Assembly: GCA_963777605.1 (NCBI GenBank)
Contig: CAVZRV010000029.1
Coordinates: 64,001-128,000 of the forward strand
Direction of reading: 5' to 3'
Origin: an uncultured Acidobacteriota bacterium
GTDB taxonomy: Bacteria; Acidobacteriota; UBA6911; RPQK01; JAPXNP01
Length of the DNA stretch: 64,000 nt
A program made the position numbers and the translations under genes. Below the pieces are notes generated by a model. That model made no database searches. It saw only the letters and a list, made by a program, of their open reading frames with translations, and was not told the origin of the DNA. Shown here one piece after another: positions 1 through 64,000 of the stretch (positions are counted from its first letter, which is position 1; every line of letters begins with the position of its first letter).

Positions 1-908
1 GCGGTTGAAAGAGGTACTCGTGCAACGCGGAGACCTCGTGCAAGAGGGGCAGTTGATTGCGGTTGTGGACGATGTCGACCTCCTGCAGCAGATCCGCCGG
101 GCCGAAGCCGCTATTGCGGTTGCGAAAGCAGCGGTGGCGCGGGAGAAAGCCTCTCACGACAACCTGGTGCTCCAGGTTGAGCGCTACCAGGCCCTGCACG
201 ACGAGGCACTCGTCTCCACTCAGGACCTGCAGGACCTTGAAAGCCGACTGCGGGTGTCCGAAGCCCAGATCCAGTTGGCCCAGGCTCAGGTGGACCAGGC
301 CGAAGCGTCGCTGCGTGAACTGAAAGTTCAGCAGGAACAGACGCGCGTCTACTCGCCGCTCAGCGGGTTTGTCGGGGTGCGACACCTCGACCCTGGAGCC
401 CTGGTGGGTTCCAGTGTGCCCATCGCGCGGGTGATCGACGTGAGCCGTGTCAAAACGGTGGTCCCGGTGTCGGAAAGGGTGCTGCCGGAGATCCGGAAAG
501 GGCTTGGCGCCGAAATTCGTGTGGACGGCTACCCGAACAAGATCTACCACGGGCACGTGAGCCGGATCAGTCCTCTCCTCAATCCCGAAACTCGGGCCGC
601 CGATTGCGAGATAGAGATTCAAAATGAGGCGGAGACCCTCAAGCCGGGCATGTTTGCCCGAGTCACCATCGATGCCAGCAAGAGTCGAAATTCACTGGCG
701 ATTCCGCGGGCTGCTCTCTTGACGAGAGGATCGGAAAAGGGGGTCTTCCTGCTGACCGGCGAATCTGACGACCGAGTATCGGCGAATCGATATTGGGGAT
801 ATCCAGGGGGACTTTGTTGAAGTTCTGAGCGGGTTGGATCCAGGGACTCGCGTGATCACGGCGGGCGCCCAGAAGCTCAATGATGGCGATAGGGTGAGAA
901 TTGGATGA
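1..908 (+). CDS. RND efflux periplasmic adaptor (membrane fusion protein), 5'-truncated by the window, frameshift near 761
   Basis: Lipoyl/helical-hairpin pattern (VQRGDLVQEGQLIA...VYSPLSG...LKPGMFARV). The expected C-terminus (GDFVEVLSGLDPGTRVITAGAQKLNDGDRV) is in the +1 frame from 762 and ends at TGA 906-908, overlapping the next ATG. Confidence 0.85.
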
Positions 909-3900
909 AATTACCAGATCTGGCGATTCGGCGTCCCGTCTTCGCGACAGTTATCTTTCTCATATTGTCGCTCCTCGGTGCGATTTCCTTCATGCGCCTT
1001 CCGGTCGACTTGATGCCGGACATGACGCTTCCGACCATTACGGTGTCGACCTCCTACGAGGGAGTCGGGCCGGAGGAAATGGAGGAACTGGTTACGATCC
1101 CGCTGGAACGAGCCCTTTCATCGACCCCCTCGGTAAAGGAGATGACGTCGACGTCATCGGAGGGTTCGAGCCAGGTACGCCTTTCCTTTGAATGGGGGAC
1201 TGACATCGAAGCGGCCACGGACGACGTCCGAACGCGCGTCGACCGGGCCAGGGGCTCACTTCCCGAAGACGCTGCGGTTCCGTCGATCTTCAAGTTCGAT
1301 GTCGGTGTCTTCCCGATCCTTTTCCTTGGAGTTTCCAGCGACATGCCCCCGCGGGACTTGCGAGAGTTTGCCGAGAAGCAGCTCCAGTATCGTTTCGAGC
1401 GGATTCCCGGAGTGGCTCAGGCCGATATCTGGGGAGGGCTCCAGCGCGAAATTCACGTCAATCTTGATCGGGAGAAGGTTCACGCCCTCCGAATCAGTCC
1501 CAACCAGGTGATTGCCGCGTTGAGGCGGGAGAATTTGAACGAACCCGCCGGGCACGTGCTGGAAGGTGATTTCGAACTCTTGATGCGGACCGAAGGTGAG
1601 TACACCTCGATTGACGAGATCCGCAAAACGATGGTCACGCGCCGGCAGGGGCAGCCCATCTACGTCAATGATATAGCTACCGTGGAGGACACTCACCAGG
1701 AAGTCCGAAACTACGTTCGGGTCAACGGCGTACCTGGCCTCCGAATGTCTGTTCGAAAGCAGTCGGGAGCCAACACGGTCGACGTGGCACGGGCCGTTGT
1801 GCAGGAGATTGACCGCATCAACCGGGACTTTCCAAACGTCAAGGTTTCGACCATCTTCGACAACTCCAAGTTCATTGAGCGGGCGGTGTCAAATGTCCGC
1901 GATGCGGCCCTCTACGGATCGATTCTCGCCGTCATCATCCTGTTGCTCTTCCTGCGTAACTTCCGATCGACCCTGGTCGTGGCAATCTCTATCCCGATCT
2001 CGATCATATCGACCTTCGGATTGATGTATTTCTACGGGTTTACCCTGAACACGATCACTTTTGGTGGTCTCGCCCTGGGGGTGGGTGTTCTCGTTGACAA
2101 TGCGATTGTCGTACTCGAGAACATATTCCGCCATCGCCAGGATGGCGAAGGAAAGGTGGAGGCTGCGCGCAAGGGCGCCGAAGAGGTCGCGATGGCGATC
2201 ACGGCATCCACTCTGACCACCGTCGTCGTATTCATCCCCGTGGTCTTTATGCAGGGGATTTCGGGTGTTCTGTTTCAGCAGCTCGCGTGGGTGGTTTCCT
2301 TTTCCCTCTTCAGTTCACTCCTGGTTGCGTTGACGCTCGTTCCCTTGCTGGCCAGTCGATTTATCCGGGTTCGCGAGCCGAAAAAGGGAACGATTGCATT
2401 CCGGGTGATCCACGGCATGTCGAGCGCACTGGAAGGCCTGGATCAAAGCTATGCCGAAGCCATTCGGTGGTCGCTGAGACACCGTTGGACGGTAATCAGT
2501 TTGAGTCTCGTTGCGGTGGTTTCTTCGCTCTTCCTGTTGCAGTTCATTGGTTTTGAGTTCCAACCCGAGACCGACGAGGGTGAAGTGCGGATTAACCTGG
2601 AACTCCCCGAAGGAACGCGCCTGGACGTGACCGACAGCGTGACCCGGCAGGTTGAGCAGTTGGTACGAGACAAGGTTCCCGAGGCGGTCAACGTGTTGAC
2701 TGAGGTGGGTGAGCCGGGTGGTTGGCACGCCGCCAATACCAACACCTCGAGCATGCGTTTGAATCTGGTTCCCCTTGCGGAGCGGACGCGGAGTACGCAG
2801 CAGATCGCGATGGACCTGCGGCCGGACCTGGACAAGCTGGCCGGTGTACTCTCCCGGACGCGCGCAACAGGAGGAAACTTCCTGATGCGCATTGCACAGG
2901 GAGACGCGGGCCAGCTCAGCCTCGATGTTCGGGGTTACAACCTGAATGAGACCTATCCGGTGGCGGTTGAGGTGAAGCGGATGCTTGAATCAACCGACGG
3001 GATTTCCGACGCTCGGATCAGTCGAACTGCGGGTCGCCCGGAAAGCCGGATTTACATCGATCGGGAGAAAGTAGCCTCTCTCGGGCTCTCGGTTTCGGAG
3101 ATCGCGACCACCATCAGCGCCGCCCTCGGCGGAACGCGGGCGACTTATTTCCGGGAACGTGGAGACGAGTACGAGGTCAACGTCCGCTACGCCGAGAAGG
3201 ACCGCATGTCGAGTGCCGACGTGCTCGCAATTCCGGTGCAGTTGCCGGGCGGACAGGTCGTGCCGCTCCAGTCCCTGGTCGATTTCAAGCGGAGCGAAGG
3301 CCCCACTTCGATCAGCCGACGGGACCAGCAGCGGATCGTGAGTGTCTCGGGCAATCTGAGCGGCAGCAGGGATATGGGATCGATTGTTGCGGAGATGTCG
3401 GACAAGATCGCCACTCTGCGACTTCCCCCCGAAACGGCGGTGATCTTCTCCGGTGACTGGGAAGATCAGCAGGAGGCCTTCTTCTTCCTCAAGCTCGGTT
3501 TCATCCTGGCGATCGTCCTCGTCTACCTTGTAATGGCAGCGGAATTTGAGTCTTTCCGATACCCGTTCCTGATCATGTTCTCTCTACCGCTGGCTTCTCT
3601 GGGGGTCATCCTGGCCCTGTTCATCACCGATACCAACTTCAATATGCAGGCCTTCATCGGGGTCATCATGCTCGTCGGTATCGTGGTGAACAACGCGATC
3701 GTTCTGGTGGACTACGTGCTGCAGTTGATCCGGATTCACGGTATGCGTGTTGCTGACGCCCTTATAATGGGTGGCCGCCGGCGCTTGCGCCCCATCCTGA
3801 TGACCACGCTGACGACCGTGCTCGGATTGATTCCGATGGCCGTGGGACTCGGAGAGGGTGCCGAGCTTCAGGCCCCCATGGCCCGCGTGCTGATTGGAGG

Positions 3901-4036
3901 GCTGGTTTCGTCCACCTTCATAACCCTGTTTCTGATTCCTACTCTCTTCTACCTCATGGAGACCTTCCGGCTGCGGGAGCCCAGCGAGGCTCGCGAGCCG
4001 GTCGCAGGAGGCGAAGCGGAACCGGCTCTGGGATAA
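905..4036 (+). CDS. AcrB/AcrD/AcrF-family RND efflux permease
   Basis: 1043 aa; GVLVDNAIVVLENI, GIVVNNAIVLVD and RLRPILMTT motifs. Confidence 0.95.
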   Translation: MKLPDLAIRRPVFATVIFLILSLLGAISFMRLPVDLMPDMTLPTITVSTSYEGVGPEEMEELVTIPLERALSSTPSVKEMTSTSSEGSSQVRLSFEWGTDIEAATDDVRTRVDRARGSLPEDAAVPSIFKFDVGVFPILFLGVSSDMPPRDLREFAEKQLQYRFERIPGVAQADIWGGLQREIHVNLDREKVHALRISPNQVIAALRRENLNEPAGHVLEGDFELLMRTEGEYTSIDEIRKTMVTRRQGQPIYVNDIATVEDTHQEVRNYVRVNGVPGLRMSVRKQSGANTVDVARAVVQEIDRINRDFPNVKVSTIFDNSKFIERAVSNVRDAALYGSILAVIILLLFLRNFRSTLVVAISIPISIISTFGLMYFYGFTLNTITFGGLALGVGVLVDNAIVVLENIFRHRQDGEGKVEAARKGAEEVAMAITASTLTTVVVFIPVVFMQGISGVLFQQLAWVVSFSLFSSLLVALTLVPLLASRFIRVREPKKGTIAFRVIHGMSSALEGLDQSYAEAIRWSLRHRWTVISLSLVAVVSSLFLLQFIGFEFQPETDEGEVRINLELPEGTRLDVTDSVTRQVEQLVRDKVPEAVNVLTEVGEPGGWHAANTNTSSMRLNLVPLAERTRSTQQIAMDLRPDLDKLAGVLSRTRATGGNFLMRIAQGDAGQLSLDVRGYNLNETYPVAVEVKRMLESTDGISDARISRTAGRPESRIYIDREKVASLGLSVSEIATTISAALGGTRATYFRERGDEYEVNVRYAEKDRMSSADVLAIPVQLPGGQVVPLQSLVDFKRSEGPTSISRRDQQRIVSVSGNLSGSRDMGSIVAEMSDKIATLRLPPETAVIFSGDWEDQQEAFFFLKLGFILAIVLVYLVMAAEFESFRYPFLIMFSLPLASLGVILALFITDTNFNMQAFIGVIMLVGIVVNNAIVLVDYVLQLIRIHGMRVADALIMGGRRRLRPILMTTLTTVLGLIPMAVGLGEGAELQAPMARVLIGGLVSSTFITLFLIPTLFYLMETFRLREPSEAREPVAGGEAEPALG

Positions 4037-4156
4037 GAGCTTCAATTCGACGCAACGGTGGTTGTCACTTCCGGGCAACCACCGGCCTTTCCTTTTTCCG
4101 GGACGAGGATCCCTGGAAACGGGATCTGGTTTACAATCCTTTAAGAGGAAGCGTCG

Positions 4157-4522
4157 ATGTTACTCAGGCCCGCGATTGACGTTGTCGAAGAGAGTTTCCA
4201 GCAGGGAGTCGCAATCCTCACGATTGAACGTGCCCTGCTCGATCCCGATGATTGCCCGCTGAAGTGCCGAATCGATCACCTGGTTCAGGACGGAACTCCC
4301 CGGATTCTGGTTGACCTTTCCCGCGCTTTGCTCCTGGATTCTTCCGATATTGGACGACTGATCCGGGCCCACGAGACCGTCCGTCGAGCGGGTGGGCGAA
4401 TTCATCTCTGCAACGTCCAACCACAGGTAGGCCGCCTGCTCGAGATTACCCGCCTGGACACCATGTTCGACATTCACTCCACCCGGGACGAAGGGATAGA
4501 GGCACTTCAGCGAAACGGCTGA
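4157..4522 (+). CDS. STAS-domain anti-sigma factor antagonist
   Basis: ILVDLS...LDSSDIG, GGRIHLCNV...LLEITRLD pattern. Confidence 0.8.
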   Translation: MLLRPAIDVVEESFQQGVAILTIERALLDPDDCPLKCRIDHLVQDGTPRILVDLSRALLLDSSDIGRLIRAHETVRRAGGRIHLCNVQPQVGRLLEITRLDTMFDIHSTRDEGIEALQRNG

Positions 4523-4609
4523 ATTTTGCGGCCGAGAACCCTATACTCAATTCAGTAGCAGCCTGTTCGAGGCCGATGAACCTGAAATGCGAGTGCTAAG
4601 GAGATTGAG

Positions 4610-6244
4610 ATGAGAAACGGAATCGCCACAGTTCTCATGCCTGAGAATGAGCCTGTCAGAAACTACGCCCCGGGCAGTCCCGAACGCCAGAGTTTGAAGA
4701 AGAAGATAGAGGAATTCAAAGGGGCCCGACTGGATATCCCTCTCATCATCGGCGGACGCGAAGTGCGTACCGGAAAGCTGGGCGAATGCAGGGTCCCTCA
4801 CGATCACGGACACGTGCTGGCCACTTACCACCAGGCCGGTCAGGAGGAAGTGGACCTGGCAGTGGCTGAAAGCCAGAAGGCCTGGAAAGAATGGTCGCAG
4901 ACCCCCTGGGAAGATCGAGTGGCAATCTTCCGGCGAATGGCGTTGCTGCTGGCCGGACCCCACCGGGACAACCTCAACGCCGCGACCATGCTGGGTCAGA
5001 GCAAGACCGCCTTCCAGGCTGAGATCGACTCCGCTTGCGAGTTGATCGATTTCTACAATTTCAATGGCGCCTACCTCGCGCGAATCTACGCGGATCAGCC
5101 TCCATACAGCCCGACCGGGACCTGGAATCAGCTCGAGTACCGTCCCCTGGAAGGGTTCGTTTTTGCGGTGACCCCGTTTAATTTCACTTCGATTGCGGGG
5201 AACCTTCCGACCTCACCTGTCCTGATGGGCAATGTGGTTCTCTGGAAGCCGGCTTCTTCGGCGGTTTACTCCGCTTATTTCCTGATGAAGCTGTTCAAGG
5301 AAGCGGGGATGCCGGACGGGGTAATCAACTTCATCCCGGGACCGGGATCGCAGGTCGGTCGTCCGGTGTTGGCGAAACCGCAGCTGGCGGGCATCCATTT
5401 TACCGGCTCGACCGAGGTGTTCCAGGGGATGTGGCGCACCGTCGGTGAGAACATCAGCCAGTATCGCGGTTACCCGAGGATCGTGGGCGAGACCGGGGGC
5501 AAGGACTACGTCTTTGTCCACGAATCGGCTGATGTTGCGGAAACGGTGACTGGGCTGGTTCGGGGAGCCTTTGAGTACCAGGGACAGAAATGCTCCGCCG
5601 CTTCTCGGGCGTACATCCCCAGCTCGATCTGGCCGGAATTTAGGGACCGGCTGGTCGCCACGGTCAAGTCGATTGATATGGGCGACATCGAGGATTTCCG
5701 GAACTTCATGGGGGCGGTGATCGATGAGGGGGCGTTCAAGACGATCACTTCGTACATTGATTTTGCCGCGGCAAGCCCGGAAGCCGAAATTCTGACCGGC
5801 GGCAACTACCATGACTCCAGGGGCTACTTCGTCGAGCCCACCACTATCGTCACATCGAATCCGAAATTCAAGACCATGGAAGAGGAGATCTTCGGCCCCG
5901 TTTTGACCATCTATGTCTACGACGCCGGTAGGTTCGAGGAAACCCTCCGGCTTTGTGACGAGACCAGTCCGTATGCTCTCACTGGAGCGATTTTCGCACG
6001 TGACCGCAGGGCGGTGATCCGGGCCCGCGAGGTCTTGACCCACAACGCGGGAAATTTCTACATCAACGACAAGCCGACCGGCGCAGTCGTTGGGCAGCAG
6101 CCGTTCGGCGGTGGACGGGCGTCGGGTACGAATGACAAGGCCGGTTCGGCGCTCAACCTGTTGCGGTGGGCCAGTGTCCGGACGGTCAAGGAGAACTTTC
6201 TGCCGCCGACCGACTACCGTTACCCACATATGAACGCGGACTAG
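4610..6244 (+). CDS. pruA: 1-pyrroline-5-carboxylate (glutamate gamma-semialdehyde) dehydrogenase
   Basis: ALDH motifs PFNFTSI, FTGS, GETGGK, EYQGQKCSA, EEIFGP, GGGRASGTNDK. Confidence 0.92.
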   Translation: MRNGIATVLMPENEPVRNYAPGSPERQSLKKKIEEFKGARLDIPLIIGGREVRTGKLGECRVPHDHGHVLATYHQAGQEEVDLAVAESQKAWKEWSQTPWEDRVAIFRRMALLLAGPHRDNLNAATMLGQSKTAFQAEIDSACELIDFYNFNGAYLARIYADQPPYSPTGTWNQLEYRPLEGFVFAVTPFNFTSIAGNLPTSPVLMGNVVLWKPASSAVYSAYFLMKLFKEAGMPDGVINFIPGPGSQVGRPVLAKPQLAGIHFTGSTEVFQGMWRTVGENISQYRGYPRIVGETGGKDYVFVHESADVAETVTGLVRGAFEYQGQKCSAASRAYIPSSIWPEFRDRLVATVKSIDMGDIEDFRNFMGAVIDEGAFKTITSYIDFAAASPEAEILTGGNYHDSRGYFVEPTTIVTSNPKFKTMEEEIFGPVLTIYVYDAGRFEETLRLCDETSPYALTGAIFARDRRAVIRAREVLTHNAGNFYINDKPTGAVVGQQPFGGGRASGTNDKAGSALNLLRWASVRTVKENFLPPTDYRYPHMNAD

Positions 6245-6269
6245 TGGCCCCTGTCAAAGATACCGCAGA

Positions 6270-8654
6270 GTGAGAACCTTGAAGACAACCCGACAGCGAC
6301 TTTTCGGTCCGACTTTGTGTTTAACCTCAATCCTGCTGGTGTCGGCACCGGCTTTCGGCCGGAACGGGCTTCAGGACCGCTCCGAACGTCCAGTCTACCT
6401 GGATCCGGCGGCACCGATCGCTCAGCGGGTTAACGACTTGCTCTCCCGTATGACTCTCGAGGAAAAGGTCGGGCAGATGAACATGCCCTGTGTCTACGAG
6501 GAAGGACTGGGGCGGACGCCGGAAGAAAAGCGAGAGGGTTGCCGGCGTTTTGCGGCCGGCACACAAGTGGAAGGCCTCGGCCCGGGAGGTGGATTTTTCA
6601 CTCTGCCCAACACGATCCTCCACGAGTCCGCCCGTGAACAGGCGGCCTTTCTCAATGGGCTCCAGCGTATCGCAGTCGAACAGACTCGCCTTGGCATACC
6701 GCTGTTGGAAACCGAGGAAGGAACTCATGGGCTGATGTGTTCTGATGCCACCATATTTCCCGAAGGTTTGGCTCTGGGGAGTACCTTCGACCTGGATCTC
6801 GTTTCGCGAATCTACCGGGTGGCGGCCACCGAAGCCCGATCCAGGGGAATCCACGAACTGTTCACACTTGTCGTCGAACCCTACCGCGATCCGCGCCTCG
6901 GACGCAGCCAGGAGGGCTTCAGTGAGGATCCCTGGTACTGTTCCGGGATTGCCCGGACGATCGTGAGAGCGGTCCAGGGTTACGACGTCTCGCAGCCGGA
7001 CCGAACTGTTGCCGGGCTTTGCCACTATCCGGGGCAGAGCCAGCCGGTCAGCGGCCTGGAGCGCGGAGCGATGGACATCTCAGAGCGGATGTTGCGAAAC
7101 GTTTTCCTTCCTCCCTGGGATGCCGGAATTCGTCAAAGCGGGGCCCTGGGCGTGATGGCGACGTATCCTGCCGTGGATGGAGTCCCGGCTCACGCATCCA
7201 CCTGGCTCCTGACCGAAATTCTTCGGCAGGAACTTGGTTTTCGCGGCCTGGTGCTGAGTGAAGGGGGCGGTATCGGAACGCTGGTTTACGAAGGTTTGGC
7301 AGCCGATCAAAAACATGCCGGGATCCTGGCTCTTCAGGCCGGCGTAGACGTAGGCATCTCTTACGAAGACGGGTACATGGTTCCCCTGGTGGAGAGCGTT
7401 CGCCAGGGTCTGGTTGACGAAGCGCTGGTCGACCGGGCCGTACGCCGAATTCTCGAGCAGAAGTTTCGACTCGGGCTCTTCGAGCATCCCTATGCCGACC
7501 CGGATACCGCGGCCGGCCTGGCAAGACAGTCGGAAAGTCGGGACCTGGCCCTGGAGGCTGCACGGAAATCGATTGTTCTCTTAAAGAACGAAGGGGACCT
7601 GCTCCCTCTGGACCGGGATCGACTGCGATCGATTGCCGTGATTGGACCCAACGCGGACAATGATCGGAATCAGTTGGGGGATTACACGCCACAACACATA
7701 TTGCAGGAGATTACGACGGTTCTGGACGGCATCCGCGAGCTGTCAGGAGCCGGTGTTCGTGTTGACTACCTCAAGGGTTGCGAGGTAATTGGCGACGCCG
7801 TCAACGAGATCGGACAGGCCGCCGAGACGGCCAGCAGGGCGGATGTGGCCGTTGTGGTCCTCGGTGAGAACGAATGGCAGGCAGCGGGCAGGATGGGAAC
7901 CAGCGGAGAGGGTTTTGATGTTGCCACCCTCGAGTTGACCGGCCGCCAGCGGGAACTGGTGCAGGCGGTGGTGGAAACTGGAACCCCGACCGTCGTCGTT
8001 CTCCTCAACGGACGCCCCCTGGCAGTGCGATGGATCGCAGCGCACGTTCCGGCCGTTCTCGAGGCCTGGCAATGCGGTGAAATGGGCGGCAGGGCTGTTG
8101 CCGAGATCCTGTTTGGTGAGGTCAACCCGAGTGGCCGCCTGCCGGTAACCGTTCCCCGTCACGTGGGGCAGTTGCCCGTTTACTACAACGCTCCCAAGTC
8201 GAAGCCGTACTGGATAGAGCATGGCTGGGGTACGCCCTATGCCGACTTGGACCCGCTACCTCTGTGGCCGTTTGGACACGGATTGAGCTACACCTCGTTT
8301 GATTATGGTGAGTTGAGCATCGAGCCGGCGGCGATGGGACGGAGTGGAGAAGCGACGGTCCGTTTCAGGATCCGAAACGCCGGGTCTCGGAAGGGAACCG
8401 AAGTCGTTCAACTCTACGTCACCGACGATGTGGCGAGTGTAGCTACTCCAGTTCGGGAATTGCGCGGGATTCAAAGGGTCGAGCTTGGGCCGGGTGAGGC
8501 CAGGATGATTGAATTTCGCGTCAGGCCGAGTGACCTTTCTCTGCTTGATCGTCACCTCGAGAGGGTGGTCGAACCTGGAACCTTCACCGTCCAGGTGGGA
8601 CACTCTTCGGCCGACATCCGGCTGAAAGGTATCCTCACCGTGGCAGCAGAGTAA
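6270..8654 (+). CDS. Secreted glycoside hydrolase family 3 with C-terminal Fn3-like domain (atypical active-site motifs)
   Basis: Signal peptide; LLSRMTLEEKVGQ, RDPRLGR, SIVLLKN, NPSGRLPVT, PFGHGLSYT, EVVQLY. Confidence 0.9.
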   Translation: MRTLKTTRQRLFGPTLCLTSILLVSAPAFGRNGLQDRSERPVYLDPAAPIAQRVNDLLSRMTLEEKVGQMNMPCVYEEGLGRTPEEKREGCRRFAAGTQVEGLGPGGGFFTLPNTILHESAREQAAFLNGLQRIAVEQTRLGIPLLETEEGTHGLMCSDATIFPEGLALGSTFDLDLVSRIYRVAATEARSRGIHELFTLVVEPYRDPRLGRSQEGFSEDPWYCSGIARTIVRAVQGYDVSQPDRTVAGLCHYPGQSQPVSGLERGAMDISERMLRNVFLPPWDAGIRQSGALGVMATYPAVDGVPAHASTWLLTEILRQELGFRGLVLSEGGGIGTLVYEGLAADQKHAGILALQAGVDVGISYEDGYMVPLVESVRQGLVDEALVDRAVRRILEQKFRLGLFEHPYADPDTAAGLARQSESRDLALEAARKSIVLLKNEGDLLPLDRDRLRSIAVIGPNADNDRNQLGDYTPQHILQEITTVLDGIRELSGAGVRVDYLKGCEVIGDAVNEIGQAAETASRADVAVVVLGENEWQAAGRMGTSGEGFDVATLELTGRQRELVQAVVETGTPTVVVLLNGRPLAVRWIAAHVPAVLEAWQCGEMGGRAVAEILFGEVNPSGRLPVTVPRHVGQLPVYYNAPKSKPYWIEHGWGTPYADLDPLPLWPFGHGLSYTSFDYGELSIEPAAMGRSGEATVRFRIRNAGSRKGTEVVQLYVTDDVASVATPVRELRGIQRVELGPGEARMIEFRVRPSDLSLLDRHLERVVEPGTFTVQVGHSSADIRLKGILTVAAE

Positions 8655-8914
8655 TCCAGGCAGCCCGTCTGTATGGCGGCCGGGCAGCTTGCCCGGCGGA
8701 AGTGAACATTCTCAATCCAGGATTCTTGATTCCCGGTTTGTTCTGAAACAGGACTGAATCGCACTTTCAGTGCTGCATTGCCGTCTCGGTTCCCATTCCC
8801 GGGGCATTGCCGCCGGGCTGAAAATGACCCTGCGCCGTTGGCTCGCTCATCTGGCGATGCTTCACCGGTTTCACTCTCCGGATGATCTCCGCAGAGCGCG
8901 GGGGCGGGGCTGAC
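8651..8914. repeat. Dispersed palindrome-rich repeat, solo copy of array module 1 (57601-57875)
   Basis: Long collinear similarity to 57601-57875, including CCGGGCAGCTTGCCCGG, GCACTTTCAGTGC, CCCGGGGCRTTGCCGCCGGG and the junction GTTTCACT...GGGGGCGGGGCTGAC. Confidence 0.9.
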
Positions 8915-9051
8915 TCGGATCTCGGAACCTCTCGGTTTCGCACCGGACGACTCCTGCAAGTTTTCTTTCTTGCCGACTTCCGGAGAAGGGCAAATAATAG
9001 AAGTATCCAAAGCGTGCTTCCCGTTCTTCGATGCAAAGAGAGGAGGTCCCC

Positions 9052-9522
9052 ATGCCCTGGACCCAAGTCAAAGAGTTTCTTGACGAGAACAACGTCCCGT
9101 ACGTCTCTATCTCCCACTCGCCGGCCTATACTGCCCAAGGCATCGCGGCGTCGGCCCACGTCAGAGGGAAGGAGCTGGCCAAAACCGTTATGGTGAAACT
9201 CCATGGCAAGCTGGCGATGGCGGTCATGCCGGCTCCTTACAAGGTGAACTTTGACAAGCTGAAGGATGCGATCGGTGAAGCGTCGGTAGAACTGGCGTCC
9301 GAACACGAGTTTGAGCGCATGTTCCCAGACTGCGAATTGGGTGCCATGCCGCCGTTCGGAAATCTCTACGACATGGATGTCTACGTGGCTCGCAGCTTAA
9401 CTGAAAACGACGAGATCGCATTCAACGCCGGGACCCACTCCGAGTTGATCCGCATGGCATATGCCGATTTCGAACGCCTTGTTCAGCCGCGAGTCTTGAG
9501 GTTTACCGCGCACTCAGCGTAG
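9052..9522 (+). CDS. YbaK/EbsC-family aminoacyl-tRNA editing/deacylase protein
   Basis: LAKTVMV and FPDCELGAMPPFG...FNAGTH motifs; GAGGAGG RBS before ATG 9052. Confidence 0.88.
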   Translation: MPWTQVKEFLDENNVPYVSISHSPAYTAQGIAASAHVRGKELAKTVMVKLHGKLAMAVMPAPYKVNFDKLKDAIGEASVELASEHEFERMFPDCELGAMPPFGNLYDMDVYVARSLTENDEIAFNAGTHSELIRMAYADFERLVQPRVLRFTAHSA

Positions 9523-9613
9523 GATGAGCGTCCCTGCTTGTCTCGCGGACACGGCTGCCGTTTGAACATGGGGCGGAGGTCTTTGATGGCGGCTCGTGGG
9601 TGAAGCGACCGAT

Positions 9614-12334
9614 TCATGCGCCGACCTGAAAGGATTCTCCTGCTCCGATGTCCACCGTGAGCGGGGGATCGAACTCCCGGACTCCGACAGATCCGAGTGT
9701 GAATTTGCGGATCGTGAGCCTTCCGCCGTGAACGTCCAGCCTGACCGATGACTGGTTTCCCTGTCGGCTGATTGAGCAGGTGCCCCAATCTTCACCATTG
9801 GACCAGAACCACTTCCCGGGACTCGAGGCGAAGGTCATTTCTGCACGGATTCCGTCGAACTGAAAGCCGGTCCACGCGAGAGCCGCCGCCCATGACGCCA
9901 TGGCACGGGCGTAGTGATGGCCACACTCGGCCTCGTCGAACGGGCTTCGTTTCCGCCCGTCGTAGCGGGCGCGGACGTGCCGGATGCAGTTCAACCCCTC
10001 CTCGGTCATTGCTTCGTACAACATCCCGACCGCGGCGGTGTATTCAAATCCGGTCATCACCTCCGAGAAGTAGGGGAAGGGGTTCTCGGGCCGGGATTTG
10101 GGGTAGTCGGCCATCAGAAGCCCTGCTTCATCGGCGAGGGCGAAGCTCCGCATGGCGTTGAAATGTTCGGAGAGACTGTCCCGCTGGTTGTACTTGAGGA
10201 TGCTCGCCAGGGTCCGGCGGACGTGATCCTGATCGAGAAGATATCCCAGGCCGCAGACATGCGCCATGAACTGGCCCACCAGTTGATCCACCAGGCAACC
10301 CGAAGCCAGCTGAAATTCCGGGTGGGTCGGGTCGGCAGCCCCCATGCCGACGAGTAGGCTCGGGGCGATGTCGGATCGATCCCGAGGCGGGCGAACCTGG
10401 TGCTCGTAATATTCCCCGTTGAAGAGGTTTTCATCGGTCCAGCGGCTCCCGTTGTCGAAGAGCCGGTCGCACCTCTCGGCGAACTCTTTGTCATCCATCT
10501 CTCGGGCCATTTCAGCGGTCGCCTTGAGAGCCCCCAGGTACCAGCCTTCCATCTGCGGATTGGGCCCGTAGTATTCGACGTCCATCGTGTTGTGCTGGCA
10601 TCCCTCCATGACGCCGTCCTGGTCGGCATCCCAACCCCCCGGGATCCAGCAGAACTCGAGGGCTTGTCGGACCTTGGGCCAGAGTTGCTGGAGGAAATTC
10701 CGGTTGCCCGAAAGCCGCCAGTCCCGGTACATCTTCATGATGCAGCCCATTTGGCCGTCGGCCGCGGCCTTTCCAAATTCGCGGGCCCGGTCCAGGGGGA
10801 GATGGACCCGGAAACTCATCATCCCGGCATCGTCGGTGGCGTGTCCGAACTCGACCTCACGCATGCTGCGGGCGAGGCTTCCGAACAAGAAGCCCGTGGC
10901 CTGCTCGTAGTTCCAGACATGGGTGCAGGACCCATGACAGCATCCTTTCTGGTTTCCGCAGCCCTCGAATCCAAAGAAGCGCCCATCCGGAGTTCGAAAG
11001 CTGGTCTGGGATCGGAGTGCGGTCAGGCTAAATCCGGCGGCTTCCTTGACCACGTCGGGAAGATCGGACCCGTAGAAGGAACGGGCGAACGTCTGAGTTC
11101 TCTCCCGGAGCTCAGAGGCACGGCGTGATACGTTGGCCGCCACATCCCAGGCGTCCGCAAAACGGGTCGTGTAATAGTTGCCGATCCGATCCTCCTCATT
11201 GGGGACATCGGATCTTGGTGTCCAGGTGTAGCGATTGGGAAAGTGCCAGGAGAGGAAGAAAGTCGTTGACCACGATTCTCGTGCAGGGGCGTTTCCCCTG
11301 ACGGCCAGCGATGCAATCGGCATATCTGAGCGGGCGTCTCGCGGTTCCAACATTCCGTCGGCCGAAAAGTCGTCCCAGAAATCGAGCCAGGCGTTGCCCC
11401 ACTGAATGCGGTCCCATCCGGTTCGGAAGGTTACCTCGTCCCGGGACGACGTTGCCAGTGCCATGCTTCCCCAGGCTGCGGACCGCGGGTCAACTCCTTC
11501 CGATGAGAAGAAGATCCCACGAAGTCCGTCTGCGTCGCGATACTGGTTTCGGTTGCCCTTGGCGCCGACCGGGTACTGGTCGCCTTTCCAGTCTCGCGCC
11601 AGTTCCCAGCCATCCATTCCAATGAAGTTCGGAACAGTACCGCAAATAGCGATCTCCAGTTCTCCTTCCGTTTGATTGACGACGTCAAAGGAAAGGATCG
11701 CCACGGGCAATCCCGAGTCCTCGGGGTTTCCAGGAACGAGGGGATTGAAGGCGTTGATCAGGACCCTGAAGGGCAAATCGGGATCGCTCAGGCTCACCTG
11801 TCCAAACGGGTAGGCGCTATCAAACGATGCCTGTGCAAAGCGGGGCAGGTTGTCGTTGGGAGTCGTGCTGCCGTGACTCCCTTCGAAGTCTCCCGCGCCC
11901 AGGGGGCCTTCAACGAGCCGAGTGTAGTGTGCGCCCTTGGTGTCGCGGGCGTAGATGATGAAGCAGGGATAGATATCTCCAGCGGAGGGGACAAAGCCCT
12001 TGGCCGGCCGGTTCATGATCTCCCAGTCGCGCAGGTCGCCGCGCCCACCAAGCGAAACCGTCCCGGTACCAATTCCTCCGATCGGCAGCGCGATCCGGTC
12101 CAAGTGGATGCCGTCGTAACGGCGAAAGGAAGGCCATCCGTCGATCACCCTCCATGCGGCCGCCGGCGCAGACCGGGCTGACGACGTTTCCGACCCGAGC
12201 ATTGAGGATCCCGCCGTCAGGCCAGCCAGTTTGACGAAATCGCGCCGGCCCAAGCCCCCGGATCCCGTCTCCCTGCAGCAGTCGGATCCGGGTGTAGAGC
12301 AGGTCTCGGGACCGGGATTCTTCTCTCGCTTCAT
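9614..12334 (-). CDS. GH116-family glycoside hydrolase with Tat signal
   Basis: GRRDFVK Tat motif; PIGGIGTG, GFEGC...CTHVWNY, AADGQMG, HNTMD, EVMTGFEY, EAECGHHYARAMASW. Confidence 0.88.
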   Translation of the reverse strand: MKREKNPGPETCSTPGSDCCRETGSGGLGRRDFVKLAGLTAGSSMLGSETSSARSAPAAAWRVIDGWPSFRRYDGIHLDRIALPIGGIGTGTVSLGGRGDLRDWEIMNRPAKGFVPSAGDIYPCFIIYARDTKGAHYTRLVEGPLGAGDFEGSHGSTTPNDNLPRFAQASFDSAYPFGQVSLSDPDLPFRVLINAFNPLVPGNPEDSGLPVAILSFDVVNQTEGELEIAICGTVPNFIGMDGWELARDWKGDQYPVGAKGNRNQYRDADGLRGIFFSSEGVDPRSAAWGSMALATSSRDEVTFRTGWDRIQWGNAWLDFWDDFSADGMLEPRDARSDMPIASLAVRGNAPARESWSTTFFLSWHFPNRYTWTPRSDVPNEEDRIGNYYTTRFADAWDVAANVSRRASELRERTQTFARSFYGSDLPDVVKEAAGFSLTALRSQTSFRTPDGRFFGFEGCGNQKGCCHGSCTHVWNYEQATGFLFGSLARSMREVEFGHATDDAGMMSFRVHLPLDRAREFGKAAADGQMGCIMKMYRDWRLSGNRNFLQQLWPKVRQALEFCWIPGGWDADQDGVMEGCQHNTMDVEYYGPNPQMEGWYLGALKATAEMAREMDDKEFAERCDRLFDNGSRWTDENLFNGEYYEHQVRPPRDRSDIAPSLLVGMGAADPTHPEFQLASGCLVDQLVGQFMAHVCGLGYLLDQDHVRRTLASILKYNQRDSLSEHFNAMRSFALADEAGLLMADYPKSRPENPFPYFSEVMTGFEYTAAVGMLYEAMTEEGLNCIRHVRARYDGRKRSPFDEAECGHHYARAMASWAAALAWTGFQFDGIRAEMTFASSPGKWFWSNGEDWGTCSISRQGNQSSVRLDVHGGRLTIRKFTLGSVGVREFDPPLTVDIGAGESFQVGA

Positions 12335-12363
12335 CGATGCCTCCTGAAAGGCATTGTATCCCC

Positions 12364-12520
12364 GGCAGGGATGCCTGGAGAAAGGTGTGGGACGTAGTCC
12401 AATCTGCCAGCCTGTTGGGTCAAACGGGCCGGCGGCCCGCTCAGGTTTGACGGTACCCGTGGGCGCCGGGCAAAGCTGCCGGCGGACATTCCAGGCAAGG
12501 CTGGCTGGAGTATCACGGAA
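12364..12520. repeat. Intergenic palindromic element related to the dispersed repeat family
   Basis: 12364-12379 is the exact reverse complement of 57605-57620 (TCCAGGCATCCCTGCC); GCCGGGCAAAGCTGCCGGCGG resembles the module-1 palindrome. Confidence 0.55.
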
Positions 12521-12578
12521 ACCAGTTCAACCTGCACGTCTCGGCCAGTAGACAAGCAGGGATTCTTTTTCTACCCCC

Positions 12579-12788
12579 TCAGGGATTCCGATGCATCATC
12601 GAGGACACGCTGGCGACGGCGAAAAGTACCACCGAGACCGCGGTAATCGTTCCCATCACGCAGTGAGCCAGGAATCCGTCATTTGGGCCATGCATGCTGC
12701 AGACGGCGGCCCATCCAAGTGCAAGCAGTGCCGCGAGGCTTGCTACTCCCATCAACACTGCCATCCGATTCGAGTCGTGACTTGCCAT
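12579..12788 (-). CDS. Small hypothetical two-helix membrane protein (~69 aa)
   Basis: GGAGGGG RBS before ATG 12788; two hydrophobic segments. Confidence 0.5.
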   Translation of the reverse strand: MASHDSNRMAVLMGVASLAALLALGWAAVCSMHGPNDGFLAHCVMGTITAVSVVLFAVASVSSMMHRNP

Positions 12789-13212
12789 TAGTTCCCCTCC
12801 ACTGATGCCTGAGCGCCTTGCAGCACGCACATCAATGGCGCACGGCAGACGCCTACCTATGTTGAGGAAGCGAGGTCGGGCAGGAACTCGAGGCGCCGTT
12901 CAGTGCTCACTGGAGGACGAGCCGAAGAGTCGGAACTTTCGCTTCAAATCGAGTTTCGCGTTCAATATTGAACTGTCGCGAGACTTCCCCTGAGTGCCCA
13001 TCAGTTTCGGCGAAGTGGCTAAGAATGTCAAGATGGAACTATTTCATTTTGTCAACGAAAGACCCAGATTCAAACTGACCCGAGTCCCGCCCCGCGGGAC
13101 GATATGAAACCCTGGCAGGATCGACGATTATTGATTGGTGATCTTTCCCTGAAAAATACCTCGCTCAAGATTGAAATCGAATAACATCCCTACCCGAGAC
13201 CCAGTCTTCCGC

Positions 13213-15171
13213 TCAGAATTGGAATTCGAGCCCCCCGCGGAGGCGCCTTCCCGGGGAGGGAAAACCGGCGATTTCCTGATATTCTCGGTTGAACAAATTC
13301 TCCGCCCGAAAGACAGCTGAAAGCACGCGGCGGCCATCTTCGACTCGCAGCAGGGGGACGGATCCGAAACAGTCGGCCCGTAAATATCCCGGAAGCGTGA
13401 CCCGCGTACTCGTGTAGTCGGGCAGGAAGATACGGTCATCGCGGGCTCCTTTGTAGAGGAGATCCAGGCGGAGATGCAGGCGGGACTGGTCGAACTCTCC
13501 GAAGACTCCCGCCAGGTGGCGCGGTCTCCGAAGCAGGGGGCGGCCCTTTTCAAAATTGCCTGAGGGGACAGAGCCGGCGTTGGTGACTTTCGTGGCAGTA
13601 AACGTGTACCAACTGCCGAAGGTCACGAATGTACCTGTCCTCCAGGTTCCCTGGAACTCGAGGCCCCGGCTGTTGGCGGCTTCCACGTTGAGATAGTTTG
13701 GAGAACCGGGAGCCGTGGCGAACGTGAATTCGATCAGGTCCCGGAACCGGTTAGAAAAGGCCGTCGTGGAGAGTTGCAGGCCGGATCCGCTGAGAGTGAG
13801 GTCCACTCCGGCTTCCACCGCGGTGTTCTTCTCCGGCCGCAAGTTGGGGTTTCCTGCAATTCCATATTCGGGGAACCCGACGATTTCCGCGAATGAAGGC
13901 GCCCTGAAGCCATTTCCCACGCTTCCCCGAACGCGCAGAGTATCGTTCACCAGGTAGGAGGCGTCGAACTGGCCGGTCACGAAGTCCGAAAAGCGGTTGT
14001 TGTCTTCACGGCGGACTCCGCCGGTGAGGAACAACCGGTCACCGATCGAGACCTGGTCCTGGACATACAGCCCGAAGCTTCGGCGAGTCGAGTGGATGTC
14101 GTGGGAAGTCTCTTCTTTCCAGGATGCCCCGGTTGCCACCAGGTGGCCCGGGATCAGTCTCATCGTATTTTGCCAGTCGACGTAGTGTCGGTTCTCGTCA
14201 CTCTCGAAAATGGAATCGTAGAAATCGGTCACTCCGTCGTAGAGGGTGTAGTTGCTGGAGTGATGGCTGAAATAGCCGTACTGGATCCGGGAATCGTAAT
14301 TGGCGGAGAATTTCCGCTGAATGTGCACCGAGTATGTCTGCTCGGCAACGTCCCGGTAGTCGTTTGGATCGACGATCGCTCCGGCATCGTCGGTCGGAAC
14401 GTGTTGCGTCCCGGTATTGTAGCGGAGAGACCCCCCCAGAGTCGTCCCCGGCGAAAGCTCGATGTCGTTGCGCGCCGACAGGTCGCTTCGGCGATACCCG
14501 CTGTTGAAGTTGAAGATGCCGTCGGTCTGCGTGCTCAAGGCTCCCAGGGAATAACGGATTCGATCGGATCCTCCGTCAACCTGGGCCAGGTAGTCCTGGC
14601 TTCCCCTGCTGCCTCCGAGGGCACTGGCCCGTCCACCGGGAGAACCGGCCCTCCGTCCCGAGCGGGTGATGATGTGGATGGTCGATGAAACCGCCTCGGT
14701 TCCGTAGAGTACCGACGAGGGACCCCGGACAATCTCGATGCGTTCGATATTGGCGGTCGATAGGTTGGCGAGGTCGAACTCGCCCCCGGGCCGGTTGACC
14801 TGGACACCGTCGATCAGGACCAGGTTGAAATCACTCTCACCGCCCCGCACGAAAACTGATGTCGCCCCGCCGTAGGAGCCGGACCGCGCAACACTGAAAC
14901 CAGGGACCGTTTCGAGAACTTCAGCGACCGTGACGGCGCCGGACTCTTCGATCTCCTTGCTATTGACAATCGTTACCGAACGACCCAGTTCTCCGACCTG
15001 GGTGGGGGTTCTCGTCGCGGTGACGGTGACTTCTTCGTGCGGCCCCTTGCTCTTCTCAATTTTGGAAGGAGGCTGGGGATTCGGTTTCTTGGATTGGTGC
15101 TCATTGGCACCGAACAGGGTTGGAGGGAGACACACCAATGCCAAGCCCAGAAGAAAATGGGAAATGTTCAC
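13213..15171 (-). CDS. btuB: TonB-dependent receptor, probable cobalamin transporter (BtuB-like)
   Basis: EEVTVTATR TonB-box region, IERIEIVRGPSSVLYG, ENLFNREY, terminal Phe; GTG 15171 with AGGAGG RBS; directly downstream of a cobalamin riboswitch. Confidence 0.85.
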   Translation of the reverse strand: MNISHFLLGLALVCLPPTLFGANEHQSKKPNPQPPSKIEKSKGPHEEVTVTATRTPTQVGELGRSVTIVNSKEIEESGAVTVAEVLETVPGFSVARSGSYGGATSVFVRGGESDFNLVLIDGVQVNRPGGEFDLANLSTANIERIEIVRGPSSVLYGTEAVSSTIHIITRSGRRAGSPGGRASALGGSRGSQDYLAQVDGGSDRIRYSLGALSTQTDGIFNFNSGYRRSDLSARNDIELSPGTTLGGSLRYNTGTQHVPTDDAGAIVDPNDYRDVAEQTYSVHIQRKFSANYDSRIQYGYFSHHSSNYTLYDGVTDFYDSIFESDENRHYVDWQNTMRLIPGHLVATGASWKEETSHDIHSTRRSFGLYVQDQVSIGDRLFLTGGVRREDNNRFSDFVTGQFDASYLVNDTLRVRGSVGNGFRAPSFAEIVGFPEYGIAGNPNLRPEKNTAVEAGVDLTLSGSGLQLSTTAFSNRFRDLIEFTFATAPGSPNYLNVEAANSRGLEFQGTWRTGTFVTFGSWYTFTATKVTNAGSVPSGNFEKGRPLLRRPRHLAGVFGEFDQSRLHLRLDLLYKGARDDRIFLPDYTSTRVTLPGYLRADCFGSVPLLRVEDGRRVLSAVFRAENLFNREYQEIAGFPSPGRRLRGGLEFQF

Positions 15172-15211
15172 GAATTTCCTCCTGCTTTCCCTTCGAAAGC
15201 ATTTGAGGTAC

Positions 15212-15375
15212 GGATGGCCCGGTCTCCTGGCTTGCGGGTACCTACTTGCCACGCCTTCCCGTCCACCAGCAGGGACAGTGGCTTCATGCGGCTTTCGCGT
15301 CCGCTCACAGTTGCGAGGGCAGCGCCGGATTCGCACCGGACTTCCCGTTCGACCAACCGCCTCGATTGGCAATTG
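15212..15375 (-). promoter_or_regulatory. Cobalamin riboswitch
   Basis: Minus strand reads GGGAAGTCCGGTGCGAATCCGGCGCTGCCCTCGCAACTGTGA...GCCACTG...GGGAAGGC...AAGCCAGGAGACC (B12 box); boundaries approximate. Confidence 0.93.
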
Positions 15376-15388
15376 CTGGAACAGCGAA

Positions 15389-15437
15389 CAGAATTCGAAA
15401 ATCAGAATACAGAATTCAGAAGACAGAATACAGGACA
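15389..15437. repeat. Heptamer tandem repeat (CAGAATW-like x7)
   Basis: CAGAATT CGAAAAT CAGAATA CAGAATT CAGAAGA CAGAATA CAGGACA. Confidence 0.8.
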
Positions 15438-15563
15438 CCGGCGACGGGAGATAGAATGTCGTTTACAGAGGCACCCGCAGGAATCCCTGCCTGGGGGCAG
15501 CAATTCTGAAAAAAGGACTCAAGCGCTGTGCCTACTCGCGGGGCAATCTCTCCGGTCTCCTGC

Positions 15564-17147
15564 CTATCCCCGGCCTTCTGCCTCGACCCGTTGAATGATT
15601 CCCCGAATCTTGGGGGTCATGAGAGCAATGGCGAGACCGGCCAGAACAGCGGCGGCGAAGTTGGTTCCGAAAATTCCCATAATCGGAATGTCTTCCCAGA
15701 ACCCGGCGAGGACTCCGGCCAGCTTGTTGCCAATCGAAGTCGCAAGAAACCAGCCTCCCATCATGAGGCCGGTCACGCGAGCAGGAGCGAGCTTGGACAC
15801 AAGCGCAAGTCCCATTGGACTCAAACAGAGTTCTCCCACTGTGATCACTCCATAAGTTCCCACCAACCAGAGCGGGGAGACTTTGGCCGCTCCACCATGT
15901 GAGACTGCTACCGCACCGATCATAAACAGTGTGGAAATAGCGGTGATCACCATCCCCCAGGCAATCTTGGCCGGGGTGGACGGTTCCAGATTCCTTTTCC
16001 TGAGGTAACTCCAGAGTCCCACGAGCAGCGGAGTCAGTATCACAATGAAGCCCGGGTTGATCGACTGAAAGAGTTCCGTCGAAATCAGGGTGACCCGTTT
16101 CCCTGCCGGTGGCCGATCTTCGGGAGGGACATTGTGCCAATAGGCTCCCTGGGCACCGGGGTCAGTTATGGTTTTCCCGATGGTTGCGTCCTGGTCGAGG
16201 TAGAGAGTACGCAGAGCCGGGGCCAGCACACCGGCCTCGCGCTGCGTGTTTTCTTCGGCCCAGTACGTCAACGTTGAGCCGTTCTGGTGGAAGATCATCC
16301 AGAAAATGATGACCACACTGAAAATTGCCAGCAGGGCGCCAATGCGTCCCTTCTCTCCCGGAGGTGCCTGGTACCAGAGCATGACGTAGAACAGGACGAT
16401 AGGAATTGAGGCCGCGACAAAGGCTCCTGTGGTCGCTCCACGAAAGAGCCCTCCGAGGAAGATGTAACCCAGGGTTCCGGTGGCAAGTGCGGGCAGGATG
16501 GCCTGGTATAGGAGTTTTTTGAGGATCCCCGGTTCGACTGCCGATCCATCCCCCCGGTCTGGGGCATCAGCCAATTGTCTCTGGTTGGAAGCGAATATCA
16601 GGACCCCAACGAGCATCCCGATTCCCGCCGCAAGGAAAGCCCAGCCCCAGCCGAAACGATTTCGCAACAGCGCCGCGACGAAGTTGCATGTGAATGCCCC
16701 GATATTGATCCCCATGTAGAAGATGTTGTACCCGGTGTCCTTCAGCGGACTTCCGCTCGGGTAGAGGCGCCCAACGATGGTGGAGATGTTGGGCTTGAAA
16801 AAGCCATTACCGAGGATGATAAGGGCCAGCCCCGAATAGAAGGCGGTGAGGCCGGAGAAGGCGAGCGTCATATAGCCGGCGGCCATCAGCAGACCGCCGG
16901 TGATCACCGATTTCCGGTACCCCAGGAGACGGTCTGCCATGATGCCACCCAGAAACGGCGTCAGGTAGACCAGGGCAATGAACGTTCCGTAGACGTCGGC
17001 TGCCCTTTCTCTCGGGAAAGCCAGCCCTCCTGTCATTGAGTCCATCATGTACAGGGAGAGGATTCCGATCATGAGGTAGTAGCCGAAGCGTTCCCACATT
17101 TCCGTGAAAAAGAGCACTTTGAGTCCTCGGGGATGTCCTTCGAACAC
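15564..17147 (-). CDS. POT/PTR-family proton-dependent oligopeptide transporter (MFS)
   Basis: FFTEMWERFGYY, GNGFFKPNIS, FYMGINIG, FQSINP, GELCLSP; GTG 17147 with GGAGG RBS. Confidence 0.92.
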   Translation of the reverse strand: MFEGHPRGLKVLFFTEMWERFGYYLMIGILSLYMMDSMTGGLAFPRERAADVYGTFIALVYLTPFLGGIMADRLLGYRKSVITGGLLMAAGYMTLAFSGLTAFYSGLALIILGNGFFKPNISTIVGRLYPSGSPLKDTGYNIFYMGINIGAFTCNFVAALLRNRFGWGWAFLAAGIGMLVGVLIFASNQRQLADAPDRGDGSAVEPGILKKLLYQAILPALATGTLGYIFLGGLFRGATTGAFVAASIPIVLFYVMLWYQAPPGEKGRIGALLAIFSVVIIFWMIFHQNGSTLTYWAEENTQREAGVLAPALRTLYLDQDATIGKTITDPGAQGAYWHNVPPEDRPPAGKRVTLISTELFQSINPGFIVILTPLLVGLWSYLRKRNLEPSTPAKIAWGMVITAISTLFMIGAVAVSHGGAAKVSPLWLVGTYGVITVGELCLSPMGLALVSKLAPARVTGLMMGGWFLATSIGNKLAGVLAGFWEDIPIMGIFGTNFAAAVLAGLAIALMTPKIRGIIQRVEAEGRG

Positions 17148-17408
17148 GATTACCTCCCGGTTGAAGTGACCACGATTCCAGGTTCGGCGCGTTGTGCGTC
17201 CCCATAAGATAGCCGATTGCCGAAGCCGAAGGGCAAATCCGAGGTTCATGGGGAACCCCGATTCACCGGTCGATCTCCACGTTGTGGACTGGTGCGTCTT
17301 GACCGGCCGGGAGGGGCTGGTTAGACTGGCGACAGAGAGTTCCACTGCCGTTCTCAGGCTGTGGAAACTGAGTTTCCTGGCAACTGGTTCGAGGGTCAAG
17401 GGGGCGTA

Positions 17409-18663
17409 ATGTCTACTCATCACGATTGCGATGTCCTGGTTGCGGGTGGCGGGCCTGTGGGCCTGTTCTCCGCGTTGATGTTGGCCAGAAATGGGGTCAA
17501 CGTGATCCTCCTCGAGGAGCAGTGGCGGGCTGCGACCCGAAGCTACGCTTTGGGGCTCCATCCCGAGTCTCTTCGGATCCTCGGCCGCATCGATCTTTCG
17601 GCAGACCTCCTTGGAAAAGGTACTTCGGTCGAGCACTTCGGTCTCTACGGCGAAGGGCACAAGCAGGCGGAGATCCTGCTTTCGAAACTCCCCGGCGATT
17701 TTCCGAACGTGCTGGTCCTGCCCCAACATCTTCTCGAGCACGTCCTGATTGAAGCTCTCGAGAAGGCCGGGGGCCGGCTTCTGTGGAATCATCGACTGGC
17801 GGGATTCGATGAGAATCCGGACGGTGTGGTGGGGAGGGTGGAACGGCTGACTAAGGAGTCCAGCGGTTACTCGGTCACGCACACCGAGTGGGTGACCGAC
17901 AAGACTTTTGAAGTGAAGGCCGCATTCCTGATCGGGGCGGACGGTCACCGCTCGCTTGTCCGACGGACCCTGGATATCGGCTTCCCCACTTCAGGCAATT
18001 CGAACACCTTTGCCGTCTTTGAGTTCTCCACCGTTAGCCCGGTGCAAAGCGAACTCGGGATCGTCCTCGAGAAGAACAGTACCAACGTTCTCTGGCCGCT
18101 CCCTGATGGGCGCTTTCGCTGGAGCTTCGAACTGCCCGATTTCGACGAGCGCCCCGATCCCCGGGTCAAAAGCCGACTCTTCGTCCAGGTCCGGGATGAA
18201 TCTTACCCGCACGTAACCGAGGACAAGCTGGCCGAGTTGATCTCCGACCGCGCTCCCTGGTGGCCGCACAGAGTTGTCGAGGTCTTCTGGTCGGCGGCAG
18301 TCCGATTTGAACGGCGGCTGGCCCGGACGGTTCGGGCGGGGACGAGTCTGGCTGGCCGGCGATGCCGCGCACTTGGCGTTGCCGATCGGGATTCAGAGTA
18401 TGAATATCGGCTTCCGGGAAGCTTCTGATCTGACCTCCCGGCTCACCGATGTCGTGAAGGGAAAGAGCCCCGTCGAGAGTGTCCAAGGGTACGACGATAC
18501 CTGGCGGAAGGCGTGGGCGGACCTGCTCCGAATGTCGGATCAGCCGGTCATCGCCGCGAACGCCAGCCCGTGGGTGCGGGAACGCGCCGCCCAGATCCCG
18601 CCCTGTATTCCGGCCTCGGGGGACGACCTGAAGGCGCTCCTGAACCAGGTGGGACTCGGCTGA
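17409..18663 (+). CDS. FAD-dependent monooxygenase (PHBH/PheA-like) with frameshift near 18330
   Basis: VLVAGGGPVG and IGADGHRS in the first frame; GRVWLAGDAAH...QSMNIG continues in the +1 frame from 18331. Confidence 0.8.
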
Positions 18664-18742
18664 GCCGTTTTCTGCTTGCGGAATTCCGCATTACAACAAG
18701 ACGGATGTCGGCGACACTCCGAATCGAAGCAGCCGGCGAGGC

Positions 18743-19954
18743 TCACATGTTCTCGAACGACAGGGACTCTGCCAGCCGGGGATCTTTTGTTGGGATCAGC
18801 GCCGGCCCAATGGCCAGCCGGATGAATACCGCCACAAAAAGTCCTCCCACTCCTATGAAGAGCACCGGGTCGAGCAGATGGGGCAGGAATCCCTCCGTCT
18901 GAAAGCCTGGCATGACCAGCCAGTACAGGTCCACGTAGTGCATGAACAGGAGCCAGATTGCCGTTCCCGCGAGGATCTTGCGATTTCGCTTGGCGCCCCT
19001 CGAGATGATGACGAAGAAGGGGATGACGAAATGTCCCGCAGCGAGCAGGATCGAGACGTACTGCCAGCCGTGCTCCCATCGCTTTCCGAACCAGATGGTT
19101 TCTTCCGGAATGTTGGCATACCAGATCAGCATGAACTGGGAAAAGGCGATGTAGGCCCAAAAGACGACGAACCCGAACAGGAGCTTGCCCAGGTCGTGAA
19201 AGTGCTCTTCGTTGACGATGTTGGTGAGGAGGCCGCGGTTTTGGAATGTCATGAGGACCAGTATCAGGAACGACAGCGCCGCAACGAAGGCCCCTGCAAA
19301 CACGTAGACCCCGAAAATGGTGGAGTACCAGTGGGGATCCAGTGACATGATCCAGTCAAAGGAGGCGAAGGTGACCGTGATGGCGTACCAGAGAATTGCC
19401 GGAGCGCAGACGTTCTGAAGGACCCGCGTGGTTCGGGGGGAACCGTCGAGGTCCTGCTGCATGGAGCGCTTCCGGATCCACAGTGCGAGGGCCGACCAGC
19501 TGACCAGGTAGATCAACGTCCGGATCAGGAAGAACGGGACGTTCAGGTAGCCGGCTTTTCCCTGCAGGACGGGGTCCTGGGCGACATGTTCCGCGTGGGC
19601 CCACGGGTAGAGGTCGTGAAGGCCCGCCAAGATGGGAATAAACAACACTGCGAAAAGTGGAATCGTGGCTGCCAGGTTCTCGGCCTGACGGCGGACCGCC
19701 ACGCTCCAGCCGGCGCGGGTAACAAACTGGATCAGGACGAAGATCAGTCCTCCCAGGGCCAGGGTGATAAAGAACAGAAACGCGGTCAGATAGGAATAGA
19801 AGAACTGCTGCATGTTCCCCATGCCCAGGAAGGCTCCCAGGGCCAGGGCGACAATTCCGACCGCCGCCGAAATCCAGGCTGTTCTGCCCAGCGGGTCATC
19901 CGCCGAAACCGTTATCTCATGAGAAGGAATGGAAATCTGTCTATCTACTGCCAC
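18743..19954 (-). CDS. actF: Alternative complex III subunit ActF (integral membrane)
   Basis: FDWIMSLDPHWYSTIFG, HDLGKLLFGF...QFMLIWYANIPEE. Confidence 0.85.
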   Translation of the reverse strand: MAVDRQISIPSHEITVSADDPLGRTAWISAAVGIVALALGAFLGMGNMQQFFYSYLTAFLFFITLALGGLIFVLIQFVTRAGWSVAVRRQAENLAATIPLFAVLFIPILAGLHDLYPWAHAEHVAQDPVLQGKAGYLNVPFFLIRTLIYLVSWSALALWIRKRSMQQDLDGSPRTTRVLQNVCAPAILWYAITVTFASFDWIMSLDPHWYSTIFGVYVFAGAFVAALSFLILVLMTFQNRGLLTNIVNEEHFHDLGKLLFGFVVFWAYIAFSQFMLIWYANIPEETIWFGKRWEHGWQYVSILLAAGHFVIPFFVIISRGAKRNRKILAGTAIWLLFMHYVDLYWLVMPGFQTEGFLPHLLDPVLFIGVGGLFVAVFIRLAIGPALIPTKDPRLAESLSFENM

Positions 19955-19974
19955 GATTCAAACCTTTCCTGGTT

Positions 19975-21981
19975 TCAAGCTCGGACCAGCTCCACCCGCG
20001 ATGCTCCGGCGGCCCGCAGCAGTTGAACCACGTGGGCCTCATCAAAACGTGGGTCTGCACGGTCGATGGAGATGAAAAACCGGTCGTCGGTAACCTTCTC
20101 AAACATCTTCGAACGGAACAGAGGGTGAAAGTGTTCCGGCAGCTTTGACAGCAACAGAAATCCGATCAGAGCCCCTAGGGCGCCACCGAGTACTCCGCAT
20201 TCGAACATGATCGGGACGAACGCCGGCCAGCTGAACAACGGCTTTCCGCTGATCACCAGCGGGTATGCTTCCACACTGACCCACCACTGGAGAGCCATCC
20301 CGAAGGCCGCTCCGGCCAGTCCCATGATCAGTACGAACCAGGGTACCGGAGACCGCTTGAGTCCCATGGCCCGTTCCAACCCGTGTACTGGGAATGGGCT
20401 GTGGGTATCCCACTTCGTATATTTGGCATCTTTGATCAGGTGAGAGGCGGAAAGCAGTTCGTCCGGCTTTTCGAACTCAGCCAGGATTCCGTAAACCTCG
20501 CCTTCCTCCTGGTCGGCGTCACCGTCAGGTTGGGCTGATTGTGATGCGATCGCCGTCTCTACCTCGTCGCGATAGGCTTCGCCTGCGTCCGCGTGGACAT
20601 GCGCCTGGGGCAGGACGCCCTTCAGTTCCGCCATCGCCACCATGGGGGCGTAACGGACAAACAGGCAGAACAGGGTGAAGAAGAGGCCGAAGCTTCCCAG
20701 TAGAGTAGAAATATCCCACATGGTGGGCGAGAAGTAATCCCAGCTCGACGGAAGGAAGTCGCGGTGGAGGGAAGTGACCACGATGACGAATCGCTCAAAC
20801 CACATCCCGATGTTGACCAGGATGGAGACGACAAAGAGCACCGGGATGCTCCGCCTGGCCCGGGTCCACCAGAAGATCTGGGGAGACAGCAGGTTGCAGC
20901 TGATCATGATCCAGTACGCCCAGGCATAGGGGCCGAAGGCACGGTTGATGAAGGCGAACTTCTCAAATGGGTTCCCGCTGTACCAGGCAATGAAGAACTC
21001 GATACTGTAGGAGAATCCGACCATGGTCCCGGTAACCAGAATGAGCTTGGCCATGCGGTCGAAATGGAGCATCGTGATGATGTGCTCCAGCTTGAACACG
21101 ACCCGGCAGATCACCATCAGCGTGATGACCATCGCCATCCCCGAGAAGATTGCCCCGGCGACGAAGTAGGGAGGAAAGATGGTGCTGTGCCAGCCGGGAA
21201 GCTGGGCTACCGCAAAGTCGAACGAAACCACCGAGTGTACCGAAAGCACCAGCGGAGTGGCCAGGCCCGCGAGCAGCAGGTAGGCACGCTCGTAATGGTG
21301 CCAGTGGCGCTGTGATCCACGCCATCCAAGCGAGAGGAAACCATATGCGAACTGGCGGATCTTCCCTTTGGCGCGATCGCGCAGCGTGGCCAGGTCGGGA
21401 ACCAACCCCAGGTACCAGAAGATCAGCGACACCGTGAAGTAAACGCTGACTGCAAAGACGTCCCACATCAACGGGCTGCGGAACTGCGGATAGATCAACA
21501 TTTGGTTGGGCAGCGGAACCATCCAGTAGTCCAGCCAGGGGCGACCGGTGTGAATTCCAGGGAAGACGAGCGCACAAATGACCGCGAAGATGGTCATTGC
21601 CTCGGCCGCCCGGTTGATCGACGTCCGCCATTTTTGGCGGAAAAGGAAGAGTACCGCTGAGATCAGCGTTCCCGCGTGACCGATTCCGACCCAAAACACG
21701 AAGTTGACGATCGGCCAACCCCAGGCCACCGGGATGTTGTTTCCCCAGATTCCGACTCCGGTCAGGAGCAGGTAGCCGATGGAGATCCCGAAGACGCCCA
21801 GCATGGCCATCGAGATACCGAGAACTATGTACCAGCCCAGAGGTGGCGTCCACTCGACGGGCGTGCATACCGCCTCGGTTATGCCGTGAAACCCGGGGCT
21901 GCCCGTAACCAGAGACGGGCGCTCTTCGATCGGATCAATATGATCCTTGATTGAATCCAGTCCCAGAACTGCTTGTGCCAT
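19975..21981 (-). CDS. actC: ACIII ActC (NrfD-like quinol oxidase) fused to ActD (DUF3341-like)
   Basis: N-part [40 protein letters not shown]; C-part GILAEF...SPFPVHGL...YPLVISGKP...PIMFE; one continuous frame. Confidence 0.85.
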
Positions 21982-22053
21982 ACGCAAATTCGATCTGTTT
22001 GGTTAATCCATGTGCCCGGATTCCGCGTCTCCAGGGCCCTGTTTTCCTCAGGT

Positions 22054-22383
22054 TCAAAAGAAAGGCAAGAAAAGGGAAAAGCCTGCCGACTCAGGCAGGT
22101 ATTGCCAGCCGCGGGTCAAGAGGTCGCCGAGCGTAAACAGCAGCATGATCGCCAGAAAGACGAAGCCGGCGCCGACGAAGAGGGCAGTCAGGCCGCTCTC
22201 GTATTTCACGTGCATAAAGAACAGAATCACCAGCATTGCCTTCGTGCAGGCGATCACGAGTGCCACATGAAAGCTGAGAATGCCCAAGTTGTAAAAGGAC
22301 ACTTCCACCGTGAGCAGCGTCAGCACCAGGAGCGTCGCAAAAATCAGGTAGTAGATTCCCCTTGGGAGGACATGATCACTCAT
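22054..22383 (-). CDS. Cytochrome c oxidase subunit IV family protein
   Basis: LLVLTLLTV...KAMLVILFFMHVKY; position in the cox cluster. Confidence 0.8.
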   Translation of the reverse strand: MSDHVLPRGIYYLIFATLLVLTLLTVEVSFYNLGILSFHVALVIACTKAMLVILFFMHVKYESGLTALFVGAGFVFLAIMLLFTLGDLLTRGWQYLPESAGFSLFLPFF

Positions 22384-22386
22384 CGT

Positions 22387-23040
22387 TTATGACCTTCCGA
22401 CTAGATAGAGGAACGGAAAAAGGAATATCCAGACGATATCGACGAAATGCCAGTACAGGCCGGCCATCTCCACCGGCGCGTAGTACTGGGTCGAAAACCG
22501 GCCCTTCTGCGCCATCCAGACCAGCGTGGTCAGAATGCCGAGCCCGACGATCATGTGAATGGCGTGCAGGCCGGTCATAATGAAGTAAAAGGAATAGAAA
22601 AGTTCCACCTGCTTCGGGAACAGGCTCTCCACGTGGAAGCCGTGACCGGGGATTAGGTGGTGAACGAACTTGTCATGGTATTCCACGGCCTTGACGCCAA
22701 GGAAGGTCATGCCCAGTACCATCGTGGAGATCAGGTAGCGGACAATTTTCTTTCGCTGTCCGACCTGGGCGTAATGAACCGCCATCGCCATCGTGAGACT
22801 GCTGCAGATCAACACCGCGGTGTTGATGGCGCCCAGGAGGTAGTTGAGGTGATTACTTCCCTCGACGAAGGCGTCATGGTATTTCAGCCGATAGAAGCCG
22901 TAGGCCGTGAACAGGGCTCCGAACATCATGACCTCGGTGATGAGGAATGACCACATCCCGAGCTTGGCCGTTTCTTTCTGTTGTTCAGCGTCGTCGAACT
23001 GGTGGGCGACGAGACTATGATGATCGCTTGACAAGTTCAC
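22387..23040 (-). CDS. coxC: Cytochrome c oxidase subunit III
   Basis: [36 protein letters not shown]. Confidence 0.9.
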
Positions 23041-24664
23041 CCTCCGTATCGAAGTTCTCGTAGGCGTAAGCTTCTTCGGTTACAACCGGCGTCTGGTCAA
23101 AATTGAAAGTGGGCGGCGGAGAAGGAGTTGTCCACTCGAGGCCCGTGGCGTGCCACGGGTTGGGTCCGGCCTTCTCTCCCTTGACCAGGGAATAGATCAG
23201 GTAGAACACGGGGAAGGCATAACCGACCGCCAGGATAGAAGCCCCTGCCGTCGACAGGACCTGGAAGATCTGAAACTCCGGCGGATAGGAATGATAGCGC
23301 CGCGGCATCCCCAGGTACCCGACCAGGAACTGCGGGAAGAAGGTCAGATTGAATCCGATGAAAATGATAACGGCGCTCAGTTTTGCCCAGGCTTCCGAGT
23401 AGAGTTTGCCGAACATCTTCGGCCACCAGAAGTGCATGGCGGCGAGGTACCCCATGATGGCGCCGCCGACCATGATGTAGTGGAAGTGGGCGACCACGAA
23501 GTAGGTATCGTGGACGTGCACATCCAGTCCCAGCGTGCCCAGAAAGAGTCCGGTCAGTCCCCCGATCGTGAATAGGCCGAGGAAGCCGAAGACGTAGAGC
23601 ATCGGGGTCTCATAGATGATGGTCCCCTTGTACATCGTGGCGGTCCAGTTGAAGACTTTTATCGCGGACGGGATGGCAACCATCATCGTCAGCACCGAGA
23701 AAACCATTCCGGTGTAGATCGACTGGCTGCTCACGAACATGTGGTGTCCCCAGACCAGGAATCCGAGAACCGCGATTGCCAGGCTTGAAAAGGCGATAAA
23801 GGAATAGCCGAAGATCCGCTTGCGACTGAAGCAGGTGATGACCTCGCTGATGACCCCCATCGCCGGCAGAATCATGATGTAGACAGCGGGGTGGGAGTAG
23901 AACCAGAAAAGGTGTTGGAAGAGTACCGGGTCACCCCCGAGTGCCGGATCAAATATTCCGACCCGAAAGACCCGCTCGACGAACACCAGAAGGATCGAGA
24001 TGGCGACGACCGGAGTTCCCAGCAGCATGATCAGGCTCGTTGCATAGTGGGCCCAAACAAACAGAGGCAGGCGAAACCAGGTCAGGCCCGGCGCGCGCAT
24101 CTTGTGGATCGTTACCAGGAAGTTGAGGCCGGTCAGAATCGAGGAGAAGCCGGTTATGAACACGCCGATCGCGGTTAACCCGACCGCCGTCTTCGAATAG
24201 GTGCTGCTGTAAGGCGTGTAAAAGGTCCAGCCCGTGTCGACACCCCCGAAAAGGACCACCGCGAAGGTGATCAAGCCCCCGATTGTGAAAATATACCAGC
24301 TTGCCAGGTTGACCTTGGGGAAGGCCAGGTCGCGTGCCCCGATCATGATCGGGATCAGAAAATTCCCGAAAACCGCCGGAATCGACGGAATCAGGAAGAA
24401 GAAAATCATGACCAGCCCGTGAAGGGTGAACAGCTTGTTGTAGGTGTCTGACGAGACCAGGTCCCCGGGAGGCGTCAGGAGTTCGAGCCGGATCAGGACG
24501 GCAAACAACCCGCCGATCAGGAAGAATATGCTGATCGTAATCAGGTAGAGGATCGCGATCCGCTTATGGTCGGTTGTGAGTAGCCAGGACTTCAGCCCAT
24601 AACCGGCCGTCAGGTAGTTGGTGCCGGGCTCATTCGTGTGAATTTCAGAACCGGTGTTGCTCAT
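23015..24664 (-). CDS. ctaD: Cytochrome c oxidase subunit I, type A2
   Basis: [19 protein letters not shown] (YS = A2 type), [21 protein letters not shown]. Confidence 0.95.
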
Positions 24665-25635
24665 CAGTTTCCACCTCGGTCAGGTGCGTTCGAAATGGGG
24701 CCAACCGCCCCGAGAGATTTGATGTAGGAAATCAGCTTGAGCACGTCTTCTTCGCTGGCCTGTCCTTTGAAGGTCGGCATGATCGGAGCAAAACCCTCCG
24801 TGATGTGGTCAGCAGGCTTAAGGATCGACTGCCGGATGTAATCGTCGTCGACTTTCACCTCAGAGCCGTCGATCGTTCGAACCTGCGTGCCGTAAATCCC
24901 CTGCAGGCTGGGGCCGCGCGCACCCGATTCCTCGGAATGGCAGGTCACGCAACCCAGCTTGGAGAAGATGTCCTCGCCCGCCTGGGCCATGGTCTGCGTC
25001 GCCGCAGTGGCGCGGTTCAGCCAATCCTCGTACTCGACCGGATCGAGTACGTAAATCTTTCCGATCATCTCGGAGTGCTTGGTCCCGCAGTACTCCGCAC
25101 AGAAAAGGTGAAACTGACCGGTTTCGGTCGCCTGAAACCAGGCCGACGTGTACTTGCCGGGGAGAACGTCCATCTTCATCCGAAAGGCCGGCACATAGAA
25201 GCTGTGGATGACGTCTTCGGACGTCATGATCAGACGTACCGGAGTGCCGAGTGGAACGTGGAGTTCGTTGATCTCCCGGTTGCCCTCCGGATGCTGGATC
25301 TTCCACATCCACTGTTTGCCGACCACGTAGACGTTCATGGCCTCAGGGGGAGGGGAATACATGTCGAAGTAGATCACGACACCCCACGCGAACATGATCA
25401 TGGAGAGCCCGAACGGGATAACCGTCCAGAGCAGTTCCAGTCCCAGAGATCCGTGGATCGGGGTTGGCCCGTCTCCGCCGGCGCGCTTGCGGTAGCGGAT
25501 CGCGAAGACGAGGACCAGGATACTGACCAGGAGAAAGAAGAATAAACTGACCCCGATCAGGAAGAAATAGAGGTGATCCACCCGCGAGGCAATGGTCGAA
25601 GCAGACTCAGGGAGTATTGAAAAATCCTTGAACAT
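24664..25635 (-). CDS. coxB: Cytochrome c oxidase subunit II with C-terminal cytochrome c (caa3 type)
   Basis: DVIHSF, CuA motif [17 protein letters not shown] heme motif. Confidence 0.93.
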
Positions 25636-25657
25636 GGTCTCTACTTAATCCAATCCA

Positions 25658-26467
25658 TCACGCCCGGGCGGAGGCTTCACCCTTCTCACGACGGATGAAG
25701 AAGAACAACAGGCCCGCGATGGCGAGAACCGTCAGTGCGCCGGCTGCCCGGAGTACCGACATAATGGCAAAGCTGTACTTCCCGGTAAGGGGATTGTAGT
25801 GGTAGCAGTACAGGAGTACCTGGTCGACTGGAGACCCGATCTTCTCCTGGGATGCCTCGATTAAGCCGAGGCGGAGGTCGCGGGGGGAGTACTCAACCCC
25901 GTAAAAGTAACGGGCGACTTTTCCCTCCGGAGTCAGGACCATGATCCCGCTGGCGTGGGCGTACTGCCCGGTCTCGGGATCGTAGGCGTAGCGGTAGCCG
26001 ACGGCGTCGGCGAGGGGACGAATCTGATCTTCCCGGCCGGTCAGGAAGTGCCAGCCGTTCTCGGCTCCCTCGCGGCGATAGCTGTCCAGATACTGGTGTT
26101 TCTTTTCGGTTGCGAGTTCCGGTGTTTCCTTTGGGTTGATCGACACCGTGAGCACCTCGAATTCGTTGCCCGCTGAGAAATCGAGGGTGCGCAGGGCGCG
26201 TACCGTGCCGTTGAGAATCAGCGTACACAGCATGGGGCATTCGAAGTAGACGAGGGTCAGGATGACCGGCTTCTTCCCGAAGTAGTCGGCCAGCTTCACG
26301 GTTTCTCCCGACTCGTTCACGAATTCCAGGTCGAGCGGCACCTGGCTGTTCAGCTTCTGGTCGAGGCCGATCTTGTCGAGCAGATCGGGACTCTGCTGGG
26401 CATGTGCCGTTCCCGCCAGCGAAAGCACCAGAAGCAAAGCTGCTGTGATGACTGTGGTTGATTTCAT
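25658..26467 (-). CDS. SCO-family copper chaperone
   Basis: CPMLC motif, WHFLTG, YAHASG; signal peptide and C-terminal TM helix. Confidence 0.88.
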   Translation of the reverse strand: MKSTTVITAALLLVLSLAGTAHAQQSPDLLDKIGLDQKLNSQVPLDLEFVNESGETVKLADYFGKKPVILTLVYFECPMLCTLILNGTVRALRTLDFSAGNEFEVLTVSINPKETPELATEKKHQYLDSYRREGAENGWHFLTGREDQIRPLADAVGYRYAYDPETGQYAHASGIMVLTPEGKVARYFYGVEYSPRDLRLGLIEASQEKIGSPVDQVLLYCYHYNPLTGKYSFAIMSVLRAAGALTVLAIAGLLFFFIRREKGEASARA

Positions 26468-26505
26468 TTCGTTAGACCTCGGGCGGCGATTTCGTATCGC
26501 CGCGT

Positions 26506-26907
26506 TCAGTGGGACTCGGGCTCTCTCCTTGCTGAGCGGGCTGGAAGATCGCTCTGTGCGATGATTTCCATGGCGCGGTCGATGGGAATCCGAAACACTC
26601 CCGACTCTTTGTCGATCCATCCGTAGCTGTGCAGGGTCTTCTCTTCCCAGCTTCTCACCTCGATCAGCTCCTCGTGCGGATCGGGCTGGAGGCGTGGATC
26701 AGGAGGTATCTGGTTCACATCGATGACCGGGTTCACCGGGACGCCGGCTCGCTGGTAGTGATTCTGGAGCGCGTCGAACAGGAAGGTCATGCCGACCATC
26801 GCTACGATGAGCAGCAGGGCCAACCCGATCAGAAACCATAGGATCGGTTTGACGTCCGCATCGCTAGTTTCGTGCCCCTGACTGACTTTTGTTTCTTCTG
26901 ACTGCAT
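26506..26907 (-). CDS. Single-TM ACIII-associated protein (ActG-like)
   Basis: HETSD...TM...PPDPRLQ...YGWID...RIPIDRAM; position between act and SCO genes. Confidence 0.65.
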   Translation of the reverse strand: MQSEETKVSQGHETSDADVKPILWFLIGLALLLIVAMVGMTFLFDALQNHYQRAGVPVNPVIDVNQIPPDPRLQPDPHEELIEVRSWEEKTLHSYGWIDKESGVFRIPIDRAMEIIAQSDLPARSARREPESH

Positions 26908-26961
26908 CGTCCCGTGTTCCTTGTGGGAAGCTATGCTCACTACTATGCTGTTAGGACCTGT

Positions 26962-27609
26962 CTAGTTGCTCTCTTCCGTATCACTTGCCTGGACTTTGGC
27001 GAAATCATCCGGAGAGACATCTCCCTCGGTGGCTGCCTGGCTCAACTGAAGGGAGCGAATGTAGGCGATGATCGCCCAGCGGTCCTCCGGGGCGACTCGC
27101 GCAGCATAGCTGAACATGGCTCCGTATCCGTTCGTGATGACGTTGAAAATGTAGCCGGGAGCGGCCTCTTTCAACCGGACAATGTGCAGCGAGGGCGGAC
27201 GCTTCATTCCGCGTCGGACGATCACTCCATGTCCAGTTCCCACGCGGTCGTGGCAGGGCGAGCAGTAGATGTCGAATCGCTCGTGCCCCCGGCGAAGGAG
27301 TTGCTCTGTGACCGGAAACGGAAACAGTTCCGAATCCTTGCCATCGACCTTGCCGGTGTAGAGCAATTCGTCGTCGTGAAGCTGCCCCTGGGCGACGGTC
27401 CCCTCGGGGGGGACGCGCGACGCCTGGCCATCCGGAAAAAAATCACTGGCGTCATAGGACTTGTACTTCGGCTGATCGTGCATGTCGAGCCGGCAACCCG
27501 CCACGCCGCCGGCCAGAACCATCAGTCCTAGCAGTCGGGCAATTCTGAAACGCCTCGGTCTTCGCACCTTGTTCATCCTCGTTAAGCAGTCAAAGCCATT
27601 CCGCTGCAA
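26962..27609 (-). CDS. actE: ACIII monoheme cytochrome c lipoprotein ActE
   Basis: Lipobox VAGC, DMHDQPK, CSPCH, DRWAIIAYIRSLQ; start codon uncertain. Confidence 0.85.
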   Translation of the reverse strand: MQRNGFDCLTRMNKVRRPRRFRIARLLGLMVLAGGVAGCRLDMHDQPKYKSYDASDFFPDGQASRVPPEGTVAQGQLHDDELLYTGKVDGKDSELFPFPVTEQLLRRGHERFDIYCSPCHDRVGTGHGVIVRRGMKRPPSLHIVRLKEAAPGYIFNVITNGYGAMFSYAARVAPEDRWAIIAYIRSLQLSQAATEGDVSPDDFAKVQASDTEESN

Positions 27610-27612
27610 GGT

Positions 27613-30600
27613 CTAGACATCGTCACTCTTACTCAGTCGCGGATTGGGGTTCTTGATCTTTGCCAGATAGCTCGTGCGCGGTTTCGTTTTCAGTTCAGTC
27701 AGAATTCCGTAGTTGCGCTGATTACTCTTGATTTTGGCGACACGACTCTCGGGGTCGTTGATGTCGCCGAACACAATCGCATCGGTCGGGCAGACCTGCT
27801 GACAGGCGGTCTTGATCTCGCCGTCCTCGACCTCCCGGTCATCCAGTCGGGCCTGGATTTTGGCGGCGTTGATCCGTTGCACACAGTAGGTGCATTTCTC
27901 CATAACGCCGCGGCTGCGGACGGTCACGTCGGGGTTGCGCTGCAGCTTAAGGGACTCGGTCTGCCAGTCAGAGTAAAGCAGGAAGTTGAAACGGCGCACC
28001 TTATACGGGCAGTTGTTCGAGCAGTACCGGGTGCCCACGCACCGGTTGTAGACCATGTCGTTGAGCCCTTCGGGGCTGTGATTGGTCGCCCCTACTGGGC
28101 AGACGGTCTCACAGGGTGCGTTCTCACACTGCTGGCACATGATCGGCTGAAAGAGGGTTTCCGGGTCGTCAAGGTCGCCCTGGTAGTAGCGATCGATCCG
28201 GATCCAGGCCAATTCCCGGCCTTTACGGACCTGCTCCCGTCCCACCACGGCAATGTTGTTCTCGGATTGGCAGGCCACGACGCAGGCGTTGCAGCCGATG
28301 CAGGCACTGAGGTCTACGGCCATTCCCCAGGCATGTCCGTTGTATTCAAAGCCGGGGTACAGGTCCGCTTCTTTCCCGAATTCGTGATCCAGTTCCTGGG
28401 CGAATGCAGGATTCTGACGGAACTCCTCCTGGGTGCCTTCCCGCACGAGATGGCGCCCTTCCATGGAGTAGTGGTGCTGGGTACATGCCAGTTCTGCCGA
28501 CTCTCCCGTCGGTGTGATCTGGACGTCTTCCTGGTGCCACCAGTTTGCGCCGGAGCGCAGGGGATAAACGTCGAACCCGGCGCCGGCTCCGACGCGGCCG
28601 ACGGTCCGGCGGCCGTAACCCAGGTGAACTGTTACCGCGTTGGCGGGATGGCCGGGGTGAAGCCACACCGGCCCCGTCACACTGGTGTCCCCGACCTGAA
28701 CCGCCACGACGTCTCCGGACGAGATATTCAACTGCTCAGCGACGGCTGGAGGAACCAGTACCGCATTGTCCCAGGTCAACTTGGTCAGTGGCTTGGCGGC
28801 CTCCTGGAGCCATCCATTGTTGGCGTAGCGGCCGTCATAGATGTGGGGATCGGGTCGGACGATCAGTTCGAGTCCGGAACCCGGAGCCTCAACCCGGGAG
28901 AGTACCGACTGAATGGAACCTGCGTCCACCGCGACCGGGAGAGCTTCCGCAGGACCGGCCTCCAGGTGCCCTTCATAGAGTGCCCGGCGCCAGCGACTTT
29001 CAAAATCCAGGCCTCCCATTACCTTTGCCCAGTGGGCCTTGACCACGTCGTAGCCCGAGACTTCGGTCTCCTCGCCAAGCATTACGGCAACCAGTTCGAC
29101 CGCCGACTTGGAACGGTAGAGCGGCTCAATCAGCGGCTGGATCAGCGATGGTGTCCCATCGAATGCCCGTGCGTCCCCCCATGCTTCCAGGTAGTGAGAC
29201 TCGGGAATCTGCCAGTTACAGAGTTCGGAAGTCTCGTTTGCCTGTTGAGTGAGGTGGATCTTCAACGGCACCTGGGAGAGTGCGTTGGCGAAGTCCAGAT
29301 CGAAGGGGGCGTCGAACGCAGGGTTGCCACCGAAAATCAGGAGCGTTTCCACCTCCCCGTTCTTCATCTCCTCAACCAGTCGGGTCAGCGACTCGCTATT
29401 TACGTCGGGGCGCGACTCGATCGGTTCGGTGTGGATTACGGCCTCTCCCACGTTGTCGAGAGATGCGTTCATCCAGTGGACGAGTGCGTGCAGTTCCGGG
29501 GATTGCAATTCTCCCGGGATGATTGCCGAGCGCCCGCGATGGGCCTTCAGGTCTTCAGCCAGGGCATCGACGAACTCTTGCCGGTCGGCGTCCAAAGGCG
29601 CAGGGGAATTCACGGGAAGCCCCAAAGCGGCCGCCAGCGCCATCGCCACCACCATCACTTCGGCGTGACGCACGGCCAGTCGGTGGTCCGCGACCGAGGC
29701 GCTGACCGTCGGGGAGGATTCCACAACATAGAGCCGGTTCATCTCGAAGTCGGGTGAGTCAACGCGGCGTCTCGCCGAAAAGTCCTTGGCATAGCGGACT
29801 GCCGCCGGTCCCCAATACATGAAGTCGGCATCGAAGGAAACCACCCGGTCGGCGCGGTCGAGACGATAGTACGTGTTGACTGTCTTCCCGAAGGCGGCCT
29901 TTGCCCCCTGGCGGGCACTGTCCGCGTTGACCGGTTCGTACTGATGCCAGCCAACCTGGCCCAACGACTTCAGAAGCGCTTCAATCTGCTGAGAGAGCGT
30001 CGGCGAAGTGATGTTCCCGGTCAGGATTCTCAAGCCCTTGCCCTGGTTGACCTGGACCCGCTCCATCTCTGATCGAAGGGTTGCCGCAAAGACTTCCCAG
30101 GACCGGACTCGTCCGGCGTTGGTGACGGCCTGGATGCGATCGGGGTCGTAGAGGTCAAGCACCGAAGCCTGAACGTGGACGGATGTCGCCCCGAGGCTGG
30201 CGGGATGCTTTGGGTTGCCTTCAATCTTGGTTGGTCGACCGTCATGACTCTCGATCAGGACACCCTGGGCGTACCCGAATTGAGGAGCAGAAGACGCATA
30301 AAAAAGCGGCTTGCCCGGGATAACTTCCTCCGGGGCCCGCACATAGGGAACCAGTTTCTCGTCGGGTTGACGCGTACAAGCCGCCAGTCCCCCGAACGCG
30401 ATAGAGGCGCCCATCAGTTGGAGAAACCGGCGACGGCCCACCGGGTCCGTGAAGGTGTCGGCTTCGGCCGGGAACTCGTGCTCCAAGTAGTCCAGAAACT
30501 CTTCGGTCTCCGCCAGTTCTTCGATGCTCTTCCAGTAAGTGCGACCCGATGACTGCGCCAGTTTCTCGCGCAGAACGGCCAGGTCGATGGATGAATTTCC

Positions 30601-30615
30601 GGTTCTTGATCTCAT
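27613..30615 (-). CDS. actB: ACIII ActB (molybdopterin-oxidoreductase-like plus Fe-S domains)
   Basis: YWKSIEE, Tat motif RRRFLQLMGAS, GRPTKIEGNP; CIGCNAC, CQQCENAPC, CVGTRYC, CTYC; ATGA overlap with the actA stop. Confidence 0.9.
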   Translation of the reverse strand: MRSRTGNSSIDLAVLREKLAQSSGRTYWKSIEELAETEEFLDYLEHEFPAEADTFTDPVGRRRFLQLMGASIAFGGLAACTRQPDEKLVPYVRAPEEVIPGKPLFYASSAPQFGYAQGVLIESHDGRPTKIEGNPKHPASLGATSVHVQASVLDLYDPDRIQAVTNAGRVRSWEVFAATLRSEMERVQVNQGKGLRILTGNITSPTLSQQIEALLKSLGQVGWHQYEPVNADSARQGAKAAFGKTVNTYYRLDRADRVVSFDADFMYWGPAAVRYAKDFSARRRVDSPDFEMNRLYVVESSPTVSASVADHRLAVRHAEVMVVAMALAAALGLPVNSPAPLDADRQEFVDALAEDLKAHRGRSAIIPGELQSPELHALVHWMNASLDNVGEAVIHTEPIESRPDVNSESLTRLVEEMKNGEVETLLIFGGNPAFDAPFDLDFANALSQVPLKIHLTQQANETSELCNWQIPESHYLEAWGDARAFDGTPSLIQPLIEPLYRSKSAVELVAVMLGEETEVSGYDVVKAHWAKVMGGLDFESRWRRALYEGHLEAGPAEALPVAVDAGSIQSVLSRVEAPGSGLELIVRPDPHIYDGRYANNGWLQEAAKPLTKLTWDNAVLVPPAVAEQLNISSGDVVAVQVGDTSVTGPVWLHPGHPANAVTVHLGYGRRTVGRVGAGAGFDVYPLRSGANWWHQEDVQITPTGESAELACTQHHYSMEGRHLVREGTQEEFRQNPAFAQELDHEFGKEADLYPGFEYNGHAWGMAVDLSACIGCNACVVACQSENNIAVVGREQVRKGRELAWIRIDRYYQGDLDDPETLFQPIMCQQCENAPCETVCPVGATNHSPEGLNDMVYNRCVGTRYCSNNCPYKVRRFNFLLYSDWQTESLKLQRNPDVTVRSRGVMEKCTYCVQRINAAKIQARLDDREVEDGEIKTACQQVCPTDAIVFGDINDPESRVAKIKSNQRNYGILTELKTKPRTSYLAKIKNPNPRLSKSDDV

Positions 30616-31262
30616 CGGTGACACGCTGAACAGTGAGTGAGGCTCTTAATGTTGTATTTCTTGACCAGTTCGCGACCCTGTTCCTCCTGGTTGGCCGGAG
30701 GCGTCCAGGTGACGCTGAAGACCTGGTCGCGGGGGCGAACGAACTTCTCGGGATTCCGGTGACAATTCAGGCACCATCCCATGTAAAGGGTATTGACCTT
30801 ACGCATGAGCGGCATCTGGTCCACCTGCCCGTGGCAGGTCGTGCACCCGACTCCCTTCTTCACGTGGATGCTGTGATTGAAGTAGACGAAGTCGGGCAAA
30901 TCATGAACCCGCCACCACTCCAGGGGTTTCCCGGTGCGATAGCTGTCCCGCACCGGCTGAAGAATGGGAGCATCCGTCCACACCTGCGAATGACAGGTCA
31001 TGCAGGTGTGGGTTGGCGGAATCCCCGCCGTCGAACTCTTCTCAACGGAAGTGTGGCAGTAGCGGCAGTCGATTCCCAGGCCGTTGACGTGGTGCTTGTG
31101 GCTGAACATCACCGGCTGTTCCCGGAACTCGTCTACTCGGTTGAAGTAGGAGGAGTAGTAGATCTGGTAGTAAGCCCAGCCGCCTCCCGCGGCCAGAAGA
31201 ATGACCGCCAGGAAGCCGATCCTCACGAGAATATTCGTACTGTGATGAAAAATCTGTGCCAT
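30612..31262 (-). CDS. actA: ACIII pentaheme cytochrome c ActA
   Basis: Five CxxCH motifs (CRYCH, CMTCH, CTTCH, CLNCH, CSACH) after an N-terminal TM helix. Confidence 0.9.
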   Translation of the reverse strand: MAQIFHHSTNILVRIGFLAVILLAAGGGWAYYQIYYSSYFNRVDEFREQPVMFSHKHHVNGLGIDCRYCHTSVEKSSTAGIPPTHTCMTCHSQVWTDAPILQPVRDSYRTGKPLEWWRVHDLPDFVYFNHSIHVKKGVGCTTCHGQVDQMPLMRKVNTLYMGWCLNCHRNPEKFVRPRDQVFSVTWTPPANQEEQGRELVKKYNIKSLTHCSACHR

Positions 31263-31770
31263 AAGTCCAAGCTGAGTCGAATACGGTTAACACCGGGACC
31301 CACGTTCACTAATAGGTCAATAAGGCGATTGAGGTTGCATATAATAACACTTTTAATTCGGTTGTGAAGGTCTCCCGCCAGGAAATTTCCAGAAAGAAAA
31401 TCGCCCCGTGGGACAGGCCGGAGCTTGCATGGCGAGAGTCTAACACTGTTTGGTGACCTGATCAGACTGTTTTTTACTTCATTGACTCCTTCGTCAATAA
31501 GCGCTCTCTCTGGGCGGTTACCTGACGTCAAGCTGGGTCTCCTCGCCACAGGGTCAACAAAGGTCTCGAGATTTCCAACCCGGGACGATCTCTTCCCTTT
31601 TGACACATTCCAGAAACTCTTCATTCTGCGCCGGAGTTTCTCTCGTAACCTCCCCTGGAACTAGTTGGGCCGCTGTCTCCTGTCTTCTCCCGGCCGACGA
31701 ATCCCCTCAGCCAACTTCCTGGCGCTCTTCTGTTGGTATAATCCGGGTTCCGGCGCTGCATGCGCCCAAG

Positions 31771-32412
31771 ATGAAGGAATATTCCATTGTGGCCGGTGTC
31801 CAAAGCAGCGTAGTGCGGGTGAATTCAAATCCCCTGCGGCGACTCTATGATTGGGTGGCCGGCCTGGCCGAGCGTCCGCAGGGAGTCTGGGCTCTTTTTC
31901 TGGTGGCATTTGCGGAGTCCTCCTTCTTCCCGATCCCGCCCGACGTGCTCCTGCTGGCCCTTGCGGTGGGGCGGCCTCGCCGCTCGTTTGTGTTCGCCGC
32001 CGTTTGCACGGCCGGTTCGGTGCTGGGAGCATCGCTCGGATACCTGATCGGTCTCCAGTTCTACGAAATGATCGGGCGGCCGATCATCGACCTCTATGGG
32101 GCTCAGCAGAGTTACCAGACGGTACGGGATCTCTACCAGCACTGGGACGCCATCGCTGTTGGCGTGGCTGGATTTACACCGATTCCCTATAAGGTCTTCA
32201 CGATTGCGGCGGGTGCGTTCGAGATTAACTTTCTGACCTTCATGCTGGCGTCCTTGATCAGCCGGGCCGGGCGCTTCTTTCTGGTCGGCGGGTTGATCTG
32301 GTGGCTGGGGCCGGAGATCCAGCGCTTGATTGATCGCTACTTCAATCTCCTCACGATTGTCTTCGCGATTCTCCTCGTGAGTGGATTTGTAGTCGTGAAA
32401 TATGTTATTTAG
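31771..32412 (+). CDS. YqaA/DedA (VTT domain) membrane protein
   Basis: AFAESSFFPIPPD, FTPIPYKVFTI, SRAGRFF; start uncertain. Confidence 0.85.
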   Translation: MKEYSIVAGVQSSVVRVNSNPLRRLYDWVAGLAERPQGVWALFLVAFAESSFFPIPPDVLLLALAVGRPRRSFVFAAVCTAGSVLGASLGYLIGLQFYEMIGRPIIDLYGAQQSYQTVRDLYQHWDAIAVGVAGFTPIPYKVFTIAAGAFEINFLTFMLASLISRAGRFFLVGGLIWWLGPEIQRLIDRYFNLLTIVFAILLVSGFVVVKYVI

Positions 32413-32462
32413 TATCCTCTTCGGCCCGGTTCCGGCCGAGATGGTATTGGCAGTGTCAGAGT

Positions 32463-32539
<77 letters not shown>

Positions 32540-32583
32540 GTTTTCTTCTTCACCGGAATGTTCCCCTGCCCGAGAACCGAGTC

Positions 32584-32853
32584 ATGGAAGCCAGACGAGT
32601 CATTCTGAAAGGGCGTGTCCAGGGCGTCGGGTTCCGGTACTTTGTCTACCGGCAGTCACAGCGACTTCCCGTCGGCGGCTGGGTTCGAAATCTCTGGAAT
32701 GGAGACGTCGAGGTATTTGTCGAGGGCGAATCGCAACCGCTGAACGAATTTATCGCCTCCATCCGGAGCGGGCCGCCGGGCGCCTTCGTCAGTGACTGCG
32801 AGGAGGAGAGCGCACCGCCGCAGGATATCCAGGACTTCAAGATCAAGGGGTGA
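32584..32853 (+). CDS. acyP: Acylphosphatase
   Basis: GRVQGVGFR and GWVRN motifs. Confidence 0.92.
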
Positions 32854-32857
32854 CGAG

Positions 32858-33376
32858 ATGGAAGAGCTCAAGAAGTTGATTCGCGAGGTTCCCGATTTTC
32901 CCAAGCCGGGAATCCTTTTCTACGACGTGACGACCCTGCTCAAGGATCCCGAGGGCTTGCGCAAGGTAATCGACGTCCTGACCGACCGCTACCGCGGACA
33001 GGGTATCCGGAAGGTTCTGGGCATCGAGTCCCGCGGTTTCATCCTCGGGCCCTCGCTGGCCTACAATCTCGGGGCGGGATTCGTACCGGTCCGCAAGAAG
33101 GGAAAGCTTCCCGCCAAGACCCTTCAGGTAACCTATGATCTTGAATACGGTACCGACACGCTCGAGATTCACGAGGATGCCGTTAGCCCGGGGGAGAAGG
33201 TCCTGATCGTCGATGATCTGATCGCGACCGGCGGAACCGCCGCGGCCACCGTGGAGATGGTTCACAAGTTGGGTGGAGACCTTGCCGGACTGGCTTTCCT
33301 GATCGAGTTGACGTTCCTCAACCCGAGAAGCAAGCTACCGGCTGATATCGATCTCTATTCGATGATTCAGTACTGA
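32858..33376 (+). CDS. apt: Adenine phosphoribosyltransferase
   Basis: [38 protein letters not shown]. Confidence 0.95.
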
Positions 33377-33380
33377 TTCG

Positions 33381-34676
33381 TCAGAACCCTCCCGGGGCAC
33401 TCTTGAGCCGGTAGAGCATTTCGCCGGCTTTCGGGACCTTGAGGCGGCCGGGGCCCTGTTTCTCCCAGTGCTCCAAGTCGATAGCGGCGGGATCGAGGTA
33501 GCCGAGGCCGACCTTCTGGCAGCGCTCGGGAGAGATGCCCGTCGCCAGGGTGACGTTGACACGCGGTGACTCGACGGCGGTACTGCTGTTGAACGAGCCC
33601 AGCCCGCGGACGTGGGTACTGTGGGCAAGGACGCCTCCCGGGTAGTCGCGGAACCGGTCCCACTGCTTCAGGAAGTACTCGATGACGTGATATCCCACCT
33701 CGTCGAGCAGGTGCCCGTGGGTATAAGAGATCTCGTCGATGTGAGGGGCGTAGATGATCACTTCGCCGCCGTCCTCGACGACCGGCTCCATCTTGTACAT
33801 CCCCTTGGCTGCCGTCCAGATGTCGTCGTACATCGCAGGCATCATCGCGAGCACGGAGTGGACCGGATCGTCGAGCCAGCGGATGTGGACCTGGGCCGAC
33901 AGTTCGGCGGCATGGCGAAACGCGTCTTCCGGAGCGCCGACGAAAAGACCGGCCAGCCCGGAATCCCTGACCACCATGCTCATGCAGTGCCGGGGCCGCG
34001 CGATCAACGAGGCCGCCCGGTCGATTACCCTGCGGACCGGAGTTTCGATCGTCCCTATGATCCGCGAGCAGGACACCACTGCACCTAGCCAATGCGTGTA
34101 GTTGATTACCTCGGGACCACTGATTCCCGGGAAAAAGTACTTGTTCCCACCCGAAAAGCCCACTACTTCGTGGGGGAAGGTGGGGCCGCAAATTAGCAGG
34201 TGGTCGTGATCAATGGCCATCCGGTTCATCGTGACCGAAAGATCCCCCAGCAGGCCGGCGTCGTGCTCGAGATCGGCCAGGAACGGCCCGGCAATGTCCT
34301 CGATTTCCGCGGCCGGGATCGTTCCCACGCGGACAAAAGTTTCGGGCAGATCCCAACGATGATTGAACAGGCCGACCTCTTCGAAGTGTGTCTGGCGTTC
34401 TTCCTCGGAAATTCCCACCAACTGGGCCAGCGCAGCTTCACTCAGCGGGGGGTGGGTACCAAGCGCCACCAGAAAGTCGAGTTTCTCTACCCTGGGAAGG
34501 AGCAGGTCGGTCAGAATCCGAAAGAAAAGCGGTATTGGGGCAGTCCGGGTGCGGTCCGGAATAATCACGAGGAGACGAGACCCATCGAGCGGGATTTTCT
34601 GCAATCCCCGTGCGGTGACCTCCCGGATTTCGTCGGTTGTCATCAGACGGTCAGAAAACCCCAGTCCTGAGTACAT
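33381..34676 (-). CDS. LarA-family (lactate racemase-like) hydroxyacid racemase/epimerase
   Basis: IPDRTR, VALGTH, FPHEVVGFSGGNKYFFPG motifs. Confidence 0.8.
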   Translation of the reverse strand: MYSGLGFSDRLMTTDEIREVTARGLQKIPLDGSRLLVIIPDRTRTAPIPLFFRILTDLLLPRVEKLDFLVALGTHPPLSEAALAQLVGISEEERQTHFEEVGLFNHRWDLPETFVRVGTIPAAEIEDIAGPFLADLEHDAGLLGDLSVTMNRMAIDHDHLLICGPTFPHEVVGFSGGNKYFFPGISGPEVINYTHWLGAVVSCSRIIGTIETPVRRVIDRAASLIARPRHCMSMVVRDSGLAGLFVGAPEDAFRHAAELSAQVHIRWLDDPVHSVLAMMPAMYDDIWTAAKGMYKMEPVVEDGGEVIIYAPHIDEISYTHGHLLDEVGYHVIEYFLKQWDRFRDYPGGVLAHSTHVRGLGSFNSSTAVESPRVNVTLATGISPERCQKVGLGYLDPAAIDLEHWEKQGPGRLKVPKAGEMLYRLKSAPGGF

Positions 34677-34678
34677 CG

Positions 34679-35512
34679 CTACACTCCGCTGAATGCCTGA
34701 AAGCCGCCGTCAACCGGCAGGACCACGCCGGTGACGAAATCCGAAGCCGGAGACAACAGCCAGAGCACCGCTCCCAAAAGGTCCCGCGGATCCCCGAATC
34801 GTCCCGCCGGCGTGTGGGCGATAATCGACTCGCCTCTGGGAGTCAGTTTGCCGGTTTCCTGGTCGATAAGCAAGAAGCGGTTCTGGTCGGTCAGGAAGAA
34901 TCCAGGAGCCACGGCGTTTACCCGGATATTGGGAGAGTAGGTCTGTGCCAGGTGAACGGCCAGCCACTGCGTGAAATTGCTGACACCGGCCTTGGCCGCC
35001 GAGTATGCGGGGATCCGGGTTAGTGGTCGGAAGGAGTTCATTGACGAGATATTCAGGATCGTCCCCCGATCCTGTTCGGCCATCACGCGGGCCACCGATT
35101 GAGATGGAAGAATCGTCCCGAGGATATTCAGATCAAACACGAATCGAAGCGCCTCAGCCGGAAGATCGAAAAAGGGCAGATCCGGAGAAGTCGTGGCCTT
35201 GGGACTGTTTCCGCCAGCCCCGTTGATCAGGATGTCGATCGACCCGAAGGCGTCGCCGACCGCATCGACCGATTCTTGAATGGACTGGGCGTTCAGGACA
35301 TCACACTGCAGCGCAATCCAGCGCCGGCCGGACTGATCGAGGCGGTCTCTCCACCGATCTACGTTCTCCGGTGAGAGATCAAGAATCGCCACCTGGGCCC
35401 CCAGTTCCGCCAGCGTGCATGCGATCTCACCGCACAAAACTCCGGCTCCTCCGGTGATCATCACGGAACGCCCGTCAAAACGGAAGGAATCAAGGATCTC
35501 TTTAGCCTGCAA
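34679..35512 (-). CDS. SDR oxidoreductase, D-mannonate oxidoreductase-like
   Basis: TGGAGVLC, INGAGGN, PLTRIPAYSAAKA, NFTQWLAVH, GFQAFSGV; TTG 35512 with AGGAG RBS. Confidence 0.8.
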   Translation of the reverse strand: MQAKEILDSFRFDGRSVMITGGAGVLCGEIACTLAELGAQVAILDLSPENVDRWRDRLDQSGRRWIALQCDVLNAQSIQESVDAVGDAFGSIDILINGAGGNSPKATTSPDLPFFDLPAEALRFVFDLNILGTILPSQSVARVMAEQDRGTILNISSMNSFRPLTRIPAYSAAKAGVSNFTQWLAVHLAQTYSPNIRVNAVAPGFFLTDQNRFLLIDQETGKLTPRGESIIAHTPAGRFGDPRDLLGAVLWLLSPASDFVTGVVLPVDGGFQAFSGV

Positions 35513-35561
35513 ATCCAATTCTCCTGTCGGCCCGGAACCCGGCGGGTCCCCGACCGGAGTC

Positions 35562-36389
35562 TTACTTCTTGGGTGTGTCCGAGGTCTGAGTGTCGGCCGA
35601 TTCCGCAGCCGACGCTTCGGGGAATTCGTTGTCGGCAGTCTCGATACGGGGTTCGATGCGCTGGATCTTCCCGGCCGCCTCGGTAGCACTGCTGCTCCCT
35701 GGGAACTCCGCCGTGATTTTTCGATACTGTTCCAGGGCTTCCTGCAGGTTCCCTGTCGCCTCTGTCGCCTCGGCGACCCGCAGCATAATCACCGAACGGG
35801 GGAAATTGTCGGAGGGCGTTCCCAGGATCTCATTGTAGAGACTGATTGCCTGGTCGAAATCCTTATCTCCAAACGCGATCTGGGCCAGGGTGTTTCGAGC
35901 AAGGTTGGACACCGCTGGGTAGGACGAACTCTGGGCCAGGTCGTTGAGCTCTTTCTTGGCCTCATCGGTTCGGCCCAGTTCGTTTTCCGAGAGGGCCGTG
36001 TAATATTGGGACAATTCCCCGATCCGGGACCCGGAATAGTGGGCAGAAACTTCCTGGAAACGGGCCAGCGCTTTTTCGTACTTGTCGGTCGCAGTATCGT
36101 ATCGATACTTGGGCTTGACTTGCGGCTGGTTCGGGTCGGTCGGCTGCTCGGGTCCGACGGGTGCGTGGTACATCTCCAGCGCGTCCGCGAATTCCGACTG
36201 CATTTCTGTATCCCGCGAGCTCGAGTAATACTGCCAGCCGATACCGATCGCAATGGCGACCGCAACGACAACCAGCGCCCCTACCAGGTAGTTGAGGTTC
36301 TCGACGGCCCAGTGAGAAGTCTCGGTGAGCGTCCGATTAATGACGTCCTTTTGGACGATCTCCTTACGCGTGAGTTTCTTCGGCGACAT
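35562..36389 (-). CDS. Membrane-anchored tetratricopeptide repeat protein (YfgM-like)
   Basis: KLTRKEI...single TM helix...TPR-like helices (A..QY.KI...FPGS). Confidence 0.7.
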   Translation of the reverse strand: MSPKKLTRKEIVQKDVINRTLTETSHWAVENLNYLVGALVVVAVAIAIGIGWQYYSSSRDTEMQSEFADALEMYHAPVGPEQPTDPNQPQVKPKYRYDTATDKYEKALARFQEVSAHYSGSRIGELSQYYTALSENELGRTDEAKKELNDLAQSSSYPAVSNLARNTLAQIAFGDKDFDQAISLYNEILGTPSDNFPRSVIMLRVAEATEATGNLQEALEQYRKITAEFPGSSSATEAAGKIQRIEPRIETADNEFPEASAAESADTQTSDTPKK

Positions 36390-36491
36390 ACTGCTTGTTC
36401 CACCTGAATGAAAAAGTAGATACTCGATCGCAGGTCGGACAGTCCGGCCCCAGAGCCCCGACTCTCCCCTGTCCCTTTCCCAGAAAGACAA

Positions 36492-36565
36492 TGCGCCTGG
36501 CAGGACTCGAACCTGCGGCACAGGGGTTAGGAACCCCTTGCTCTATCCTCCTGAGCTACAGGCGC
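36492..36565 (-). tRNA. tRNA-Arg (anticodon CCT), CCA not encoded
   Basis: Minus strand GCGCCTGTAGCTCAG...AGGGG-TTCCTAA-CCCCT...GGTTCGAGTCCTGCCAGGCGCA. Confidence 0.93.
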
Positions 36566-36653
36566 ACCCTGAAAGCTGCAAGTGTAGCAGAAGGCCCACC
36601 GAGGTTGCCAATGCAAGCAGCAACGCGAAAGGGTGTGTTGGTATAATGACCGG

Positions 36654-37793
36654 ATGGTAGTCGCCGCGTACGCGATGACGGCTGAGCAATCCGAAGGCCG
36701 GCGATTTCCGGAGCGGCCCCATCCCTATCGGTCGGAGTTCCAGAGAGACCGCGATCGCGTGATCCACACCAAGGCGTTTCGCCGGCTGGAAAAGAAGACC
36801 CAGGTCTTTGCCCCAGACTACTCGGACCATTTCAGGAACCGGTTGACCCACACCCTCGAGGTCAGCCAGATCAGCCGGACGATTGCCGATGCGCTTTACC
36901 TGAATGCCGATCTATCCGAGGTGCTGGCGTTGAGCCACGACATCGGACATCCCCCCTTCAGCCATGAAGGGGAGAAGGTCCTCGACAGGCTGATGCGGCA
37001 GTACAGCAGCGGTTTTGACCACAACCTGCATGCACTGCGCATCGTGGAGGATTTCGAAGAGAAGTACGCCGCCTTTCGGGGGCTTAACCTGACGTTTGAA
37101 GTGCGCGAGGGAATCATCAAGCACAGCCGGGACTATGAATCCGGTCAGGATTACTACGTGGACGTCTCGGCTTATCGAATCGGGCAGCGGCCTCCGCTGG
37201 AGGCCCAGTTGATCGACGTCGCCGACGAGATCGCGTATAACTCGGCTGACCTGGACGACGGTTTTGATTCCGGGCTTCTCGACGTACGCCAGATGAAGTC
37301 GGGGATGGTTCTGTTTAGGGATTTGTGGGAAACAGTGGGACGGAGCTTTCCGGCGGCCGAGGAAAAGCTCAAGGTCAGTGAAGTGATTCGCCGGGTGATC
37401 AACACTTTGGTCACGGACTTGATCGAAGCCACCGGGCTGGCCCTCGAAAGTGCCGGCATTCGAAGTGTGGAGGGAGTGCGGAATCACCCTGGCCGGCTGG
37501 TTCGGTTCAGCCCCGACGTGGCTGTGCTGAACCGGGAGATCAAACAGTTCCTGCGGGCAGAATTGTACGACCACGTTGTGCTCAAAACGGCACGTGAGGA
37601 TGCCCAGCATCAAGTCGAAGCGATTTTCGAGTACTATGTTGGTTCTCCGGAGAAGCTTCCGTCGAGTCACCAGCTGCGGATTTCGGAACTGGGGCTTCAC
37701 CGGGTGGTTGCCGATTATGTCGCTGGAATGACGGATATGTACGCTCGCTCGCGTTTCCGGGAGATCTCCGGGGAAACCGAGATGGCGGGGTGA
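36654..37793 (+). CDS. dgt: Deoxyguanosinetriphosphate triphosphohydrolase (HD domain)
   Basis: FQRDRDR...FRRL..KTQVF, RLTHTLEV, HDIGHPPF.H.GE, DYVAGMTD. Confidence 0.9.
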   Translation: MVVAAYAMTAEQSEGRRFPERPHPYRSEFQRDRDRVIHTKAFRRLEKKTQVFAPDYSDHFRNRLTHTLEVSQISRTIADALYLNADLSEVLALSHDIGHPPFSHEGEKVLDRLMRQYSSGFDHNLHALRIVEDFEEKYAAFRGLNLTFEVREGIIKHSRDYESGQDYYVDVSAYRIGQRPPLEAQLIDVADEIAYNSADLDDGFDSGLLDVRQMKSGMVLFRDLWETVGRSFPAAEEKLKVSEVIRRVINTLVTDLIEATGLALESAGIRSVEGVRNHPGRLVRFSPDVAVLNREIKQFLRAELYDHVVLKTAREDAQHQVEAIFEYYVGSPEKLPSSHQLRISELGLHRVVADYVAGMTDMYARSRFREISGETEMAG

Positions 37794-37811
37794 TGTGCGG
37801 GTGTGAAATTC

Positions 37812-37840
37812 TTGACACCCGAAAGAACTGTAGTATAGAT
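37812..37840 (+). promoter_or_regulatory. Putative sigma70 promoter of yceD-rpmF
   Basis: TTGACA at 37812-37817 and TATAGA(T) at 37834-37840. Confidence 0.55.
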
Positions 37841-37885
37841 TGTCAGGCTTTTTTAGGGCCTTTTTTGTAGAGCAGGACGGGATTG

Positions 37886-38419
37886 ATGATTATCGACCTC
37901 AGGGAACTGCGGCTCAAAGGGGAGCCTCTCGAGGTAGAAGGCCTGTTCACCAACGATGACTTGAAGGTGAACAGTGGCGTCATGAGCCTTGTCCGGCCGG
38001 CGGAAGCCCGGGTTCGTTTGGAACTGCGAGGGGATTCGGTTCGGGTCTCGGGAAATCTGAAATGCGACGTTTCCGTGACCTGCTGCCGTTGCACCAAAGG
38101 GTTTCAAAAGAGCCTGGAAAAGCGGTTTGGGGTTGACTACTGGCCTGATCCTGCCGTAGAGGATGGCGAGGAGTTTGAATTAACTTACAGCGATCTTGAC
38201 GTGGGTTTCTACAGGAACGACGAGTTGGATCTGTCGGCCGTACTGGGAGAGCAGGTCCTTCTTGAGATTCCGATGAAACCGGTTTGCCGGGAGGACTGCA
38301 AGGGGCTTTGCGACCAGTGCGGTGCCGACCTAAATGAAGGGGAGTGCTCGTGCGAGCGAACACGGGTGGATCCCCGGATGGCGTCGCTGGTGGAATATAA
38401 GAAGAAGAGATTCAACTAG
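37886..38419 (+). CDS. YceD/DUF177 family protein
   Basis: C.RC, PMKPVCREDCKGLC..CG.DLN...C.C, DPR; upstream of rpmF. Confidence 0.9.
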   Translation: MIIDLRELRLKGEPLEVEGLFTNDDLKVNSGVMSLVRPAEARVRLELRGDSVRVSGNLKCDVSVTCCRCTKGFQKSLEKRFGVDYWPDPAVEDGEEFELTYSDLDVGFYRNDELDLSAVLGEQVLLEIPMKPVCREDCKGLCDQCGADLNEGECSCERTRVDPRMASLVEYKKKRFN

Positions 38420-38440
38420 AGATTGAGAAGGAGGCTGTAA

Positions 38441-38623
38441 ATGGCCAATCCGAAGAGAAGACACTCCAAGTCCCGAAGGCGCAAGCGGAGATCGCACGAT
38501 TTTCTGACCGCTCCGAGTCTGTCGGTTTGCAGCAATTGTGGATCGCACTTTATGCCTCACCGGGTATGCCCGACGTGCGGGTACTACAAGGGGCGACAGG
38601 TCATCGAGGTAGCCGAGGTTTAG
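38441..38623 (+). CDS. rpmF: 50S ribosomal protein L32
   Basis: MANPKRRHSKSR...CSNCG...PHRVCPTCGYYKG. Confidence 0.96.
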   Translation: MANPKRRHSKSRRRKRRSHDFLTAPSLSVCSNCGSHFMPHRVCPTCGYYKGRQVIEVAEV

Positions 38624-38679
38624 CCCCTGAACCGCGCAGGGTCGCCGCTATTTTTAAGTTTCCAGGTTGAGGATTGATT

Positions 38680-39600
38680 GTGAGAGCATTTGTATTCCCC
38701 GGACAGGGTTCCCAGTATTCCGGAATGGGGAGGGAACTTGCCGAGGCCTATCCGGAGGCGCTTCGCGTTTTTGAGGAAGCCGACCAGGTCCTGGGGTTCC
38801 CATTGAGCACGCTTTGTTTCGAAGGGCCGGATGATCACCTCGTTTTGACCGAGAATACCCAACCGGCCCTGTTGGCGACTTCCGTGGCGGTGCTGCGCGT
38901 CCTGGAATCACGGGGCGTGAAACCCGACATAGTGGCCGGGCACAGCCTGGGGGAGTATTCGGCTCTGGTTGCAGCCGGCTGCCTGGAGTTTTCGGCTGCC
39001 CTGAAGTTGGTCCGGGAACGGGGCCGTTTTATGCAGGAAGCCGTCCCGGTCGGAGTCGGAACGATGGCCGCCGTCGTAGGTCTGGACCTGGTTACCGTGG
39101 AAGCCGTTTGCGCGGAAGCCGCACAGGGACAGGTTGTGGCGCCGGCCAACCAGAATTCGCCGGAACAGATCGCGATTGCCGGCCACACCGATGCGGTGGC
39201 CCGTGCCGGTGAGTTGGCCTCCCAGCGGGGTGCCAAGCGCGTAATCCCGCTCCCCGTCAGTGCTCCCTTTCATTGCGCTTTGATGAAGCCCGCCCAGGAT
39301 CGGATGCGTCCGCTTCTGGAACAGGTTGAGTTCAACGACCTGCGTGTTCCCCTCGTCAATAATTTCGACGCCAGGAAGATCACTCACGGTGACGAGGCAA
39401 GACAGGGGCTCGTTCAACAGATCGCGTCGATGGTGCGCTGGACCGAGAGTATTCAGACCATGCACCAGTCCGGCGTTGATGAGTTCGTGGAAGTTGGTCC
39501 GGGACGGGTGTTGATCGGCCTGATTCGGCGGATCGCCCGCGACACCCGGACGGTTCCGGTTGAAAAGCCAGCTCAGGTGGAAGACTATGTTCGATCTTAA
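38680..39600 (+). CDS. fabD: Malonyl-CoA:ACP transacylase
   Basis: FPGQGSQ, GHSLGE, PVSAPFH. Confidence 0.95.
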   Translation: MRAFVFPGQGSQYSGMGRELAEAYPEALRVFEEADQVLGFPLSTLCFEGPDDHLVLTENTQPALLATSVAVLRVLESRGVKPDIVAGHSLGEYSALVAAGCLEFSAALKLVRERGRFMQEAVPVGVGTMAAVVGLDLVTVEAVCAEAAQGQVVAPANQNSPEQIAIAGHTDAVARAGELASQRGAKRVIPLPVSAPFHCALMKPAQDRMRPLLEQVEFNDLRVPLVNNFDARKITHGDEARQGLVQQIASMVRWTESIQTMHQSGVDEFVEVGPGRVLIGLIRRIARDTRTVPVEKPAQVEDYVRS

Positions 39601-40315
39601 TGGACAGGTAGCCCTGATTACCGGGGCCGCGCGAGGAATTGGCCGCCGCATTGCTGACCTGCTCAAGGAGTCGGGCGCGACGGTCGTGATGTCCGATTTC
39701 GCGGATTGGGGTGAGGAACTCCAGGAGCTCGGAGACAACACGTTTGGCATTCGTTTGGACGTCACTTCGCCCGAGCGGATCAAGAATGTCGTCGCCCAGA
39801 TCGTCGAGCGCCTGGAGCGGATCGATATCCTGGTGAACAATGCCGGGATTACGAGGGACGGTTTGCTGATCCGGATGAAGGATGAGGACTGGAAGAAGGT
39901 CCTCTCCACCAATCTGGACGGAATCTTCTTTGTCACGAAAGAAGTTGTCGGTAGAATGATGCGCCAGCGTTATGGCCGGATCGTTAACTTGGCTTCGGTG
40001 GTCGGCTTGATGGGCAATCCCGGGCAGGCTAACTACGTGGCCAGCAAGGCGGGTGTGGTCGGTTTCACGAAAGCGGTGGCACGAGAAGTGGCGTCGCGAA
40101 ACATCACCGTGAATGCCGTCGCTCCCGGCTATATCGGCACGGCAATGACCGAGGATCTTAGCGATAAATCGAGGCAGGATCTACTGGGAATGGTTCCCGT
40201 TGGGCGTATGGGAAGCGTTGATGATGTAGCCTATGGCGCGTTGTTTCTGGCCTCCCGCGAGGCTGGATATGTAACAGGCCATGTGCTAAATATTAACGGC
40301 GGCATGTACATGTAG
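39587..40315 (+). CDS. fabG: 3-oxoacyl-ACP reductase
   Basis: [31 protein letters not shown]. Confidence 0.94.
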
Positions 40316-40337
40316 CACAATAGGGTTTGGAGGAGAT

Positions 40338-40577
40338 ATGTCGGCAAGCGTAGCGGAAAAAGTCAAAGCGATTATTGTTGATCAGTTGGGTGTCAATGAG
40401 GCCGATGTCGCGTCGGATTCTCATTTTGTGGATGATCTTGGTGCGGACTCCCTGGATACCGTTGAACTCGTGATGAAGTTTGAAGAAGACTTCGATATCG
40501 AGATCCCGGACGAGGATGCCGAGAAGATCCAGACTGTCCAGGATGCAATTGATTACATTACCGCTCACAAGAACTGA
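40338..40577 (+). CDS. acpP: Acyl carrier protein
   Basis: [14 protein letters not shown]. Confidence 0.96.
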
Positions 40578-40601
40578 GTTCTCAAAGGTCGAGACGTCCT
40601 G

Positions 40602-41840
40602 ATGCGTCGCGTTGTTGTTACTGGAATCGGACTCATATCACCGTTGGGCCTGGACGCGAGTTCCACTTGGCGGGGACTTCTCGAGGGACGGAGCGGGATC
40701 AGTCAAATAGAACGGTTTGACGTTTCCCGCTTTTCCACCACGATCGCGGGCGAGATAAAGGATTTTGATCCTCTCAACTTTGTCGATCGGAAGAACGCCC
40801 GGAAGATGGATCGCTTCATCGCATATGCGGTAGCTGCGAGCGACGAGGCGATGCGGAGTTCCGGGCTGAAAATCGAAGGGGAACTGGCCTATCGGGCGGG
40901 AGTCTTTATCGGGTCTGGAATCGGCGGGTTTGAAACCATCGAGCGGGAGCACGTGAAGTTCCTGCGAGACGGCGCTAACCGGATTTCCCCGTTTTTTATT
41001 CCGGCGAGCATCATTAATGAGGCTGCCGGGCAGGTTTCCATACGAATCGGTGCTGCAGGCCCGAATTCGGCCACCTGTACCGCTTGTGCGGCCGGATGTC
41101 ACGCTATCGGCGATTCGTTTAAGATCATCCAGCGCGGAGCCGCCGACGTCATGGTCGCCGGTGGATCCGAAGCGGCGATCACTCCGATGGGAGTCGGAGG
41201 GTTCTCGTCTCTGAAGGCGTTGTCCACTCGCAACGACGAACCCCAGCGCGCCAGTCGTCCGTTCGACCGTGACCGGGACGGCTTCGTTGTGGGAGAGGGC
41301 GCCGGGTTGCTCGTTCTCGAAGAGTTGGATTTTGCGCGCCGGCGGGGAGCCAACATCCTGGCGGAAATCGTGGGCTACGGCATGAGTGCCGACGCCCACC
41401 ACATCACGCTGCCTCCTGAGGACGGCAACGGGGCTTACCGCGCCATGAAAGCGGCCCTTGACGACGCCGGTGTGGCGACGACCGAGATCGATTACGTCAA
41501 TGCACACGGGACCAGTACTCCGGTTAACGACCGGATCGAAACGCTGGCCCTGAAAAACCTGTTTGGAGAATACGCCTACAAGCTGGCGATCAGCTCGACC
41601 AAGTCGATGACGGGGCATCTGCTTGGGGCCGCCGGTGGTCTGGAGGCGGGGATCACGGTTCTTGCCATCTCCAACAGCATTATGCCCCCGACCATAAACC
41701 TCGATAATCCGGATTCGGACTGCGATCTGGATTACATTCCTCACACTGCCCGTGCGGGCCAGATTCAATACGCACTCTCCAATTCCTTTGGCTTTGGCGG
41801 CACAAACGGAGCTCTCCTCTTTAAACGATTCGAGGAATGA
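40602..41840 (+). CDS. fabF: Beta-ketoacyl-ACP synthase II
   Basis: RRVVVTG, TACA, NAHGTST, KSMTGHLLGA, NSFGFGG. Confidence 0.95.
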   Translation: MRRVVVTGIGLISPLGLDASSTWRGLLEGRSGISQIERFDVSRFSTTIAGEIKDFDPLNFVDRKNARKMDRFIAYAVAASDEAMRSSGLKIEGELAYRAGVFIGSGIGGFETIEREHVKFLRDGANRISPFFIPASIINEAAGQVSIRIGAAGPNSATCTACAAGCHAIGDSFKIIQRGAADVMVAGGSEAAITPMGVGGFSSLKALSTRNDEPQRASRPFDRDRDGFVVGEGAGLLVLEELDFARRRGANILAEIVGYGMSADAHHITLPPEDGNGAYRAMKAALDDAGVATTEIDYVNAHGTSTPVNDRIETLALKNLFGEYAYKLAISSTKSMTGHLLGAAGGLEAGITVLAISNSIMPPTINLDNPDSDCDLDYIPHTARAGQIQYALSNSFGFGGTNGALLFKRFEE

Positions 41841-42031
41841 GACGATTTCACGCAGCCGGGGGTGCCGCGCGGAGGCGCGGATTGGTGAAGACGGGAGTGT
41901 GCTAAATTCGAGCGGGAGTCGAAGCCGAGCCGGTTCTTCGGCGCATCGGCGGGCTCTCCTGTTCGACCCGTTAGGGAGGGACCTCTCAGCCAACGGAAGG
42001 GTGTGCTTGAGAGTCTCGTGCGGTCAAGCCC

Positions 42032-44389
42032 ATGGCAGACAGAAACAAGAGTAAGTCCCAGGCGAGAACCGATTTCGCTAAGCGATTCCTGGAACTCGGG
42101 AAGCTGGAAAGCGGCCTGCCGGCGGGTTTCACTCTGAAGAACGTACTGGTCGGCCTGGTGATTGCCCTCCTCACGACCGCAATCCTTGTCGAGTATGAGT
42201 ATCAGAACATCCCCAACTATGCCCCGGGCGACATCGCCGATCGAACCATCAGGGCACCGCGCGACTTCACCGTAGTCGATGAGAAGGCTACCCAGGATAA
42301 GCGGGAAACCGTTCTGCGAACGGTCCCGGCAGTCTTCACCTTCGATTTTCGGGTAAACCAGCGGGTCAATTCCGAGATTCGGATGGGGTTTGAGGACGGG
42401 AGGCAGTTGATCGCGTCGGCGGCCGAACGGCTCAAGCTCGATCCCGAGGGCCCGCTTCCCCTTCAAGCCGTGAACGAGTTGAAAAAGGAGGCCGAAACGA
42501 TCCTCCCGCAGTTCGCCCACGGGAAGACTCTGGAGATACTTCTCAAGTATCGATTTTCCAAGCAGTTGGAAGATCAGCTGATCCAGCTGCTCGCGCACTC
42601 GATGCGGCCTCCGGGCGTCATCCTGAACCGGACGATTCTGTTGAGGTACCGCGACCGAGGCATTGTCCTTTTCAACCTGGTCACGAGCGAGAAGGAGGAG
42701 CTTGACGACTGGTTGGCCATTCGGGACCTTTCCCAGGCCCGGGACCTGTTGCGGCAGCAGGAGTACGAGTTGACCCTGGTAAGTGCCGACGAGAAGAAGG
42801 AACTGATCTCGTTCCTGGAACGTTGGGTTGTCCGGAACACCTACTTTGACGAGGACGCAACCCGGGAGGAGGAACGAAAAGCACTCGCCCGGATCGACCC
42901 GGTCCTGATCCAGGTGAAGGCGGGGAAGACGATCATCCGGGCCGGCGACGAAGTCACCGAACAGGCGATCGGTCAACTCGATGCCTTGCGCAATCTGAGG
43001 CTGCGCGAACGTTGGGTGGAGCGGATCGTCGGAGTTTTCCTGATTGCGGTCTTTCTCTACTTCGTGCTCTGGTCATACCTGCAGTTGCACATTGTGAAGG
43101 AGAAGAACCCGAGGGACTTCTTTCTGCTGGTCCTGGTCATGATGGGGAGTCTCCTCGTCAACCGCTTCTTCCTGGGACTGGGGGAGACTATTGCCCAGAG
43201 CCTCCGGGTGATGGAACTCCAGGAGCCGATTCACTTCTACTACTTTGCTCCCCTGGCTCTGGGGTCGGTCACGATTCTGCTCCTGGTGGGGGTCAACCTG
43301 AGCATCCTGTTCACGGTTGTCCAAGCGATTTTCATCGCGCTGCTCACCGGGGAGTTGCCGATTGCGGTGTATACACTGACCGCCGGGCTGACCGCGGTAT
43401 ATGTCCTGCGGCAGTATCGGGACCGGTCCGCCCTGATCCGTGCCGGGTTCTGGATCGGCGGGGTAAACCTGGTCGTGGCCTTTGCGTTTCAGCTCTGGTC
43501 GGTTACAGAGGCTTTCGAGCCTACGGTATTCCTCATCCGAAGCGCGGGTGCGATCGTGAGCGGGCTGCTCTCGGTGGTCATTCCGACTATTTTCCTGCCG
43601 ACACTGGAATCGCTGTTTGGTCTGACAACCGACATCCGCCTCCTGGAGCTCTCCAACCTGAACCGCCCCGTTCTGCGGCGGTTGGCCCTCGAGGCGCCCG
43701 GTACCTACCATCACAGCATTACCGTAGGGACGCTGGCAGAGGCCGGCGCGGAGGCGATCGATGCCAACGCCCTGCTGATTCGGGTCGGTGCCTATTATCA
43801 CGACATCGGGAAGCTGAAGCATCCCGAGTATTACGTCGAAAACCAGGTTTACACGGTCAATAAACACGAGTCCCTTTCCCCGAACATGTCAAGCCTGATT
43901 CTGGCCAGCCACGTCAAGGACGGGCTGGCGTTGGCGGCCGAGATCAAGTTGGGCCCGAAAGTCGCGGCGCTGGTTCCCCAGCATCACGGAACACGGGTGA
44001 TGACCTACTTCTACAACAAGGCGAAGGAGGCCGGGGCCGAGAAGGGAATCGAGGTCAGCGAGAATGATTTCCGGTATCCCGGCCCGAAACCGCAGAGCAA
44101 GGAAGCGGCAATCCTGATGCTCGCCGACCAGGTCGAAGCCGCCGCGCGGACATTGCAGGAGCCCACTCCGGGACAGATTCGAAGCCTGATCAACCGGATC
44201 ACCCAGGCAACGATCCAGGACGGGCAGTTGGACGAATGTGACATCACGATGCAGGATCTGACGAAGGTATCACGCGCGTTCGAGCGCGTTCTCACCGGGA
44301 TCCATCATCACCGGATCGAATATCCGGGTTACAGTTTCAGTAAAGAGGACGTTGAAAACCGCCAGCCCGAACCCCAGCGTGTTCAATAG
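42032..44389 (+). CDS. 7TM-HD family phosphohydrolase (PgpH-like)
   Basis: Extracellular domain, several TM helices, EAPGTYHHS, YYHDIGK, QHHGT, FRYPGPKPQSKE, LAD. Confidence 0.88.
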   Translation: MADRNKSKSQARTDFAKRFLELGKLESGLPAGFTLKNVLVGLVIALLTTAILVEYEYQNIPNYAPGDIADRTIRAPRDFTVVDEKATQDKRETVLRTVPAVFTFDFRVNQRVNSEIRMGFEDGRQLIASAAERLKLDPEGPLPLQAVNELKKEAETILPQFAHGKTLEILLKYRFSKQLEDQLIQLLAHSMRPPGVILNRTILLRYRDRGIVLFNLVTSEKEELDDWLAIRDLSQARDLLRQQEYELTLVSADEKKELISFLERWVVRNTYFDEDATREEERKALARIDPVLIQVKAGKTIIRAGDEVTEQAIGQLDALRNLRLRERWVERIVGVFLIAVFLYFVLWSYLQLHIVKEKNPRDFFLLVLVMMGSLLVNRFFLGLGETIAQSLRVMELQEPIHFYYFAPLALGSVTILLLVGVNLSILFTVVQAIFIALLTGELPIAVYTLTAGLTAVYVLRQYRDRSALIRAGFWIGGVNLVVAFAFQLWSVTEAFEPTVFLIRSAGAIVSGLLSVVIPTIFLPTLESLFGLTTDIRLLELSNLNRPVLRRLALEAPGTYHHSITVGTLAEAGAEAIDANALLIRVGAYYHDIGKLKHPEYYVENQVYTVNKHESLSPNMSSLILASHVKDGLALAAEIKLGPKVAALVPQHHGTRVMTYFYNKAKEAGAEKGIEVSENDFRYPGPKPQSKEAAILMLADQVEAAARTLQEPTPGQIRSLINRITQATIQDGQLDECDITMQDLTKVSRAFERVLTGIHHHRIEYPGYSFSKEDVENRQPEPQRVQ

Positions 44390-44786
44390 GCAGCGCAAGC
44401 GGCCTGTAAGTATCCCGGACCTGCGAAATTTCCTGACCCGGCTCTCCGGCCACCTGAATCTCGAGGACGGTTTCTCGGTCGTGCTCGTCAGCGATGTGGC
44501 CATGAAACGGCTCAACCGGCGATTTGCTCGCAAAGACTATCCAACCGACGTGCTGTCCTTTCCGACTTCGGATGAAGATCGTCGAATCGAGTGCTACCTT
44601 GGTGACATCTTTATCTCCGTGGAGACAGCCGACAGACAGAAATGTGGCCAACTTGGGGAAGAAATCCAGATTCTCGCTGTCCACGGGCTGCTCCACCTGC
44701 TAGGCTTCGACCATGAGGTTGACAACGGGGAGATGGTGGACTTCGAGACGCGTGTGAAGCGGGAGTTAGGGCTCCGAAGACAATGA
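44352..44786 (+). CDS. ybeY: rRNA maturation RNase YbeY
   Basis: PTDVLSF, LGDIFIS, HGLLHLLGFDH. Confidence 0.92.
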   Translation: MKTASPNPSVFNRQRKRPVSIPDLRNFLTRLSGHLNLEDGFSVVLVSDVAMKRLNRRFARKDYPTDVLSFPTSDEDRRIECYLGDIFISVETADRQKCGQLGEEIQILAVHGLLHLLGFDHEVDNGEMVDFETRVKRELGLRRQ

Positions 44787-46066
44787 GCTACGCGCCGTTC
44801 CTGCCTGCCTTCCTTCTGATTCTCTTTTTGGGGCTTCTGTCGGTCGTGGAAAGTGCCGTCAACCAGCTTTCCCGATTGGCTCTCAAGGTACTTGCCGAGA
44901 AGAATCCGTCTTCCAGGTATGACTTGCTGCACAAGATGGCGGAGGATCGTCGAGGTTTCCTCCTGCCGATCCAGTTTGCGAATCAGTTGATCCTGGTTCT
45001 TCTGACCGTGCTTGCGACCGAATTGCTGCTCAGCGGCGGGATCTCCTATCCCATGTTGTCGGCCGTCTGCGTGATGGGCATCGTCGTGGCGAGTGTCCGG
45101 CAGTTGCTGCCCTACCTTCTCACCCACAACAAGGGGGAACAGGTCCTGTTGAGGCTCGTTCCGTACTTCAGGTTTTTCTACGCGGTACTGAGCGGGACGG
45201 CATGGCCGATCCTGGCCAGTTTTCGCTGGATTCGGGCGGATGCCCTCAGCCGCACCGGTCCGGTTGAAGAGGATGAGGCCACGGACGAAGAGATTCAGGC
45301 TTATCTCGGGGTTGGGGAAGAAGAAGGGATCTTCGAGAGCGAGGAGAGTGAACTGATCCAGTCGGCCCTCGAGTTCGGGAACACCCTCGTCCGCGAGATC
45401 ATGACGCCGAGAAGCGAGATCACCGCGATCGAGGAAAGAGCGTCCCTGAACGAATTGAGGGAACTGGTGGTCAGTTCCAAACACTCCCGCATTCCGGTCT
45501 ACCGCGAGCGACTGGATCACATCGTCGGGATGGTTTACGTCCGCAACCTGCTGGCTTACCTGAACGGTGGTGACGACAAGAAACCGATCTCGCCGATCGT
45601 AAACGAAGTCCTGATCGTCCCTGAAACCAAGAGAGTGTACGACCTGATGAAGGAAATGCAGGCCAAGGCCGAGCAACTGGCCGTCGTGGTCAACGAGTAC
45701 GGAACAGTTTCGGGTCTCGTCACGATCGAGGACCTGATCGAGGAGATCGTGGGAGACATTCGGGATGAGGACGAGTTCCACCGGATTGATCTGGTATACG
45801 AGGGAGACGGGAACTACATCGTCCGGGGTGGGGTTGAAATCGGGGCGCTGGAAGAGGCTCTCGACGTGCGTTTTGGAGAGCACGAGGCGGCCACCGTATC
45901 GGGTTTGGTGGTTGACCACCTGGGTGCGGTCCCGGTTCAGGGAGAGGCCGTCCAGATCGAGCCGGTGGAAATCCAGGTCCTCAGCGCGGATCGGAAGCGA
46001 ATCCACACGATGAGAGTCCGCCGACTCGATTACTCGCCTCCCGACCATCCCGAGCCTCCCCTCTAA
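44783..46066 (+). CDS. CNNM/hemolysin-family protein (DUF21-CBS-CorC)
   Basis: VREIMTPR, HSRIPVY, VNEYG...GLVTIEDLIEEIVGDI. Confidence 0.88.
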   Translation: MSYAPFLPAFLLILFLGLLSVVESAVNQLSRLALKVLAEKNPSSRYDLLHKMAEDRRGFLLPIQFANQLILVLLTVLATELLLSGGISYPMLSAVCVMGIVVASVRQLLPYLLTHNKGEQVLLRLVPYFRFFYAVLSGTAWPILASFRWIRADALSRTGPVEEDEATDEEIQAYLGVGEEEGIFESEESELIQSALEFGNTLVREIMTPRSEITAIEERASLNELRELVVSSKHSRIPVYRERLDHIVGMVYVRNLLAYLNGGDDKKPISPIVNEVLIVPETKRVYDLMKEMQAKAEQLAVVVNEYGTVSGLVTIEDLIEEIVGDIRDEDEFHRIDLVYEGDGNYIVRGGVEIGALEEALDVRFGEHEAATVSGLVVDHLGAVPVQGEAVQIEPVEIQVLSADRKRIHTMRVRRLDYSPPDHPEPPL

Positions 46067-46091
46067 ATGGAGAACACCGGGGTTGATCACC

Positions 46092-47186
46092 ATGGAAGAA
46101 CCTGTCGAGCGGGACCATCGGGAATGGATGAGGCGCGCATTGCGGCTCGCCGCCCGCGGGGAAGGGCTGGCAAGTCCCAACCCCCTGGTCGGATCGGTGG
46201 TGGTCCGGGACGGTTCGATCGTTGGAGAAGACTACCACGTCTACGCAAAGCGCGATCATGCCGAAGTGCTGGCCTTGCGGCAGGCAGGGGACCGCAGCCG
46301 GGGAGCCGATCTCTATGTCAATCTCGAGCCCTGCGCGCACGTGGGCAGGACTCCTCCCTGTGCGGTGGCCGTCGCGGAATCCGGGATCAAGCGGGTTTTC
46401 GTTGCGGTGGAAGATCCGAATCCGCTGGTTGCCGGGCAGGGCATCGAGTACCTTCGGAGAAGCGGAGTTGAAGTCGAGGTTGGTCTCTGCCGGGAAGCTG
46501 CCCTGCGGCTGAACGAGGTGTTTTTCCGCTACATCCGGACCGGTCTTCCGTTCGTCACCTTGAAGCTTGCGATGACTCTGGACGGCAAGATCGCGGCCTC
46601 TGGCGGGGAGTCCAAGTGGATCACGGGACCCCGGTCGAGGCGGCGCGTGCAGAAAATGCGGTTCGCATCGGATGCCATCCTGGTGGGTATTGAGACGGTG
46701 CTCGCTGACGACCCATCGCTGGATGTCAGGTGGAAAAGCGGCAAGCGGATCACCAAGGTGATTCTGGACAGCCGGTTGAGGTGTCCGGACCAGGCCCGCC
46801 TTTTCGATTCGTCCGACCCGGTCATGATCTTCCATGGTTCGTCTGCGTCGGACCGGGATCGGCGTCGCCTGCACCCGCGGGCTGCGCTGGTCGAGGTCAC
46901 TGCCGGGCCGGCCGGTCTCGACTGGGACGCAATCCTGGCCGAGTTGGGCCGTCACTCGATCGCCGGCCTCCTGGTCGAGGGGGGAGGCCGGATTGCAGCC
47001 TCGCTGCTGGCGGAAGGCCATGTTAACCGGCTCAACCTGTTCTATGCGCCCAAGATCTTGGGGGCTGAAGGGATCGATGGAATTGGCCCTCTCGGCGATC
47101 GGAGCCTGGCAGAAGCAATCGCTCTCAGCGATGTCTCGCTCCGCCGCCTCGGCCCCGATTTCCTCCTCGACGCCCGCCTCCACTAA
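46092..47186 (+). CDS. ribD: Bifunctional riboflavin deaminase/reductase
   Basis: SPNPLVG, HAE, LEPCAHVGRTPPC, TLDGKIA, LVEGG. Confidence 0.94.
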   Translation: MEEPVERDHREWMRRALRLAARGEGLASPNPLVGSVVVRDGSIVGEDYHVYAKRDHAEVLALRQAGDRSRGADLYVNLEPCAHVGRTPPCAVAVAESGIKRVFVAVEDPNPLVAGQGIEYLRRSGVEVEVGLCREAALRLNEVFFRYIRTGLPFVTLKLAMTLDGKIAASGGESKWITGPRSRRRVQKMRFASDAILVGIETVLADDPSLDVRWKSGKRITKVILDSRLRCPDQARLFDSSDPVMIFHGSSASDRDRRRLHPRAALVEVTAGPAGLDWDAILAELGRHSIAGLLVEGGGRIAASLLAEGHVNRLNLFYAPKILGAEGIDGIGPLGDRSLAEAIALSDVSLRRLGPDFLLDARLH

Positions 47187-47190
47187 CATT

Positions 47191-47218
47191 TGTGACCTGT
47201 GATTTTTGATTTGTGATT
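47191..47218. repeat. Heptamer tandem repeat (TGTGATT-like x4)
   Basis: TGTGACC TGTGATT TTTGATT TGTGATT immediately after the ribD stop. Confidence 0.6.
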
Positions 47219-47248
47219 GGTTCTGATGGCCGCGCCGCCCTTCGGCCT

Positions 47249-47643
47249 TGAGACTATCTCCTTGGATGAGTTGAAAAACCTGGACGAATTGGATGCGTCT
47301 GGACGGAGATTGAGGCGATCGGTGGAGAGCCAGGGACGCGATTATCGGCTGGATTTCTGGTTCCTGGTCCGGTGCCAGACGTGGATGAGTGATGATCACA
47401 GGATCGGCGCCGGGCGGGCCCCTGAAGGGGGCCTGTTTCCAGCCCAGGCATTTGCCTGGGTTACGGTCCACCCATCAAGAATCCAGCCCTGAAAGGGCTG
47501 AACACCTCGTCGGACGAGGTGAATCGGGCGCGACCTTACAGGCCGCGATCGAAGTGCCGGGACCACAGACCCAGGGTAAATCCTGGGCTGAAACCAAGGA
47601 CGCTCAGCGCCACGTCCAGTTTCACTCTTTGAATGGTCCGGCG
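47249..47643. repeat. Dispersed palindrome-rich repeat, solo copy of array module 2 (57877-58270)
   Basis: Near-identical by eye over ~390 bp, including GCCCCTGAAGGGGGC, CCCAGGCATTTGCCTGGG, GCCCTGAAAGGGC and the end AGTTTCACT...GAATG. Confidence 0.92.
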
Positions 47644-47699
47644 AACGTGCTTTCGGGAATGGTTCCGGATCCGATGTAGTCCGGCACCTGGTCTTCAAT

Positions 47700-49100
47700 C
47701 TATTGGGCGATTTCGGGAGTAATCTCGCGCCATGCGATCTGCTTGAACGGGAGCAGGCTGAGAGCCATCATGATGCTCTTGCCCCGGAAGTAAAAGTCGG
47801 TGTTTCCGCTGAGGGTGAAGCTGGGTGTTCCGAAGACCGGGTTCCCATTGGCATCCTCTTCCAGTTTGGAGATGTAGATGCCCCCGATGATGCCCTTGTT
47901 GGCGCCACCGGTATCGACCTCACCCTCACCGACGACCATGATCAGGCCGTTGTAGTTGAAGCCGCCGTTGTAGTCGAGCTTTCCCCTCACAATCAGGAGG
48001 CCGCAGCCTTCTCCGCTGCCTGCGATCTTGAGATCCCCCTTCGCCACCACGATCTTCGGATCATCTTCCGTGCCAAGGTTTCCATCCACACTCGCATCGT
48101 CTTCGTAGACGACGTCGGCGGCTGCCGAGATCCGCTCGATGAGCGTCAACATGAAGTAAGGATTGAAAATGTTGGTGGCATCGTCGTTGCCCGAGTTGCG
48201 GACGTTTTCCGTGTCGTCCCGGAGGGCCGGTTCCCCACCGTAGGGACCATCGTCGGCTCCCGTGATGTTGTCTTTCTGGTTCTTCGACAGTGCATCGTAG
48301 ACTTCCTGCAAGGTGCCCGCTGCATCTCCTCCCGGGAGATCGTCGTTGATGACCGAGAGGCCGGCCTGTGCCGGATCGTTGCGGTGATTGTGGCCGCCAC
48401 GCAAAATTTCCTCGACAGACATGTTCGAGTGGTCGAAACCGTCAAGGTGAAAGGAGTTCCCGTCGAAGAGATTGTTGCTGGAAGGGAGAACATTGGGGCC
48501 GTAGACGGTGAAAGGAGAACTGACGTCCAGGCTCATGTCTCGCTCATAGAGAGCTTCGACCATCACAACCCCATTCTTCTGGATGCTTCCGTAGCGAACC
48601 ATTTCCTGGGGAGGCCCGGGGTGGATCCCGGCGACCCGGACGTAAAACTCGCCGTCGACGTCGGTCAGTAGATCGTTGTCACCGTCGTCGTTGTCGCTGA
48701 TTCTCGTAATGAAACGGCCATTTCCGACCGGAGTGCCATTGCCCGGAGTGATCAGTCCGGCAAGCGAGATCCTGCCAATCGAGCTCGGCAGATGGCGGTA
48801 GTCAATGCTCCGGGCTTCCAGCAGCGCCACCGGGTCGCGATAGAATGTTGGGCCGGGAGAAGCGTAGAGATCGACCGAGGTTGAGGCTGCAATGGCCTCA
48901 GTCAGATCGTTGCCACGGAGGATTCGCTGGGCGTCGGCCAGGCCGGCTTCCGCGATGAAGAGGGCGCGATCGTGGCCTTCGAACTCCTCGCTCATGGTGA
49001 AATCTCCCAGGCTTGTCATGGTAATGGCCAGCCCGAGGGCCATGAGAATGACGGAAATGATCAATGCCATGATCAGAGCGGAACCCTTCTGCCCGGACAT
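47700..49100 (-). CDS. PilX-like minor pilin with extended C-terminal domain
   Basis: QKGSALIMAL prepilin-like N-terminus without E5; ALFIAEAGL; ends WREI. Confidence 0.75.
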   Translation of the reverse strand: MSGQKGSALIMALIISVILMALGLAITMTSLGDFTMSEEFEGHDRALFIAEAGLADAQRILRGNDLTEAIAASTSVDLYASPGPTFYRDPVALLEARSIDYRHLPSSIGRISLAGLITPGNGTPVGNGRFITRISDNDDGDNDLLTDVDGEFYVRVAGIHPGPPQEMVRYGSIQKNGVVMVEALYERDMSLDVSSPFTVYGPNVLPSSNNLFDGNSFHLDGFDHSNMSVEEILRGGHNHRNDPAQAGLSVINDDLPGGDAAGTLQEVYDALSKNQKDNITGADDGPYGGEPALRDDTENVRNSGNDDATNIFNPYFMLTLIERISAAADVVYEDDASVDGNLGTEDDPKIVVAKGDLKIAGSGEGCGLLIVRGKLDYNGGFNYNGLIMVVGEGEVDTGGANKGIIGGIYISKLEEDANGNPVFGTPSFTLSGNTDFYFRGKSIMMALSLLPFKQIAWREITPEIAQ

Positions 49101-49112
49101 ATCTTTTTCCTC

Positions 49113-49784
49113 CTAGTCGGGAATTACCTGCGGGGTTCGGCTACGGATGAAGACCTCGGACTGCAGAGTGAGCGTGTAGTTCCTTCCCATCTGGAGATCG
49201 GGGTCGGTGGACCGGCCGGTCATGGACACTTGAACCCGGGCGATCGCGGCCGGGTCGGCGGTCGGAGTGCCATTGAGATCAAGGCAGGTAAACGTCAGAT
49301 TCGAAACCCCCTGTGCCAGGGTTTCCTCTCCGAGGCCGATATCGGCCTGGAGTTGGTTCTGGGCCGAGTCGTAGCGAAATTCGACAATTTCGTAGAGGCT
49401 GCTCAGCGTTCCGTCGGGGTCACCGGTAGCGTTGAGTTCGTCTCCGCCGCCGCCGGGTACCGAACCGGTTATGTCGGTGGCAATGCGAATGTGTCCCGGA
49501 CCAAGAATGGTCACCGGAGGAACCCCGATACTCTCCGACGGGTCGTTTCCTGCCTGGCGGATACAGCGGGAAATCTGGTCCATGGCGATGCGCATCTGCT
49601 GGGTCAGTTCGGCCTGCTCTGTTTGAGCCCGAAAGGAGGTTCCGCTCTGGAAGAAGACCACCACCATGGGACCCATCAGGATGGTCATGACGGTCAGTGT
49701 GATCATCACCTCGAGCAGGGTGAAACCCCGCTGGGCGGTCGCTGGTGCAGGGGATTTCTGAGTGTCAGAGTGGGTGCTCTTCAT
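49113..49784 (-). CDS. PilW-like minor pilin (prepilin N-methylation motif)
   Basis: QRGFTLLEVMI, MRIAMDQISRCIRQAG; ATGA overlap with the upstream gene. Confidence 0.78.
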   Translation of the reverse strand: MKSTHSDTQKSPAPATAQRGFTLLEVMITLTVMTILMGPMVVVFFQSGTSFRAQTEQAELTQQMRIAMDQISRCIRQAGNDPSESIGVPPVTILGPGHIRIATDITGSVPGGGGDELNATGDPDGTLSSLYEIVEFRYDSAQNQLQADIGLGEETLAQGVSNLTFTCLDLNGTPTADPAAIARVQVSMTGRSTDPDLQMGRNYTLTLQSEVFIRSRTPQVIPD

Positions 49785-50221
49785 GGTGCGAAGTCCGTCG
49801 TAAGCGTCAGGGTCTCGTTTTGACGTGGATTCGCGGTCATCGGTGCGACCGAGATGGCCACCGACTTTCGGCCCGAAGCCAGGTCCGTGACTTGCCAACT
49901 GACCTGGAAGTTCATCTGTCCCTGCAAGGTGCCAGTGGGTGCCTGCAACATGATCGTTTCGGGCCCGTGAGTGCCCGGAGTCAGATCGGCGGCAACCTGG
50001 CCACTGCTGATCTGCCAACCGAAGAGGTTGCGTAGTTCTTCAACCTTTGCCTGGGCCAGGTTGATGGCCTTCGTGTCGTAGTTGGAGAACTGCGTCTTGT
50101 CGAGGGAGACGATCATCAACTGGGCCAGGGCCAAGAGGCTGATGGTCAAAATGAACAACGCGATAATGGCCTCGAGAAGCGAGAAACCACTGCTTGTCCG
50201 GGAGTCCTGTGTCTCACTCAT
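49781..50221 (-). CDS. PilV-like minor pilin
   Basis: GFSLLEAIIA, AINLAQAKVEEL. Confidence 0.78.
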   Translation of the reverse strand: MSETQDSRTSSGFSLLEAIIALFILTISLLALAQLMIVSLDKTQFSNYDTKAINLAQAKVEELRNLFGWQISSGQVAADLTPGTHGPETIMLQAPTGTLQGQMNFQVSWQVTDLASGRKSVAISVAPMTANPRQNETLTLTTDFAP

Positions 50222-50679
50222 GCTGTGCCTGCGGCCTGAAAATCTTGTACTTCAATCATCCCCGAAGAACGAACCTGGACATCGATGCGCTGGCCGAACT
50301 CGTTGAATAGCGAAATTACGGCCGCGTCCGCGTTCCCCCGAGGAAAGAAACTGACACTGGCCGGCGTTCCGGGTCCAAATACCAAGTTCTGGTCAAGCGG
50401 TTTAGCCGTTCTGGGAGGATTTTCCGGATCTGCCGGATCCACGATCTGGAAATTGCGCTGTCCCGTGTTGATGCGGACTTCGAAGATCGCGTTCCGGGCC
50501 ACCGCAATCGTTCGGGCGAAGTTGAGTTCCGACGCCAGTTGAATAGCGGAACTTTGCAGCCTGCCCGCCCCGAGGCTCTCCTGCATGGCAGGAAGTGCGA
50601 AAGTCAGGATAATGCTCCCGACTGCCACCACGATGAGCAATTCGGTAATGGAAAATCCTCGACACGATTGGCGGTGCAT
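50218..50679 (-). CDS. FimT/GspH-like minor pilin
   Basis: RGFSITELLIV, LNFARTIAVARN, VSFFPRG. Confidence 0.8.
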   Translation of the reverse strand: MHRQSCRGFSITELLIVVAVGSIILTFALPAMQESLGAGRLQSSAIQLASELNFARTIAVARNAIFEVRINTGQRNFQIVDPADPENPPRTAKPLDQNLVFGPGTPASVSFFPRGNADAAVISLFNEFGQRIDVQVRSSGMIEVQDFQAAGTA

Positions 50680-50688
50680 TGCGATGTC

Positions 50689-50731
50689 AGGCTAGCACCC
50701 GGGGTGTCGCGAGATGGTGAGTGCAATCACT
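50689..50731 (-). promoter_or_regulatory. Putative CRP-type operator plus extended -10 for the pilin operon
   Basis: AGTGA-TTGCAC-TCACC (50731-50716) and TGcTAGCCT (50697-50689) on the minus strand. Confidence 0.55.
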
Positions 50732-50748
50732 AATCCGAAGCTGACTGC

Positions 50749-51438
50749 TTAATCGAAGAGTAGGTCCTCGATGAGCCGCTCCGGATCCTGCACAATGAAC
50801 CGTCGGGTCTCCACGCGGACCAGTCCCTGCTCCTGGAGATGACTCAGGACCCTGGTGGCCGTTTCTCTCGAAATGCCGACGATATCCGAGAGTTCCTTGT
50901 GGGTGAGCTTCATCGGGATCATGAAGCCGTCGTCGATCTCGATGCCCCGTTTCTTGACCAGGTGGTAAAAGGCCATCCGGATGCGGGCGTCGGCGTTGTG
51001 GAAAGTCAGTACTTCAATTTGAGCCCAGGCGTCGCGGCAGCGGTCACAGAGGGTTTTCATGATCACCCGGTTGGTCTTCGGATGGTCGAGAAGAAAATTG
51101 AACTCCCGGTATCCGATCACAAAGATCGTAGTCGGCAGGACCGCGGTCACGCTGGCCGGGGTAGTGCCGCCATCGATTAACGCCATCTCGCCGAAATACT
51201 CCCCGGACTCGTGGAATGCCAGGATCATTTCCTTGCCGTTGGGAAGCAACCTGGTGACTTTGACCCGTCCCTCCTTGACCAGGTACATGTATTGCCCCGT
51301 GTCCTCCTCCATGAAGATGATGTCGTTCTTGCGGTAGCGGCGCTCACGGAAGAGGTTGGCAACTGTATCGAGGTCCTCCTCAGAGAGATCGGCGAAAATC
51401 GGTATTCTCCGGAGGAAGTTCGAATCCGTCGAGGTCAT
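50749..51438 (-). CDS. Crp/Fnr family transcriptional regulator
   Basis: cNMP-binding fold (GRVKV...GEYFGEMAL) and HTH LTHKELSDIVGISRETATRVL. Confidence 0.92.
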   Translation of the reverse strand: MTSTDSNFLRRIPIFADLSEEDLDTVANLFRERRYRKNDIIFMEEDTGQYMYLVKEGRVKVTRLLPNGKEMILAFHESGEYFGEMALIDGGTTPASVTAVLPTTIFVIGYREFNFLLDHPKTNRVIMKTLCDRCRDAWAQIEVLTFHNADARIRMAFYHLVKKRGIEIDDGFMIPMKLTHKELSDIVGISRETATRVLSHLQEQGLVRVETRRFIVQDPERLIEDLLFD

Positions 51439-52034
51439 AAGGTCTCCAGCAGGCTCATAAGGCGGTGGATGTTGTAATGCTCCTCTAATTCTTTTACTTC
51501 TGCATCGACCGCGTCAAGACTTCTAATATTCTGTTGGATTCGGGACAATCGGGTGTCTACGCAGCAGGAGATCTTCTCGAGCCCTTTGACGTTGCCAATG
51601 CCGCGCAGGGCGAAGTAGTGACTGAGTGCACGAACCGCCGGGTAGATGAAGAAGATGTTCGGACCCGGCAGAGGGGTCAGAAGCACGCCAAAGAGGGCCA
51701 GCACGGTGTCGATGATCAGCCAGCGCCGGTGTTTGCCATGCTGTCTCTCGATGAGTTGTTCGAATTGCTTCCGGGCGTCTGAACAGTTCAACTGCCCGGG
51801 ATGGTGCAGTTCCAGCGAGCCGGCGAATCGAAGGGTGGCACACAGGTTCTCCTCGTAGTCGAAGCGGCGACGCAGGTTCTCATAGGCGGTGTGAAGCCGG
51901 TAGCGGATGCGCTTGACGAATCCCTCCTCCGGTTCTTCAGAACCGAGCCCTGGTCTTGTCGGCTCGCTGATGAAGAAAAAGAGTCCAGCGGATCGGTCCA
52001 GTACGAACAGGGTCAAAGGCACACGGTGTGACAT
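51435..52034 (-). CDS. Hypothetical membrane protein resembling the mitochondrial K+/H+ exchange-related (Mit_KHE1) family
   Basis: H.RWL...LTPLPGPNIFFIYPAVRALSHYFALRG; family assignment is from recall only. Confidence 0.55.
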   Translation of the reverse strand: MSHRVPLTLFVLDRSAGLFFFISEPTRPGLGSEEPEEGFVKRIRYRLHTAYENLRRRFDYEENLCATLRFAGSLELHHPGQLNCSDARKQFEQLIERQHGKHRRWLIIDTVLALFGVLLTPLPGPNIFFIYPAVRALSHYFALRGIGNVKGLEKISCCVDTRLSRIQQNIRSLDAVDAEVKELEEHYNIHRLMSLLETL

Positions 52035-52043
52035 GGGGGGTGC

Positions 52044-52184
52044 TCACGATTCCTGGTGTTTCTTCGATTGAACATTCGTTCGGTTCCGGGCTTCTTTCCG
52101 GATTGCAAGCGTCAGAGCAGCCAGAAATCCACCCCAGACGATGGTGAGGACTGCAATCATCGTGACCAGTGCCGTGGTACTCAT
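52044..52184 (-). CDS. NSS transporter small subunit (MetS-like), 46 aa
   Basis: MSTTALVTMIAVLTIVWGGFLAALTLAIRKE; ATGA overlap with the NSS gene stop. Confidence 0.75.
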   Translation of the reverse strand: MSTTALVTMIAVLTIVWGGFLAALTLAIRKEARNRTNVQSKKHQES

Positions 52185-53632
52185 CGGCTGAAAATCCTGT
52201 CCGTAATGTACCGGTTCGCAATCAGCAGCAGGGCAACGGCCAGGCCCCATTGGGCCAGGCATGTTGCAACCGACCCTGTTTCCAGCGGGTTCCACCAGGT
52301 GCCCGGCATGGCCTCCGCCACTTGCCAGAACCACCACGCCACCAGAATCACTACCTGCGTCGGGATGGCGATTTGGATCAGTCCGTTATACCATCGCCCG
52401 ACCCGGAGGTTGGTTCCTGAGCCGTTGACCAATTCCTGCCGGAACCGGTCAGCCCCGAAACCGATGACTGCCGAAGCGATCATTGCCCCGCTGACCATCA
52501 GTCCCAGGCCCCAAACCCAGTCCTGGTTCAAGAAGAAGTCTACACTGAGCGCCGACGGCAGGCCGAAAAGGAAGCCGAGGGCCCAGACGAACATCAGCGC
52601 CTTCCCGCGTGGGACTTTCATGTCAACGAGGGCGCGGGTAGTCAACTCGAGCATCGATATCAGGGAACTCAGGGCGGCAAATGTAAGGGCAATAAAAAAG
52701 AAGGCTGCGAAGAAAGCGCCTCCGGGGGTCTGCTGATAGAGTTGGGGAATCCAGATAAAGGTCAACCCCGTATTGGCCGGACCCGCCGAGCGGATGACCT
52801 CTTCGGCCTGGGCCGGGATCACCGCAAAAACCGTGCAGAAGATCGTGATTCCGGCCAGGAGTGAAACCGAGTTGTTGCCCAAGCCAATCAGTGCCGCGTT
52901 GAGTGGGATGTCCTCCTGGTCTCTCATGTAGACCGCGTAAGTCATGATCAAGCCCCAGCCCGCCCCTGTGTCCCAGGCGTTCTGAGTCAACGCCTGGAGC
53001 CAGACCCGGTAATCGAGAAGGGCGTCGAGGTCAGGGGTGAACAGGTAGTCCAGGCCGTGCGTTGCGCCTGGCAGGGTGACAGCACGGATCGCCGAGATGA
53101 TGATCATGACGAGCAGCGACGGGATCAGAAAGCGGTTGGCTCGCTCGATTCCGCGGACGACTCCGCGTCGGATGATCAGGATGCCGATACTGATCGCCAG
53201 GAGGTGGAAAAACACCGGTTGCCAACCGCTCGCCAGAAAATTGTTCCAGTCCTTTGCCGGATCGGCGACCTGTAGAAGTCGTCCGCTGACCGAGAGGTAG
53301 AGGTAGCGGATGCACCAGCCTGTGACGACCGAGTAGTAGAACATGATCGCGGTGGCGACGACCGCGACGAAACCTCCTCGCCAGGCCTGGTTCTTACCAA
53401 TGAGCACCGAAAATGAGCCCCACGGTGCGTAGCGGGCAAACTTCCCGATGGCAAATTCAGCCATGATCAGTGGGATGCTCCAGATGAACAGGAACGCAAC
53501 CCACGGGATAAGAAATGAGCCTCCGCCATTGGCTGCCGCAATGCGGGGAAATCGCCAGATGTTCCCGGTTCCGATGGCGATACCCACAACCGACAGAATC
53601 AGTCCCCAACGCGAACTGAACTGCTCCTTCAT
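52181..53632 (-). CDS. Sodium-dependent transporter (NSS/SNF family)
   Basis: AIGTGNIWRFP, FYYSVVTGW, ALTQNAWDTGAGWG, FAALSSLISMLE. Confidence 0.92.
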   Translation of the reverse strand: MKEQFSSRWGLILSVVGIAIGTGNIWRFPRIAAANGGGSFLIPWVAFLFIWSIPLIMAEFAIGKFARYAPWGSFSVLIGKNQAWRGGFVAVVATAIMFYYSVVTGWCIRYLYLSVSGRLLQVADPAKDWNNFLASGWQPVFFHLLAISIGILIIRRGVVRGIERANRFLIPSLLVMIIISAIRAVTLPGATHGLDYLFTPDLDALLDYRVWLQALTQNAWDTGAGWGLIMTYAVYMRDQEDIPLNAALIGLGNNSVSLLAGITIFCTVFAVIPAQAEEVIRSAGPANTGLTFIWIPQLYQQTPGGAFFAAFFFIALTFAALSSLISMLELTTRALVDMKVPRGKALMFVWALGFLFGLPSALSVDFFLNQDWVWGLGLMVSGAMIASAVIGFGADRFRQELVNGSGTNLRVGRWYNGLIQIAIPTQVVILVAWWFWQVAEAMPGTWWNPLETGSVATCLAQWGLAVALLLIANRYITDRIFSR

Positions 53633-54258
53633 GGCGTACCGGCTCTCAAGTATTCTTCGATGCGGGCTGCGGGATCGGGTGACTCGATGATATCCGATAT
53701 CAGGGCAACCGAATCGACGCCGGCGTCCCAGAGTTCCCGGGCCCGTTCCGGGTCGATTCCGCCAATCGCCACGAGAGGCCTCCGCTTTCGGGCGGCGAGG
53801 GCGGCGATCCGATCGATTCCAAGAGGTGCTCTTACTCCTGGTTTGGTCCGGGATTCGTAGGCCGGGCCGATCGCGACGTAATCCACATCGAGGTTCTGGG
53901 CATGGAGGAACTCCTCTTCCGAGTGGGTCGAGATCCCCACGATCAGGGCTGATCCGCCGATCCTGCGGGCTGCACCAACGGGAAGGTCGTCCTGGCCCAA
54001 GTGGACGCCCGCAGCCCCGGAAGCCAAAGCCAGGTCCAGCCGGTCGTTCACAATCAAAGCGGCATCTCTTTCGGCACAAAGGTGCTGGATGCTGACGAGT
54101 TGCCCCATAAGCGCGTTTGTGGGGAGGTGCTTATCCCGGACCTGGAAGAATCGGATGCCGCAGTCCAGGAATAGCCTTGCCCACCTCTGGTGATTCCAGC
54201 CCTTCAAGTCATTCGAGGCAGTGATCGGATAAATGGGGCCGGGACTGAACCGTCGCAT
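53629..54258 (-). CDS. thiE: Thiamine phosphate synthase
   Basis: QVRDK, IVNDR, GVHLGQDD, GISTH, DYVAIGP, TKP, VAIGGI. Confidence 0.88.
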   Translation of the reverse strand: MRRFSPGPIYPITASNDLKGWNHQRWARLFLDCGIRFFQVRDKHLPTNALMGQLVSIQHLCAERDAALIVNDRLDLALASGAAGVHLGQDDLPVGAARRIGGSALIVGISTHSEEEFLHAQNLDVDYVAIGPAYESRTKPGVRAPLGIDRIAALAARKRRPLVAIGGIDPERARELWDAGVDSVALISDIIESPDPAARIEEYLRAGTP

Positions 54259-54262
54259 GAAC

Positions 54263-55609
54263 CTATTGAAAGAGGCTCCTGATTCGATCTGCCAGGATGA
54301 TTGCGATCGCGATCGGGCACACGAATCGGATCAAGATCGACCAGGCCGGGGCCAGCAGGAACCGCGGATTACTCGATCTGATCTCGGCCACAGCGTTTCG
54401 AATCCCCCATCGCCAACCAATGAAGATGCAGATGAACAAGCCACCAACGATCAGGGCAAGCTTCCCGAAAACGAAGTCCATGTTGGTCAGGAACCCGGCA
54501 AGCATCGAGGAGTAACCCTCTCCGAGGGCACTTGGAATTCCGATGACGAAGGCCAGTCCGCCGATGACGATTGCAGCTCTCTTACGGGGCCAACCCTGCT
54601 GATCAATAAAGTAGGCGACAACAACCTCGAGCATTGAAATCGACGAGGTCAATGCCGCCGTCGCAAGGAGAATGTAGAATGCCGTCCCGAAGGCCTGCCC
54701 GAACGGGATGGCGTTGAAGATGTTCGGGAGCACAAGGAAGATCAGTCCGGGGCCTTCGTCGGGCCGCAGTCCCTGCACCGAAAACAGGGCAGGGAAGATC
54801 GCGAAACCTGCCAGGAAGGCGATCAACAGGTCCGACAGGCTCACGTAAAGGGCGCTCGATGCCAGGTCTTCTTTATTGGACAGGTAGCTCCCGTAGGTGA
54901 TCATCGCTCCCATCCCCAGGCTTAGCGAGAAGAAGGCCTGACCCATCGCCGCGAGCACGACCTGGAAGTTGATTTTGCTGAAGTCGGGATGGAGGTAAAA
55001 CCGGATGCCCTCCATTGCCCCCGGCAGAGTTACGGAGCGAAGCACGAGCAGGAGGAGGATCAGGAAGAGGAACGGCATCAGGATCTTGGTGACCTTTTCG
55101 ATGCCACCCTCCACTCCTCCGGTCACGACCCACACGGTCAGGATCATAAACAAGAGGTGGTAACCAATTGGGGACAGGCTGCCCAGAAATTCTGAGAACG
55201 TGGATGCTATTTGCTGGGTGTCGGCACCCTGGAGACCGCCTTCGAGCGTCAACCAGATGTACTTGAGGGTCCAGCCTGCGATCACACTGTAGTAACTCAG
55301 GATCATCAGGCCGGTCACGACGCCGAGGACTCCGACCAGCTTCCAGGCTGACCCGGGAACGAGTTTCTTGAAGGCTCCTACCGGGTCGCTCTTCGTTCGC
55401 CGGCCGATGGTGAGTTCTGCAACCATCACCGGTACTCCCACCAGGAGGACGCAGAAAAGGTAAACGACGACGAAACCGGCTCCGCCGTACATCCCGACCT
55501 GCGTCGGGAAACCCCAGATGTTGCCCAGCCCAATAGCCGACCCGGCAGCAGCCATGATGAAAGCGAGCTTGGATCCCCACGTTCCCCGGTTGGCCGCTGC
55601 CCCCTTCAC
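54263..55609 (-). CDS. Sodium-dependent transporter (NSS/SNF family)
   Basis: AGSAIGLGNIWGFP, SYYSVIAGW, GQAFFSLSLGMG, AALTSSISMLE. Confidence 0.93.
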   Translation of the reverse strand: MKGAAANRGTWGSKLAFIMAAAGSAIGLGNIWGFPTQVGMYGGAGFVVVYLFCVLLVGVPVMVAELTIGRRTKSDPVGAFKKLVPGSAWKLVGVLGVVTGLMILSYYSVIAGWTLKYIWLTLEGGLQGADTQQIASTFSEFLGSLSPIGYHLLFMILTVWVVTGGVEGGIEKVTKILMPFLFLILLLLVLRSVTLPGAMEGIRFYLHPDFSKINFQVVLAAMGQAFFSLSLGMGAMITYGSYLSNKEDLASSALYVSLSDLLIAFLAGFAIFPALFSVQGLRPDEGPGLIFLVLPNIFNAIPFGQAFGTAFYILLATAALTSSISMLEVVVAYFIDQQGWPRKRAAIVIGGLAFVIGIPSALGEGYSSMLAGFLTNMDFVFGKLALIVGGLFICIFIGWRWGIRNAVAEIRSSNPRFLLAPAWSILIRFVCPIAIAIILADRIRSLFQ

Positions 55610-56952
55610 TAAACGACTCCAATCCTTTCCAGCAAAGAGGTTCCGTAACGGCCATCCACAAACTCGGGGCTGTCGATGATCTTTCGGTGGAGAGGAATGG
55701 TAGTGTCGATGCCCTCAACGATAAACAGGTCGAGCGCCCTTCGCATCCGGGCGAGGGCTTCTGTTCGGTCCGCCCCATAAGCGATCAATTTGGCAATCAG
55801 GGAATCGTAATGGCTCGATACGATCCAATCCTGATAGGCGGTTGAATCAACCCGGACTCCAGGGCCGCCCGGTGGGTTGTACGCGGTGATCTTCCCCGGG
55901 GAGGGTCTGAAATTGGCGGGATTTTCAGCGTTGATCCGGCACTCGATGGCGTGGCCCTGGAACTTGATTTCGTCCTGGGTAAAGCTCAGCGGTTGTCCGG
56001 CGGCGATCTTGATTTGCTCTTTTACGATGTCAACGCCGGTGACCATCTCTGTAATCGGATGCTCGACCTGGATCCGGGTGTTCATCTCGATGAAAAAGAA
56101 GTCACCCGACTCGTCGAAGAGGAACTCCACTGTGCCTGCGCTCTGATAGCCGATCGCACGCATTGCCTCGACGACCCGCGATCCGAGGTCGGCACGAATT
56201 TCCGGGGTCACTACCGGGCTCGGAGTCTCTTCGATCAACTTCTGATGGCGGCGTTGAACCGAGCACTCCCGCTCTCCCAGGTGCACGACGTGCCCGTGCT
56301 CGTCACCCAGGACCTGGAATTCGATGTGTCTGGGATTAACCAGGTAGCGTTCGATGTACACGGCTGATGAGCCGAACGCACTCAACGACTCCGACTGAGC
56401 GGTGTCGAGCGCATCCTGGAGGTCAGCCGGCTTCCGAACGATTCGCATCCCGCGCCCACCTCCGCCTGCCGCTGCCTTGATGATGAGCGGGAAGCCAATC
56501 CCGGCGGCGATGTCATCGAGTCGCGCGGAGGCATCGTCGTCGAGGAGGTTGGAACCGGGAATGATCGGCAGGCCCGCCTCGAGGACCATCTGTCTCGCCT
56601 TCGCCTTGTCGCCCATCGTCTCGATGGCTTCGGGTGTCGGGCCAATGAACTTGATCCCGCAGGTTTCGCAGACTTCCGAGAAGTACGCGCTTTCCGCGAG
56701 GTAGCCATAGCCGGGGTGAATGGCATCGACGTTGGTGATCTCGGCCGCGCTGATAATGCTCGGGATGTTCAAGTAGCTCTCGTAGCTCTTGGCGGGACCG
56801 ATACAGATCGCTTCGTCGGCAAAGCGGACGTGCAGGCTGTGGCGGTCGGCATCCGAATAAACGGCTACCGTGCTGATTCCCAACTCCTTACACGCACAGA
56901 TGATTCTCAGTGCGATCTCGCCGCGGTTTGCGATCAGGACTTTCTTGAACAT
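55609..56952 (-). CDS. accC: Acetyl-CoA carboxylase, biotin carboxylase subunit
   Basis: [43 protein letters not shown]. Confidence 0.96.
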
Positions 56953-56958
56953 GGTGCG

Positions 56959-57429
56959 TCACGCCGACTTTGAAAGACGAATCTTGAACAATGGTTCGCC
57001 ATATTCTACCGGCTGGCCGTTTTCAACCAGGATAGTGACGATCTCACCGGAAGCGTCGCTTTCGATCTGATTGAAGATCTTCATTGCCTCGATAATGCAC
57101 ACAACTGAGTTCTTGGTTACGTAGTCTCCAACCTGGACGAACGGCTCGGCGTCCGGTTTCGGGGTCAGGTAGAAGGTGCCGACAATTGGGGCCTTGAAAA
57201 CGTACAGGTCCTCTTCTGGTTCCTTGGCAGGAGCGGCTGGTTGGGTTCCAGCAGCCTGGGGTGCACCCGCAGGAACAGCTGGCGAGGCGGTCACCTCGGA
57301 CCCTGCCGAAAGGTGGGCGGGTTTAGAGTTCCGGATCCTGAGCCGGACTCCTGCTTTTTCCATCTCGAACTCCTCGATTCCAGAGTCTTGAATCAGTCCG
57401 AGCAGTTCTTTGATTTCCTTTATATCCAT
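56959..57429 (-). CDS. accB: Biotin carboxyl carrier protein
   Basis: MDIKEIKEL, APIVGTFY, EAMK; AAGGAG RBS before ATG 57429. Confidence 0.95.
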   Translation of the reverse strand: MDIKEIKELLGLIQDSGIEEFEMEKAGVRLRIRNSKPAHLSAGSEVTASPAVPAGAPQAAGTQPAAPAKEPEEDLYVFKAPIVGTFYLTPKPDAEPFVQVGDYVTKNSVVCIIEAMKIFNQIESDASGEIVTILVENGQPVEYGEPLFKIRLSKSA

Positions 57430-57524
57430 TGGCTCTCCTTGGAAAACCCGGGAAACGTAAGGGCACATTGTCGTTAGTCGGGCAAGTTTAGTCAAGAGTG
57501 GAAGGGTTGTCGGAGCCCGGGCTG

Positions 57525-58645
57525 GCCCCTGAAGGGGGCTGACCTGAAACTTCAATCGAGATGAGTTCCTGGTTCCTGGTTTCTCGTTTCTGGAGGGAAA
57601 GTAATCCAGGCATCCCTGCCTGATATGGCGGCCGGGCAGCTTGCCCGGCGGAAGTGAACCTTCTCAATCCAGGGTTCTTGATTTCCGGGTTCTTCTGAAA
57701 TCGTCCGCCACCGGGACTGAATCGCACTTTCAGTGCTGCATTGCCGTCTTGGCTCCGATTCCCGGGGCGTTGCCGCCGGGCTGGAAATGACCCTGCGCCG
57801 TTGGCGCGCTCATCTGGCGATGCTTCACCCGTTTCACTGATTGAATGGTCCGGCGCCGCCGGGGGCGGGGCTGACCTGAGACTTCAATTGGGATGAGTTG
57901 AAGAACCTGGACGAATTGGATGCGTCTGGACGGAGATTGAGGCGATCGGTGGAGAGCCAGGGACGTGATTATCGGCTGGATCCTGGTTCCTGGTCCGGTG
58001 CCGGACGTGGATGAGTGATGATCACGGGATCGGCGCCGGGCGGGCCCCTGAAGGGGGCCTGTTTCCAGCCCAGGCATTTGCCTGGGTTCACGGTCCACCC
58101 ATCAAGAATCCAGCCCTGAAAGGGCGGCACAGCTTCTCCGGACGTGAAGAATCGGCGCGACCTTACAGGCCGCGATCGCCTTGCCGGGACCACAGACCCA
58201 GGGCAAGCCCTGGTCTGAAACCAAGGCGCCTTCCAGCGCCAGGTCGAGTTTCACTCTCTGAATGATCCGCGGAGGGCGCGGGGGCGGGGCTGACCTGAAA
58301 CTTCAATTTGGAAGAACTGGATGATTTCGACGCGTCTGGAAGGAGATTCGGGCGATCGGTGGGACTCAGAAGCCGTGGCTCTCGGCTGGATCCTGGATAC
58401 CCCGATTTCAGAACGCGAGTGAAAGCGAGCGCGGCTCCGGACGATGGTGAGTCACCAGAAGTGCTGCCGGAGGCCGGAACCGCGGGATGGAGTCAAGATC
58501 CAGGACTGGTAATGGATGAGAGTCGGGAGTAGCGCTCGCTTTCACTCGCGTTCTGAACACCGGCCGCGTGCCAGGTCCGGTCTGACAGGCCCAGTTTCAC
58601 TTTGCGAATGGTCCGGTGGCGCCGGGAGGGGGCTGATCTGAGACG
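57525..58645. repeat. Modular tandem repeat array: three modules with conserved junctions and different palindromic cargo
   Basis: GGGGCTGAYCTGARAC at 57535, 57867, 58286 and 58629; GTTTCACT at 57831, 58248 and 58594; modules 2 and 3 share a leader. Confidence 0.85.
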
Positions 58646-58676
58646 TTCCCTCCGTTGAGCGGGAAGTGGCCGCGGA

Positions 58677-59141
58677 TCAGATGAATTTCACCTCGGTGGT
58701 GATGTCGATTGCCCTGTGGATTGAACGGTAAATGGGGCAGTGATCCTGGTGAACTGCATGCACTCGTTCGACTACCTCCACCTGGTCGGAAGCTCCCTTC
58801 AGGTGGTAGGTCACGTGAATCCGTCTGACAACCAGGACCCCTTTCTCGGTTTCAACTTCGCCGGTTGTCTCCGAGACCAGTTTTCCACCGCTTGCGTCAA
58901 TATTGCGCGCTTCCAGCGCGCCCCCGAAGGTACCGGTCAGTCAGCCGGCCGCCGCGGCAACCAGGTAATCGATGGTCGTCGCGTTGGCAGGGAATTCGGC
59001 TGGGTTAACTCCGTAGTGCCGGGCGATGGCCCCGTGAACGCCGAAGCGGACGGCTTCCGGCTCTCCGGGTAGGTAAGCGAGGCGCAGCGGACCTCGTAAA
59101 CGTTCAATGCGGACTTTCGACACGTAAGTCACTTCGGACAT
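58677..59141 (-). CDS. OsmC-like protein with in-frame TGA at the catalytic position (probable selenoprotein, 154 aa)
   Basis: DYLVAAAAG-TGA(58943-58941)-LTGTFGGALEAR...HCPIYRSI...TTEVKFI, stop at 58679-58677; AAAGGAG RBS; downstream hairpin. Confidence 0.82.
58905..58921 (-). promoter_or_regulatory. Candidate bacterial SECIS hairpin
   Basis: GCGCGCU-GGA-AGCGCGC at +20 to +36 after the UGA; the loop starts with G at +27. Confidence 0.55.
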
Positions 59142-59199
59142 GCGAGTTGCTCCTTTGGGATCCTTGGCTGTGACGCGTTGGTTCCCAGTCTATGCCTCA

Positions 59200-59434
59200 G
59201 AACCAGAAGCTTCCACCTGGACCACTCCCTCGGGTTCGGAATCCCAGCCGCCTCCGGGCCTAATCCTCATGTTCTCCAGGTCGCCGAGCGAGGCCCGTAG
59301 CGGACCATTACCCGGACATCGTCACGACCTCGTTGAATTCTCTGAGCTTCTTCCCCGTAGAAGGCCTGGCGGACCTGCCGGGCCAGGTTGAGCTGGGAGA
59401 GGCTCAGGGCCTCGGCTTCCGGCTTGAGCTTGAG
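59200..59434 (-). pseudogene. Degraded internal fragment of an AcrB-family RND permease
   Basis: LKPEAEAL.LS...LARQVRQAFYGEEAQRIQRGRDDVRVMVRY, then after a frameshift SLGDLENMRIR; no flanking gene parts. Confidence 0.7.
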
Positions 59435-59531
59435 TGCAAAACAAAACTGCTGGATCTTCTTTGAACCCTTACGCAAGCTGGTATAGCCTTTCTTTCAGGT
59501 CTTTACTTCAGAGTCACGGGAGGGTGTTGGG

Positions 59532-60053
59532 ATGAAGAAAGCTTTGATTCTCGTTTGCGTTTGTGGGTTTGGTCTGCTCTTGGGACAGGGAAATCAGCGT
59601 GGGACTGCAGGCGTGGTTTTGGGTGATGCCAAGGTCGAGATCGAGTACGGTCGTCCTCTCCTCAATGGACGGGACTGGTCCGGAGTGGAACTCGGGACGG
59701 TTTGGCGCCTTGGTGCCAACAATGCAACAACGTTAACCACGGACCGGAACCTGACCATCGACGGTGTCGCCGTCCCGCCAGGGACGTACGCGCTTCTCGC
59801 GAAGAAGGTTGGGTCCGACGCGTGGGAACTGGTCGTCAGCAAGGACGTGAATGTCGCCGGGAACCAGCGTGACCCCGATCTCGACCTGGGCTCGGTACCA
59901 TTGACGAGCAGTCGACTGAACCAGTCGGTTGAGCAGTTGACCATCAGATTTCGGAAGACCGGCCAGGAAACGGCTACGATGTACGTCGAGTGGGGCGACT
60001 CGGCTTTGGCGGCTCACATCATAGCGGTTTCGGGTCTTCCCGAAGGTTCGTAG
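59532..60053 (+). CDS. DUF2911-like exported protein
   Basis: Signal peptide; IEYGRP...VWRLGAN.AT...PGTYAL...VEQLTI...EW. Confidence 0.78.
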   Translation: MKKALILVCVCGFGLLLGQGNQRGTAGVVLGDAKVEIEYGRPLLNGRDWSGVELGTVWRLGANNATTLTTDRNLTIDGVAVPPGTYALLAKKVGSDAWELVVSKDVNVAGNQRDPDLDLGSVPLTSSRLNQSVEQLTIRFRKTGQETATMYVEWGDSALAAHIIAVSGLPEGS

Positions 60054-60298
60054 CCGGGGACCCGGATGCGGCGATCAGCTCGACCTCACGCCAGACCCGA
60101 TGTAGGTTTGCCGGAGTGATTGGTATGCTTCCCGTTCCTCGTCCGTCATTTTGGCCTGGGCCTCCCGGTTGAGCCGGCGGATCCCCAATTCGTCGCGGAG
60201 CTTCTGGACTGCCTCGGTCCGTTCCGGGGCAGTGTAAGTGTCGATCTCATTAATGATTGGTCTCCTGGGCAAGCAGGCGGCATTCCCTGGCGGAAACC

Positions 60299-61369
60299 TC
60301 AGTACCAATTGCCATAGATCGTCTCACCCTTCTGGTGAGACTGATAGCAGGCATTGACGACCTCGATGGTCGCCAGACCGGCTCGTCCGTCCACGCCGTA
60401 CTTAGGTTGTTCATCGCGTAACACGCATTCGACGAAGTATTCGATTTCCGAAACGTAGCCGAGGTTGTAGAACTCATCGACAGCAGGTTTGGTCCAGCCC
60501 TTGTTGATGTCGGCCTTCTCGATGCTGTAGGAGATTTCGTCGGAGGAGTAGCAGGACACAGCCGAGCTGAATGTGAGATCGACCTTGATCACTCCTTTCG
60601 TGCCGTAGATCTCAATTTTGTCGTCCATGCCTCCGTGAGTGATGTAGTTGGATTCCGCAAAGGCGTACTGTCCGTCCTTGAAACGGAGCATGGCCATGCC
60701 GAAATCTTCGCCTGTGTTCTTCTTGTGAACGAAGTTCGCCTCGCCGCCTCCGGTCATCTTCCCGGTCACTTCAACCAGGGGATTCTCCTCGCTCCCCAGG
60801 AGGTAGAGCAGCCAGGTCACAGCGTGGCAACCCATGTGGAGGAAGACGCCTCCGCCGCAGGTGTCCTTGTTCTGGGCAAATGGAGAATGGGTCCCATTGT
60901 GAACTTCTTTCGCTTTCACGAAGAGGATGTCCCCGACAGCGCCCTCTTTGACGAGGGCTTCTGTGCGGATCAGGGCCGGAGCGTGGATCCAGTCCTCGGC
61001 GTAGAAGAGCTTGGTTCCGTTCTCGCGGCAAACCTCGACCATTTCCCGGCCCTGTTCGACACGGATGGCCAGAGGTTTCTCGCAGATGGCGTGGATTCCG
61101 GCCCGGGCGGCCGCCAGGACCACCGGGTGGTGCAGGAAGTTGGGGACGCACACCGACACCAGGTCGAGCCTCTCCTGCTCGAACATCTTGTTGTAATCGG
61201 TGTAGGTATTCGGAATGCGGTGCTTCTGAGCGATCGCGTCCAGGTTGTCGATGGCGGCGACGGCAGCGACCTCGACAAAAGGCAGCCTGCGGTAGGCATC
61301 GCAATGAAAATCTGCGGCAAACTTGGAGCCGACAATTCCAACCCGGAGCTTCTCTTTCACGGAACTCAC
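60299..61369 (-). CDS. Gfo/Idh/MocA family oxidoreductase
   Basis: RVGIVG, VPNFLH, ICEKPLA, GGGVFLHMGCH; GGGGAGG RBS region. Confidence 0.9.
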   Translation of the reverse strand: MSSVKEKLRVGIVGSKFAADFHCDAYRRLPFVEVAAVAAIDNLDAIAQKHRIPNTYTDYNKMFEQERLDLVSVCVPNFLHHPVVLAAARAGIHAICEKPLAIRVEQGREMVEVCRENGTKLFYAEDWIHAPALIRTEALVKEGAVGDILFVKAKEVHNGTHSPFAQNKDTCGGGVFLHMGCHAVTWLLYLLGSEENPLVEVTGKMTGGGEANFVHKKNTGEDFGMAMLRFKDGQYAFAESNYITHGGMDDKIEIYGTKGVIKVDLTFSSAVSCYSSDEISYSIEKADINKGWTKPAVDEFYNLGYVSEIEYFVECVLRDEQPKYGVDGRAGLATIEVVNACYQSHQKGETIYGNWY

Positions 61370-61436
61370 CTCCCCGTAAGTCGCGCCTGAGGAGTTTAGC
61401 CCAGGCTGCCAGGCGCGACAACCACTAACCCGAGTT

Positions 61437-61646
61437 TCAGAACCGGCCGCCGTCCACGTCCTTGATGAACTTGATCAGGCCGTCGGTGTACACCTTCTGG
61501 TCGTCGTACAGAGCCAGATGACTGCCGTTCGGACAGTAGAGATAGCGTCCCTTGGGAAACTGTCCGGCCATCCACTCCATGTGTTTGGGGTCCATGGTGT
61601 CGTACTCGGCACCGATCACCAGCGTGGGCACGGAGATCCCGAGCAT
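61437..61646 (-). pseudogene. C-terminal fragment of a proline iminopeptidase-like alpha/beta hydrolase
   Basis: ISVPTLVIGAEYDTMDP...CPNGSHLALYDDQ; has Asp/His but not the nucleophile-bearing N-terminal region. Confidence 0.7.
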
Positions 61647-61804
61647 CCAACCAGGAGGAGTGTCACCGCCAAAACAGCCATTTTGATCATGTGGGCTCCT
61701 GCGTTTCGTTGATGCCGAGGAGAATTCCGAGAGCGTGCGTTCATCTTAGCAGAGGTTTTATCGTTCAAAGAATGCTGCGGACATTTGAACCCGATTGATC
61801 TATT

Positions 61805-62527
61805 GTGAAGGGCATGAGTCAGCAGGTCTCAGCTCTTCCACTGGTCTTGATCTTCACCATCCTTGGAGTTGCTGTTGCAGTCGCAGCCTGGTTGATCACC
61901 CGCCGTCGTGCGGCTGCCCGAGTGGAAGCACTCGGGCGGCAGTCAATGATGATGGGCTACACTTTCAGTTCCGGGCCGGTCAAGCCGGGTCAGATGGAGA
62001 AAAGCGGCCTCGAACCGGAGTTCGCGGAATCACTGAAGGCAATGCAGGTTTTTCAGAAGGGCCGAAGGCAGAAGATCTCAAACGTGATGAGTAAAGCCGA
62101 GGACTCCAACCGCCGGGAATGGATCTTCGACTTCCAGTACGAAACCGGGGCAGGCAACAATCGGCATCGAGTCCGCCAGACAGTTTTCGGGTGCCGCCAG
62201 CGCAACTGGTCGATCCCTGGTTTTACCCTTTACAAGGAAGGCTTCTTCTCCCGGCTCTTTGATGGCGCGGATATCGATTTCGAACAGGATGAAGAGTTCT
62301 CCCGCCAGTACCTGCTGAAAGGGAAGGATGAAACCGCAATCCGGCGTCTTTTTACCCCGTCAGTACGGTCTTTTCTAACCGGACGACGAGACTGGGCAGT
62401 GGAGGCGAACGGTGCCTGGGTTTTTGTCTACCGCAAGGGAAAGATCGTCAAGCCGGATGCCCTCATGACGGCGCTCAGTGACTTCAACCGGTTCGTCTCA
62501 GTTCTTGCCAACGAGCTGGAACGATAG
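61805..62527 (+). CDS. Hypothetical protein with N-terminal TM anchor
   Basis: 240-aa ORF; hydrophobic N-terminus; DIDFEQDEEFSRQYLL.G.DE.AIR.LF segment. Confidence 0.65.
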   Translation: MKGMSQQVSALPLVLIFTILGVAVAVAAWLITRRRAAARVEALGRQSMMMGYTFSSGPVKPGQMEKSGLEPEFAESLKAMQVFQKGRRQKISNVMSKAEDSNRREWIFDFQYETGAGNNRHRVRQTVFGCRQRNWSIPGFTLYKEGFFSRLFDGADIDFEQDEEFSRQYLLKGKDETAIRRLFTPSVRSFLTGRRDWAVEANGAWVFVYRKGKIVKPDALMTALSDFNRFVSVLANELER

Positions 62528-62530
62528 ACG

Positions 62531-63220
62531 TCAGTAACTGAGTTCTCCCTTGAAAAAGAGTTCGTTGGTCTCGAACTCGACTTCAACCTTCATTCGTCGT
62601 GGCGTGTGGAGTTCGGTCGAGAAACGAATGGTCTGCCCTTTCTTCAGTTCGGGGCGAGAGAACCGGAACCATGCTTCACCGAAACTCGAGTCCTTGGGAG
62701 CGACGAACGTCTTCAGTGGGATTCGCTGCCGGTCGACGAGCAGGCGGGTCGCCTTTCGAACTGCAGCTTGGCCTTCCTCGTTCAGACGCCGGTGAAACGA
62801 CGGCGGGAAGACGATAACCGAGAGGACCATTTCTCCCGGCAGCGCAATCTGTGAAGCCAGTTCCAGAGTCTTTTCGTGATCCAGTTTGGCAGGCCGATAG
62901 ACGAAGTCTTCGGGCTGGAGCTGGAATGACTGCGCCATGGCAATCCGGATCGGCATGGCGGACTGGAGACGCACGCAAAAGCGGGCTTCCCGGCGGTTTC
63001 CATTTCGATCAAAGAAAGGCACCACCTTGACCTTGGCCCAGGGCGAAGTCCAGAGGACCGACTCGGCATCTTCCAGGGTCCAGGTTGCAGGATCAAGCTT
63101 GAGCCAGGGTTGGCCCGCGGCCTCGATCCGGGTCAGGCCCAATCCCAGACCCAGAACGAGGGCTGAGTACCCCCAAATGAAGAACGGTCGAATCATTGCC
63201 GTTGTCCGGACGAGATTCAT
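62531..63220 (-). CDS. Hypothetical exported protein
   Basis: Signal-like N-terminus; WTLEDA..VL..SPWA; ends FKGELSY. Confidence 0.6.
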   Translation of the reverse strand: MNLVRTTAMIRPFFIWGYSALVLGLGLGLTRIEAAGQPWLKLDPATWTLEDAESVLWTSPWAKVKVVPFFDRNGNRREARFCVRLQSAMPIRIAMAQSFQLQPEDFVYRPAKLDHEKTLELASQIALPGEMVLSVIVFPPSFHRRLNEEGQAAVRKATRLLVDRQRIPLKTFVAPKDSSFGEAWFRFSRPELKKGQTIRFSTELHTPRRMKVEVEFETNELFFKGELSY

Positions 63221-63347
63221 TATAGCTTGCGCCGGTCAGGCCGTCCGGCGCAAGGGAATAATCGGGCGACGGGTGCGCTATTGCCCGCTCGTCAGGCGGG
63301 ATGCGCGGACGGTGGGCCGAAACCCCGGGTCTCTGGCCCGGTTCCGA

Positions 63348-63833
63348 TCAGATGCAGGCGATGACGTCCATCTCGACTTTTGAGCCTCCGGGAACGCCTC
63401 CGGCGACCCCGACTGTCGTTCGAACCGGGGGTTCCGGCCCGAACCGCCCCAGGAACACCTCGTTCATCGCCTTGTAGTCGGCGATGTCGTTCAGGTAGAC
63501 CTGGACCTTGAGAGCCTTCTCCATTGATGAGCCGGCGTTCTCCAGCTCTTTCTGAATCTCGTCGAGAACGTGAGCCGTGTGCGCCTTGATATCCCCCTCG
63601 AAATGGGCCCCCTTGCCGGAAATGAAGAGGAGATTTCCGTAAGAAACCGCGCCCGAAAAGAGTGGTGTGCTGGTCGGTTTCTCTCCCCTGTAATGAACCT
63701 TTTTCGACAGCTGCTCCGAATCCGAACCGGCTTGTCCTGGCGAGCTTCGAGCCGCGAGGGCCGCTCCTCCACCTACCGATCCAAGACACAGAAACTTCAA
63801 GATTCCCCTTCGCGTCTTTTCAAAATTGACCAT
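63348..63833 (-). CDS. RidA (YjgF/UK114) family protein with Tat-like signal peptide
   Basis: TRRGILKFL followed by a hydrophobic stretch; FSGAV..GNLLFISG, MNEVF, PPVRTTV, VEMDVIA; GAGGAGG RBS. Confidence 0.85.
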   Translation of the reverse strand: MVNFEKTRRGILKFLCLGSVGGGAALAARSSPGQAGSDSEQLSKKVHYRGEKPTSTPLFSGAVSYGNLLFISGKGAHFEGDIKAHTAHVLDEIQKELENAGSSMEKALKVQVYLNDIADYKAMNEVFLGRFGPEPPVRTTVGVAGGVPGGSKVEMDVIACI

Positions 63834-64000
63834 CGCTCAACCTCCTCATCTGTCGGACTTGCGGGCCTCGCCCGGTTTCGGGCACCTTCTGGCAATCAGA
63901 ATAACCATATCCCCATCGGTACGCCAGCAAATCTCTGTCACTCCGCCTGTTGGGTTGGACTCTGGAGAAGTTCGCAGATCGCGCGCTTGCGTTCCTTTCC

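Follow-up and report, generated by a model that had tools for sequence, protein, structure and literature searches.

Within the 64,000-nucleotide stretch of DNA analysed here (hereafter the window), which stems from an uncultured Acidobacteriota bacterium, both the ORF list and the sequence itself hold a 66-aa open reading frame on the minus strand (58941-59141) that ends at a TGA (58943-58941). Past this codon, the same frame stays open for 87 further codons, up to a second TGA (58679-58677), with all coordinates as the original prediction had given them, and only one in-frame TGA interrupts the full ORF (59141-58677, minus strand). When TGA is translated as selenocysteine (Sec, U), the read-through product comprises 154 residues and reads ...TTIDYLVAAAAG-U-LTGTFGGALEAR... 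and then ...HQDHCPIYRSI..., with residue 67 in the context DYLVAAAAG-U-LTGTFGGALEAR. Homologues, both in the database and in the alignments of relatives, begin at the same residue as the ATG of the 154-aa protein. The following features are referred to throughout:

58677..59141, minus strand: complete gene of a predicted selenoprotein, with 154 codons followed by a TGA stop (58679-58677); OsmC-fold protein when translated with TGA as U
59150..59155, minus strand: Shine-Dalgarno sequence AAGGAG, 8 nt upstream of the ATG (59141-59139), read directly from the sequence
58941..58943, minus strand: in-frame TGA, predicted Sec67, where OsmC-fold proteins have the peroxidatic Cys
58905..58921, minus strand: SECIS-like hairpin GCGCGCU/AGCGCGC with a GGA loop, +20..+36 after the TGA
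58737..58739, minus strand: TGC, Cys135 in H-C-P-I-Y, at the resolving-Cys position

The gene is flanked by accB/accC on one side and by DUF2911 and Gfo/Idh/MocA oxidoreductase genes on the other, and no conserved operon partner was found in the window. The proteins most similar to AccC bear the name Acidobacteriota and reach at most 82% identity. A promoter and terminator scan of 58300-59600 found neither, and an Rfam scan of 56800-59600 returned no family at E ≤ 1. The ORF immediately upstream (59267-59476, minus strand) resembled an RND-transporter remnant by eye, an assignment that was dropped, Pfam having found nothing there. A look-up of sequencing runs by sampled words listed four DNA metagenome runs, each with 5-9% of the words, and no RNA run among them. 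At 13-17 of the best 80 related loci, the same-strand upstream neighbour encodes a redoxin-like protein with a W-U-PYC motif, which could be a redox partner.

Read across the TGA, the protein matched the Pfam OsmC family (PF02566; E 1.7e-13; score 51.2 bits, gathering threshold 27.5) over residues 57-150, with the N-terminal 56 residues lying outside the match. Searching the PDB by sequence failed to place the family: the single protein retrieved 2opl_A as its sole match (E 0.54), and the family profile retrieved 2onf (E 0.0045) together with three further matches at E 0.14-0.2. A fold search was therefore needed. The AlphaFold2 model, computed with 86 homologues as input, is a single domain (pLDDT 96.0, pTM 0.88), and all of its top Foldseek matches in the PDB were OsmC/Ohr proteins, with 63 matches at E ≤ 0.001. 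The best one was 2onf_A (E 3.0e-8, TM 0.76/0.83), and the matches included the Ohr protein 1usp_A (E 5.5e-7), the OsmC protein 1ukk_A (E 8.5e-7) and 1qwi_A (E 5e-6); among the closest, 2onf, 1lql and 2d7v are structural-genomics proteins of unknown function. The proposal that the frame beyond the TGA completes an OsmC-like fold with a downstream Cys (HCPIY) was thus borne out, and ORF 59141-58677 plus its read-through is one intact OsmC-fold gene that encodes one domain rather than two genes.

The family profile also located the TGA within this fold. It aligned AAAAG-C/U-LTG with AAHAG-C-FS of Thermus thermophilus OsmC (1ukk) and, at the second site, C-P-V-Y-R-S-L with C-P-V-S-R-A-L, and Cys135 fell on the GCPV Cys of 1ukk and on the FCPY Cys of OhrB (2bjo). 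Hence, the TGA sits at the first (peroxidatic) Cys, as the original prediction had it, and Cys135 at the second (resolving) one. In 126 translated loci, U67, C135, R20, D58, H36, Y6, Y43, Y59, R79 and R107 were 100% conserved and G94 was likewise invariant, while the Cys135 column also held Cys in 86/86 aligned database homologues. The motif at Sec67 is U-L-T-G-T, with the family form U-[LM]-x-G-T and a Gly at +3 in 98% of the 126 sequences. The invariant Arg resides in the N-terminal strands and the invariant acidic residue nine positions before Sec67, an arrangement of R20 and D58 that would match the OsmC/Ohr active-site layout, namely an Arg and an acidic residue around the peroxidatic residue. 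Arg20 and Asp58 are probably the counterparts of the Arg and Glu of that site, and Sec67 and Cys135 would lie close to each other in space. Compared with the OsmC proteins of E. coli and T. thermophilus and the Ohr proteins of Xylella and Bacillus, the fold is the same and the two catalytic Cys align with Sec67 and Cys135, yet Sec would take the place of the peroxidatic Cys and, in the window protein, Asp that of Glu. Identity to solved structures is only 11-18%, and the window family has invariant residues of its own outside the OsmC core (Y6, H36, Y43 and Y59).

Conservation of the TGA itself was followed through several collections. A match was present in 14 of 41 genomes (own genome included), each with one in-frame TGA, and all 13 relatives that span the column carried TGA and read G-U-LTGT. 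A species-level genome collection contained 586 stretches coding for a relative; among the best 80 of these, 79 had TGA and one, in a Pyrinomonadaceae MAG (locus L045), had TGT (Cys). The listed loci comprised Acidobacteriota (Pyrinomonadaceae, Bryobacterales, Acidiferrales, Terriglobia and Thermoanaerobaculia) as well as Acidimicrobiia, Thermoleophilia, Myxococcales, Desulfobacterales, KSB1, Nitrospirota, Chloroflexi, Gemmatimonadota, Verrucomicrobiia, Poribacteria and Calditrichaceae. Metagenome contigs, although queried with a flavobacterial Cys form, yielded TGA forms again: 53 loci were recovered, TGA was found in 52/52 that span the column, and the remaining locus covers residues 1-63 only. 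A survey of the phylum gave a match in 56 of 301 genomes (own included), with 55 places at E ≤ 6.8e-14 and down to 30% identity. One TGA was present in 54 of these 55, the exception being a frameshifted copy in one genome (G092) that holds only residues 1-64, before the column. Ten weaker places in the 301 genomes (E 4.6e-8 to 6.9e-4) were without TGA, nine of them free of any stop and one with TAG; nine are different OsmC paralogues with identities of 26-32%, and the remaining place is a fragment at the end of a contig (45%).

These counts bear on whether the gene might simply be broken, with the TGA having arisen in a normal Cys-OsmC gene by nonsense mutation or through faulty assembly; the 66-residue fragment, or no product at all, would then be made. 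Such a reading would agree with standard ORF calling, which ends at the TGA, with TGA being the commonest true stop in the window (30 of 55 ORFs of ≥250 aa, plus the end of this gene), and with the frameshifted copy of the one relative mentioned above. However, the same column holds TGA at nearly all of the independent genome and metagenome loci, across many phyla, the 87 codons after it are free of stops and retain 30-69% identity across related loci, C135, R107 and G94 are invariant, and the synonymous sites of the hairpin are frozen (see below). We consider a broken gene highly improbable, and the comparative data refute it as far as sequence can. The same 79/80 and 52/52 loci exclude a misread TGC or TGT, an error that had been named as a concern at the outset.

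In protein databases, the column looks different. Among 86 full-length proteins, it is occupied by W (50), C (29, one of which is the query as stored), G (3), L (2), S (1) and R (1); Cys is thus found in 28 of the 85 other full-length homologues, including isolates named Tenacibaculum and Pontimicrobium. Because the contexts of the W and G forms are identical in the DNA loci (AG-U-MMGT etc.), these residues are most simply explained as TGA codons read with translation tables 4 and 25, which would leave TGA or Cys as what homologues carry in place of the Trp or other residue that the original prediction had asked about. Taken literally, the W and G calls would instead mean that TGA encodes a standard amino acid (Trp under table 4, Gly under table 25) or that stops are read through in general, an option to which we attach hardly any weight. 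TGA terminates most long ORFs of the window as well as this very gene, and the genome accordingly does not reassign it; homologues with a sense codon carry Cys, be it the TGT of L045 or the 28 Cys proteins; and the W and G forms share with each other the hairpin-encoded peptide that is expected of a TGA gene (see below). Besides, the full Sec apparatus is encoded in the genome (6.73 Mb in 53 contigs, 96.7% complete, 5.7% contamination), as had been proposed for checking. selA (528 bits), selB (354.4 bits, on the contig of the window), the tRNA-Sec (70.5 bits; called SeC by ARAGORN, with anticodon TCA) and selD (362.8 bits) all scored over their curated cut-offs, selD itself containing an in-frame TGA (KCAG-U-ASK). 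Together, these observations make it very probable that the 154-aa gene encodes a selenoprotein with Sec67 at the position of the first active-site Cys.

Downstream of the TGA, the predicted 7-bp GC-rich hairpin with its GGA loop is present at 58921-58905 and conserved. The stem-loop (GCGCGCU-GGA-AGCGCGC) encodes the residues G-A-L-E-A-R of helix alpha1. Folded alone, the 23-nt hairpin reached -12.6 kcal/mol (z = -3.08; 1/200 shuffles as good), and with flanks included (71 nt) the overall energy did not beat that of shuffles (z = -0.08). From the single sequence, the hairpin therefore stands out from chance only weakly; that it is more than chance follows from the comparative support, i.e. from the kept TGA and the conserved pairing. 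RNAalifold, given 93 sequences that comprise the TGA and the next 57 nt, produced one element only, with 7 pairs at columns 23-29/33-39. In 91 distinct sequences, 98.7% of the hairpin cells were paired, a level attained by 0/500 shuffles, and pairing dropped to 20-71% when the 3' arm was shifted by 1-3 columns. Both-side changes occurred at two pairs in the genome set (4/637 cells), where two of the seven pairs never vary, and at three pairs once genome and metagenome loci were combined into 126 distinct sequences: 23/39 changed from G-C to A-U (2 sequences of 126), 26/36 from C-G to U-A (3 sequences) and 27/35 from G-C to A-U (10 sequences). Several of these compensatory changes pair an Ala-to-Val replacement on one arm with a synonymous GCG-to-GCA change on the other. 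All seven pairs were intact in 113/126 sequences, and the loop was GGA in 121, GGC in 3 and GGG in 2, its first and second positions always being G.

Stem conservation is so strong that covariation is thin, and, since the stem also codes for conserved catalytic-helix residues, protein constraint contributes to it. Synonymous sites in the stem are frozen (Ala+8 GCG in 86/88, Leu+9 CTG in 91/91, Ala+11 GCG in 85/90), whereas every synonym occurs at Ala-3, Ala-2, Ala+16 and Leu+21, all of them outside the stem (entropy 1.6-1.9 bits). As a control, we compared database proteins with and without Cys at the column for the encoded GALEAR peptide, i.e. at the protein level. GALEAR was kept in 49/50 W forms and in 52/53 W and G forms combined, but in only 6/28 Cys forms, which showed 16 other variants; this loss fits an RNA constraint that lapses once Sec is lost. 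At L045, the one Cys-form (TGT) locus with readable DNA, the hairpin is still intact. With regard to known elements, the hairpin resembles the E. coli fdhF SECIS and the bSECISearch model in lying within the coding sequence shortly 3' of the UGA and in having a small apical loop with G; it differs from them by its 3-nt GGA loop, its perfect 7-bp G+C stem and the lack of a bulged U, and it represents a candidate SelB site.

OsmC-like selenoproteins as such are in print, as the original prediction had stated. An 'OsmC-like protein' selenoprotein family goes back to the Sargasso Sea survey by Zhang, Fomenko and Gladyshev (2005), with three sequences, PF02566/COG1765 and the motif UxxT (PMC1088965); it appears in the GOS tables with 5 Sec versus 161 Cys homologues (PMC2398784), recurs in the Olavius paper (PMC1976440) and is still listed in reviews of 2022 and 2026 (PMC9312934, PMC13188914). 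The deep-Sep supplement prints a representative with F-U-L-L-T and the second Cys in G-C-F-A (PMC12013277). The NCBIfam model NF041052, 'OsmC-related (seleno)protein', is probably a model of this published family. The family at hand resembles it in four features: the first active-site helix contains an in-frame UGA, a second Cys is found close to the C-terminus, homologues with Cys exist, and a hairpin follows the UGA.

In other respects, the two differ. Against NF041052, the window protein scored 14.8 bits (cut-off 95), the best of the 86 family members reached E 3.3e-7, and no protein over the cut-off was found in the 301 genomes of the phylum; the genome of the window contains, at another locus, a Cys paralogue that stays below the threshold (43.4 bits) and is unrelated to the selenoprotein gene. 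The motif here, U-[LM]-x-G-T, has G at +3 and departs from the published UxxT, and G-U-L-T-G-T plus H-C-P-I-Y in the window protein contrasts with F-U-L-L-T plus G-C-F-A in the single printed representative, a comparison made by eye only. Moreover, the published family, as described in those sources, is marine with few Sec and many Cys forms, while the one described here consists mostly of Sec forms, mostly from soil-type MAGs. On the grounds of the NF041052 score and the motif difference, the protein is not a member of the curated OsmC-like selenoprotein family. The assignment as an OsmC-like selenoprotein was upheld with this one refinement: the protein would work like the known OsmC-like selenoproteins and yet appears to form a separate OsmC subfamily, mostly of Sec forms. 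In other words, this kind of selenoprotein was already known, and the present subfamily is missed by the curated models. The openly searchable papers on OsmC selenoproteins, and on selenoproteins and SECIS elements of Acidobacteriota, yielded no description of this subfamily.

As to how the subfamily evolved, a tree built quickly from the 86 database proteins, with the Sec column removed, required at least seven changes for the Cys forms by parsimony, of which the well-supported branches force only two, and several Cys clades sat on long branches among Sec forms. With the tree being unrooted and weakly supported, the direction from Sec to Cys is not given by it. We see an even chance for a fuller scenario, in which a separate OsmC subfamily without a curated model, spread over at least ten soil and sediment phyla, uses Sec as the usual and perhaps ancestral state, and in which a SECIS element placed in the codons of the catalytic helix dictates the GALEAR peptide, which decays at each switch to Cys.

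Extrapolating from the known bacterial pathway, Sec-tRNA(Sec) would decode the UGA at codon 67 after delivery by SelB bound to the hairpin 20-36 nt downstream, and Sec would thereby actually be inserted at UGA67. In line with its OsmC/Ohr homologues, Sec67 would probably attack a hydroperoxide (organic or H2O2) through its selenolate to give a selenenic acid, Cys135 would resolve it into an intramolecular selenenylsulfide, and a thiol reductant, e.g. thioredoxin or a lipoylated protein, would then reduce the latter. The 154-aa protein would presumably be dimeric, and both this state and the reductant are proposed by analogy. Since sequence likeness to characterised OsmC/Ohr proteins is weak, the predicted peroxidase function builds on the fold and the active-site positions only, and we regard a hydroperoxide as the somewhat favoured substrate.

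A genuine OsmC-fold selenoprotein could, however, have a different redox function, for instance in thiol-disulfide or selenenylsulfide exchange, in the reduction of another small electrophile, or in sulfur or selenium transfer, which strikes us as possible though rather unlikely. Such a role is kept in play by the curated peroxidase models, whose cut-offs the protein does not reach (OsmC, TIGR03562: 13.7 bits against 85.8; SACOL1771 peroxiredoxin, TIGR03563: 22.9 bits against 166.15), and by the uncharacterised nature of its nearest folds (2onf, 1lql and 2d7v). The invariant Tyr and His residues particular to the family, the N-terminal segment outside the Pfam match and the redoxin-like neighbour, as a possible partner, point the same way. 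Yet the redox pair, the Arg and the acidic residue nine positions ahead of Sec seem to share the OsmC/Ohr arrangement, and, to our knowledge, every characterised member of the fold with both Cys is a hydroperoxide reductase. Peroxide reduction by Sec67 and Cys135 remains our preferred reading.

Concerning the wider meaning, existing understanding of how selenoproteins work is left unchanged, while the locus offers a clean example of bases that double as an RNA recoding signal and as the code for a protein helix. The protein would also hint at selenium use in oxidative-stress defence by uncultured soil Acidobacteriota. For annotation, what was a 66-residue orphan ORF followed by apparently non-coding DNA would become a complete enzyme of the antioxidant type with selenium in its active site, and, with 586 stretches encoding relatives in the species-level collection, the same error concerns hundreds of genomes. 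Public annotation appears to either truncate the gene or read the TGA as Trp. The expectation that gene callers would truncate or split it was met on both counts: the standard ORF ends at the TGA, and NCBI records contain 'OsmC family protein' fragments of ~90 residues that begin with M-T-G-T-F-G-G just past the TGA (P0115, P0119 and P0120).

Among the best 80 of the 586 genome-collection stretches that encode a relative of the OsmC-like protein, a single locus carries a Cys form, a Pyrinomonadaceae MAG (L045:3199-3258) in which the selenocysteine (Sec) column reads TGT. The SECIS-like hairpin is still intact there, as though Sec had only recently given way to Cys at this locus and the hairpin had stayed behind as a fossil SECIS. 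Four full-length database homologues, P0049, P0056, P0063 and P0065, have Leu, Leu, Ser and Arg, respectively, at the Sec column; codons for each of these residues (TTA, TCA, CGA/AGA) lie one base from TGA, and three of the four proteins retain the G-A-L-E-A-R stretch encoded by the hairpin. These residues, read from protein records, may represent genuine substitutions or annotation artefacts. In G092, a genome of the phylum, the homologue (C9:404251-404714) appears as two overlapping matches in different frames, spanning residues 1-64 and 62-151, and is probably a frameshifted copy.

The window's own genome holds a second gene with an in-frame TGA:

L001:1420-2508 (contig C7 of G000), minus strand: selD, selenophosphate synthetase, in-frame TGA in ...KCAG-U-ASK...

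Its predicted product is a Sec-containing SelD, which would thus be a second selenoprotein of this genome besides the OsmC-like protein. Among the related loci, many of the Bryobacterales type carry a further TGA in the neighbouring gene:

L078:1779-2933, plus strand: redoxin-like gene, in-frame TGA at 2019-2021 in ...RSADW-U-PYC... (UxxC)

Such a neighbour, with a predicted secreted product of about 380 residues, lies directly upstream of the OsmC-like gene on the same strand in 13-17 of the best 80 related loci, which would make the two a tandem pair of selenoprotein genes. In the window, the OsmC-like gene stands without a redoxin-like upstream neighbour.

The 1.1-kb gap between the OsmC-like gene and accB (window 57528-58632) has no long ORF and gave no Rfam family match. 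A composite repeat occurs in it three times, at intervals of about 410 nt (families D1-D4, 65-87% identity), and directly downstream of the OsmC-like selenoprotein gene the gap also contains an inverted repeat:

58407-58442 and 58522-58557: arms of 36 nt, 92% complementary, 79 nt between them
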